Part shown: positions 1 through 64,000 of the stretch, piece after piece
Numbering within the stretch: the first letter of the stretch is position 1
How the letters are laid out: each line of letters starts with the position of its first letter
Origin: Octopus vulgaris
Lineage: Eukaryota
DNA: 64,000 nt
Direction of reading: 5' to 3'
NCBI GenBank assembly: GCA_951406725.2
Contig: OX597819.1
Coordinates: 116,498,001 to 116,562,000, forward strand
The notes under the pieces: model-generated
Told to the model about the DNA's origin: nothing
The model's database searches: none
The model's input: the letters and a program-made list of their open reading frames with translations, nothing else
Made by a program: the position numbers and the translations under genes

Positions 1-751
1 ATTCCTTCAGCGCACAGGATAACGGCTACTTGTAAACGTGTTACAGTAATGGGATTCATACAAGTGATATTTGGTCAGAAATCTGTCAGCAATGACACTC
101 TGTATATGCACCTGAATTTGGAATTTGGTTTACACTCAAATCGAAACCTAGAGAGAGGGTATTACACTTAATACACTTACATATATATACACGTCTAAAT
201 ACACAAATATTCATACATATATACACACATACAACAAGCTCTGAGACAATCTTTCTGCACATAATCTCAAAATACGTTCAACAAAATACAGAAAATTGGA
301 TCTGGCATTATCATGAATACCAGAATAATTACCGATATACTTCAAGCATCAATATCGCCTATTTTATCTCTGATAAAAGAATCGCTAATTGAAAGATGAG
401 ATTCAAAGACGTAAGGAAACGCCTTTTCATAACATCGCTCGTGTTGAATTCGTACATATTTACGATTAATTCAAATATTTCAGTAATATGGTTTCGTTTG
501 ATAAGTTACACATGATATGAATTTGCGACATCTAAGAATGTATGTAGGGTAGTAACTTCAGAAGAAAGTTATGTATGTGCGCTGCTAGTATAAAACCCTC
601 GTCTAAAAGGTAAAATTGAATCTCTAATGAGGGCAATGCAATAAGTGGCTGTTAACCTTCTCTCTTTTTCTATCACTCTGTGTCTCTGTCTCTCTCTCTC
701 TGTATATATGTATGTATCTGTGTATATATGTATATATATATAAATGTACAT

Positions 752-823
752 TACTCTTTTTTACTCCTGTATTATTTTCAGTCATTTGACTGCTTCCATG
801 CCAGAACACCGCCTTTAGTCGAA
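752..823 (-). mobile_element. SINE family A, 3' fragment
   Basis: 'ttcagtcatttgactgc..ccatgc..gaacaccgcctttagtcga' matches the tail of fuller copies at 4735 and 58799. Confidence 0.75.
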
Positions 824-1115
824 CCTGTTTGCTTTCTTGTGTCAAGCAGTCAGGCTTATACTAAATACATTTGTGAAAATATATACTGTGCGTATTAGCC
901 TCTTGATTTTCTTTTTAATTTCTCATTTAATTTCTGTTTAAACTGTTTTCAAAGTTTCCATGTGTAGCCCTTGTAGCTATTTAACCAAAACATTATTGTT
1001 TTCTTATAGCATAGCTACCGGTCTTGCTAGGAAATATACTAGATAATCTGAATCGAGTCAACTTACCTCAGAGAGAGAGAGAGAGCACATGACGTTGAAT
1101 GTCAGCTCTTTTAAG

Positions 1116-1170
1116 TACAGTAATCCCTCGACTAACGAGGGTTAAAATCTACGATGTAGAAACAGTACTC
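1116..1170 (+). mobile_element. Possible pogo/Tigger-like terminal remnant
   Basis: TA + CAGTAATCCCTCGAC resembles pogo/Tigger termini as I recall them; no partner end found. Confidence 0.3.
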
Positions 1171-1174
1171 TCCC

Positions 1175-1376
1175 CTTTTACTCATTTACATGTTTCAGTC
1201 ATTTGACTGTGGTCATGATGGAGCACCACCGTTTTTTAGTCGAACAAATCTTTTCCCAGAACTTATTCTTTCTAAGCCTAGTACTTATTCTTTCAGTCTT
1301 TTGCCGAACCACTAAGTTACTGGGACGTAAACACACCAGCATCGGTTGTCAAGTGATGTTGGGGGAACAAACATAG

Positions 1377-1466
<90 letters not shown>

Positions 1467-1604
1467 CGGGCTTCTTTTTCAGTTTCCGTCCACCAAATCC
1501 ACTCAGAATGATTTGGTCGGCCCGAGGCTAAAGAAGAAGACACTTGCCCAAGGTGTCACACAGTGGGATTGAACATAAAACCATGTGGTTTGTAAGCAAG
1601 CTAC
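1175..1604 (-). mobile_element. SINE family A (tRNA-derived), body and tail; head interrupted by a 3-kb insertion
   Basis: Colinear with the intact copy at 4735-5143, with internal (CA)n(TA)n; missing head resumes at 4644. Confidence 0.9.
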
Positions 1605-2018
1605 TTTATTTCATTTTATTTGCCATAAAGGCAGTATACAGAGTAGTTGCGGGCTGGGCAAACACATTAATGAATGAAAATGAAAATGAAAATGAATAAA
1701 TGAGACACGAAACCCAACACCCGCCGATTGGACTTTTCCCGAAAACATATTTTCTTTTTATTTAAAAATCAATATGAGGTTTCAAACCTCTTACAGGTAG
1801 GAGAAACTAAAACCTATTACTTAAAATGTTTTTCAAAAAATAAACACACAATTGAGATTATAAACTACTACAAAAAACGCAATAAAATGAGGTTTCAAAC
1901 CATGTGGTTCGTAAGCAAGCCACTTTATTTCACCTCCTACTCATCGATATATCCATCAATATATCCATCATTATCTTCAATGCCGCATGAGTTCCTGTAT
2001 CCCGCCATTTCCCATGCC

Positions 2019-2685
2019 TCACTCATGAAGGACATCTGGGTCGTGTAATACCCACCCGTCTATATATGAAACTCCTCCCCAAATCCTTTCCCACAAGGGA
2101 AACCTTATGACCTCCACAGCTATGTGCGGAGGCCATTCGGGATCCCATGTGAAGGCCATATACACTGTCTCTTTATATGCTTCTACTTTTTTCCACCTCT
2201 CCGCCCTTGTAGAAAAAGATAATTCATCATCTTTAATGGTGATGGTCATTTCTTCCTCCGTGGGTGGCAAAACTTCGGGACATGCAGACGGCACATCATC
2301 TCCCACCTGCAATGACCCGTTCTTCTTTCTCTTTTTTATTTTCTTCCTACTTCGGGAGAGTGAAGCTCTTCCGCTTTGTCCCGAGTCTCTCCCCACCTCC
2401 CGAAGCCTTCGCGTCCTTCGGCGGGAAACTATTTTTGTCCGCTTTCTGCCTTTTTAAACCATACGGCTGAATGCTTGATACCGCGGGATATGTATTTCAC
2501 AGAGGACAAATAATCTTTCAGTTCATTTTCTATATTACTGGTGTTGGGAAGACGGTGATGGTATCAAGAACTTTAGAATAAGTTCTAAGCACCATTCTCC
2601 TCTCCTCCATATCTTTTAACCACTGCTTAGGCGGGTTCATTTCCCACTCCAAGACAGAGTTCTTTTTAATTTCTTTCTCTGCCAT
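2019..2685 (-). pseudogene. ORF1-like paralogue B (frameshifted, apparently internally deleted)
   Basis: ATG at 2685: MAEKEIKKNSVLEWEMNPPKQWLKDMEERRMVLRTYSKVLDTITVFP/ENELKDYLSSVKYISRGIKHSAVW aligns to the N-terminus of ORF A; track ORF 2019-2396 is the likely C-terminal part. Confidence 0.7.
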
Positions 2686-3090
2686 GTCCAAAAAAACAGT
2701 TCAAAAGTAGTTAAAAAAACAGTCCACCAAAAAATTAAAACCAAAAATAAATAGAAGCAAAACAAAATAAAAGAGAAAGAAAGGACACTGAAATTAAAAT
2801 AATGAAGAAGAATGAACCAAAATTTAGAAAGAAAGAAAAAAATGGAAGAAGGAAAAAATTAAAGGAAAACCTCACAAATTGAACAGGCGAAATCCTTTGT
2901 ATAGTACTCCAACAGGTAATCCAATAGCCGGGGTTCTTCTTGATAATACTCCAGTTAGGTACTCCCCACTGTCTCTAGCGAAATACGCCCACCAGAATAT
3001 ATGTTATTTGGCGAAAAAATTTTCAATTCACCGTTATATCAAAGGAACTTTCTATATAATTCTCTACAGCCCCTCCCCTGAGAAAGAAGA

Positions 3091-4082
3091 TCACATGTTC
3101 TCCAACATTTCCACTAGGAGGGGGCCTTCTCCCCCCCCCACCCTTCGGTGGCTCACGTTCAACCGAAAGCGTTTCGGAACATGCCGCCGGTGCACCAGTA
3201 ATCGCCGGCGATACCCCGTTTTGCTTCTTTCTTTTATATTTTTGTTTACGACCGGAGTGTGGCTTTCCTCCGTCATTTTCGGAAGTCCCTCCTTCCCTCT
3301 CGCCACCTCAGAATCCATTGCTGCCTACCTTTCTTTTTTTTTTTTTTTTTAGGGGTTCACCTCCTCCTTGACTTTCTCTATCTCTCCCTCCGTTATATAA
3401 TCAGGAGGCGCCGTTGGAGGAAAAACATCCTCCTCTATTAACTGCTCCAGTGCCCTTGCTTGGTTCTTGGGGCAGTTCTTCTTTATGTGGTCCGATTCCA
3501 GGTACAGGTGACACTTGGGTGGGGGTGGGGCGTCCCTCAAGTGTCACTGGATACCTATAACCTGCCATCTTTAGAAAATCTGGAAAAACCAGATCTTTGG
3601 CTGAGAGTCCATAGAGTCAAAATTGCTTTCGACCCGACCCAATCAGCCAGAGGAACCATTTTAACATTCAAGAGCCTGGCTCCGCTGTCTCCCAGACACC
3701 GGCGGATAGTGTCCTCCATCCAATCAGGCTCTATTTCGAGTGGCAGCCCACTCACCCAGGCACTTGTCAATTTCCTCCCTTGATATGTGGGGAGAAACAA
3801 AACATTTTCCCCTTCCAGGGGCTGGCTAGCGAAGATGCTAGCCTCCTTAGTGGTGTCTAATAGCAACCACACTATTGCAAATTTGACACCCCTTGCAATA
3901 GACTTGATAGTTGGCAGGTATTCTGTCAACTCTTTTCCTATTTCTACTTGAGGGAATACAGTGATGGTGTCGAGGGACTTGGAATATGTCCTGAACACCA
4001 CCAATCTCTCATTACGGTCCTTTATCCACTGCTTAGGGGGTAAAATTTATCACTCCAGTACAGTGGTTTTCTTTGTTGCCAT
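3091..4082 (-). pseudogene. ORF1/gag-like protein A with degenerate CCHC zinc knuckle
   Basis: ATG at 4082: MATKKTTVLE**ILPPKQWIKDRNERLVVFRTYSKSLDTITVFP...; knuckle CHLYLESDHIKKNC (CX2[C>Y]X4HX4C) at 3472-3513; stops and frameshifts. Confidence 0.7.
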
Positions 4083-4643
4083 GCTTGCAAAAACGACGAA
4101 GGAAAAGGAGTTCAACAGAAAGTTCAAATATTCCAAATAAAAGTTCAATAAAAAAAACAAAAAAAGTACAGAAAGACAGAGCAGTGAGAGAGAACGAAGG
4201 AAGACAATTCAATTCACAGCAACATAATTCCGTCACTCCGGTAATCCACAAGAATAAAGGTACTCTAGTTCACCTTCGCGGCACAAAAATTAATTCTTCC
4301 TGTCCTCGTACTCCTTACCTGTGGTAAATCCAATGGAACTTCCAGGACACGAACACAGTCACACAAATACAATTTTCACAACAAAACTTTTGCGGAGCGG
4401 ATACGCCTCCTCAATCACACAATTCTCACTGCAAAGTGAGTCTTTTCGCAGGACCACAGGCAGACAAATGTCTGGAGCAGAGTGGAAAATGTTGCTCAAC
4501 AAAAATTATTAAATGCAGGGCAACAAACTCCACTAATCCCACAAAAATATAAGAAACGCCTACCTGTAGTCGAGCTTCAAAACGTTCAATATTTCACGTC
4601 GAAAGACGTGACTTCCAAGTAACAAGAACTCTCCTGTAGTAAG

Positions 4644-4682
4644 GTAAGCAAGCTAATTACCACACAGCCACTCCTACATCTA
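4644..4682 (-). mobile_element. SINE family A 5' head (remainder of the 1175 copy)
   Basis: gtaagcaagcta.ttaccacacagccactcct matches the head of the copy at 4735-5143. Confidence 0.85.
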
Positions 4683-4734
4683 TTGTACTCTATTGTATAT
4701 TCATTATTATTTTTTTTATAATTTATATATTTTT

Positions 4735-5143
4735 TTCTCTTTTACTTGTTTCAGCCATTTTGACTGAGGCCATGCTGGAGCACCGTCTTTTAGTCGAGCA
4801 AATCGATCCCGGAACTTATTCTTTTGTAAGCCCAGTACTTATTCTATCGAACTCTTTTGCCGAACCGCTAAGTGACGGGGACGTAAACACACCAGCATCG
4901 GTTGTCAAGCAATGCTAGGGGGACAAACACAGACACACAAACATATACACTCACATACATATATATATATACATATATACGACAGGCTTCTTTCAGTTTC
5001 CGTCTACCAAATCCACTCACAAGGCTTTGGTCGGCCCGAGGCTTTAGCAGAAGACACTTGCCCAAGATGCCACGCGGTGGGACTGAACCCGGAACCATGT
5101 GGTTGGTTAGCAAGCTACTCACCACACAGCCACTCCTGCGCCT
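4735..5143 (-). mobile_element. SINE family A, full length
   Basis: A box TGGCTGTGTGGT, B box GGTTCAGTCCC, 'cttgggcaagtg' (CORE-like), internal microsatellite, GTAAAAGA tail, ~40-bp flanking direct repeat. Confidence 0.92.
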
Positions 5144-5659
5144 ACATATTGTATATTTATTATTATTTTTATAATTTATATATATTTATTTTATTATAAA
5201 TGCAAAAAAAACACCTCGGAGGAATCGACGTAAGCTTAAATAATAAACCACAATAGGTGACCGTGATATAGAAAGGGGTTGCTGTAGAGCTCATTTTTGC
5301 GATAATCTGATATAATTTTCTCATTCATGTGTTTTTACAACTTCTTTGTAATGTCCGTAATGCATCCAAGCTTTCCAATTGCTATTTTCACCGCCATGAT
5401 GACGTGTTGGTGGTAAATTTTGAAGTGAATCTCAGAATCAAGACTATTGAATATGTTGCAAGACGCAACGAAAATTTTAGGAGAATAAAAATAAGAAATA
5501 AGTGGAAATTTTCCAGTGCGTCTGTTAAATTATAAAGAACAAAAGAAAATATCTCACCCAGACACAACAGACTATGCTTCAACACACGAACTCACATAAA
5601 AAATCTTGCAAACCAAATCCAAAAACGAAATGATGGTTCTAGTTGTATCAGTATTTTTG

Positions 5660-5864
5660 CAGAGCTAGAAGAATAGTTAGCACGACAGAGAAAATGCGTA
5701 ATAGTATTTTCTTCTGACTTCGGAGTTCAAATTCCGCCAAGGCGGTCTTTGTCTTTCCTCCTTTCGGGCTCGATAAAATTAAGTGCCAGTAAATCACTGA
5801 GGTTGATGTAATCGACTTACCTCGTTCCTCCCAAATTTCAGGCCTTGTGACTATAGTAGAAAGA

Positions 5865-5865
<1 letters not shown>
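5660..5865 (+). mobile_element. SINE family B, alternative-tail variant (Bb), diverged
   Basis: gagttcaaattccgcc B box, central cctttcggg.tcgataaa..aagt.ccagt domain, tail caggccttgtgactatagtagaaag followed by (ATT)n. Confidence 0.8.
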
Positions 5866-5896
<31 letters not shown>

Positions 5897-5899
5897 CAT

Positions 5900-5958
<59 letters not shown>

Positions 5959-5970
5959 TTATTATTATTA
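5865..5970. repeat. (ATT)n/(ACT)n microsatellite
   Basis: Direct reading. Confidence 0.95.
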
Positions 5971-6105
5971 AGGCCATGGGTTTGCTGAATCGTTAGCCCG
6001 TGCAAGAGGGCGATGAAATAGGGTACCAGTTACGCACTCGGGTTGATGTAATCGACTAGCCCCCTCCTTCAACATGTCAAGCCTTGTGTCTTTAGTAGAA
6101 AAGAT
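5971..6105 (+). mobile_element. SINE Bb, internally deleted
   Basis: gtaccagttacgcac...gatgtaatcgact...gccttgtgtctttagtagaaaag. Confidence 0.65.
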
Positions 6106-7129
6106 TATTAGTATAATTAGTAGTAGTAGTTGTTGTAGCAGAAGCAGCAGCAGCAGCAGCATTAGTAGTAGTAGTTGTAGTAGTAGTAGTAGTAGTTGCA
6201 GCAGCAGTTGCCATAGTAGTAGATTGTTTTTGGTTGGTGCTGAACAAAATTTATGAGTTATATTGGCAGACATTTTAAAAGGTGATAAGACACTTTGATA
6301 TCTAGAAGTAATACTCTATATCATTTCAGCTCCTCTCTATTTCAATTTAGAACTTACAATTCCATTGTTAACATTATGCATCGTAACTTTGAAGAATATT
6401 CTTTAAAACTCATACCAACGAATTACTGACGTATATATTTCTTTCATTTATCACACTCGACGTTTAGTGGTGTGTGTTTGACCAAGTTGTATTTATTCAC
6501 AAATAAATATATAATTGCTACGTGTTGGTTGGTTGTCTTCCCATTCTTTGTTTGCAGTTAGTTTCAAAGATTATTGTGAAATTTGTAGTAGTATAAAATT
6601 GGGTAGATTAATATTTTTATCTTTGTGATTTGAAGGAGAAAAATCATTGTGTATTCAACATAGAATATTTAGAATTATGGATATAGTGTACGTCCAGAAA
6701 ATTGTAGATGTTCAAAGCTTCAAACGAATGTAGTTTAATTGTAATCATAGGCTGTGTTCAAAGATGGGAAAACACGTTCGCTCTGTTGTTAATGTTGTTG
6801 TTATTTGTTAAAATTACGATTATTTGTATATAGTTTGTCATTCTTTTCTGCAAAATTGAAATGTGCGTGTATATATATATATATATATATGGGCGTGTGT
6901 GCATCTGTGTCGTGGTTTGTGTGTGTGTGTGTACTTGTATGCATGTGTATATACATAGAAATACGTGCACATACATATATACAAATATATATTACTTAAC
7001 ATACTAATTGTATTATATATAGACACATGCACACACACACACACACATACACACACATATATATATATATACATATTTTAAATATATATATATACATATT
7101 ATATATATATGTATATATATATATATATA

Positions 7130-7198
7130 TACTAATACATCTGTTTGTTTTGTACACCACCTGTCTTCGTCTTTTGTTTTTTTCGTGAACTCTCCCTG
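7130..7198 (+). mobile_element. PLE terminal-repeat remnant within (TA)n
   Basis: Near-identical to 59746-59808, which follows a hammerhead-like motif. Confidence 0.65.
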
Positions 7199-7212
7199 CA
7201 TATATATATATA

Positions 7213-7278
<66 letters not shown>

Positions 7279-7300
7279 TATCTATCTATCTATCTATCTA

Positions 7301-7359
<59 letters not shown>

Positions 7360-8335
7360 CAACAAATTTGACGTCAAAGAACTAATTATTAGTTTGACTT
7401 CAAAAGAGATAAGAAAGTATGAGTTCTCTTACCGATCCCATTCATCGAAAAAGATTTAGATTACCGAAGAAAAGTTTATAGCATGGAAACTAAGACAGAA
7501 ATATCTGTTATTGTTCTGTGATATCTGGCATTACAAATACCTATACACACACAAGTAGCTGGTCCACATTTTATTTGTATTTTTCTGAATAGATTTCTTG
7601 CCACACAATCTAACAATATTTACTGGTAATATTATTAGAGAAAATTCTACATTAATCATTGAAACCAAATCATCTTCAACACAAATCTGTACCGAAAATA
7701 TGAAAGGCGAAATATTACACGAGTTTCCTAATTGAGCAACCTTCACAAAGAAAGAAACTATTACATGAAAATACGACTAGCTATACAACACACACATGAT
7801 GTTAGATAAACTAGAATCTAATCTACACCATGGAAGGGAAACCTTTTATTGGTAATCTGGAGCACAAATATAAACAGCTTTATTTCCTCACACATCATGT
7901 TTAACAGGCACATGGAAGAATGACGTGTTAATGATACAGAATTACATAAGGAACGATAAAAATGCTGAGTACAGAGAGGGAAATAAAGAGTAAAATCCTT
8001 TTCCTTATCATACTATACATTGAGGGTTCTAAAAGCAGTACTATATGTGCAGCTGAGAAAAGGACTGACATTCGCAGTTACATAGGTAATTATGGAAACA
8101 ATATAAGCAATTACATTTGTTTTGTACTTTTCAAGACATACCATTCGCAGACTAAATGAAGAAGTAATGACTGCTTGAATAATCATTTGATGGCTACCAT
8201 CATTACTAGAGTTCTCAGATGTGCAGTAAAGAGGACATATCCTTGACAAATCAAAGACTGCAACGAAATTAACCAATTGATTGATTGACAAGACAATTAC
8301 TCTAGCAATTGTTTGGTTATAAGTTTCATTAATTA

Positions 8336-10186
8336 CACTCTCCGACGAATTCTAACTTTTTTTCGGCTGACCTAAGTTTGAGACCGGTTTTGGGATAATT
8401 TGGAGTCAGTGAGATTAAAAATGGCAATAGTAGGTTTTTTGTTATTGTTTTAATCACATCTATTTTTTTTTCTATGGACTAAGCACGTAAGGTCCCACCC
8501 GTAGCTCCATGTTTGAAATGTTTGAATTCCCTTGACTGTTTTGTTATGTATGTGGGAAATTTACAGTACCATGTCAAAGAATGAAGGCTACTGACATTGT
8601 GAAAAGATCCTGCTTAGTTTACATTAAGATTAAATTTGGTGATCAGGATAAATCGTGGGCCCGCCAAATGTATGTAAAACCTATGAACAAAGAGCGCAAG
8701 GAAACAACTAACATCTGACATTCCTATGATATAGCTGGAGCCAAAGAACCATGTCCACGATTGCTACTTTTGTCACACAATGACGTCTGGTTATAGGAAG
8801 TGAACCTGATAGAAAATACGTTACCCATATCTGGATTTAGCTATTCATCCAGTGCTTCACTCAGATGGAAACCAGTACCTGTTTTCAAGGATCTCCCTTC
8901 ACTGCAAGATCAAAGTGCTGATATATGTGAAGTAAATGTGTTGAACTGTATGATCCTAATGAATGGAGACTCTTTATACGTAGTTCGAAGTAGGGTCTAA
9001 AATGTGTATTACTCTATAATGGAAACATATATGGTGCGTTGCTATTGATCCATCTGTACACTTAAAAAAGAATTCTGATCACATGAAACTTGTGTTAGAT
9101 TTACAAAAATGGGTCACATATGATAAACAAAAATGGGTCACATATGTGGATATAAAAATGGTCAAATTTTTACTTGGCTAACAAGGGAGGTATACAAAAT
9201 ATCAGCGTTTTCTGTATTTATGGGATAGGCAAGCGAGAGACAAGCATTGAAAACAGAAACTCTGCCCAGTTAGGAAATGTTTGACTGTTGGGGGGGGGGG
9301 AGAATATCATACACCAACCACTGGTTGAGCGAGAAAAATCATCTTTGCACCCCTTCATATTAAACTAGGACTGATGAAGTAACCTGTCAAAGCTCTTAAT
9401 GTGGAGGGTAACTGTTTCAAATTCGTGTGTACAACATTTCCTGGCCTACGTTATAATAAAATATCGGCTAGGTTTTTTTGATGGGCCACAAATCAGAAAG
9501 TTAACGAAATGACAGAATCTCTCGAATATCATGGCTAACATAGAAAAAAGAATTTGGAATTTATTTGTGACTGTTGCGAAAGGACTTTGGGGAGAGTGAA
9601 AGGGCTGCAAACTACAAGGATTTGGTGGAGACATTACTTGATAGCTTCCATCTTTTAGGCTGCAACATGAGCATAAAGCTTCAGCTCCTCAATAGCCATC
9701 TTCGATGAATTTCCCGCTAATCTCAGAGACGTGAGCGACGAGCATGGAGGAGAGATATAAAGGCCGATGGAACACACACTTGATGGCAAAGTACTGTTAG
9801 AATATTCAAAAAGACTGTGTAGACATGAAATACTCCATATACCCTCGCAAGCAGAAATTTGTTCCATAAATATGAAGCTATAAGTACGATGGTTTGTGTT
9901 TTATGTATCATATTAGAACGTTAACAGCATGTATTTAATAAAAGGTGATGCTATCTTACATTGAATATTCTATCGACATTATAAATTATGGTTTGAAGCT
10001 AAAAGACTTAGTAAACTATCCTGACCAAGTAAATTATTTATACTGTATCTTATAAAATAGGGGTATGCTTTAGAAGGAAAACCTGATGCATTGGGGACAA
10101 ATGGAGGCCTTATTTGAAATCAGAATTTCAAAATTAACTAAGGCCAATCGCACAGCCGACGTCAGAATAAAGTTTGTTGACCAGTG
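8336..10186 (+). mobile_element. Chapaev3-like (CMC) DNA transposon, both ends present, decayed
   Basis: TTA TSD (8333-8335 and 10187-10189), CACT...AGTG termini with imperfect TIRs, transposase remnants inside; family name from recalled motifs. Confidence 0.75.
8510..9830 (+). pseudogene. Transposase pseudogene
   Basis: CLNSLDC-CYVCG, KFGDQDKSWA, EPKNHVHDCYFC, FLYLWDRQAR, PLHIKLGLMK, FFDGPQIRKL, GCNMSIKL, FPANLRDVSDEHGE; many stops and frameshifts. Confidence 0.85.
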
Positions 10187-10269
10187 TTATCTACTCGACT
10201 AAAAACAGCACTTTTAACTTAATCGATCAGTTTATACTCTGAGTATGCCATGAGGTTTCCAGAAATGCG

Positions 10270-10416
10270 ATCTACTCACGTGTCAAGTTTTATCAATCTC
10301 GATAAAATGATGTAGGAGCAGTTAGACAACAACTGTTGGAGTAGCGAAACAATTATGAAAACGGAACCAAGGGATAAGCTCCGTTTTCCCGGGAATTACC
10401 GGCTACGTCAGCTAGT
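10270..10416 (+). mobile_element. Possible Helitron-type 3' end
   Basis: Subterminal hairpin ccgg-gaatta-ccgg followed by CTAG|T (10412-10416). Confidence 0.4.
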
Positions 10417-10457
10417 ATATGCATATATATATATATATAACACATATATATATATAT

Positions 10458-10499
<42 letters not shown>

Positions 10500-13303
10500 T
10501 TATGTATATGTACATAATATATGTTACATATAAATACATAGGTATATATGCATATATATTCATATGTATTTATATACATGGAAATATACAAATGCTTGGT
10601 ACTGATGGTAGCTTTCAGAAGAAAATTCTAGATATTATCATCCTATACATATGTGTGCATTTGTGTAAACACACATTTTATTATATTCTATTATATGAAT
10701 TATATGTTCAAGCAAAACTTTACAGTTATTATTGATGAAAATAAATTATAGAATTGCTCGTAAATCTTTTCAAACGTGTTTTATTTTATATATATATATA
10801 TAGATGAAATCTGATGATAAAATCTTATTAAGTTTATATTTTAAACCGACGGCATGCGGTACTCAATTCACTTTTAAAAGAATGTCAATCAGGAAATCAG
10901 ATTAAAAGAATGCCTTCGGATTGTTTCTTTTCTAAAATCTATTACATGTATTTTCTTTTACAAAGCATGTTTTAATTCTTTTTTTTGTTGCGGAGGTGGT
11001 TGGCTGTTTATGTATTCTTGATAATCAGGTTTCACTTTCTTTATATTCCTATCTTTGTTACCAATTTCTCATGATATATCATGCAAAATTCAATTTAAAT
11101 ACATCTTAAAATTATTAAGCTACAGTGTACGTGGTAAACTAATTACTGGTGCATATTCTAATGCAATATTACTTTCTGTAATAAAAATATACATTTGTTT
11201 TCCCATACAGACATATACATAGAAACATATAATTTAGCTACGTGTAAATATGTACTTCTACAGCTACGTAAACTGTTTGTGTATATTTTTATTTATGTGT
11301 GTGTGTACTTTTATCTAAGATGAGCGTGGTGGAGGAAATTTAAGCGCTTAAGTTAATTTACTATAAATCATATATTTGCTTTCTAATTGCTTAATTTTAG
11401 AATATATATTTTCGCTTTGCGTTTGATTTTCGAATTGCATTTAATTTGGGTTACACAGTTGGGTTATAGAAGAAAGATTTTATTTATATTTGCTTGTAAT
11501 AGCCGTGTTTTCTTTTTGTCAAATTATCGTTTCTCCAGCTGCTTCAGATGCTAAGATATCGAAAATTGTCAAAGTGTAGTACAACGGGCTTACTATGGAA
11601 TGGTGAAACTATTTTTTCGTCTTCTGAAAAAAAAAGCATCGTTTTGGACTTACGACACTTTTGCATAATAACAACGATATATTTTGAGATTAGCTATGGA
11701 TGTCCCTATATGAAACCAATACTGTGCAATTACCTAGACAACCCAGGATCGATAAGGCGTTGTGTAACATGAATATAATAATGTAAGGTTTTACTTAAGT
11801 AAAGGCAATGTAGTATTGCTCATTGTACGTCAAGTAACGATACCATTAAACCTAAAAGTATGATGGTTATAGATCTTGTTTAGAATGTTCACAATTTATC
11901 AGCTATATGATGTTTTATTATTTATAGATTAAATTCTTTTGTCGTTTTTTAAAAGTGTTACGCTTTTCTTCCTTTGTATTCTATCCATCGACATACCGCC
12001 TTTAATGATTTTAATCGATTAATGATAAAGACTTCAATACATTGTATATTAAGTCTTTTATTGAACTGGGAGTAGATGTGCAAAGCGAAAAATGATCGAA
12101 AGTCTGTAAATAGCCGATTTGCATTTTAGTACGATGAAATGTATCAATATTTAGATTTGGTACAAGGAACTGTACTTCTTTTACAAAAACCAAATTGTTC
12201 TAATTCTCGGAATTTTCCCAATAACACATATTATATATCTATGAAAAGAAATCGATTTCATAGCTACCAACATGAATTAGCAAGATACCTTACCTTGCTA
12301 GACATAAAAGGAAAAGGAGAAAAGAAATAATTAATTTAATTCAGACATGTTGAAATAAGGATCATCGATTGTTTTGACAATCATATTCAATGCTTTCTTC
12401 CTTTTCTAACACATTTAGCAGAAATGTTTTCAGGAGCATATGCTGACTATGTATAATGCGTTGATCGATTCTTTAGACAATTATACTATCCCTATCATAT
12501 ATAGATCTTGATTTTGATTCAACGTCTCATTAAACTAAGCAGGAAGATCTTAACACGATCTTTCGTATGATGGGAGAAATAAATATGGTTCTCACTTTCA
12601 TGGGAATGTAGTTGAGATACATTCATCATAACAGAATTTTGCCTTGCTAAATAAAAATAACTACATCACTTTGATACTCAGGTGATGCCCCATAGTAGCA
12701 AATGAAGTTAAATAGGACAATGTTTTGTAAGAAATAAGTATGGCGATGTTTGGAAGGCGTATGATTATAGATTAGAACCTACGTGACGAATAAGTTCATT
12801 TTTTAGGATAGACATAGTGCAAATAACCGAAATGAAATTGATCTCAACTGAATATCGATATCAGATAACGATCGTAGTTCTACAGAAATTTTAATTCTCT
12901 TTATACAGCGCTAAATAAAAGAAAGTAAAAACTTAGCACATTGATATGTTTTCAACAAAACTAGAATTACAAGTTGTTGTACGAAGTCGTGTTATTGATT
13001 TCAAATATTAATCTCAAAAGCGGGAATGTAATATATAATAATAATAATGATAATAAACAAAAAAACAGGTTATCTAAGAATATTTCTAAGCGAGTATTAT
13101 ATTTCTGCAGCCTTTTGAAGTTATTTGTCGAATTAGCCAGTTATGACATTATAAAAATAGAATAAGACATGTTTATGCTCAAAAACACCTTGGAAGCCGT
13201 ATTTGCGCCGAAACAAAATTACAACCTGTTTTTATTAATGCGAACTTGTTTTGTTAGCCGATGGAAGTATCGACACAAGTATCATGACAACACTACCAAT
13301 TAT

Positions 13304-13545
<242 letters not shown>

Positions 13546-14399
13546 CAGATCTATGCACGTATTTATATATCCATTGATATATACACACGTATGTATATAT
13601 ACATATGGTTATACATATAGCACCTCACACGTATACAGGCGTACGTACATACATATATATGTGTATGTGCGTACTTTGAATCCCACTAGACAATGATTTT
13701 CTGTGATTTTGTTATATATTTGTATGGAGGCGTGTCTAGGTATTTCTTCTGTGTTTTTAGAATTTGTGTAGCTATAAAATACAGTCGATAAAATGCTACC
13801 AACATATACATGTGAGTACTGTGCATATGTATGTATAAATATATGTCTATGCTTTTGTATGTATGCATAAATTAATAGATATATATATATATATATACAT
13901 ACACTTACATATATTTAGTGTTTTGTGTATGTGTTATCATCAACGTAGAAAGTAAAATAAAAAAAGTTTTGCCATTAGTTTAACACTCAGTGTGACATTA
14001 AGGGGAGAGAAGTGTTGCTGCCGTGTGGAGGTTACCTCCTCTTCACAAATTCGGATATACTGAAGAAGTAATAAGGGTAGTGGATGAACTCTCACAATAT
14101 GTACTGGGTACATATTGTATATTCTGAAAACTATATTTTAATCAACGTAGACAAATTGAATGTGCAATCCTCACTGAAATGTGTATATATAATACGTCAA
14201 CAATCGCAATGAGATAACTAAAATACAACATACTATTTACAGGTTGCTATATCAACCCAAGTTTGAAAATGCCACTATATAAGATAAATTTTAATTTTCT
14301 TGGAAATTTTACATGTTTCGGTTCTTCTTGAAAAAACGAACCTTATCAAAAATATTTTTAAAAGTTAAGTGTAATAAAAAAGTTCATAATTGTTTCTTA

Positions 14400-15535
14400 C
14401 TAGTCTCAACAGAATCCACGTGGTGTTTTTTTGTGGGGAGGAAGCATAATAGCTGTTTTATGTGTTGCAGTGTATCCATGAGTTGTGATCCTGAATTGGA
14501 TAGGGGGCGTATGTTCCGTGGTTCTAGCCTTGGATGCATTTTGAAACTAATGTTTAGGTCGTTTAGGCAATGCTGGTGGTATAATCTCCACATCGTATAA
14601 ATGATATATCACTCACGGTGACGCAGGAGAAAATAGAGTTGTGGTCTCAATAATCGAGATCATTCATGTCCTTAATTCTTTCAGTGAATGCTCTGTGGAT
14701 TGATAGAATTTTCGAAATGTCTTGTTTCGTTTGGGGATACCACAAAGAGCAGCACTATTCGAGGTGTGGCCGTACAAAGGAGAAAAGAGGAATGCTGACA
14801 GTTTGTTCCCTAGACAGGAAAGTTCTTTAGATCAATGTGCTCATCCTACGAGCTATATCAACCTTATTGTAGTATGGGCACTCCAGCTATGATTGTTGTC
14901 AACAATTACTCCTAGGTCTCTGATATTATTAGATGTTGTGAGTGATTCCCCTGAAGGAAGAGGGTATGGCTGTTTTAGCATAGTCTGTCTTCTCTAATAA
15001 TTACTTTCTGGAGCTTCGATTCATCAGTGAATACTTTCACTTCGCTGTATTTTCTGAAATGTCGTTTATATAGACTAAAAACACAAACGGGGCCGAAAGA
15101 GCTACCTGAGGGACACGACTTGTGACTTTTTCTGGGCTTGACTGCATTCCACAAGATCACAACATGATGTGTTCTATTTTCCAGGAAATACTCAATCCAG
15201 TGAAGTAATTTTCACCGGATTGTAACATTTGACAATTTTGATAGTAGGATATTGTCGTCGTCTCTGTCGAACGCTTTACTGATGTTAAGATATATCACAT
15301 CAGATTTTGAACGTAATCCCAAGGCTTTACACCATCGATACAGTCCCTGCTGTAGCAAAGCCATCCTGGTTTGAATTTAGGACATTGCGGCTCCCCAAGA
15401 AGCCAGCTACCTTGATCTCACCACATTTTCAAACACTTTAATGATATGGGAGGTGATTGATAATGGGCGATAGTTGACTGTGATTGGTCATTGGTCTATT
15501 TCCCTGTTTGACAACCGGAATGACTGACTGATAAT
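14400..15535 (-). mobile_element. LINE ORF2 RT/C-terminal fragment (CR1/L2/Jockey group)
   Basis: YRPLSITSHIIKVFE, DVIYLNISKAFDR, remnant of GVPQG..GP motif, DLGVIVDNNHSWSAH, C-terminal MWRLYHQHC..ISFKMHPRL. Confidence 0.8.
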
Positions 15536-16724
15536 GACTGACTGCCCATATATGTGTATATATTCATACTCATATATTTGTATATATTTATTAATATACC
15601 CTCTCATACACACACGCGCTTACCCCAACATATACTTACATGTATGTATGAATGTATATATGGACGTTAAATATTAGCTTCATCTATTACACGAGGGTAT
15701 TATGTTCAGTAGGTACCAAGCCTATTGAAGATTGTATAGAACCTATGAAAGTTTGAAGTCGAATCTGACTGCTAATAATAACATATAAAACTCCATCAAA
15801 CAATATGTGGCCCTGCTTATAGATTTTTGGAGAAAAACCAAGCCTGGGCAACAAAACAGGCTTCGTCCAACAAATGAGGGAATTATTTTAATGTGGGACT
15901 CCTTATTCTAAACATGCAAAGTTAAAAGACTTTTGAATTCCCAAACAACGTCTGATAGTTTGAAATATATCCCAGCAGATGCAGTTTTTCTATGAGTATA
16001 AATAAATAAATATTATGTGCAACACCTCGAACAGGTCAGTCAGTGAAGATATAGTAAGATACCATACGCACTGTTTAAACATATCATGAACATTATGTTA
16101 TGTTAACTTTCTAAATTCATGTAATCTAAATAAAATGGTTTCGCCTGTTTGGTGAGTTAGTGTTAACATAATTAACGCACAGAGGATGGAAAAGCTTATC
16201 AAAACTGTAAACCGGATAAGAAAAAAAATAATAGTATTAGTCTATGATATATACTATATTTCATGTTTCTAGCAATAACCGAAGACATCTGCTTTTATAT
16301 TTATCTTGTATCCTAATCTAACTGGCAATGCTGTAGCTTTCTCCGCACTTACTGAAGTGTTACTATGCAAGTCAATGAATAAAAGTACATTGCATCATGT
16401 AATATATTGGAATCACTAAAAGTTTAAATTCGAAGACATCATCCGCCAAAAGGCAAATTTAACGTTCAGATATTTAATGCTGAGAATATGAAATCACTAA
16501 ATCTTAACGTTACAAATAAACAATCTCATTTCACAAATCTGCTTTTCACTCTATAATAATAACACGTTCGTAGAACAAGTGTAAACAACCGAAAAAAGGA
16601 GAGAGTATTCTCTCTTTCATTATAGCAGCAATGATTATCAATGAAATGAAACTCACACCATGGTCTATCATTTAAGGAAAAAACGGTGACTCCTTGGACA
16701 ATGTCTGAATAAATAGATATTATA

Positions 16725-17173
16725 TATGTCTTTATTGCCTACAAGGGGCTAAACATAGAGGGGAAAAACAAGGACAGCCAAACGGATTAAGTCGATTACA
16801 TCAACCCCAGTGAGTAACTGGTACTTAATTTATCGAACCCGAAAGGATGGAAAGCAAAGTCGACCTCGGCGGAATTTGAACTCAAAACGTAACGGCAGAC
16901 GAAATACGGTTACGCATTTCGCCCGGCGTGCTTAAGATTCTTATTTCTTTATTGCCCACAAGGGGCTAAATACAGAGGAGACAAACAAAGACAGACAAAC
17001 GGATTAAGTCGATTACATCGACCCAGTGTGTAACTGGTACTTAATTTATCGACCCCGAAAGAATGAAAGGCAAAGTCGACCTCGGCGGAATTTGAACTGA
17101 GACCGTAACGGCAGACGAAATACGGCTACGCATTTCGCCCGGCGTGCTAACGGTTCTTCCAGCTCGCCGCCTT
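16725..17173 (-). mobile_element. SINE family B (tail a) tandem dimer
   Basis: Two monomers with A/B boxes; flanking repeat aatagatattata (16712-16724 and 17178-17190). Confidence 0.92.
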
Positions 17174-17614
17174 ATTGAATAGATATTATACTTGAAGAAT
17201 AAGTGAGGATGATGGCTGTTACAATATTTTCCTGATAATATTTTTTTCTCGTCAAGCTGACATTAGGTTACACGACAAAATATGGGAAAGCACTTAAAAC
17301 CACAAATTATACATAATGTATCATATTACAGAGTGCATTTACAGAACTAAGACCAGATGTTTTCTGTTGTGAACGTTATTATTGTTCCGTTAGTATAATT
17401 AGTTTCATTCATCACGATTCTCAATTAAGATAGAAGTTGGCAAAGTTATGACTTCAAGTAGACTTGGAGTACGATTACCTTCCGATTTTGATGAATCTGG
17501 CAAACATCCAAACAAATGATTTGCGTACGTCTCACAAAATAATATTACCTAAGTCTTGTAGATAAGGTTTGAAAATAATTATAACAGATGTGTTTGTATC
17601 GTATATCTGTCTTT

Positions 17615-17998
17615 GTGGAGGCGCAATGGCCCATGGTTAGGGCAGCGGACTCGCGGTCATAGGATCGCGGTTTCGATTCCCAGACCGGGCGTTGTGAGTG
17701 TTTATTGAGCGAAAACACCTAAAAGCTCCACGAGGCTCCGGCAGGGGATGGTGGTGATCCCTGCTGTACTCTTTCACCAGAACTTTCTCTCACTCTTACT
17801 TCCTGTTTCTGTTGTACCTGTATTTCAAAGGGCCCGCCTTGTCACTCTCTGTGTCACGCTGAATATCCCCGAGAACTACGTTAAGGGTAAACGTGTCTGT
17901 GGAGTGCTCAGCCACTTACACGTTAATTTCACGAGCAGGCTGTTCCGTTGATTCGGATCAACCGGAACCATCATCGTCGTAACCGACGGAATGCTTCC
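17615..17998 (+). mobile_element. SINE family C (tRNA-derived, CORE-like centre), full length
   Basis: Head GGAGGCGCAATGGCCCATGGTTAGGGCAGCGGACTCGCGG..TTCGATTCCC; TSD atatctgtcttt (17603-17614 and 17999-18010). Confidence 0.9.
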
Positions 17999-18235
17999 AT
18001 ATCTGTCTTTACCAATCTCCGAAATAGTCTGGGTAAATATCCAGTCCTTTATATTTTAATCTTCTGTCTGAGCTTACAATAATTCGTTGCACACCATCGC
18101 TCATGTATACATCGCTCGGATAGGTACACGAAATAACGTTAAGGAGCCAACGAGCGACCCTTTATTTTTAGAAAAAGCAGCTAAATCCAACTCTGATTAA
18201 ATTCTTTCAGATTAAATTAAGAAGACATGACTATA

Positions 18236-18278
18236 ATCATCATCATCAGCAGCAGCAGCAGAAGTAGTAGTAGTAGTG

Positions 18279-18314
<36 letters not shown>

Positions 18315-18424
18315 ATAGTAGTAGTAGTAGTAGTAGTGGTGGTGATGGTGATGGTGGTAGTAGTAGTAGCAGCAGCAGCAGAAGTAGTAGTAGAAGTAGT
18401 AGATGTAGTAGTAGTAGTAGTAGT

Positions 18425-18459
<35 letters not shown>

Positions 18460-18472
18460 TAGCAGCAGTAGC
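18236..18472. repeat. (AGT)n/(AGC)n compound microsatellite
   Basis: Direct reading. Confidence 0.95.
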
Positions 18473-18489
18473 TATGTGACCATCATGAT

Positions 18490-18551
18490 ATGGTGTGAAA
18501 TTATAAGCTCAACCTGAACGCCTACGTTAGGTTGAGCTTATAATTTCCATA
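18490..18551. repeat. Inverted repeat / hairpin with 19-bp perfect arms
   Basis: gaaattataagctcaacct (18497-18515) pairs with aggttgagcttataatttc (18529-18547). Confidence 0.9.
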
Positions 18552-18606
18552 TACGATCTCAAAGAGAACAGGAAACTGCGGTTAGTAGAACACAATTGTA
18601 TGTATG

Positions 18607-18647
<41 letters not shown>

Positions 18648-18928
18648 TGTGTGTTTGTGTGCGTGTGTGTCTGAGCATGAGTATGTATATAGATGTATAT
18701 GTGTGAGAGCATTTATGTGTATGCATGGGCTTGTTCTTAAAGGTCAGTCAAGGGCAATCTCATGTGTAACCAGCCATGAAGTACAAAGAAACTAAATGTC
18801 AATCCCTTTAAAACGACAATCCCTTTGACAGTAGCAAACCACTATCCACTCTATCCACATATTCAAAGTAATTTGCCAATGGATCTTCGCTCACAACACA
18901 TTTCTCGATACACTCAGTAGCTACTGCT

Positions 18929-19157
18929 AGGCGAGCTGGCAGAACCGTTAGCACACCTGGAGAAATGCGTAGCCGCATTTCGTCTGCTGTTACGTTCTCA
19001 GTTCAAATTCCACCGAGGTCGACTTTGCTTTTCATCCTTTCGGGGTAGATAAATTAAGTACCAGTTACGCACTGGGGTCGACATAATCGACTTAATCCGT
19101 TTGTCTGTCCTTGTTTGTCCCCTCTGTGTTTAGCCCCTTGTGGGTAGTAAAGAAATA
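18929..19157 (+). mobile_element. SINE family B (tail a)
   Basis: Near-full copy, flanking repeat tactgcta. Confidence 0.92.
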
Positions 19158-19547
19158 TACTGCTAACTCCATGCAACGACAGACAGAGAGGATGCTCTTG
19201 GAGACGAAAATCTGAGTTTACGGAGAAAATGTTTATATATCACCTGAGGAAACACGACTAGTTCACTTCATGCAGGGAAACGAAGCCTGGAGAACTACGT
19301 CGGGTAAAAGCAATTCTAGTGATTGTAAACAAATGTCCAACCGAACTCCCTGATAACTCCAACATATTCAATTATATACTCACACAATACAGAAGCTAAA
19401 AGCTAAACAGGAAGTACGTATAACATTATTACTGGACAGCACAGGCTGAAATTTGTAGGTGGACGATTTTATATACTGCTCTACTTTCTTCACAGAATAA
19501 ATCATTATATATAAGTATATATATATATAAGTATATATATATATAAG

Positions 19548-19578
<31 letters not shown>

Positions 19579-19599
19579 ATATATATATAGATATATATA

Positions 19600-19940
19600 T
19601 ATGTGTGTGTGTGTATGTCTGTGCTTGTGTTTGTCCCCCAATTACCTATTTCTTTATTACCCACAAGGGGCTAAACACAGAGGGGACAAACAAGGAGAGA
19701 CATAGGTATTAAGTCGATTACATCGACCCCAGTGCGTAACTGGTACTTAATTTATCGACCCCGAAGTCCCCCAATTACCGCTTGGCAACCGATGTGTGTT
19801 TACGTCCCCGTGACTTACCAGTTCGGCAAAACTGACGGATAGTACAATTGATAGGCTTTAAATAATATTCCCTTTGGTCAATCTGTTCGACCAAAACCCT
19901 TCAAGGCAGTCAAATGACTGAAACAAGTAAAAGAATAAAA
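19600..19940 (+). mobile_element. SINE A 3' half containing a 5'-truncated minus-strand SINE B (19647-19765)
   Basis: TSD gtcccccaattacc on both sides of the nested insert. Confidence 0.85.
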
Positions 19941-20029
19941 AAAATATAAGGATATTTCCCTCTCAGATTCACACACATATCGCAACGGTCTTTCGGCTTT
20001 TCTATGCGATGTAAAAGAACTCGAAAGAT

Positions 20030-20820
20030 TGGGCCTCCAACCAGGTCTTTCACAATATTCTTAATGCCATGAAATTTTCAGCAACTCGTAGCGCGTGACT
20101 TTGAGATTTATTCACGTGTGGTAGGAAACAGAAGGCTGAAACGGATACAAGAATTGCGGATGCTAGCAAAGCAATGCGGCAGCAGTGACAAGTGGAGGCG
20201 CAATGGCCCAATGGTTAGGGCAGCGGACTCGCGGTCGGAGGATCGCGGTTTCGATTCCCAGACCGGGCGTTGTGTGTGTTTATTGAGCGAAAACATCTAG
20301 AGGAGAGGTTTGTAAGCAAAAGCCTAAATCGGTATCTGCAGTTCGATTTTCTTGTCAATCCTCAAGTATGGTCATGAATATTGTGTGATGATCGAAAGAG
20401 AATGATCGCAAATGTAAAAAGCCGAAATAAGATTGCTCAGGAAAGTATGTGAAGTAACGTTATTTCATAGGGTGTAGCACCTGAATATCAGGGAGTATCT
20501 TCAAGTCGAGCCACAAATTCACCGCGTTGAAAGGGGCTACGGACATGCGATGAGAATTCAGTAGAAAAGAATCGAAACACGGATTCGTGAAGCCAAGCCA
20601 ACTGGTGAGAGACTTGGTAGTAGACAATGAACGAGGTGGTGCACTCATATCCATAGTCTCAGTTGGTGGTGCTTTGGTATTCAGCCGAAATATCTAATGG
20701 CGATTACGTCCGATAGTACCGTATGGAGAAAATGACTGAGGATTTTACCTCTTCGACCCTCGCAGGAATAGTGTCTGGCGACAAATGGATGAATATATTA
20801 GCGACGGAAGCATAATACAT
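20030..20820 (+). mobile_element. RTE-clade LINE 3' fragment, interrupted by a SINE C head
   Basis: ETDTRIADASKAMRQ, ILKYGHE, AEIRLLRKVCEVTLFHRV, REYLQVEP, REAKPTGE. Confidence 0.65.
20192..20300 (+). mobile_element. SINE family C 5' fragment
   Basis: Near-identical to 17615-17720. Confidence 0.9.
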
Positions 20821-21559
20821 AAGTACGTGCATGTGTGTGTGTGCTTGTGCATGTGAGAATAGATATAACTTAGACTAGTACTATAATAGATCCAAGTAGC
20901 ATTTATTGTACATTTGTATCCGAGCAGTTTGTAATGTCTTATATAAATATATTATTGACCCAAACTTTTATGCATTTATTGTAATAAAACTTGCAAAGTT
21001 GGGAAGTGTATGAGATTAAAAGTTTATTGGATACAGAAATGGAAACCAGACTATTTTCAGTTGCTCTTTTTGTCATTAACTTTATAGTTAATTACTTTTT
21101 AAGTAATTAGTTTTGTTAATTAAATTCACTTAAGACGTAAGTTGATAATATTTCCCTATGTAGCGAAATATATAACTCCAAATCGATTCTCTCTGTTCTT
21201 TTGAGAATTACAATTATTCTGCAGTTAAATTCAATTGTTCAGTTTTGGCATACTACCATTCATTATAAATATGAAGTAATATGTAACTTTCTTGATAAAG
21301 CTGGAAATGATTATCACACCAGTCTTAGCTATAAGTGTTACTACTCAATTTCTATATTCAATATCCATATTTATTGCGATGGTGAAGTGGTAGGGATATA
21401 GGAGAAGAATAGATATTTTAACTTTTGTTATTTAGTTTTGATTCTTTGTCTTCTGATTGTGAATCTCTCGAGTGAAGTTGCATTTCAGAATTCTGAGGCT
21501 AATCAAATATATGTAAACGTATCAAGTATATTGAATAAATATAAATACAGGAATAAGTC

Positions 21560-21710
21560 TGGTCATGAAACTAAGAAAGTCACTCTGCAACCACATAGTT
21601 AGAAGTTCAGTCTAATCGTGCGAGGCATTACTCAAATGTTTCCTACCCAACCATCCAATGCTTTGTGAGTGAATTGGGCGACGCAGACTGTGCGAAACCA
21701 GGCCATATAA
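21560..21710 (+). mobile_element. Old SINE A-related head
   Basis: caaccacatagtt..gttcagtc.. and aatgctttgtgagtg.att resemble family A. Confidence 0.45.
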
Positions 21711-22143
21711 AGTAAAGATATATATGATTGACTGCTAAATGCACAAGTTATATATTTTCTCTCTTTTTTTATTCACTCTCTGTTTATTTCCCCGTGTTCT
21801 TTTCTCTTGAAGAGCGAATTCTCGAAACGTACAAGGTTTTATCAACTTACCGTGAAAAGGAAAATGCTGCCTATCACTTCCTTAGTTCCTTTGTTACAGC
21901 CTTTTGCCTTCCTTGCGTTTTTCCGTTTAGCGTTCAAATATTTCCCGGGCCAAATTACCACTTTTCACATTGTCTATAGAATAATTTCTATATTTATATT
22001 GTAACACAAGTAAATCCCTTCTTTCTAATGTGCAACATCTTTATGTGATGAATTAATATTCTGTTAGCTGACAGGATATATGGATTACCTGTACATTTAG
22101 CTCATGTCGTTCTAGTTTTTCGGAGTTTACGATTGTTACATAT

Positions 22144-22628
22144 ATATTTCTTTATTGCCCTCAAGGGGATTAAACATAGAGGGGACAAACAAAGACAGAC
22201 AAAGGGATTAAGTCGATTACATCGACCCTAGTGCGTAATTGGTACTTAATTTATCGACTCCGATAGGATGAAAGGCAAAGTCGACCTCGGCGGAATTTGA
22301 ACTCAGAACGTAACGGCAGAGGAATTACAGCTACGCATTTCTCCCGGCGTGCTAACGATTCTGCCAGCTCGCCGCCTTACGATTCTTACATATATATTTC
22401 TTTACTACCCACAAGGGGCTAAACATAGAGGGGGACAAACAAAGACAGACAAAGGGATTAAGTCGATTACATCGACCCCAGTGCGAAACTGGTACTTAAT
22501 TTATCGACCCCGAAAGGATGAAAGGCAAAGTCGACCTCGGCGGAATTTGAACTCAGAATGTAACGACAGACGAAATACGGCTACGCATTTCTCCCGGCGT
22601 GCTAACGATTCTGCCAGCTCGCCGCCTT
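22144..22628 (-). mobile_element. Two tandem SINE B copies
   Basis: Each bounded by tacgatt(g/c)ttacatata (22128, 22378, 22628). Confidence 0.92.
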
Positions 22629-23468
22629 ACGATTCTTACATATAACTTGTCACTGCACTTAGATTATCCGCTGCCTCACAAATGTTTGTTAGTGCGAACA
22701 TAAACTAACACCTGTGAAATACCAATAAACAAATATATTGTTGTAGTTCGTCATTATTGCCTCGGCATCATACACAATTCAGTTACTGTATTATTGCTTT
22801 GCGTTCGATACGTAATAACGGTCATACTATATTTTACCTATTTCTTTATTACCCACAAGGGGCTAAACACAGAGGGGACAAACAAGGACAGGCATAGGTA
22901 ATTAAGTCGATTACATCGACCCCAGTGCGTAACTGGTACTTATTTAATCGACCCCGAAAGGATGAAAGGCAAAGTCGACATCGGCGGAATTTGAACTCAG
23001 AACGTAACGGCAGACGAAATACCTATTTCTTTATTACCCACAAGGGGCTAAACACAGAGCGGACAAACAAGGACAGGCATAGGTATTAAGTCGATTACAT
23101 CGACCCCAGTGCGTAACTGGTACTTATTTAATCGACCCCGAAAGGATGAAAGGCAAAGTCGACCTCGGCGGAATTTGAACTCAGAACGTAACGGCAGACG
23201 AAATACCGCTAAGCATTTCGCCCGGCGTGCTAAAGTTTCTGCCAGCCCGCAGCCTTACGATTCTTACATATAACTTCTCACTGCACTTAGATTTTCCGCT
23301 GCCTCACAAATGTTTATTAGTGCGAACATAAACTAACACCTCTGAAATACCAATAGACAAATATATCGTTGTAGTTCGTCATTATTGCCTCGACATCATG
23401 CAAAATTCTGTTACTATATCATTGCTTTGCGTTCGATACGTAATAACGGTCATACTATATTTTACCTA
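22628..23468 (+). repeat. 213-bp direct repeat (22628-22840 and 23256-23468) flanking a SINE B dimer
   Basis: Colinear copies 628 bp apart with scattered substitutions. Confidence 0.9.
22839..23256 (-). mobile_element. SINE B dimer (full monomer plus 5'-truncated monomer)
   Basis: Junction gacgaaatacc|tatttcttt at ~23023. Confidence 0.9.
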
Positions 23469-24354
23469 TGACCTCCCTGCCATTTCTTATACAGTGTATC
23501 TGAGACAGCAAACAATTCTAAAATAATTAGAGGCATAAAATTATATATTAGGCATAATTAATATGTATTACTAAGAGGTTACACTGACACGTAAAATTTT
23601 ATTCATTAATGGATGTATTTCTGCTGTTCACTCTCAGGAATTTTTGTCAAATCATATACATCAGCTACTAACACGAAGGATAGTGATTTTAAAAGTAGGT
23701 ATCATTATATTATATACTAAAATTTCGTCCTACTTGTCGCGTAAATACAGCTTCAAAGATTAAAATGAAAATACAAACTACATCAGTTACTACGATAATG
23801 TGTCTGACTCTTTGATTTCAGACAGCGTCTGTTTTTCTATCAAATATAGAACATCCCTGACTAAAATGTACATTCACATACAGATACACATTTACACACC
23901 GCTCTCATACATATGCACACACACACACACACATATATTATCAAGAAATAAATCATTGTAGCCTATATTTCTATTTGGGTGAAACCTACTGTAGAAAGCA
24001 GTGTCATGGTGATAAGATAGCGTATCATAGTTATTTATTTATGGTGTGGAAGAGCGCATTCCGTCTCTTGTGCATGACAACTCTCTTCAGCTTATCCAAT
24101 AAAATGTTAAGATAATATATACTACACGGAATAAAACAATACTCAGAACTGTGTATTGATCGTAATCAATGGTGTACAATTTAATATATTTTATTGATAA
24201 TAGTAAGCTGTGTATTTTATAACTGGGTACTACTATACAATACAAAGGAGTCGTGAAAATGTATGATTCTCTGAATCAAAGAAAACAAACATTAAGATAA
24301 CACAAATATAGTGATTTACACACTGAGAAACCACCTAAGCAAGCTATATATGCA

Positions 24355-25417
<1,063 letters not shown>

Positions 25418-25524
25418 ATGTGTGTATGCATGTATGTGTGTATGCACGTATGTATGCACGGATGGATATATCTATACTGGGGTTGGCTCACATTTGTGCA
25501 TGTCTATATGTTATGATTATTATA

Positions 25525-25750
25525 CGGCAGCGGCGGGCTTGCAAAATTGTTAATATGCCGGGAAAAATGCTTAGCGGCATTCCGTCCGACTTTACATTCG
25601 GACTTCATATTCCGCCGAAGTCGACATTGCCTTTCATCCTTTCGGATGAATGGTAAAGTCGACCCCAGCAAAATTTGAACTCAGAAGACAGACGAAATAC
25701 CATTCAGCATTTCACTTGCCGTGCTAACGTTTCTGCCAGCTCACCACCTT
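25525..25750. mobile_element. Inverted pair of SINE B 5' halves
   Basis: + head to ctttcatcctttc, then ggatgaa..aaagtcgac and a minus-strand head. Confidence 0.75.
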
Positions 25751-25764
25751 TGTAGAAAGGATTT

Positions 25765-26142
25765 TTCTTTTGTAATCTAGGAACAAGGCCCGAAATTTTG
25801 GGTGGGGCCAGTCGATTACATCGACCACGGCACGCAACTGGTACTTAATTTATCTATCCCAAAGGGATGAATAGCATTTGAGCTCAGAACGTAAAGACAG
25901 ACGAAATACCTATTTCTTTACTACCCACAAGGGGCTAAACACAGAGAGGACAGACAAGGACAGACAAACGGATTAAGTCGATTATATCGACCCCAGGGCG
26001 TAACTGGTACTTATTTAACCGACCCCGAAAGGATGAAAGGCAAAGTCGGCCCCGGTGAAATTTGAACTCAGAACGTAGCGGCAGACGAAATACGGCTACG
26101 CATTTTGCCCTGTGTGCTAACGTTTCTGCCAGCTCGCCGCCT
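25765..26142 (-). mobile_element. SINE B composite (Ba monomer + truncated Bb monomer)
   Basis: Junction at ~25910; Bb tail cgggccttgttcctag. Confidence 0.88.
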
Positions 26143-26164
26143 TGCAGAGAGGATTTTATTATTA

Positions 26165-26481
26165 TTTATTTATTCGCCATTTTCAAGTCTAGCCAGGCTC
26201 ATGGGGCCGGTTTCCCGGTTTCTGTGGCGTATGTGTTCCCCACCCCACTAGATGGACGGGATACCAGTCCATCGCAACGTTACTCAAGAAACAGGAAGAG
26301 AGAGTGAAAGAAAGTTGGGGCGAAATATTACAACAGCGTTTACCCACCCACTGCCGGAGCCTCGTGGAGCTTTTAGTTGTTTTCGCTCAATAAACATACG
26401 CAACATCTGGTCTGGGAATCGAAACCGTGATCCTACGACCGCGAGTCTGCTGCCTTAACCACTAGTCCATTGCGCCTCCAC
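26165..26481 (-). mobile_element. SINE family C variant with a different 3' half
   Basis: Head and centre as at 17615, then gcgatggactgg..cccgtcca..gaaaccgg. Confidence 0.85.
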
Positions 26482-26818
26482 TGTAGAAAGGATTATTGAA
26501 ACAAAACTACACCCAACTCTGTTTCCTTGAAATTGGTTCTCAGTTTTGTATAGCATACTATATTAAAACTACTGCTGCCATGTTATACAGTATTGCATTT
26601 TATGAAGTAATCGCATATTATGAAGTAATATATTGTATGATATAGCACTTTTCATGTCCATTGACCAAAGTCGTGAATATTGATTTATACAACTTGACCA
26701 ATCTACCAAAATATCATTCATCTTAGTAGCATATATTATGTGTAAAATTTATTGAACAACCTACAGAATATGATGAAGCACAAGATTTAAAGAAATAATA
26801 TGCGTACAAATACGCACA

Positions 26819-26851
<33 letters not shown>

Positions 26852-27149
26852 TTATATGTATTTATATATTCATATGTGTGAGTGCATGTCCCTATATATA
26901 TATATGTGTGTGTGTGTGTATGTGTGTGTGTCTGTGTGAGTGTGTACGTGTGAGTGTGTGTGTGCATTTATATATGCATGTATATATGTATGTGTGTCGT
27001 GTACTTGTAAGTGTGTATAGTATACAATAGATTTGTATTCGTATTGCTATCCGTGATATGGAAGAGAGCGTTCCATCTCTTGTGCTTCAGAACACACTTC
27101 AGCTTGTCGAAAATCATTTTCATATTGTATATATATTAATTTTAAATTT

Positions 27150-28000
27150 TGCTATATGGCTAGAAATTTCCGGGGTGGTAGTAAATCGATTACAACAACC
27201 ACAGTGCTCAAACTGTTAGTTATGTTATCGGCTCCGAAAGGATGAAAGGCAAAGTTGACCTCAGCGGAATTTGAATTCACACCGTAAAAATGGACGAAAT
27301 GTTGTTGAGAATATTACCCGATTCTGCTAGTCCACCGCCTCATAATATATATTATGGAAGAGGACGGCGAGCTGGCAGCATCGTTAGCACGCCGGGCGAA
27401 ATGCGTAGCCGTATATCGTCTGTCGTTACGTTAATTCAAATTTCGCCGAGGTCGACTTTGCCTTTCATCCTTTCGGAGTCGATAAATTAAGTACCAGTTA
27501 CGCACTGGGATCGATATAATCGACTTAATCCATTTGTCTGTCCTTGTTTGTCCTCTCCGTGTGTAGCCCCTTGTGGGTAGTAAAGAAACAAATATATATT
27601 ATGGAAGGCAACGGCAAGCTGGCAGCATCGTTAGCACGTCGAGCGAAATGCTTATCGGTATTTCGTCTGCCGTTACGTTCTGAGTTCAAATTCCACCAAG
27701 GTCGACTTTGCCTTTCATCCTTTCGGGGTCGATTAAATAAGTACTGGGATCGATATAATCGACTCAATCCGTTTGTCCGTCCTTGTTCGTCCCCTCTGTG
27801 TTTAGCCCCTTGTGGGTAGTAAAGGAATAGGTATTTCGTCTGCCGCTACATTATGAGTTCAAATTCCTCCGAGGTCGACTTTGCCTTTTCCCTATAGTGG
27901 TCGAATGAATAAAAGAACTGGGGTCGTTGTAATAGACGTAATCCCTTTGTATGTGTTTGTTTGTTTCCACTATGTTTAGCCCTCTGTGAAAGATCAAGAA
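27150..28000. mobile_element. SINE B cluster (- 27150-27341; + 27361-27590; + dimer 27607-28000)
   Basis: Family B motifs; repeat aatatatattatggaag precedes both + copies. Confidence 0.85.
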
Positions 28001-28044
28001 GTAAATAAAAAAATTATGGTTGCTGCCGACGTTTTCAAAGAATG

Positions 28045-28385
28045 AGTGTTCGCAGGAGACTAAACCGCCTTCCCCACTAAGTTTGCTTGTTGAGGAGGGT
28101 AAAATATTTATTTTAGACAAACTGTAGTGTAGAAAACAAAACTCAATAAAGGCAGAAGCATTCAGAGTTAATGGCCATCCCAAAGTAGGTGGACAGAACT
28201 CGTATTTTTGGCCGGCAGTCTCTCTGGAAGGAAATCTGATTTTAAAACTGGGGTAGATAGGGCTCCTTAGTAATCTTGGTGAAAACATGTCAGTACCTCC
28301 TTCCTTGGGATGATAGTGCAAGTAAACAAAATTGTCGAATGGTGATAAGGATAATTCAACGGCATCTGTTTCCCTAGTGGCAATC
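28045..28385 (+). mobile_element. Orphan non-LTR retrotransposon 5'-UTR-like remnant
   Basis: gactaaac..tgaggagggt..caaaac..taaaggcag..gagttaatggcc is colinear with 49893-50020. Confidence 0.45.
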
Positions 28386-28465
28386 ATTATATATACATTA
28401 TATATATATATATATATAATGTATTTAATATATCTTAATATATTATAGGATCTTATTGTATGGAT

Positions 28466-28522
<57 letters not shown>

Positions 28523-28601
28523 TATATATATAAATATATATATGTATATCTATATCTATCTATCTCTGCCTCTGTCTGTCTCTGTCTCTGTCTCTCTCTC
28601 T

Positions 28602-28972
28602 GTCGATTATATCGACACCAGTGCGTAACTGGTACTTATTTAATCGACCCCGAAAGGATGAAAGGCAAAGTCGACCTCGGCGGAATTTGAATTCAGAACG
28701 TAGAAGCCCGAAATATTTAGGGGCAGGGCGAGTCGACTAACGTTTCTTAAGTTTTTATTGCCCACAAGGAGCTAAACATAGAGGGGACAAACAAGGTCAG
28801 ACAAATGGTTTAAGTTGATCACATCGACCCTATCTCATCGATCACATCGACTTAATTTATCGACCCCAAAATGACGAAAGGACGGCGGAATTAGAACTCA
28901 GAACGTAGTGGCATACGAAATACCGCTAAGCATTTCGCCCAGTGTGCTACCATTTCTGCCAGCTCGCCGCCT
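28602..28972 (-). mobile_element. SINE B fragments
   Basis: Family B body and head motifs. Confidence 0.85.
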
Positions 28973-30317
28973 GTATGCATACTGCAATTAGTTAGCTTGT
29001 TAGCTTATCATACAATCATTTAAATCAGGAGGGCAAGGATTTGTTAATTATGCAAGAAATTATCAACACTTGAAATTTCTAATCAGCATACAAGCTTCAA
29101 AGATGTTTGAGCAAGTTGTTTCTTCGAACTGCCAACCAAGAAATAGCAGTAAAATCGTTAATTTAAAGATAGCTGGACGGTGCGCACGCGACGCGTATTT
29201 ATGAATTAGTAAAATCGTTCTGTATATTATCAAAGCATCACTAAAAATTGAAAGATATAGTATCGATACCTCAACCTAACCATCTCCCATTAGCCAACCA
29301 TACTTAATACACAGACAAACGAATGAGCCTCCACATTGTCTCTCAACCGGCTGCATATCGCTATCTACATGATTTTAAAATGGACGCACTCATTGATTAA
29401 CGTTCTCCTTGATACAATGCTAAGAAAAAATTAAAGCTATTAAATAGAGAATGGTCAAGGGTAGAGCACATTTGAAAATAGTTTATCGTGAACAGTGCTG
29501 ACCGGGTGTCGCTAAAAACAATAACAGGCTATCTATCACACCTACATTCAAAATCAATTACGATTAGATTTTAATTGGGCTTGGATACGTTTAGCTATAG
29601 CTGTGTTATATATCCTGCCAGGAAATTCATAACTGCAATTTTTACTGCTGAAACAAAAAATTATTTCGTAGTCTTTTAAGTGATGGTAGATGCAGCAAAG
29701 TAAAGAAAGACCCAACTCTGAAAACAGAAGAAATTGTCACAGATATCCACTAATGAAGTACAGACAACTGGCTCAACACTACAGTAAACTACCACACATG
29801 TACTGTCTCCCTAAAATTCACAACTATGGTATTCCATTAAGACCTAGAGTGAGCTGTAGCGGTTCAGCATGTCATCCACTGAGCCGCTTCTTTGTGTATA
29901 TAGTCCGTCCATTAGTAGGAAAGTCAACATTGTACGTGAAGAATTCCACCCACTTCAGAGAATTGATCAAGGATACCTCCATTTATTCCAACCAGATGGT
30001 GAAACATGTCGTCCCTCAAGATAAGAGTAGATGATCATTGCAAAGCTGTGACACGAGGAGATATTGATTAATTGGATATAGCTAATCATGTATGGAAAAA
30101 TGAAAACCACCTCCCTCGGTGGGATGAAGATAAGATAATAGACAGAGAACACCCCTTGAAAATATGAAAACTAAAAGAAGCAGCACATATGCTACGATAA
30201 AACAACCTCCTAAGAAGACCGAGTGCAGATATGAATAACATATGGGAACCGGTATTATGAAAGGATTGGAGAATATTAGATTTGTAAGCCCTAAAAATTT
30301 TCTGCATAATTGTCCAC

Positions 30318-30391
30318 GGGCATATGGCGTTGTGTTTAAGAACGCGGACTACTAACCTCAATATCTCGAGTTCGATTCCATTCAGTGACCT
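30318..30391 (+). promoter_or_regulatory. tRNA-like Pol III module downstream of the PLE ORF
   Basis: A-box-like TGGCGTTGTGTT and B box GAGTTCGATTCC (30368-30379) at tRNA spacing; cloverleaf degenerate. Confidence 0.6.
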
Positions 30392-30471
30392 GAATAATAA
30401 TACTAGTAATAATAATATTATTATTACCCAATAATAATAATACTAGTAATGATAATAAAATAATTACCCAA

Positions 30472-30514
30472 GACACCTGATGAAGGCTGGAGGGTATATC
30501 AGCCGAAGCGTGTT
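30472..30514 (+). ncRNA. Type I hammerhead-like motif, degenerate
   Basis: gacac-CTGATGA-a-ggctg[10 nt]cagcc-GAAG-cgtgtt; GAAA mutated to GAAG. Confidence 0.55.
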
Positions 30515-31559
30515 AACAACAAACAAGATGAGGACAAATATACATCAAATGTAAATAATGAAAATGAAATATAGTTAACTTTATGACACTACGGGTTAAC
30601 TTCATGACACTATGCTCAACATTACAATATATAATGCAAGCAAAGCTGCATAGTAAAGGAATCTGAAAACTTATAATGCCAATATCTGTCATAGGATTCA
30701 AGAGCATAAAAATAGACAAGAACTAGACTATTAAGTTGCGAAGTCATTTCATTTCTTGAGTTGCTTTAAAAGCATTGACTTAAAATACAGTGGTACTACC
30801 ATCATCAGAATTGAACCGCGCTCATTCCAATTGAGGTAGCAGCAATAACAACAACACAACGAATTAGTTCAACATTAGGCCCGGAATATTCAATACAGTG
30901 AATATATACTTCTTCGTAAAAATTATGGAAATATTTGTGTATTAGAAGATTGTTAAAGTCCATAGAGAATATTTAAGATTCATTTCCCACATCAAGATAG
31001 TACGCAAATAAGTCTGAATAACCTGAAACATAATTTAAGCTGTAATTGGAAACGATAATGCCATATATCGCCAAAATAAATACGTCTATACAATCGAATT
31101 TTATCAGAAAAGCAAAGAGTCATTAGAATTATATCGAGATTCATCAATACATGGGCAGAATATACTGACAAGAGGTGTTTTCTATTTTTTATATATATAT
31201 ACATATATTTTTACTTTTAATTAAATATATCGAACGCCTTTGCTACTCTTCACCATAATTAATGTATCTAAAAGCAATTACTTTCTTCTGGCACGTAGGT
31301 CTGTGTTAGCACATAATTACTCCACTCCGATATTTCAAATATATTTATTCACTGAACACGTACATGATCATTAAAACATGAAAATAATAACTGTTTCGTC
31401 CATGGTTAAACAAACACGCAAACACACACATACATACACACACATAAACATATATATTTACTATATATAAATATATATATATATATAGACACAGAAGTTC
31501 ACAACAAATATATTTGTCTCTCACTCTCTCTCTCTATATATATATATAACCTCTCCCCA

Positions 31560-31594
<35 letters not shown>

Positions 31595-31769
31595 GTAAAT
31601 GTGGGGAGAGTGTACACTGATGTATACACATGAATACTTACATATATAGACATAGAGAGTTGGTTATAAATAAATATATATGTAAATAAATGCATATGTA
31701 TATATATATATTTATATACATTTTTGAGTGTGTGTGTATGCGTGTATGTAGTGCAAGATTATGCAGCAA

Positions 31770-31890
31770 GCAAAAAGCAAAAAGAGGGAAAAGTGAGGGA
31801 CCAACAAACACGGTGTGTTACATTGATGCTCACGAAAATATTGGAGGGATTTTTTGGCGTGTCGGGTCTATGCTCCTCTACAGAAATCAA
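31770..31890 (-). mobile_element. Decayed PLE terminal-repeat remnant (59670 family)
   Basis: Reverse complement ttCTGTAGAggagcatagacccgacacg..tgagcatc..tgtttgtt parallels 59687-59770. Confidence 0.5.
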
Positions 31891-32002
31891 TGATACATGA
31901 AAAAAAAAAAACGATGGAGATAAGAAAATATATCATTGAGCAATACGTGGCTTCCCATGTACATACTTTACACATAGACACATACACTCATATATTAATG
32001 CA

Positions 32003-32072
<70 letters not shown>

Positions 32073-32075
<3 letters not shown>

Positions 32076-33220
32076 GAGGGACGTTCAATAAGTAGTACCT
32101 CTGACCCACTTGCATTTGTTTGATGTAGCTGAAATTTTGCATGTGCAATCATTTATATCTCTATAGAGTAAGTGGTAAATTACAGCTCTGAATTAATTGT
32201 GGTTTCTGATTTACAGGTGTTTGAATCGAGTCAAGTGTGAAATGTAGCCTGTTGAGTGTCGAGCAGTGATCCGGTTTTTGTATTTGAAAGGACGCACACC
32301 ACGGGAGACTTTTGATGAAATGAAAGTAACTTATGGTGATGATGCCCCATCATATGACCTTGTAAAACGCTGGCATCGTGAATTCAAACATGGTCGGAAC
32401 TCTGTGGAAACAGCTCCCAGATCTGGTCGCCCCTTCTGCCATTGATGAAGCATCTGTCCGTCAAGTTGAGGCTGCCATTTTGGAAGAACGACGCATAATT
32501 ATTCGCCAAATAGCCCATGAGGTCAACATTAGTACCGGGTCTGTGGAAACTATCATTCATGACCATTTGCATATGCAAAAGGTGTCTGCCAGATGGATTC
32601 CCAGGTTGCTCACGCATTTCCAGAAGCAAGAACGCGTCGAGTGCTCGATGGTAAATTTGGAGATGTGCCAAGAAGATGAGTCAAAATTTTTCAAAAGACT
32701 GATTACACAGGATGAAACCTGGGTCCATCACGATGATCCAGAGACTAAAGCCCAGTCTATGCAGTGGAAGCACCGTGACTCACCCCCTCCAAAGAAGGCA
32801 AGGGTGCAGCCCTCCGCTGGCAAGGTCATGCTCACAGTCTTCTGGGACCAGGACGGAGTAGTGATGACAGATTTCCTGGCAAAGGGTACCACAATTGCTG
32901 GAGCCTATTATGCTTCACTTTTGAGGAAATTAAGAGAAGTTATCAAAATCAAGAGGCGGGGCAAGATCAGCAAAGGCATCCTCTTCCTGCAGGACAACGC
33001 TCCGGTCCACAACTCGCTTGTCGCCAGATCAGAAGCACAAGCGTATGGCTATGAACTCCTCCCCCATCCCCCTACTTTCCTGACCTTGCACCCTCTGATT
33101 TTCACCCCTTCCCAGTCATGAAGTTGTTTTTGAAAGGAAAGCGTTTCCCAGATGATGCAGCCTTGATTTCTGAAGTCACGTTCAGGTTGGAGGACCAAGC
33201 TGGGGTCTTCTACAAAAACA
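32073..33220 (+). mobile_element. mariner transposon, right end missing
   Basis: TA-CGAGGGACGTTCAATAAGTA left TIR next to (TA)n; transposase inside. Confidence 0.93.
32242..33220 (+). pseudogene. mariner DD34D-type transposase pseudogene
   Basis: M*PVECRAVIRFLYLKG (HTH), RSGRP, WIPRLL, ITQDETWVH, LQDNAPVH, PDLAPSDF; stop at codon 2 and frameshifts. Confidence 0.93.
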
Positions 33221-33232
33221 TTTAAGTTTAAT

Positions 33233-33280
33233 TTGTCAAAATATTTTCGTTGCTAAAATCCGCGACCTGTTCACTGACAA
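33233..33280 (-). ncRNA. Minimal type I hammerhead ribozyme, G3-C8 core variant
   Basis: Reverse complement: ttgtca-GTGAACA-g-gtcgc[ggatttta]gcaac-GAAA-atat-TT-tgacaa; 6-bp stem I and palindromic stem III. Confidence 0.65.
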
Positions 33281-33324
33281 AGTCCGTGCTGCATATATAT
33301 ATATAGATATATATATATTTACAA

Positions 33325-33597
33325 ATTTGTTTTCAGAATGAGATAAAAAAAGCAAGGGTGTGAAAATTTTAGAACATTTATAAATAGGTCTTACATCGTT
33401 AATTTAGGTAAGATATGAAAAAGAGAGTGGCGTGCAGTAATGAAAATCGATGTGAGATATGCAGGGTTATTGCATTTGTAGAACCATTATTTAGGCAGAA
33501 TGGTATACACATAAGATTTTCCGGAAACAGCTGTAAGACCTTCTATTTATAAATCTTCACACCTTCGATTTTTTTAATCTCATTCTGAAAAAAATTG
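33325..33597. repeat. Inverted repeat with a hammerhead 3' half (PLE terminal-repeat remnant)
   Basis: ttttcagaatgagat..gggtgtgaa vs ttcacacc..atctcattctgaaaa; GAAA-cagctg-TA-agacc at 33523-33539. Confidence 0.65.
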
Positions 33598-33655
33598 TTT
33601 CTATATATACACCTGCTGACATATGTCCTTCTGTGGACATACATATATATATATG

Positions 33656-33719
<64 letters not shown>

Positions 33720-33787
33720 GGGAGTAAATCCAAACTTACAGGGAAAAATTAGATTTAGGATTAAATCTAATTTTACAGTATAAATAA

Positions 33788-33919
33788 AAATTAAATTAGA
33801 GATAAAACCACAATTAGGCAAATCAAATTAATTATATTAATTAATTTTATTTCTATGTTTTGGTTTATGTTTTTCACTGTTTGATTTGCCTAATAGTGGT
33901 TTTATCTCTAATTTAATTT
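33788..33919. repeat. ~40-bp inverted repeat between (TA)n tracts
   Basis: aaattaaattagagataaaaccacaattaggcaaatcaaa vs tttgatttgcctaatagtggttttatctctaatttaattt. Confidence 0.85.
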
Positions 33920-35384
33920 ATATATTCATATGTATATATATATATATATATAATTAGTGTTCATTTATATAAAGCAGACGTGAGCCTAAAAGGACACGTT
34001 ACATGATAAAAAGACATTAGCATGTAAGGTGTAAAGTCTACTGAAACATATACGTTTAGGAATTATCTTGGATATTTTCAAGGTTTTATAGATACAAACA
34101 GTAATTTATGAAATATCATGTAGGAATTACTTTAGGTACATTAAATAATTTTATTCTGCAGCATGTATTGAGAAATTTACTCTCATTCGTTAAGCAAAAT
34201 GCGTATATTTTCATTGTGGTAGCTTTGTCTGAGAAATATCCTCAGCGATTTCAGAATAGTTATAATATTCAACACATTTAATAGGGGATATACACAAGTA
34301 ATTCGTATCTATATTCCTTGCCTGGTCAACAATCTCAGCTTGTTTGACTTCCAGATTTGAAACACATAACCTGACCAAACTCCATTCCGAAATCCCACTA
34401 GAACGTTGTAATCAATTCTCTTTCTTGTTGACGTAGATGTTATGCATGCAAAGCTTAACTTCATGAGTAGAAAAGGTGTGGGCTGCATTAAGTTTCTTTT
34501 CATGTTCAGTACTGACAGGTTTCAACACGAAGATCATTACGAGAAAGCTGACATACGGGATGTGTATATGTCTATGTATATGTGTATGTGTGTTTGTGTA
34601 TATGTTTCTTTGTTTATGTATGCATCTATCCTTCTCTCTACCTACTCTTATCGATCTTCCTAAGTATCTATATATTTATCATTTTCTCCCATATTTATGT
34701 GTGTATGTACATATATGCGCCCATGCGAATTGAAACAGTATATATGAATATAAAGAAGCAAAACACAGATTGAAAGAAGTTTCTGTTTATAGTTTATTTA
34801 TTTTCTTTTATATTTTTCCGAGTAATGATTATTTGCATGATGGGTTTCCAAATGTTTGCGGATTTCTATTTCGAAGAAAGTGGAGTTGGCTGCTTAAAAA
34901 AAAAAACACAACAAAAGCGTTTGCAAATAAAGAATAAGTAAAAACAAAAACAGTATAGAAAACAAAGAATGTTTGAGTTATAGAAAGCCGAAAGAGATAT
35001 GCCGAATGTGTTTTCCACTTACACCTATTATACGAGTGAACAATAATTGTGTCTTCTGTCACGTAACTGACAAAGTATGCACTGGTGTCTTATATTCTTT
35101 TGTGATTTTCTAAATACACAACTTATAATTAGCTTTCTTTCCATATTTATCCTTTGCAAACAATTGAAAAAAGATTGCGAAAATATTTTAGCAAACAAAA
35201 TGATTGGCGTATACAAGAAGCCATAAAATATGTATATATGAATTCTTCTGAACAAATATTTTTTAAAAAGTTAAGATAGATACATGAAAGATTTAGTGAG
35301 GAATAGCATCTGCGATTGAAAAACATTTAATAAGCTAGTAATGTCATATATTTCAATTTGTACACTGATATTAATGATATATGG

Positions 35385-35469
<85 letters not shown>

Positions 35470-35618
35470 GTACATATATATATAATAAATAGGTTAACTA
35501 TGTATTTTATTTTCATTTTTATTAAATGTATAAACGCATACACACACACACTTAAATAGTATTTGTGTGTGTGTGTGGCGCGCACGTACGCATATCTTTA
35601 TATATGTGCGTTTTTTAT

Positions 35619-35670
<52 letters not shown>

Positions 35671-35671
35671 G

Positions 35672-35749
<78 letters not shown>

Positions 35750-36039
35750 TACCAACGAAATCTTCGTTCCAACAACCGGCTAAACAAACATGCACAACAA
35801 AACCACACCACTCGCAATGATTACCAACGAAGGCCTCCTAAAACACCACACCCGAATATGGGATATCGGGACGCACTTCTCAATACTATTCCAAGAACAC
35901 ACACCATAAATCACAACAGGACACCCCACATCAACAAAGAACAACTATATAATAGCTACCGTCCCAACGACCGCATTCATGTTTTAGACCCAATACGCAA
36001 ACACAGAGACACAAGATAGCACCAAACAAGCAGGAGGAA

Positions 36040-38326
36040 CCAAAAGTAATAAAAATGATCAATCTAACTCACAATGAACTAACAGCAAAACCAAATATAT
36101 ATACTTGCCAAAGGAGTCAAGTTTACACCCACCCCACAACACCCCAACTATAATGAAATGAAAGAAGATATCGTAGAATTCTGTAGAAAATTACGACTTA
36201 CTGAGGAGCTATATGACAAATACAACGAGGACGAATCGTTGGTCAGAAATAGTAGTAACAACACCCCCTCAAAAGGTAAGAACAAAACACTTGATCATTT
36301 CTGTGACCACATATCAAATTACCCATATCAACATATGCACAAACAAAAACACAAACCAAACTTCAGCAAAAAAGAATGGGCTGATTTGAACAAATTAAAA
36401 CAAGACACAACAATAACAATCAAAGAGGCCGATAAAAGGATTGCAGTTGTCTTAATGGACACGACATTTTACATAACTTTAGTACTATCTATGCTGGAAG
36501 ACACAACATATTATGAAAAGGCACAAAACTACAGTCAACAAAAAATAATGAGGGAACTAAAATCCATGTTAAACTCATTCAAAGAAGGGCTCACCGACAA
36601 CGAATATGATTATATGACCAATTTCACAAGTAAAACCAGCCAATTCTACGGTATACCTAAGATACACAAAAGTGAGAAAATAAGTAACGCATGCAAGATA
36701 GCTACAGACAAAATAATAAAGTCCCTAATCCTAATGACCTCAACTGAGACCCATAATAGCAATTCCCGCATGCGAAACCCACCACCTCAGTAACTTTTTA
36801 GACACCCTGTTAAAACCACTCCTCAAACATGTCAAAAGCTATATAAGGGACGACTTGGATATGCTCAGTCACCTACCTAATACTATAAACAAAAACACTC
36901 TACTAGTATCCTTCGATGTAGTCAACCTCTACTCCAATATCCCCCACAACCTTGGAATAGAAGCAATTCACTTCTGGCTAGAGAATCACGCCAACGAACA
37001 CCCACATCGCATCAAAAAAGAATTCGTGATAGATGGGGTTAAATTCATCCTGGAAAATAACTTCTTCGCCTTCAAAGACAACTTCTACCGACAAAAATCG
37101 GGGACTGCGATGGGTACACGAATGGCCCCCTCCTTTGCCAACCTAGTCATAGGATATCTAGAAATCAGTCTGTATCGTAAGGTTCTACAAAGATATGGCA
37201 GCCCTTTCTCCATCTACATAGAAAACAACTGGAAGAGATATCTAGATGAATGTTTCATTCTTTGGCATGAAAATATAGAGAAACTCAAAGAATTCCAAGC
37301 AATTTTAAATGTACTGGGCGTAAACATCCAATTCACGATGGAATATAGCTAGCAACAACTCCTCTTCCTCGATATCCTCATTAAGAAAGCTAATAATGTA
37401 ATAGAAACAGACATATACTATAAGCCTACAGATTCTAAGCAATATCTTCCATTCAATTCATGCCACCCCAGACACACCAGAATGAATATCCCCTTCAATC
37501 TAGCAAAAAGGATATGTACTATAGTTTCTAATGCAAACACCAGAGACACACGTATACAAGAACTAAAAGATACCCTCATCACCAGGAACTACCGACCTTC
37601 ACTTATTGACTTATGCATTCAACGTGCCCTTCAACTCAACATCCAGGAACTGAGACATCCCAAATCAAAGAAACATTTACGACCAAAAGACCTACCATAC
37701 ATCTCCACACACAACACTCAACAATGAAGCTTTCGACACCATCCTCCAAAACATACCCCTCCTAAAAAAGACCACAGAATGAACACAATCCTCCAAACAC
37801 ACACGATTATAAAAAGCAAGAGACAGCCTAAATCTATGAAAAGTCTCCTAACACAAGCCCGAATACACTCTTCAACACAGAAGCCGACAGTAAAAAAATG
37901 TGGAAGACCCAATTGCAGGATATGCGATTATCTAATAGAGGGATCAGAGTTCTCCTTCAAACAGGGACAACGGTTTACAGTGAAAAGCGACTTCACATGT
38001 GCTTCGGAGAACCTGATATAACACTAACCTGCTCTGGGTGTCAAGAGCAGTACATAGGCCAATCAAAAAATAGTTTGCGTAAAAGAATGGCCCTGTACAA
38101 ATCCCAGATAAAAATTCCCCAAAACAGGAAAATAGCATTCAACCAACACATAGATACTTGCGCCAACAACAAAACACCAAGCTTCAGGATCTTCCCCCTC
38201 TACCAATTCAGGGACGATACAACCTCGAGACAACGAATAAGTAAAGAAACTCCCTTTATTACAAAATACAGGCCACTTCTTAACGGGTCTACGGCAAACG
38301 ATATATACACCTCAGCTTTAGAATAA
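36040..38326 (+). pseudogene. PLE reverse transcriptase / GIY-YIG endonuclease pseudogene
   Basis: FYGIPKIHK, LVSFDVVNLYSNIP, YRQKSGTAMGTRMAPSFANL, WKRYLDE (YLDD mutated), TDIYYKPT..SCHP, CGRPNCRIC, TCSGCQEQYIGQS; several frameshifts and stops. Confidence 0.93.
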
Positions 38327-38454
38327 CACAAATACACACGCAAATATTACATTCCAAAGAATCCATTATAAATCAGCCACAATCACAGCTATAACCCATA
38401 ACGTGCCAACTTCAAATCATACAACACCTCACCACTTCCACTCATTCATATTAT

Positions 38455-38603
38455 CCCTTCTCTTTCTTCTTCTTCCTCTTCTTCATGATCATTATCATCA
38501 TCATCATCATCGCCATCATCATCATCATCATCATCTTTTTCTTCTTCTGCTTCTTCTCCTTCTCCTTCTTCTTCTTCTTCATCATCATCAACATCGTCAT
38601 CAA

Positions 38604-38635
<32 letters not shown>

Positions 38636-38735
38636 CCATCTTCTTGTTCTTGTTCTTCTTGTTCTTCTTGTTCTTGTTCTTCTTCTTCTTGTTCTTGTTC
38701 TTGTTCTTGTTCTTCTTCTTCTTCTTCTTCTTCTA
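38455..38735. repeat. (CTT)n/(CAT)n compound microsatellite in the PLE 3' region
   Basis: Direct reading. Confidence 0.95.
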
Positions 38736-38891
38736 CCCTACCAAAATTCACAACGACTTCGAACCCACAAGTGCAAACAAGAGAGACAGAGAAAGGCAGA
38801 AACAAGGAAAATGCCACTTATATTTGAACACTATACAATTATTCCTTTAAAAAAACTTTTCTTTTAATTTTTCGAAATTTAATTATTTAAT

Positions 38892-38939
38892 CGTTACAGT
38901 TGAAAAGGTCTCAAAATGACCGAAACCGGTACTGAAATG
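38892..38939 (+). ncRNA. Minimal type I hammerhead ribozyme, U3-A8 core variant
   Basis: cgttacag-TTGAAAA-ggtc[tcaaaat]gacc-GAAA-ccgg-TA-ctgaaatg. Confidence 0.7.
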
Positions 38940-38982
38940 TTCTTTATAAAATTATATTAGCATTTTCTATCTTGACTTGTTT

Positions 38983-39052
<70 letters not shown>

Positions 39053-39171
39053 CTCTCTCTCTCTCTCTCTCTCTCTTTATATATATATATATATACTCAT
39101 ACATATGTGGAAATCACTTTGTAGAGCTCAAAAGTTTACGGAGTGTAAGTTCAAATCTGAGCGCTACAATT

Positions 39172-39383
39172 GGGGCTAAACATAGAGGGGACAAACAAGG
39201 GCGGACAAACGAATTAAGTCGATTACACCGACCCTAGTGCGTAACTGGTACTTATTTGTCGACCCCGAAAGGATGAAAGCCAAAGTCGACCTCGGCGGAA
39301 TTCGAAATCAGGACGCAGCGGCGGACGAAATACCACAAAGCGTTTCGCCCGGCGCGCTAACATTTCTGCCAGTTCGCCGCCTT
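39172..39383 (-). mobile_element. SINE family B
   Basis: Family B head and body. Confidence 0.9.
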
Positions 39384-39672
39384 ACCCAGCTGATATATTA
39401 AAAGGGAAATGGTAGCGGCCAAGCTTGAATGATATTAAGAAGAATATTTTAAGAAAATTAGAGAGAATATCATGAGGAGGGAGATGACGAAACTATGGAA
39501 AGTTTTAATATTTTAAAAGTTTATGATTATCATTTTGCTCAGCGTCCGGAAATTTGACGACATCGTTACAAGCACGTATAAATATTGTTGAATTCTATAA
39601 TTCTTTCGTTAGGCGACTGTTGTTCTAAGTGTGTGCTTGTGATTTTATGTTGTCATGAGGCCTTTGCCTCTT

Positions 39673-39744
<72 letters not shown>

Positions 39745-39746
<2 letters not shown>

Positions 39747-40700
39747 AACTCTCTGGCTACTTGTAAAATGCAAGTTTAAGAATCGTGTCTACGTTCACAG
39801 TGCATATTTTCTTGTTTTTCTTTCTGTCTGGTTGCATGGCAGGCCGTGATTAAGTTGAGAGAAATTGTTGAGAAATCTTCTTGCTTTGTGTTGCTGTGTG
39901 AATATTTTATTCCTGGCTGTTAATGTGACATTGTAATTTTCTCACTGTTACTTTTGAAGTTGAGATTGCTAATTATTCTATATAATATTAAGCTGTGAAT
40001 AATGGGGCTTATTTTGGGCATAACATCTTTTGCTTCCAGTTTTCTTTTCTATTTTTGTTACATATTTGATTAATTGATTAATACTAAGTTTTATTTCCGT
40101 TTCGCGTGGCTTTGGTGTCTTGTGTCTGGAACTATCTCTGATGGTTATGAGGCTGGATATTTCTGGTCTTTATGACGCCTTGTCAGCCATTTTTTTTTTT
40201 CAGTCGCCTATAATTATTTTCTTCCATATATGCATTACACTGCTTATGTTAATGATTGCGACAATGAAATTTAAAAGCCTCGATTCGCTTTCGTCCTGGA
40301 TATCGTTCCATTAAGCTTTTTTGAAGTTTGTAAAAGTGCTTTTAGTTTACTAGAGATGAGAGAGTATGTTGCAAAGATAATTAGTGGATAGTCGAAGTAA
40401 TGTTTTAAGAATTTTTGCCAAATGATTGGAGAATGTAGTTTTATGGAGCAGAATATGACATCTGAGGGAAAATCGTTGAATTGTTGAGGCATATGAGTGT
40501 ATTTGTATTGATTACCGAATGTATGCGAGTTTAAAATGTGACTGTATTATCTCTTTTATGATTTATGGTATCGGAATCCAAGAGATGCGGAGTGCATTGA
40601 AGTCAGCCCAAATGTATGATATTCGTAAGTGTTAACATTTTATGGATGGAGTGTGAATTCTAATGCTGTGTTTGTAGAGTTTATCGATTGTATTTATATA
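39745..40700 (-). mobile_element. Possible decayed PLE 5' ORF region
   Basis: Strand-skewed composition next to (TA)n; KKLNGTISRTKANRGF weakly resembles PLE N-termini. Confidence 0.3.
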
Positions 40701-40837
40701 TTCTCTATCTGAATCAAAGTGTCTGTATATGTGCACACGCATGCGGTGCATATATGTGTATGTGTGTGTGTGTGTGTGTGTTTGTATTCGTGTGTCTATG
40801 TGCGTGTGTTTGCATGTTTATTTGAATGTGCTTTATA

Positions 40838-41120
40838 AACCTAGTACGTATTCAATCGGATTATTTTGCCGAACCATTAAGTTAGAGGGACGTAAACACA
40901 CCAACATCGGTTGTGAAACGGTGGTGGGGAACAAACACAGGCACACAATCATCCTCACATACATATATACGATGGGCTTCTTTCAGTTTCCGTCTACCAA
41001 ATCCACTCTGGTCGGCCCGAGGGTATAGTACAAAACACTTACCCAAGGTACCACGCATTGGGCCTGAACTCAGAATCATGTGGTTGGTAAGCAATACACT
41101 TACCACACAGCCACGCCTTG
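40838..41120 (-). mobile_element. SINE family A, diverged
   Basis: Family A motifs. Confidence 0.85.
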
Positions 41121-41249
41121 TCTGAATAGTTTTAAAACTTTGTATGACACTTGTGTTTATGGAAGGTTTAGAGGCTATTTCGTGCAGATTCCTAAATCCT
41201 GTCACATCCTGAAGCATGTCACGTATAATTTAGTATGATACATTTGCCA

Positions 41250-41945
41250 GACATGCATTCATACATACATACATACATACATACATGCATACATACATAC
41301 ATGCATACATACATACATGCATACATGCATACATGCATACATAAATACATACATACATGCATACATACATACATACATGCATACATACATACATACATAC
41401 ATACATACATACATACATAAAAAACACGCATACATACATACATACATACATGCATACATACATACATAAATACATACATACATTCATACATACATACATA
41501 CATACATACATACATACATACATACATACATACAAGCATACATACATACATACAAACACACACACATGCATATATACATACGTACGTACATACATACAAA
41601 CATACATACATACGTATATACATACATACATACATAAATACATACATACATAAATACATACATACATACAAACATACATACATACATTCATACATACATA
41701 CATACATACATACAAACATACATACATACATACAAACACACACACATACATACATATATACATACGTACGTACATACATACAAACATACATACATACATA
41801 CAAACACACACACATACATACATATATACATACGTACGTACATACGTACGTACATACGTACGTACATACATACATACATACATACATACGTACGTACGTA
41901 CGTACATACGTAGGCATAAATACTTAAATACACGTATGCATACAT
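41250..41945. repeat. ~700-bp degenerate (CATA)n tetranucleotide array
   Basis: CATA units with CATG/CGTA/CAAA variants. Confidence 0.95.
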
Positions 41946-42469
41946 AATATTCATGAAGCCAGCTTAAGTTGGAAACAAATCTGAACATTTCTACAGTTAT
42001 TAGGAGGCGGTAACTATGACAGATTTCTAGGCGTGATTATTCGTGTGTAAAATGTGGCTTGATTTAAACTAAAGAACCTTCTTGTTTGTCATTGTAAACA
42101 GCACGTTATTCCAATATTCTTTGTAAACACTCGTCGTCTTGTATCGTATCTGGAACAGATTGAGTGGTAGTAAATTGTTGTGCTAGTTTCACCAAATTCT
42201 GAAATACCTGACAGTATCGTGCGAAGAAGAGTGTTTCCTATAATCACAAAATCTTTTATGTATTATTTCTGTAAATTTGTCGATTCCAGACAAAATTGAA
42301 ACAGGTAGCAGGAATCCCTACAATTCTATAAAACCAAATCAAAAATATTATGCATTTAATTACTTTTCAATTTGCAATTAATTTGCCACAGCCCAATATT
42401 TTGTATATTTCTGTGTGTGTACGTTGACAAAATATTCTTACTTTGATGATAGAATATATATTGCTAGAA

Positions 42470-42700
42470 AAGCGGCGAGCTGGCAGAAACGTTAGCATGT
42501 CGGGCGAAATGTTTAGCGGTATTTCGTCTGTCGTTACGTTCTGAGTTCAAATTCCGCAGAGGTCGACTTTGCCTTTCATCCTTTCGGGGTCGATAAATTT
42601 AGTACCAGTTACGCACTGCGGTCGATGTAATCGACTTAATCCCTTTGTCTGTCCTTGTTTGTCCTCTCTATGTTTAGCCTCTTGTGGGCAATAAAGAAAT
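42470..42700 (+). mobile_element. SINE family B, full length
   Basis: Flanking repeat atatatattgctagaa on both sides. Confidence 0.93.
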
Positions 42701-43204
42701 ATATATATTGCTAGAATTTATGAGATTTCAATGATTCTGTTCAGAGAATGCCAAACTGAAATAACACTAAACCTAGTATAACCCCGTTTCGATACTTATT
42801 CGTGCCTCAGACTGCTTCTTCTGGTAATTATTACTAATCTACTAATCAATAATTTCACTGTTTGTCTAGTTGCATTGGCAATGTGATTAAATGGAAAGGC
42901 ATTCGGTCACATACATGTCAACAAATACTCATCATTCTTATACGCAAAGAATTATATATCTGCACGTATGAATGTAGTGATTTTATGCAGTTCTGTCCAA
43001 TTTATTCAAATATATATTTCCTTCGCCTTGGAAGTAAAAGTGCATATATTACCGATTTATATTCCTGAGGAATGTCAGTTTAATTGTCGGATTTAGGGAT
43101 TCTCTTCGGTGGCTGTTGTTTTGCTTCATCTAATTACACTTTATTAATCCAAAGTTATTGCTATCTACTGTATTTCTATTTCGAGTTCATATTGGTTTTA
43201 CATT

Positions 43205-43390
43205 TTGACACGAGGTCACTAATTTGGCGAAGGGGTTTCGTCGATTACATCAGCTAGTAATTATTTTATCGTCCTCGAAAAGATAAATGGTACAGTCGAT
43301 CTCGGCGGAATTTGAACCCAGAACAGTAGAGACGGACGCAATACCGCTAAACGTTTTGCCCGGCGTGCTAACAATTCTGGCCGCACGTTG
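43205..43390 (-). mobile_element. SINE Bb, diverged
   Basis: gtcgatctcggcggaatttgaac..cccggcgtgctaac. Confidence 0.7.
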
Positions 43391-46240
43391 TCTTACTCCG
43401 CGTTGATATGTGAGCATATTATATAACCTAATGCTTGTAAAATTTTGAATGAGGATAAAACAAATAAAATATATAGCTTCAGAATTTCCGAACTGTTCAA
43501 TAAGACGAGGTGCAATTTTGCACATGTAGGATGATTTGAAAGCGTGCTTGTATAGAGAGATAAAGTCTTTCTAAGTTTTAATTTCAGATATGGACGTATG
43601 CTCAGAACCGACTATAAATTAAATTGAAAATTGAAAAAAGGTGTTATTTTGTTGTCCCAATGAAAATACCTTTGACAGTTTTTCTATAGATTTTTGTATT
43701 GCTTTCTTGTTTCAAATGAGATAGCTAAAATCAATTAACCTAGAAATAATTTAGTTGTTAACATTTAGTAGAAGAGAGTAATTGCTTGGTTTATCAATTT
43801 TTTTTTCAACTAACAGCTTTTAGTTTTTTGACATTATGCAAATGCAAACATCATAATTAACTAACTAAACATAATTAAAATTTCTTCCCAGTTCATCAGA
43901 GAAAAATTCTTTCAATAGAGCGAAACACATAAAATGTCACCATCTCAGACAACTGCTTAAGAACCAAAAGCGAGGTTGTAGGTTGTTTCTCGACATGCTA
44001 TAAATACTAGCAATTATATTCTAAAGTCAACTACTAATAAATGAAGTAAACGTCAGTTTGAAAAGAAGATTCTGACGCGATAGTAATATACATGGAGCTA
44101 ATTACGTGGTAAATTACCGTCTTCATAAGATTATTATAAAACTATGATTTTTAAATACAATGGAAAGCCCACTGATGAAAGTGCTGACTGTCTGCAGATA
44201 CAACAATATATCATACTTTTAGGAGTACTCAAGGAATCAAAGTTTATCGTAATATATCGTTAAAATTATTATAAGAAGTCAGGGGAATGAAAATGGCTTT
44301 ATTTTCCCTTCCCTGTTCATTATTGCATGTATGTGTCTCTTTGAATTTGCGCATGTGTGTAACGTGAATATATTTGTGTATAAGCGAGTACATGTTTGTG
44401 TGTCGTTTCATATTTTCCTTTTATTTCTATGTCTATTCTTCTCTATGTTGGTTTGTGTACAACACTATATGTTTGTGAGCGTATATGATGAGTTTGTATG
44501 TTTGCGAGTATCTATATTTGTAAGAGATTGTGTTCTGTTGATGATAGAAAACGATATTAGAAATTCTTAATTATATCATGAATGATTATTGCATTATCAT
44601 TTATATTGCTATACATTTTTCTACAGGAATAATGATTTCATAATAACACTATAAATTTTATTTTATATCCATCTCGAATTAAATATTAAATTTTGCTTGT
44701 TATATTTAGAGATAAATTCTGGCATTTCTATATCTTATTTAAATAAATCATTTCCCCCAAAGTCCATTTTATATATACTTAAATTAATATCTCCATTTAG
44801 ATTATGTCCTATTATTTCTCTCTCACTCTGTTAACAATTTTCTTTAAATCAGATTACCATTATTGGGTTGTTTTAAACCAGTCATTGTCAGAATAATGAG
44901 ATTATATTTATATAATGTGCTTAGTTACTCGGTTTTCTTATGTTGCAAGTAAGATTTTGTAAAATTCTTTACATTTTATTAGCTCTTATCTATATTGCCT
45001 TTCAGGAACATATATTCAATCCGAAATTTAAACTTTCGAATTTCTACTTCTTTTTTCCCTACATTGTCTTGCAAAGATAATTTGATATTTTACAAACTAC
45101 ATTTATTTATTGTTATATTTCATTAGAAAATTATTAATAATATATATTCGAATATATTTCTAGATTTTATTGACCTTCGCCAATATTATTACACATCTCT
45201 ATCCCCTAAGAGTATTTCTCCTCCGATACATTTTTTTCTATCTCTGCACTTCTGACGAATATTCAGTATTACTGCAATAATTGGCATCCATCAAGAACAA
45301 AAGCATATTTTTGTCATCAGCCGTTACTTAAGGTAACTTATAAACACGTAGTATCTTTTAAACTAGGCTATTTCCCCGTAAACAATTCGATTATACACAT
45401 GTTATGATTTTACAGAGAAATTCTTGCTAAATTTTGATATTTTAAAATATCGCTTCTCTGTTGGACGACTGTTATTTATTAAAGATTACACTAAACAACA
45501 CCAAAGTACGTCAACGTTTTTAGCATAAATATTATTTCTTAATTCCTGTGTTACTTTAGAGAGATAGATGCCTCGAGTTAAACAACAAAGTTTTCCACGG
45601 CAACTGCATGAATATATGGAATATATACGAATTTCTAGTTTTCCCATCTATCAACAAATGGAATATTTCTGATATGCATTTAGTGACCATAGCAAAATGG
45701 CTGCAAGGTTCAGCTTCATTGTGATACTGTACACACATAGTTAAATGCATCAGTTCCTAAACTATGTCACTGCACACATAAAACTGTTGTTATTAAATTT
45801 ACTGTAGATAATAAATACATTTTTATTTTGGACTAGGATTAGTGATGCATACATTTCCTATCTTTCATTCCTTCGCAGGAAAACTATACCATAAATCTTA
45901 CTTTTTTTGTTTTCTTTTTTTAATATTTAAGTCTATTGTTGTATTCAAAGGAAATTACAATCAGAATTCTGGCTTTGCTGGAATGTTTTGATAATTTTAC
46001 ATCCACAAAGTCTTACAAAAGTAGCAGGTTCTGGACAACAGTGTAAAATTTACAATATTTATTTAGCCTATGAATGAAACACACTAACCGTACACAATCA
46101 TTAAATATGTTCCCATCTTTGTACATCTCATAGTTTTTAACATATAGAAAATTTCTGACTTTTTCATTATCTTCACACATTCTACAGTCATTGGTATGAG
46201 TGAGTTTACACCGCATTTATCTAATGCTTTCATGTGCCTT

Positions 46241-46311
<71 letters not shown>

Positions 46312-46563
46312 ATAATGGGAGAAAGGAAGGAAAGAAACGAAACGAAACGACGCGAGGGCGCTCAGTCATACAATAATGTAATAAATAAAATATATGCATA
46401 CATACATATATGTACGTACCTACATCTACATGTATATATACATGTATATATACATGCATATATAAATATATATATGTGAGTATGTATATATATGTACATA
46501 TATGTGTGAGTGTGTGTATGTTTATGTATGTATGTACTATGCATGTATGTATACACACACGCA

Positions 46564-46599
<36 letters not shown>

Positions 46600-46989
46600 C
46601 ACACACACATATATATGCCTGCATGTGTGTGCGTGTGTGTATGTGCATTCTACAAAAGAATCTGGACTGAGTTCATTTTGCACAGGTTGAATTAATGTCA
46701 TTGAAATTTACGCTTGTATAAAGATTTCCAGAGATATCAAATCATCCAGAACATATAACTAGATATATATTATCTGTAACAATTAAAAGGTGGGATACAA
46801 AACATAATATACATGTGAGACGAAAGTAAATAACCATGATTCATGAAGCACACTGATCCCTTGGTGATTGTAAGACACATGCATATACGCAGTGAATGTA
46901 GTGTTTTGGAAGGCATAGCTATTTTGCTTACTCTCCTCACTATATTGCCGTAAGTGGATTTTGTCGCAGAATTGATCTATTAGGGATTA

Positions 46990-48300
46990 TAAATTTTTGC
47001 ATTTTCCCGTTCTAATTATCGGTGACATACACCATTTTCTTGATCTCAATCTAAACACTGCATGTGACAAAGATATGAACCGGAAATTATCCATAGAATT
47101 CCCAGTTTTAGTGTTCTTTCTCAGGAGGGCTGCCGCATACGGGCTTACATAACTAGGAATTCTGTGTGCTGATATCTGTTTCGGTAGGAGTTAGATAAGG
47201 CATCACCAAAGAATTCCGGAAAATAGCCATCAAAGTTGTAAGATAGACTATACGATTCGGTAAACATATCACATAACTCAGTTCTCTCGAATTGTCAAGC
47301 AAAGTGCAGCCGGAAATACGCATACGTCTGCTTACATTCAAGGGACATGCACCCATCCTGGGTCATCTAAAGGTATATTGCTTTAGTCCCACTTACACTA
47401 AAACGTTCGTGCAAAACGTTCGTGCTCAATTGTTTTAGAACCCTATATCTAGCTCTGAAACGTAATCCTAATATGTGCATAGAGAAATAGCCGAACATCA
47501 TTCTCACTGGTAGCACATGAAAGCAACCCCTTTCGATTTTAGTTTGCCAGCACATTTCTGTAATTTTCTTTCACTTGCTTTTCACAAGATAATATGTACC
47601 TATAATCCCCATTTTCAGTAATCCTTACTACTGTAAGCCTTAACCGCCCGAAACGAGGTTTTCAGCTAAATCTAGATAGACATCTCTTTACAAGATCTAT
47701 GTTGGTTCATCGTATTGTCCAAATGTTAGGATCTTGTCTAACTCTGGGCATCTTAAGTTACTAATGTCTTGTGATCTAATGAATACCCTCCCTAGATAAG
47801 ATCTGCTTGACCCAATAAGAGTACACCAAGTACCTACGAGGCATTCGATTGATACCTTCAGGGAGTTGGAAATATTTGAAAGCTTGCTATACTTTCCAAA
47901 TCCCACATTTATCAGCTAGTCACACGCAAACCCTTTATGCTTCTTGGATATCGATCCAGACGCCAACTAGTTCCTAAAAGCGAGAATTTTACAAGAGTAC
48001 TTCCAGACACCTGAAAGCTTTGCCCTCTTTATATTTCTCGAGAAATGTACTACCCATAGTCTGAAACCAGTACTTCTGTTGCCGTACGGGCTCAAGATCA
48101 TAACCTTCCGTTCCGATTCTAGAAAGTTTGCGCGTACCCCGAGATTTGATAACAAACGAAATAACACTGCGGTTTTTCTTCTGTTCTCGGCTAGCTAAGT
48201 GGCACTATACTTACATCGTAGCCATTAAATATGTGTCAGTGTGCGCATGCTGGGGATCTAGTAAGCTAACGTTATTAACTCCCAAACCACGAGTATCATC
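46990..48300 (-). mobile_element. Heavily decayed L1/Tx1-like ORF2 (linker and start of RT)
   Basis: Hand translation: YAYFRLHFA, LCDMF..SYNFDGYFP, ALLRKNTKTGNSMDNFRFISL resembling the L1-type 'DNFRPITLL' motif; many stops. Confidence 0.5.
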
Positions 48301-49860
48301 AATCGGTATTTCAATAGAGAACATCAAAATTCATCAATTGATCTTTCAAATGTTTTACATGAATTCCGTCACCATCAATGATGCTCGAGGGGCTTCTTAT
48401 TCAAATGCCCCTAATCATTAGCGTCCCTTATCTATGGGAGAATTCAAATCATAAATAGAAATTTTATATAGTGTTGAAAGTCTTTTTCACACTTTTCTTC
48501 CTCATCAGGTGAGGCGATGATGATAATGATGACGATGACGAGGATCTAGATTGCACAGGGGGATGTTATTCTTCAACTAGCTCTGGGTTGAAAATGCATC
48601 GATTTGTACATTAGTTTGTAAACTGTAATAAGGCAATACCAAACGAATTTATACAAATGAAAATGAGTATTTTACGGCACTTTTCGTCATTTTAATTGGC
48701 AAGAGACTTACAATTACAAATTTTGGAGTTTTTTCTTCTTTTGTTTTTTCGCGTTTTTATGTCCGTCTTGGTTCAACCCATTCCTGACTTTTAAGGGTTA
48801 AGCCAGCTTGCTTCCGAATTGAGCCCAGGAACCCACATTTGTACTACCTACACTGATATTAGCGTTGTCCACAGGTAAAAAGAAATATGAGCTAATAGGG
48901 CTTCCCTCTAATTAATTTCAATGATATTTGAAGCTCTTGTTATATATCGGGATGGTCATACATCTTTTTCTTTTTCCTTTTTTTCGCCAAATAAACACAT
49001 GCAGTGTGTTTATTGGGCGACAAAATAATTATGATGAAAAAATAATTATGACCATCCTGAAATATAACAATTTCTGTTTCACCACACGATTTCGCATCAG
49101 GAATCTTTCTAAACAAATACATATTTGAGATCGCTCCAGCGAAAAGTCCGACCTTGCCTTAATTATGATGCCAACTGTTTTCAACAATCACCGTTGAGAG
49201 CGGTGGTGGTGTTGTTATAGTTAGCAGTACTAGTAGCAGCACTAGCAGCAATAGTGATGTTTTCGTTACTTTACGGCGAACACTGTTTGATATTATTGTT
49301 GTTATTAATGCCTCGTCGTTGATGGTGTTGATGATGGAGAAACAGAGATTTCAATTTTGCCTGCTCTGTTCATGTTTCTGCTTTTCCTGTTGTCGTTGCT
49401 ACTTTGATCTGTTGTGGTGGTGATGGTGATGGTAGTGCTGTTCGACACGCTGTTCACTTTAGCCTCATCATAGCGACGGTTGAGGAAATTTTCAGAATTG
49501 AACTCCCGAAGGAGGTAGTGAGCAATACCTTGGCCATGGGAAATATTAGACACCTAAATGCCCTCCTACCTCCAGTTTCAGTTCATTTGCTTTAGACGAC
49601 GTCACCGTTATATCAAAATAATATTTTGCAAAACAATAAATTCAATATTTTGTTTTGGAATGGTAAACACAAAGACGAAATAAAAAAGGAATCCACTAAC
49701 CAGGTGGGTTTTCAGTTTTATTAATAAACAGGTATTTAAAAAATATATTTGAAAACAAACTGTCTCTAAAATATTCGATTAAAAGCAGCAAACATACGGA
49801 AAATTCTCAAGTGTGTACTGTTGATATAACTACAACAAGAAATAACATCAATAACAAGAC

Positions 49861-51919
49861 ATGTTTTTCTTGTTAAAGCCGTCGTGCCGTCTGCGACTAA
49901 ACTGGTAACCTCACGGAGCTTGCGTTGTGAGGAGGGTGCTTTTTGCTATTTGGTCACTCTGCCGGATGAAATACAAAACCTGACTAAGGGCGGATGAACT
50001 CTGAGGAGCCAACGGCCGTCTAAATAACGACTTGTTCACCATTCACCAGCTGCGGAGCACTGACTACTGGGTTTAGTATCCAGCACAGAATACCTCACTT
50101 AGACTCTTAAGGGGAGAAGGGCCTCTTTGAGTCTTTTTAGACAAACCACTCTAGAGATAGTGCCTCGGTAAAAATAGTAGTGGTTGTGACTTCTCAACAC
50201 TTCCATTTACATGAGAGTAATGAATAATAGAAACAAAGGCGTAAGTGAGGACGGGACAACAGGTGGCGGATTTTCGCCCGGCGGGTGCCATATGACTGAA
50301 CAGTACATTATACGACTGCTAGAACAAAATGGACTAGGGCGATGAATATAGCTGCCATGGAATATTATTGTTTGAGCAGACCCACTGATAATGAATGGAG
50401 ACCTATAAGAGGATATAGAAATAGGATGCATAACATATGCATGGAGAAGCAGAACTCAGATATTACGGAACAGAGACTTGGTGACCTGGCAAGAGCAATA
50501 GGGAAGAAAGGCGGGCTAACAGTATTAGAGCTCGATGATATTAGGAGGAGGTTGATGACCAAAAATACAGGGCGCGATGCAGAAGTAGATAGGGAATGCT
50601 GACGATGCTGCATTTAATGAGAGTAACCGAGAGAGGTATAATATCTGAAGCCCTGAGTATAGAGAAAGACTAAATAATGGAGACAAAGGAATGATCGAAG
50701 GCATTACTATTATCGTTGAGGCAAATCTAGATATAGAAAGAAATGGATTCAGGAGAGGAGATAGAAATTTTCTCAGGGTGTGGCGCTTAAGGGGAATAAG
50801 ATACTGAAAGCAATCAAGACAAATAATATAACCGGGATAAATAGATTGATTAAAGCTTGCAGCATCTACATAGGAAATAAAGCAGGCCTCAAACCAAACT
50901 GTAAATGGTGGAATGAAGAAAAAGTGCCTTGGAGGAAAAGAAGAATAAAACAATCAATGAACGAACTACGAAAATATATGAACATCTTGGAAAGAAAGAA
51001 AAAGTGAAATCAAGAGGGAGGAGAAATATCAGGAACAAGAACGTAGATATAGGAGAGAGAAAATTGGATAAATATGGTTCTTCAAGAGTTGAAACAAAGA
51101 TTGCAGGTTAAAGCGACAAAGATTTATAGATATGACCAAATATAAAATCAACAGATTGTTCCAACAAGACCAGAAAAAGCATTTATCAACAGCTGAATGG
51201 AAAGTTTAACACGAGTGAGAAACCAGATGCTGAAGAAAGTAGAAGGTTTTGGAGTAACACCTGGGATAACGGAAGAATGCATAACAAAGATGTTAAATGG
51301 ATGAAGGAATTAAGGTGAAACACAATAGTATTAGAATAACAACTGAAATGGTAACCGAACAGACAACAAAGATCCCAAACAGGAAATGCCCTGCCACGGA
51401 TAGGGTACAAGGGTACTGGCTGACAAATTTTCCAGCACTACACAGCAGAATAACCAGGCAAAGGGATAAAATGTTCAACAACGGCTTAAAATCCAAAAAG
51501 CCACACGTAAAACAAATATTTGCCAAAAGTTTCCCAGCAAAGATAATGCAGTGGATATTCACCGGTCTATCACTTTCCTGCCCCTGATGCAGAATCTGAT
51601 GAACACTTATGATAATCGACATTGCATACCCCAATACATCAATTTCAAAGAAGAAAAAAGAAACAACTCTGACGATTTAATGTGATAGCAATAGCAATTG
51701 GTATATTTGGAAGTATCAGCATTCAACTACCAGCATGACTGAAATAGATCGATGCGAGTGTGGAGGTAAAACACCTACAAATACCAGCATTGCTTAGAAC
51801 TGCAAGACTTGTTCGCAGGTTTCTTCAAGCATGACCAATAAACAAGTGTCATCTTAGTCTGCTAGCTATGGACAGCTGACACTTTCCACCATAGTCAGCA
51901 AAATAAGCTGTAAGTTTTC

Positions 51920-51921
<2 letters not shown>
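49861..51921 (+). mobile_element. Dong/R4-like LINE with internal deletion
   Basis: YY.LSRP..GYRNRM..TEQRLGD, PWRKRRI, INRLFQQDQK, PDAEESRRFWS, PATDRVQGYWL, then REL remnant LIIDIAYP..ALLRTARLVRRFL; ends in (TAA)n. Confidence 0.88.
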
Positions 51922-51988
<67 letters not shown>

Positions 51989-52007
51989 TAAAAATGATAA
52001 TAAAAAA

Positions 52008-52552
52008 TACCTTGGTGCAGTACCAGGCAGTGGTTCTCATGGCTTGTGATCTTAACACATTGGAAGTGTTCTGTACATTGTTTTGTCTTAGTATAAAAGA
52101 TGGGCTACAGCAAATATTCTGCTCAATACCACAGATTTGCTTCTCAGTTGTTTGACCTTAACCAGTTGAGCATGTCACGTAGTGGCTGATGATATGTGCA
52201 TCTCTGATCACGAGCAGAAGTAGTGGGGAAACAGCATGTCTATGTGTTAAGAGGAATTGCTTGGGGTTTGGATAATTCCCATAGGTGTTTTGTTCAATAT
52301 CCTTAAACAACCCATATTCAGTAACATTTCTAGCAGGATGGGCTATTCAAGAAGATATTTCTAACTGCACCCTACCTGCAAGGACCTGTGCTGTTTATCT
52401 CGATATGAAATAACATGTCGCACACACATGGTTGTGATGCATGTGCCAGGTGTACCCTTATTAGACGGGTAGTCATGATGGGTATTCTGGGCTTCGTATA
52501 TTTTACCCCAGTGTCCCTTTGGTGGCATACACTGCTCTCTCATTCAATAATG
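52008..52552 (+). mobile_element. Retroposon 3' fragment inserted in (TAA)n, probably a Dong/R4 3' UTR
   Basis: Bounded by (TAA)n and (TGA)n; second copy inverted at 56370-56570. Confidence 0.65.
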
Positions 52553-53205
52553 ATGATGATGATGATGATGAGTAAGCAAAGATATTGAAAGGCGTCGAGG
52601 AAAAATTCAAATATTGAAATACTCCGGTATCAAAAATAATACGAAGAAAACAAGACTGTCATTTTGTTGTAGTTGTGTTGATTATATCTTAGTGATCGAT
52701 CGTAGGAATGTCCACAACCGTAAACCCATGCATTTCAACTAGCAAAGGTATTGTGTATATTACTGCTCGAGCACCGATGACGATCTATTTGAAGTGCAGT
52801 ACTGTTAAGTGGAGTTAGAACTGAGAATAGGTTACAAAAACCTAAAAGAGGTAAAAACGATAAAAGAACAACGAAGTAACAGACAGACCAGAATTTGAAA
52901 AGTTTACACTCATCCAGTTGATAATGTAGTCAGCGGTTTGCAGCATTACCAAATCTGTGACCAGAATAATTCCGAAATAGCGAGTTGTTTAAAAGATGCC
53001 ATGTTAAACACCTTTGCATGTAGACTCCAGGAAAATTACCCTTACTCTGCCTTTTGTTCGTGAAATTTGCAACTATTTCGAATACGCAGAAGTGGCATTT
53101 CGGACAGCATCTTCAGTTCTATAATTATCCACCGTAAGTGACTTCTACGTCTGAAAATATTTTCACTTACGTTCACGTCTGTCTTCTCTATGAAATCTTA
53201 ACAGT

Positions 53206-53369
53206 AGGCGTAGGAATGGCTGTGTAATAAGTAACTTTCTTACGAAGCACATGGTTCCGGGTTCAGTCTTACTGCGTGGTACCTTGGGCAAGTGTCTTCT
53301 AATATAACCTCGGGCTGACCAAAGCCTTGTGAGTGGATTTGGCAGACGGAAACTGAAAGAAGCCCGTCG

Positions 53370-53404
<35 letters not shown>

Positions 53405-53636
53405 ATGTCTTTACTACCCACAAGGGGCTAAACACAGAGGGGACAAACAAGGACAGACCAAGGGATTAAGTCGATTACATCGACCGCAGTGCGTAACTGG
53501 TACTTAATTTATCGACCCCGAAAGGATGAAAGGCAAAGTCGACCTCGGTGGAATTTGAATCCAGAACGTAACGGCAGACGAAATACGGCTACGCATTTCG
53601 CCCGGCGTGCTAACTTTTCTGCCAGCTCGCCGCCTT

Positions 53637-53726
<90 letters not shown>

Positions 53727-53962
53727 TGTATGTGTATATGTTTGTGTGTCCGTGTTTGTCCCTCCAATACCGCTTGATAATCGATGCTGGTGTGTTTACG
53801 TCTCCGTATCTTAGTGGTTCGGTAAAAAGAGACCGATAGAAGAAGTACTAGGCTTACAAAGAATAAGTCCTTGGGTCGATTTGCTCGATTATATGCCGTG
53901 CTCCAGCATGGCCACATTCACATGACTGAAACAAGTAAAAGAGTAAAAGAGTAAAGAGTAAA
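53206..53962 (+). mobile_element. SINE A with a nested minus-strand SINE B (53405-53637)
   Basis: A head and tail flank a full B copy inserted in the internal microsatellite. Confidence 0.92.
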
Positions 53963-54736
53963 GTGAGCACATGCATACTTAATGAATCTGCTTGTCCGTG
54001 TTATACTGGCATCATCTGAATGTAGCAGCGATATATGAAGAGATCTGATAACATTTAAAATAAAATATGGCAGATAAATTGTGATCAAGTTGAAGTTAAG
54101 AAAACATATCGCACCTCCTGTGTAATGACATGGGCAGGTGATGCTTTGTTCAGTTGCCTGACACTTTATCACCTGCAGCTGCTTTTAACAAACAGTACGA
54201 TGAAGTGGTTTCAATATCAGCATTGAATTGTTCAATCTCATATTTAAAAAAAATTCCTGTGTATGAATTTCATTCAATAATAAGATTCTCTGTAAAGATA
54301 ATAATTTCATATGCGTTGATAAGGCATGCAATTTGATATTTGAAGCAGGCCCACTCATTACGTTTTCGAGAAGAAAATTTCAAGGACTCAATTATTATAT
54401 CGATGGTGAATCATTATGGGAGATGGATCTGCTCTCTCATTTACATTTCGTGGGTGAATAACACCTTAGAATTTCAAGTATGATAACGAATCATTATATT
54501 TCTTTACAATTAGAATGTTATTTGCGAGTTATTTGTGAGATAACTACATGACTGACCATTACCAGAAGAGAACATATTCACCGGCAGTTATGTCAATAAA
54601 ATAACACCACCGCGTCCTAAAAGCTGTGAACGATAATGTAAAAACGCACGAACAGTGATACGATTGAGTCAAAATAATATTTTTTTTCCTGAATGACATC
54701 TATCAATAAAAATAGTTCAATTACTGTGTGATTTTA

Positions 54737-55084
54737 TTTCTTCTTCTTCTTCTTCTTCTTCTTCTTCTTCTTCTTCTTCTTCTTCTTCTTCTTCTTCTTT
54801 CTGCTTTTTCTTCTACTTCTACTTCTTTTTCATCATCCTCATCACCATCCTCATCATCGTTATCATCATCATTCTTTTTTCTTTTCTTCTTCTGTTTCTT
54901 CTTCTTCTTCTTCTTCTTCTTCTTCTTCTTCTTCTTTTTTTTTCTTTTTCTTCTTCTTTTTCTTCTTCTTCTTTTTTCTTTTTCTTTTTCTTCCTCTTCT
55001 TCTTCTTCGTCTTCTTCTTCGTCTTCTTCTTCTTCTTCTTCTTCTTCTTCTTCTTCTTCTTCTTCTTCTCCTTCCTCTTCTTCC
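54737..55084. repeat. (CTT)n-rich polypyrimidine tract
   Basis: Direct reading. Confidence 0.95.
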
Positions 55085-55424
55085 ACAAATCATTTCTGTG
55101 AACGTAATATAATTTAACCTGTCATGTGCCAACTAATTCCACGTAAAAGAAGATATAAGTAGAATATATAATGTATGTATTTCTCCAGCAATCAATCTGT
55201 CTATAACTGTCTAGCAAGCTACTTATCTATCACCTACCTATCTGCATAGACACACCCTCACATATTCACACAGGAAAAGGAGAGCACTCACATGTGTGCG
55301 TGTATTACTAATGATATATATATATATATATAAGCATATGTATATATATATATATATACACACATATATATATATATATACACATATATATATACATACA
55401 TACACACACACACACACATATATA

Positions 55425-55488
<64 letters not shown>

Positions 55489-55841
55489 TATGTATATACT
55501 TGTGTATTTGTGTGTACGTATGTATATATGCATATAAACTATTTATTCCTAATATTTTCTCGGTAATCTTGGAGTCTGTCAGATTTATATTGATGTATCT
55601 ATGTATGTATGCACAGATACATACTCCTGTGTATGGCTGAATGTGTGTGTTTACGCGCACGTGCTTATCCATCTATATGTAAGTATGTATACACATAGCT
55701 ACATACATAATACACAAACACACACATACGTATATATACTTTCATAAATACATACATACATAAATACATATACTGGTGTTCAACAAGCTGTTGTTAATAA
55801 TATATATGTATGTATATTAATATTTAAATGTTGAAATATCA

Positions 55842-56041
55842 TTCTGACAGATGAGGGAAAATATATACAGAACGCTGTCAGAGCAGATAAATATAATATG
55901 GATATTACATTGACGAAAACGAACTGGTTAGTGTGTAACAGATTCTATAGTTTTTCAATATATGAATTATGTCATATTATATGTCTGGTTGTGCCGCTCT
56001 ATACTACTGACAGTTAAATCATATTCGCCTCATCTGTTTAG
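55842..56041. repeat. Decayed hammerhead-like / PLE terminal remnant with inverted partial copy
   Basis: tctgacagatgaggg..gaacgctgtcaga; inverted match atattcgcctcatctgtt at ~56021-56038. Confidence 0.4.
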
Positions 56042-56369
56042 CTTCTTTATGTAAGGCTGTGAACGATAGCAATTTTACATTCAATTTTATATTCAATCTC
56101 ATTTACTGTCGCTTGTTACCGGTTGCCGGAGAGAATAATAACGATTTTTTCACTATTTGCTGGTGGTAATTTTTTATTCATTTTTTTTTATTTGAATATT
56201 ATTTTTTTCATCAACGTCATTATCCACTTCATCATCATCATCATCATCATCATCATTATCCTCATCATCATCATCACATCATCCTCGTTCATCATCATCA
56301 TCACCACCTCATCCTCGTTCATCATCATCATCATCATCATCATCGTTGTTGTTGTGATTATTATTATTA

Positions 56370-56570
56370 TTGAGTGAGAGAGCAGCACATGTCATCAAAG
56401 TTACACTGTGGGTACAAATATACGAAACTCAATATACGCTTTCATATCTACCCGTCTGATAAGTGTACACCAGGTATATGCATCAGAACCTAATGTGCGC
56501 GAAATAGTGATCTCATATAAAGATAAACAGTGCATGACCGTGCAGACGGGGCCGATTTAGACATTTCTGC
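56370..56570 (-). mobile_element. 3' fragment of the 52008 family
   Basis: Reverse complement of ~52350-52550, within (ATT)n. Confidence 0.75.
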
Positions 56571-56586
56571 TATTATTGTTATTAAT

Positions 56587-56667
<81 letters not shown>

Positions 56668-56670
<3 letters not shown>

Positions 56671-56811
56671 GAAGAGTGACATATGATGTCAAATTGGTTG
56701 AACGATATTTTGGCATCCAGCGTGCCTTCCACAGGTAATTTTTGAACCTGTGGAAGGCAGGCTGGATGCCAAAATATCGTTCAACCAATTTGACATCATA
56801 TGTCACTCTTC

Positions 56812-56814
<3 letters not shown>
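56668..56814. repeat. 147-bp palindrome (69-bp arms, 1 mismatch, 9-nt loop); MITE-like
   Basis: Arms 56668-56736 and 56746-56814 compared base by base. Confidence 0.95.
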
Positions 56815-56900
<86 letters not shown>

Positions 56901-56924
56901 GTTGTTGTTGTTGTTATAATTATC

Positions 56925-59430
56925 TTCTTTTAATTCTCCTTTCATTTTTTCCGAGTGTCTTCCTGACACCCAGGGCAGAAAAACCTCTTGCTAACCAATC
57001 AGGATCTCTCATAATTTCATTGAATAACTCTTCTAAATTTTTTGAGAGCACAGGAGCAATGCTAGCCAGAGATTTGTCACACTAACTTTACCAGTTGATT
57101 TCCACTTATGAGCCTTCGTGAGTATCAACCCCACGTCTGCTACTGTGATGTCTTCCCATCATTTCAATTTCGATTAGCAAATCTTTGTATTTTCTGAACT
57201 TATCAAATTTGTTTCCTGAGATATAATGGTCACAGGGTATGCCCATCGTTGCAGTATCGACACTTTCGGTCTACACCATTTTTCATCAATAAGCCCTAAT
57301 CTTGAGCAGCCAAGATAAAGCCTTCATTCTCTGCCTTTAGTTCTGAGTTCCGTAGCCACTGATGGGTGTGCTTCTAGTCTACATCATCTTGTTTACTACG
57401 GGACACATATTTTCTATGTAGAGGTTTTTGTCTCCACCTATCAGCCAATTGTCCAAACGCAATTTGCCTTGCTATTGATTTCCCCTTCTTTGCAACTACA
57501 GTTGCCGCACTTCCATCGTGCTGTTCAACTTCGGTATAATGCATAAATTCATTTTGGCTCTCCTTGATGACAGAAAGAAGGTTTTTATTGTTTTCATGTT
57601 TTTCAACGTTAGATGTTTCAAGACATTTTGCAAGATATTTTCTCGTAGTTTTGTAATTTCAAATTGGATCAAGCCTCAACCTCGTTAGTCTTTGACTAGG
57701 TAAATGCGATCTGCGTCAGCCCTTGAGTGTTGCATCTTATTGCAAGTCAGCAGCTTACAGATTTTCATGTCAATCTTCCTAATTTCACTCATATTCCAGT
57801 TCAACACATTGAAACTGTAAATAACAACCGGAACTGCTAAGGAGGAGTTAATAGCTAACACTTTGTTACGAGCATTTAACCCTGATTTTAGGACTGCTTG
57901 AACTCTGCTGTAACATTCCTTCCTGATCGTCTCTTTCATGCTTGCATGTTGAATTCTAGAGCCCTTAACTATTCGGAGATGTTTGTAAGTTTGTTCCTGG
58001 TTGAGCTCTTTTAAGACTCTGTCAAAACCTAACACCGCTGAAGGTGAGGTCTTCAATTTCCCTTGAAAGTGACCTTGGCGCATTTATCAAGACCAAATTC
58101 CATCCTGATGTCACCACTGAAAGCTTTCATATTACGTATTAGTCTATCAAGCTCATTATCGTCTTTGCCATAGAGTATTTACTCTATATGAAATAGATGA
58201 CTTAATTTCTTCACGTCAATTTTACATCTATACCCTGTTCTGTTAAATTCAGTTGTAAGGGGAATTAGGGATATGCAAAAAATTGAAGGTGAAAGTCAGT
58301 TACCTTGGAAAATTCCGCTGTTGATATTAATATTTTTTGTGGTCAGTTTGGGATCAGAGGGGAACAATTGGACATGCTCTACTTCAAGAAGTTTGAAATC
58401 ACAGGGGAAATTTTGAAGATAACCTGTTATTTCAAGATCCATTAATGCGGTATGCTGTTAAAGGCATTCTTATAATCAATCACTGCGGAACTAAAATTTC
58501 TGCGTTATTTGCGACAGTTTTCAAGGATCATGGGATTGATTAGGAGTAGGTGTTTGCATATGATTCTCGTCGTTTCCCTTTTTGCTCAGTGGGGAAGATA
58601 TCGTTTTGTTCCATAAATTTGCATGTTTTTTCCACGAAAATGGAGATTCAAACTTTACACACGGTAGATAGACATTTTACGGGCCGATAGTTTTAGGGAA
58701 ATTTGGTTTCATTATTCTTCGTGAGTAGGTAAGTAATACCTGTTGCTAACCAATCAGTTATTTTTCGTAGGATTTCTCATAATTTCATTGAATACCTGAG
58801 GAGGAGTGGCTGTGTGGTAAGTAGCTTGCTAACCAACCACATGGTTCCGGGTTCAGTCCCACTGCGTGGCATCTTGGGCAAGTGTCTTCTGCTATAGCCC
58901 CGGGCCGACTAATGCCTTGTGAGTGGAGTTGGTAGACGGAAACTGAAAGAAGCCTGTCGTATATATGTATATATATATATATATGTGTGTGTGTGTATGT
59001 GTTTTTGTGTTTGTGTTTGTCCCCCTAGCATTGCTTGACAACCGATGCTGTTGTGTTTACGTCTCCGTCACTTAGCGGTTCGGCAAAAGAGATCGATAGA
59101 ATAAGTACTGGGCTTACAAAGAATAAGTCCCGGTGTCGATTTGCTCGACTAAAGGCGGTGCTCCAGCATGGCCGCAGTCAAATGACTGAAACAAATAAAA
59201 TAGTAAAAGAGTAAAGAGTAACTTATCGTATGTGCACGGGAACGATGACAGCCAGAAATTTGGCACCCTAACATTACCAGGGGATTTCCAGTTATGAGCC
59301 TTCGTGCCTTCCTTAAGACTGCTATTGTGATGTTTTCCCATGCTTGTTCTTGTAAGGTTTTGGTAGGATCCTTCTGTGCGTGTATTCCAGTCTGCATTTT
59401 CCTTGTAGGACTTTTCCCGCACAAGTGTTA
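56925..59430 (-). mobile_element. Dong/R4-like LINE (RT + REL), rearranged
   Basis: HNWKSPG, NYRP, IDYKNAF, SGIFQG..SP, IRMEFGLDKC, KPLH.KY..HQWL..ENEGFILAAQD, KYKDLLIEI; 3' end abuts (AAC)n(AAT)n. Confidence 0.88.
58799..59220 (+). mobile_element. SINE family A, near full length, nested in the R4-like LINE
   Basis: Close match to the reverse complement of 4735-5143. Confidence 0.93.
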
Positions 59431-59615
59431 GCGTTCTCTACAGTGAGTATTTCGACCCCTAGGAGCTAAATACTCATAGGGTTGGTTTTCCATGGGGATA
59501 CAACCGGAATATCCTATTTGATACTCACCAATCATAGGCAGGAACTATAGTTTTATCCCACCCTACCGTGTGCATATCTTTTCAAGTACCTGATTCTATC
59601 CGAATCCCTATTTTA

Positions 59616-59669
<54 letters not shown>

Positions 59670-59672
<3 letters not shown>

Positions 59673-59809
59673 TTTTCTGTGTCCCTTTCTGTAGAAGAGC
59701 GTAGGCTCGAAACGTAAAAGACTTTTTTTTAATTCCTGAGCGTTATACTAATACATCTGTTTGTTTTGCACACCACCTGTCTTCGTTCTTTTCGTGAACT
59801 CTCCCCCTG
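59670..59809 (+). mobile_element. PLE terminal-repeat remnant within (TA)n
   Basis: Contains a hammerhead-like motif; related copies at 7130 and 31770. Confidence 0.7.
59681..59722 (+). ncRNA. Minimal hammerhead-like motif with A6>U core
   Basis: cttt-CTGTAGA-a-gagc[gtag]gctc-GAAA-cg-TA-aaag. Confidence 0.55.
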
Positions 59810-59949
59810 TATATATATATATATATATATATCTTTCGAATATATCATTTCATGAGTGCATGACTATCATTTGTATCCGGATGAAGTGCCGTAAGAATAG
59901 TAATTGTTTTACTGGCAATTTTTCTACCACCAAAATCCTCTATTTCATA

Positions 59950-61400
59950 CTTCATGTAACTCATTCCAACACTAGAAGACATGATGACAATCCAGTAAAT
60001 GCAGATCATTTTTATCAGATTCCTTGGATTTAGTTTGGACTACAACAGAAGCTTTAATCTTTTCAAACGTATTATTTTGACTCTTTGTTCATTTCATATT
60101 ATCGAGTTGCAATATTCCAACTTAATTGCATCCATTGTCATCGGGCGCCAAAATGCGACCTTCCTATAATTTGCTTCCATGAAAATAGGTATTCTCTTTC
60201 CCTACTGTCTCTCCAAGTCTAATGTTGCATATGATATAACAAATGCCATTCTAATATCACTGCAGTTCACCTTTGCTCTATTAACAAGTGAATTAGTCTT
60301 TATTTCCCTACTTTGCAAACATCTTTCAGTCATTGATGAAAAAGAGACGATTACGAGAATGCGCATTTCTTCCTTGTTTGTATGCCATATTGAATATTCT
60401 AAATGTCATTGAGAAAGGTATAATCGCGATAAGAAATGTCAAGGGAGAGAATGTCTAACCCCGAGACCAAATTAGTTTAACAACTACACATCCCAGTGTT
60501 TTAGTATTCACCACAAAGTTCGTTTTCCAGCAGGTCGTATTAGAAGAGAGAATGTTGACGCGGTTTTCAGTTATGCCGAACAATATACATTTTTTGTCTT
60601 TGAAGTGGGTCCATGCAAGGCATAGATTAGTCTGTAGTCTCTTGAAATTCGTCATTACATCCGTAGTGTCCTTTGAATGTTTGCTACATCCCTTCTCTTT
60701 AATAAATAATTCGTTCTGTATCAAATGATTGCATTATTTCTTCGGAATAAACTATTCCTTTATATAGCTTTCATAAATGATCCGCGTAGTTGAGTCCCCG
60801 ATAATTTCCCATTCAATATTTATTCATTGAATGTTTCATTATCAAATATGTTCTTTCCTCAGATATCCAGTCCGGTACATATTATGGCGTTACACATTCA
60901 TTTCAATGATTCCCTATTGTTGACATGTAAGGAATTTATGTATTCTTTCCAAAAGCCACCTATCTCATCTGCTAAGGTGATTTCCAAATTTCGTACCTTG
61001 TACTTGCCGAAATCTGACTCCATAGATAAAGAGAATGGTCCGTATTTCTTTGTACTCTTCAATTCGAGTTTTTGTCGTGCCTTACGCTCATGTTCAAAAC
61101 TCTATTCCTTGCTCCGAATTTAACTGAAATGTTTCCTCTGAAATACCTGGAGCATCACGAAAAATGTGTGTCTGACCTTCTCACTGAGTTTGTTGTATTG
61201 AAATAGTGAAACATCTCGGAGTAAAGCTTTATTCGTGCTGATTTTATATATATTGCTTCCTTCGTTTGATTTATTACTAACGTACGCCTTTTCCCGAAAA
61301 TGTTGTCCGTCGGAACAAGGTAAGATCTTATCGAGCCTTTTCTATCTATCTCTGTATCAGCTTTAGTTCTCATTCATTTCCGCATGTTTTATTCACAGCA
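59950..61400 (-). mobile_element. Third Dong/R4-like RT fragment, highly decayed
   Basis: WKSP/DEIGGFW, LIQNELF..KGC..TNFKRLQTNLCLAW, WKTNFVVN. Confidence 0.6.
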
Positions 61401-61554
61401 TTTTACCAAGACGTATTGGTGCAGCTCAGAATAATGGTTGTAACATGGATTATGGCATCATGTTTATTTTCACTTCAGTTAGTAACGTCCTTTTCGGCTC
61501 ATATGTAAATTTAATGAGCAGTGATAATGCTTGCTTAATATAGATAGATCTATA

Positions 61555-62183
61555 AGGCAGCGAGCTGACAGGAACGTTAGCACGCCGGGCGAAACGCTTA
61601 GCGATATTTCGTCTGTCTTTACGTTCTGAGTTCAAATTTCGCCGAGGTCGACTTTGCCTTTCATCCTTTCGGGGTCGATAAATAGAGAACCTGTCGGTAC
61701 TGGGGTCGATCTAATCAACTAGATCCACTTCCCTAAAATTTCGGGCCTTGATCCTAGAGTAGAAAAAATATATATAGATAGACCTATAAAGCGGCGAGCT
61801 TGCAAAATCGTTTGCACGCCGGGCGAAATGCTCAGCGGTATTTCGTCGGCCGTACGTTCTGAGTTCAAATTCCGCCGGGGTCGCCTTTGCCTTTCATCCT
61901 TTCGGGGTCGATTAAATAAGTACGAGTTACGCACTGGGGTCTATATAATCGACTTAATCCGTTTGTCTGTCCTTGTCTGTCCTCTCTGTGCTTAGCTCCT
62001 TATGGGTAGTAAAAACATAGGTATTTCGTCTGTCTTTACGTTCTGAGTTCAAATTCCGCCGAAATGACTTTGCCTTCCATCCTTTCGGAGTCGATAAATT
62101 AAGTGCCAGTTGCGCACTGATAACGGTCTAACCGACTGGCCCCCTCCCCCAAAAGTTTTGGCCTTGTGCCTAGAGATGAAAAT
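61555..62183 (+). mobile_element. SINE Bb (61555-61766) followed by a Ba+Bb composite (61788-62183)
   Basis: Family B motifs; atatagataga repeated at all three boundaries; junction at 62020. Confidence 0.9.
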
Positions 62184-63424
62184 AATATAGATAGAGCTTT
62201 GTATATAATACATATACAATACATATATATCTACACGCGAAGTTGTGGTGATCTGGGAGTTGTCCTTATCCATATGTCGCGCAGTGGCTAGATTTAACAA
62301 ATTGAGATATGTTCCGAAGTGCTGGAGTTGTGATATTGAGCATCACGAGAAAGAATGTGGCATATTTTTTGTTAGTAAAAGTAATGCAACCATTTTCCAC
62401 GAAAATATATATAGGTCTATCAATATGAAGCAACAACCGCTCCTTAAATATCTAAGCTGAGAAAGACATTAATGTATTTTTAGCTGAATGGTTTGGCTCT
62501 ATTAAACTAGAATGCTCCATTTTAATCTTCACGGCTTTTACTCACAATCAAATATTAATATATAAACTAGCACAACACTTTTAATAATCATATTTTTTCT
62601 TTCTCCAAATGATGATGTCATAAAACATGTAAAATAATTTCTGAAGATATTTCTTTAAAAAGGATGCAAACTAGCAGACACACCGTGATGACTGAATGTA
62701 GACAAAAATTACTTTTTTTTTTACTAAAATTCATATCCAAAGTGGTCGAGAGATACACCGGGCTTTAAAAGCAAAATATTACAACAAGCAGATGGAAAAT
62801 GCAGCACAAAAATATTTTGCGGACCACAATGGACAAAAGGAGAAAGAAATGAATTCTAAAAGATATTATTTCGCACAACCTAAGAAATAATTTGAAAATA
62901 TCTGTAGCAGCAACAACACACGCTCGGATATTTTAAATCATACATGTGTTATTTGTGTTAAGTATAGTTTTGTTTCTCTCGTGACACATAGAAACATTGT
63001 ACATTTAGCATTGATCTAGGAGAAAGAAAATTCTTCAGAAAATTTATTAAAAACATTGTCTCTTGGCAACATGGTTTCATCTGCAAGAGATAAAAAGTAA
63101 TAGTAATATCCTAACCGTGTTGTATAAAGGATAGTGTCCTTATCGAATTACATAAACGTCCAATAGTTAATTAAAATAAGAACTAGATGGGGAAGTGTCT
63201 AACAGGCGATTTAAAGTCTATTTTCTGTCAAAAGCGACGCTTCAGCTAATACACACACTCAAACTATTATGTTCAACAGTATCTATATCATTCGGCTACA
63301 GTGTATAGAAGAGTAGCGACAGGAGATAATCAAAATCATGTGTATCCGAAGTTAGTTATCATTTATTATCGCACTATTGATGGTTTATTAAAGTAGGGCC
63401 TAAAAATATATTTCAAATTATAAT

Positions 63425-63820
63425 CTTTTCTACTCTAGGCACAAGATCCGAAATTATGGGGGAGGGGGCTGTCGATTACATCAATCCCAGTACGCAATTT
63501 GTACTTGATTTATCAACCTTGACAGGATGAAAGGAAAAGTCGATCTCGGCGGAATTTGAACGCCGAATATAAAGACAGACGAAATACCTATTTCTTTACT
63601 ACACACAAGGGGCTAAACACAGAAAGGACAAACAAGGACAGACAAACGGATTAAGTCGATTATATCGACCCCAGTGCGTAACTAGTACTTAATTTATCGA
63701 CCCCGAAAGGATGAAAAGCAAAGTCGACCGCGGTGAAATTTCAACTCAGAACGTAACGGCAGACGAAATATAGCTACGCATTATCGCCCGGTGTGCTAAT
63801 GTTTTTCAGCTCGCCGCCTT
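63425..63820 (-). mobile_element. SINE Ba+Bb composite
   Basis: Junction at ~63588; flanking repeat atatttcaa(a/g)tta. Confidence 0.9.
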
Positions 63821-64000
63821 CATATTTCAAGTTATTATAAAACCTTCTTTTTCCAGAATATGTGCATTATATCTAACCGACTAAATATATTTAGTTAAAA
63901 ATCCAAACTTTATATAAATTAAATAGTGAGTGTTAAACGATTAGAGACTCAATCCAAACTCTAATGAAACTATTTAATGCATTTTAGTGTCAAATTATAT

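What the first reader, a model, noticed from the sequence alone, without database searches (positions are those of the whole stretch)
1578..1932. Same SINE target junction occurs twice, suggesting sequence-specific insertion into a tRNA-derived head
Seen: AAACCATGTGGTT(T/C)GTAAGCAAGC(T/C)AC followed by TTTATTTCA at both 1578-1613 and 1897-1932, with different sequence after each. Two element 3' ends (minus-strand TGAAATAAA) therefore join the same nucleotide of SINE A, just after the A box. Known: several Tx1-clade LINEs target multicopy small-RNA genes or other repeats. Inference: a retroelement system that uses the abundant SINE A head (or its source tRNA) as landing pad, hit twice here or carrying a transduced earlier target.
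Basis: partly seen in the sequence, partly recalled or inferred. Interest (0 to 1): 0.7.

Follow-up and report, generated by a model that had tools for sequence, protein, structure and literature searches.

The report
Retrotransposons that land in SINE heads
In this animal genome, likely an octopus, long jumping genes and their shorter one-gene passengers sit at one exact base of a very common short repeat at hundreds of places, likely because their cutting enzyme reads that sequence, but the second junction seen in this window is a one-off 26-base patch, likely a repair scar, not a second landing.

Summary
The repeat is real. The outer junction (1604/1605) is the 3' end of a 3,039-bp minus-strand insertion in a SINE head, with a 13-bp target duplication (1592-1604, 4644-4656). 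49 of 54 other copies, picked by element body alone, join the same base. The genome holds 603 exact occupied junctions against 64,743 exact empty targets. Of 50 junctions examined, 26 lie behind an ORF1 match and 10 behind an endonuclease-RT ORF2. Full-length passengers are ORF1-only, about 2.1 kb; two ORF2 elements are full-length, 5.4 kb.

The inner junction (1897-1932) is not a second landing or a transduction. It occurs in 0 of 54 relatives and once genome-wide. 26 nt replace 14 nt between 5-bp microhomologies, likely a templated repair patch.

Full-length copies appear to bring their own 5' piece of target: 6 of 18 young copies differ between the two duplications, all one way. The Tx1 label is untested by phylogeny. 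Other windows of this scan already reported this system. I found no paper on SINE-head targeting; Repbase and Dfam were not searchable.

The parts
1175..1591 (-). 3' part of the host SINE (B-box-like motif, body, tail), downstream of the insertion
   Evidence: 76% alike over 434 nt to the intact copy at 4732-5119
1592..1604 (-). 3' copy of the 13-bp target-site duplication, GTAGCTTGCTTAC
   Evidence: sequence; the same 13-mer follows the 3' end in 49 of 54 relatives
1605..1896 (-). 3' UTR and true 3' end (TGAAATAAA) of the subfamily-A part of the insertion
   Evidence: 82-88% alike to 40 other matches, 997 first-look candidates; junction table
1897..1932 (-). Locus-unique patch: 26 nt (1902-1927) copied from an element/target junction replace 14 nt of family 3' UTR, between microhomologies GGTTT (1897-1901) and TGAAA (1928-1932)
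   Evidence: alignment; 0 of 54 relatives; flanking joints unique in the genome
1933..3036 (-). Subfamily-A part: 5' UTR lacking its first ~150 nt and a broken ORF1 (start near 2685, stop at 1937-1939) with a deletion of about 500 bp at 2456/2457
3037..4643 (-). Subfamily-B part: 5' end, 5' UTR and a broken ORF1 (start near 4083; decayed CCHC knuckle near 3470-3511), cut inside ORF1 and fused to subfamily A without evident microhomology
4644..4656 (-). 5' copy of the target-site duplication (one mismatch: TTAGCTTGCTTAC)
4657..4677 (-). 5' end of the host SINE head with the A-box-like motif
   Evidence: colinear with the genome's tRNA genes
4732..5137 (-). Neighbouring intact SINE of the same family with an empty target at 5106-5118 (control for the pre-insertion state)

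Best explanation
Window 1605-4643 is a decayed, chimeric copy of a 2.1-kb ORF1-only retroelement family that sits, with a 13-bp target duplication, at one fixed base of a tRNA-like SINE head, likely placed there by the endonuclease and reverse transcriptase of 5.4-kb L1/Tx1-type elements found at the same base; the inner junction at 1897-1932 is unique to this locus and is likely a templated repair patch. Shown: the fixed site, the duplication, the shared 3' end, the ORF2-bearing partners, purifying selection on the passenger ORF1, head-to-tail stacks, and the uniqueness of the patch. Inferred: ORF2p nicks the bottom strand just behind GGTAA and primes reverse transcription on RNAs that end in the shared tail; passengers supply their own ORF1p and borrow ORF2p; full-length RNAs begin inside the target, so the cDNA end anneals to the upstream target and closes the 5' joint. 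For the patch (about 70%): a break in the 3' UTR ending in TGAAA primed on the locus's own 3' junction about 300 bp away, copied 26 nt, and rejoined at GGTTT, as in polymerase-theta-type end joining or an RT template switch during integration.
For: Site: 49 of 54 distinct subfamily-A loci chosen by body similarity join the target (58 fetched, 4 duplicates removed); subfamily-B and ORF1-picked loci show the same. 603 exact occupied against 64,743 exact empty targets, reversed-pattern controls 0. Partners: of the first 50 of the 603 junctions, 10 have ORF2 and 26 ORF1 within 1.5 kb upstream, 14 neither; 49 share the tail motif. L225 (5,412 bp) and L245 (5,447 bp) are full length; Pfam finds APE endonuclease, RT, zf-RVT and zf-CCHC in L244/L245; best PDB match human L1 ORF2p, E 3e-48. 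Passenger and partner ORF1 are homologous, 29% over 196 aa, E 6e-24. dN/dS 0.11-0.33, median 0.18, over 28 pairs of 8 copies. Separate insertions: local variants appear in both duplications (L148, L043, L069, L074) and several SINE variants are hit. Donor-carried 5' target: in a subfamily with 99.1% median identity, 18 of 18 5' copies have A at position 11 while 6 of 18 3' copies have T; L154/L156/L158 and L225/L245 share odd 5' copies despite different 3' copies. Patch: exact 5-bp microhomologies on both sides, the same closest relative (L002) on both sides, and inner ACG against outer ACA fits CpG decay of one local template (inference).
Against: No biochemical test of the endonuclease. All ORF2 copies I read are frameshifted. 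5 of 54 loci failed the junction test: two keep only the first 4-5 target bases, two have the 3' end missing or interrupted, and L002 ends in non-target DNA. Passenger ORF1 is only 29% identical to the partner's, so this partner family need not be the parent or the sole helper. The SINE head is not called by ARAGORN or Rfam; its tRNA origin rests on an alignment about 4 SD above shuffles, with single shuffles reaching 51-52 against a score of 52. The two junction copies differ at 2 of 36 bases, so a template elsewhere in the genome is possible. L227 shows a roughly 97-bp local target duplication at a truncated copy, which gives the two-step rival a precedent.
Confidence: 0.82

Rival explanations
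1. The inner junction is the remnant of two successive insertions: a 292-nt 5'-truncated copy with a 27-bp duplication joined at GGTT(T), next to a longer copy that later lost its last 306 nt by a deletion between two TGAAA words.
For: Head-to-tail stacks separated by one duplication are common (L024, L057, L074, L143, L146 and others). One truncated copy has a long target duplication (L227). This locus carries two other unique rearrangements.
Against: It needs the two breakpoints to fall 14 nt apart in element coordinates by chance. L002 is among the closest relatives on both sides. No other copy is truncated at this joint.
Confidence: 0.2
2. The inner target copy is a family feature, a transduced earlier target carried in the element's RNA.
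For: Only the presence of the copy inside the element.
Against: 0 of 54 relatives carry it; both flanking joints occur once in the genome (the two 1-mismatch hits are unrelated DNA).
Confidence: 0.02
3. There is no targeting: one ancestral SINE with an insertion was amplified as a composite unit.
For: 5' target copies are partly donor-derived, so some SINE sequence does travel with the RNA.
Against: Many subfamilies with 63-95% ORF1 identity, 5.4-kb ORF2 elements and truncated copies of under 100 bp to 1.2 kb all end at the same base; 3' flanks vary with the local SINE variant; local variants are duplicated on both sides.
Confidence: 0.03
4. The site is chosen mainly by RNA-DNA pairing, not by the endonuclease: passenger tails hold a short complement of the target.
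For: Lead from note e1-8667107, tested: among 123 passenger-type tails the longest complement to the own target averages 6.0 nt against 4.0 for shuffled targets; tails reading AGCTT occur only at GAAGC targets (4 of 4; 0 of 76 at GTAGC targets).
Against: 7 of 11 scored insertions at GAAGC targets have the non-matching tail; the 7 ORF2-type tails classified show no complement (3.4 against 3.6) yet use the same base; copies are related, so counts are not independent events.
Confidence: 0.1

Closest known systems
Tx1-clade LINEs that target other transposons: Xenopus Tx1 in Tx1D; crocodilian Tx1-Mar in Mariner-N4_AMi with SINEU passengers; Tx1-9_AMi (Harbinger); Tx1-8_Crp and Tx1-4_AMi (LTR elements). 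PMC4494074, passages read
   Same: APE-type LINE with a fixed site in another transposon; non-autonomous passengers share the site; sequential tandem insertions sandwich one target duplication; passes that paper's more-than-20%-of-flanks criterion.
   Different: The target is the tRNA-like head of a SINE, between its two promoter-like boxes, with about 65,000 exact empty sites. The passengers are 2.1-kb ORF1-coding elements, not snRNA-headed SINEs. Tx1 membership was not tested by phylogeny.
Keno (U2 snRNA) and Kibi/Koshi (microsatellites), PMC4494074 passages; Dewa (tRNA arrays) and Mutsu (5S), recalled
   Same: Sequence-specific insertion into a multicopy small-RNA-like sequence.
   Different: The target 13-mer and the junction were not seen at the 30 real tRNA loci sampled; the landing pad is a selfish repeat.
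HAL1 (half-L1), ORF1-only non-autonomous L1 derivatives; PMC5753468 passages
   Same: Encodes ORF1 only, shares the 3' end with an ORF2-bearing partner, ORF1 kept under purifying selection.
   Different: Site-specific; ORF1 has a CCHC knuckle and is only 29% identical to the partner's; many diverged subfamilies.
R2 5'-junction formation with co-transcribed upstream target (recalled, no call)
   Same: Full-length copies appear to bring target sequence at their 5' end.
   Different: R2 has a restriction-like endonuclease and an HDV-like ribozyme (recalled); here the endonuclease is APE-type and Rfam found no ribozyme in five element loci.
Polymerase-theta templated insertions begun and ended with microhomology; PMC7454005 passages
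   Same: Short insertion (2-35 bp cited there; 26 nt here) copied from nearby or distant DNA, microhomology at both ends, small deletion.
   Different: Inferred from one fossil locus; an RT template switch would leave the same trace.

Membership tests
Non-LTR retrotransposon, L1 group (autonomous partner) | ORF2 with N-terminal APE endonuclease, then RT, then a C-terminal zinc-binding region | tested here: met
   PF03372, PF00078, PF13966 in L244; best PDB match human L1 ORF2p; the frame is broken in these copies
Non-LTR retrotransposon, L1 group (autonomous partner) | Separate upstream ORF1, target duplication, 5'-truncated copies with a fixed 3' end, no LTRs | tested here: met
   488-codon ORF1 in L245; full-length and truncated copies at the same 3' junction
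Tx1 clade | RT groups with named Tx1 families in a phylogeny | not testable with these tools
   No named Tx1 sequence came back from the two ORF2 homolog searches; no tree was built
Tx1 clade | Target-sequence preference (more than 20% of flanks of one type, criterion of PMC4494074) | tested here: met
   49 of 54 for passengers chosen by body. ORF2 copies were found through the junction, so their own rate was not measured without bias
Tx1 clade | ORF1 with RNA-binding domains and a CCHC knuckle (feature recalled) | tested here: met
   zf-CCHC over cut-off in L055 and L245, under cut-off in five other copies; ESM Atlas look-alikes are CCHC and ZCCHC3-type RNA-binding clusters at 0.88-0.93, a lead only
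HAL1-like ORF1-only element | Full-length copy with one ORF1 and no ORF2, sharing the 3' end with an autonomous partner | tested here: met
   About 2.0-2.35 kb between duplications; stop-free ORF1 frames of 416-473 codons in 19 of 20 stretches fetched; no ORF2 inside
HAL1 (mammalian) | Derived from mammalian L1 with an L1-type ORF1 | tested here: not met
   ORF1 is homologous to the local partner's CCHC-type ORF1; the only database relatives are two Octopus sinensis proteins. It works like HAL1 but is not HAL1
tRNA-derived SINE (target) | Head colinear with a tRNA gene, with A- and B-box positions | tested here: inconclusive
   Colinear over about 74 nt with tRNA-Lys and tRNA-Ala genes, about 4 SD over shuffles; not called by ARAGORN or Rfam
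Named octopus SINEs OK/OR1/OR2 (Ohshima and Okada 1994) | Sequence identity with the published families | not testable with these tools
   Paper seen only as a citation in PMC4758252; no SINE library on hand
TMEJ templated insertion (inner patch) | Templated insert with microhomology at start and end and a small deletion | tested here: met
   26 nt in, 14 nt out, 5-bp words on both sides
TMEJ templated insertion (inner patch) | Dependence on polymerase theta | not testable with these tools
   single fossil event

The most novel reading that the evidence does not exclude
An APE-type LINE lineage evolved specificity for the Pol III promoter head of a SINE rather than for a host gene, and supports a long-lived radiation of ORF1-only passengers whose RNAs start inside the target (guiding the 5' joint) and carry a target complement near the tail that can pair with read-through target sequence, so that protein and RNA together pick and close the site, and each hit splits the SINE's promoter.
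Probability: 0.3. Interest if true: 0.75.

Novelty: new variant of a known kind. Interest (0 to 1): 0.5.

Why it matters
Target-specific LINEs are known for rRNA and snRNA genes, microsatellites and DNA transposons. A SINE head as the exact landing site, with tens of thousands of natural sequence variants of the target, gives a ready data set for how an APE endonuclease reads DNA and how the 5' joint is closed, the least understood step of LINE integration. Each hit separates the two promoter-like boxes of a SINE, so one transposon may disable another. The ORF1-only passengers under purifying selection are an invertebrate parallel to HAL1. The doubled junction that started the finding is only a local scar.

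Tried and rejected
The repeat finder on the whole window was swamped by microsatellites. Pfam found nothing in the four broken window ORF pieces. Searching the genome with zf-RVT gave other L1/Tx1-type families: none of 30 loci ended at this target; the partner was found only through the junction pattern. Rfam found no ribozyme or other family at gathering score in five element loci. Expression: no RNA holder listed; the one guessed-RNA run laid covered 4 of 30 bins, nearly all SINE sequence; no conclusion drawn. Runs of three other coded organisms cover all 30 bins of the young passenger, but their junction-crossing pieces have under 31 letters on one side, so shared targeting across species is not shown. 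No RT tree was built, for lack of named references. Long 5' target duplications were checked in six loci: only L227 shares local variants on both sides; the other five look like separate SINE copies (read by eye). The search of earlier findings by sequence and by 'near' returned nothing. No structure or complex prediction was run.

Full report
Observation. The two 36-nt copies are at 1578-1613 and 1897-1932 and agree at 34 of 36 bases. The 27-nt core matches four places in the window at up to 3 mismatches, the other two being intact SINE heads at 5092 and 58821; 100 shuffles give none. Read on the minus strand, a SINE begins at 4677, breaks after GTAGCTTGCTTAC (4656-4644, one mismatch), and resumes with the same 13-mer at 1604-1592. 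The 3,039 bp between are one insertion with a 13-bp target duplication. The organism is likely an octopus: the only database relatives of the insert's protein are two Octopus sinensis proteins.

The target. The SINE head aligns colinearly over about 74 nt with tRNA genes of the same genome (score 52; shuffles 30 +/- 5, highest 51-52 of 200). The 3' junction falls just behind the D-loop-like GGTAA, between the A-box-like and B-box-like motifs. ARAGORN and Rfam do not call the head, so tRNA origin is likely, not proven. None of 30 real tRNA loci (six isotypes) had the junction within 1.5 kb.

Site specificity. I fetched 58 loci by similarity to the element body (29 non-self loci each, which scored 40 of about 1,000 candidates); 4 were duplicates. 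Of 54, 49 join the same base. Of the five others, two keep 4-5 target bases, two lack an intact 3' end and one ends in other DNA. Subfamily-B loci and ORF1-picked loci show the same junction. Exact 33-nt patterns give 603 occupied and 64,743 empty targets, about 0.9%, with reversed controls at 0; both are lower bounds. These are separate insertions: several SINE variants are hit, local variants appear in both duplications (L148, L043, L069, L074), and elements stack head to tail around one duplication.

The elements. Most full-length copies are about 2.0-2.35 kb with one ORF of about 420 codons, with a CCHC knuckle and a likely RNA-binding N-terminal part. The ORF1 search had 10,727 first-look candidates, which is not a copy number. 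Eight copies chosen for long open frames are 63-95% identical over the N-terminal 191-194 codons, with dN/dS 0.11-0.33 in 28 pairs, which are not independent. One subfamily is young, 99.1% median identity over 46 pairs. Among the first 50 of the 603 junctions, 26 have ORF1, 10 have ORF2 and 14 have neither within 1.5 kb upstream; 49 share the tail motif. L225 and L245 are full-length 5.4-kb elements at the same base; L244 and L245 show ORF1, APE endonuclease, RT and zf-RVT; human L1 ORF2p is the best solved relative. Their ORF2 frames are broken. Passenger and partner ORF1 share 29% over 196 aa. Thirty zf-RVT loci of other families did not end at this target. Tx1 membership fits this anatomy but could not be tested by a tree (searches returned no named Tx1).

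The 5' joint. In the young subfamily all 18 5' duplications read A at position 11, while 6 of the 18 3' duplications read T; none goes the other way. L154, L156 and L158 share one odd 5' copy, and L225 and L245 another, over different 3' copies. Several truncated copies keep only 6-10 bp of duplication, others the full 13. I infer that full-length RNA starts inside the target and that the last bases of the 5' copy come from the donor, as recalled for R2. A rival reading is a shorter true duplication plus a fixed, target-like element start; these data do not separate the two. Rfam found no ribozyme.

The inner junction. Relatives read TGAAA, 14 nt, GGTTT at this place; the window reads TGAAA, 26 nt, GGTTT, and the 36 nt together copy an element/target junction. 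It is in 0 of 54 relatives. The left joint has one exact genomic match (itself; two 1-mismatch hits are unrelated) and the right joint one match. L002 is among the closest relatives on both sides, so the element is likely continuous through the patch. A templated insertion begun and ended with microhomology is the described signature of polymerase theta (PMC7454005, passages); an RT template switch would look the same. I put this at about 70%, two insertions plus a deletion at about 20% (L227 shows that a long duplication can occur), and a family feature at about 2%. The locus has two more unique faults: a fusion of subfamily B to subfamily A at 3036/3037 without evident microhomology, absent from the 40 other matches, and a deletion of about 500 bp at 2457.

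Tail complement. After note e1-8667107 pointed to it, I tested a short target complement in the tail on 140 distinct 3' junctions: 123 passenger-type tails average 6.0 nt of complement against 4.0 for shuffled targets; the variant tail occurs only at the variant target (4 of 4), but 7 of 11 scored insertions at that target have the common tail, and 7 ORF2-type tails show none. It may help passengers; it does not explain the site alone.

Literature. PMC4494074 (passages) describes Tx1 families in piggyBac, Mariner, Harbinger and LTR elements, U2 genes and microsatellites, with passengers and tandem stacks. PMC5753468 (passages) describes HAL1. PMC13282606 (parts 1-2 of 3) and PMC8967140 (passages) list L1-Tx1 in octopus without a target in what I read. 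PMC4758252 (passages) only cites the 1994 octopus SINE paper. Seven searches returned no paper on a LINE that targets a SINE head; the other hits were seen as listings only. Repbase, Dfam, subscription journals and these papers' supplements were not seen and may hold it. Eight earlier notes of this scan describe the same system on other pieces of this genome; they are AI notes, not support.

Verdict. The targeting system is real, and a new variant of a known kind. The doubling that prompted the finding is a local scar. Interest 0.5.

Noticed in passing
window 4643-4734 and 5105-5187: The SINE head and its upstream AT-rich flank recur at 79% over 92 nt, which suggests an old local duplication or a SINE inserted next to a copy of its own flank.
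   Followed up: no
L128 ~2725-3233, L134, L137, L237: A roughly 480-bp element starting CGGAGGGAGG sits at the GAAGC target variant, often stacked behind an ORF1-only copy; a possible further short passenger.
   Followed up: no
L227 (G000:C1:202243800-202250300): Truncated ORF2-type tail with about 97 bp of downstream SINE duplicated at its 5' side, sharing local variants.
   Followed up: partly
L011 ~1347-1380: The 5' joint of a truncated copy is followed by several short imperfect repeats of the end of the duplication, which looks like repeated priming.
   Followed up: no
G000:C2:73046133-73062761; loci L164-L193: Other L1/Tx1-type families with open ORF2 frames of 1,125-1,148 codons; four zf-RVT hits lie in tandem 5.4-5.7 kb apart, which hints at another target-specific family.
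   Followed up: no
L139-L159, L199, L231: The young subfamily sits in the TAAC variant of the target in 12 of 18 copies, more than that variant's share (about a third by eye) among the 100 empty targets listed; age or preference not separated.
   Followed up: no
window 16718-63925 (families D16, D18, D19): A second abundant interspersed repeat of about 250-300 bp with a dozen copies in the window.
   Followed up: no
L106 and L107 (G000:C13:16912834-16917360): Two subfamily-B 5' ends with the same SINE head and flank lie 1,237 bp apart: a local tandem duplication.
   Followed up: no
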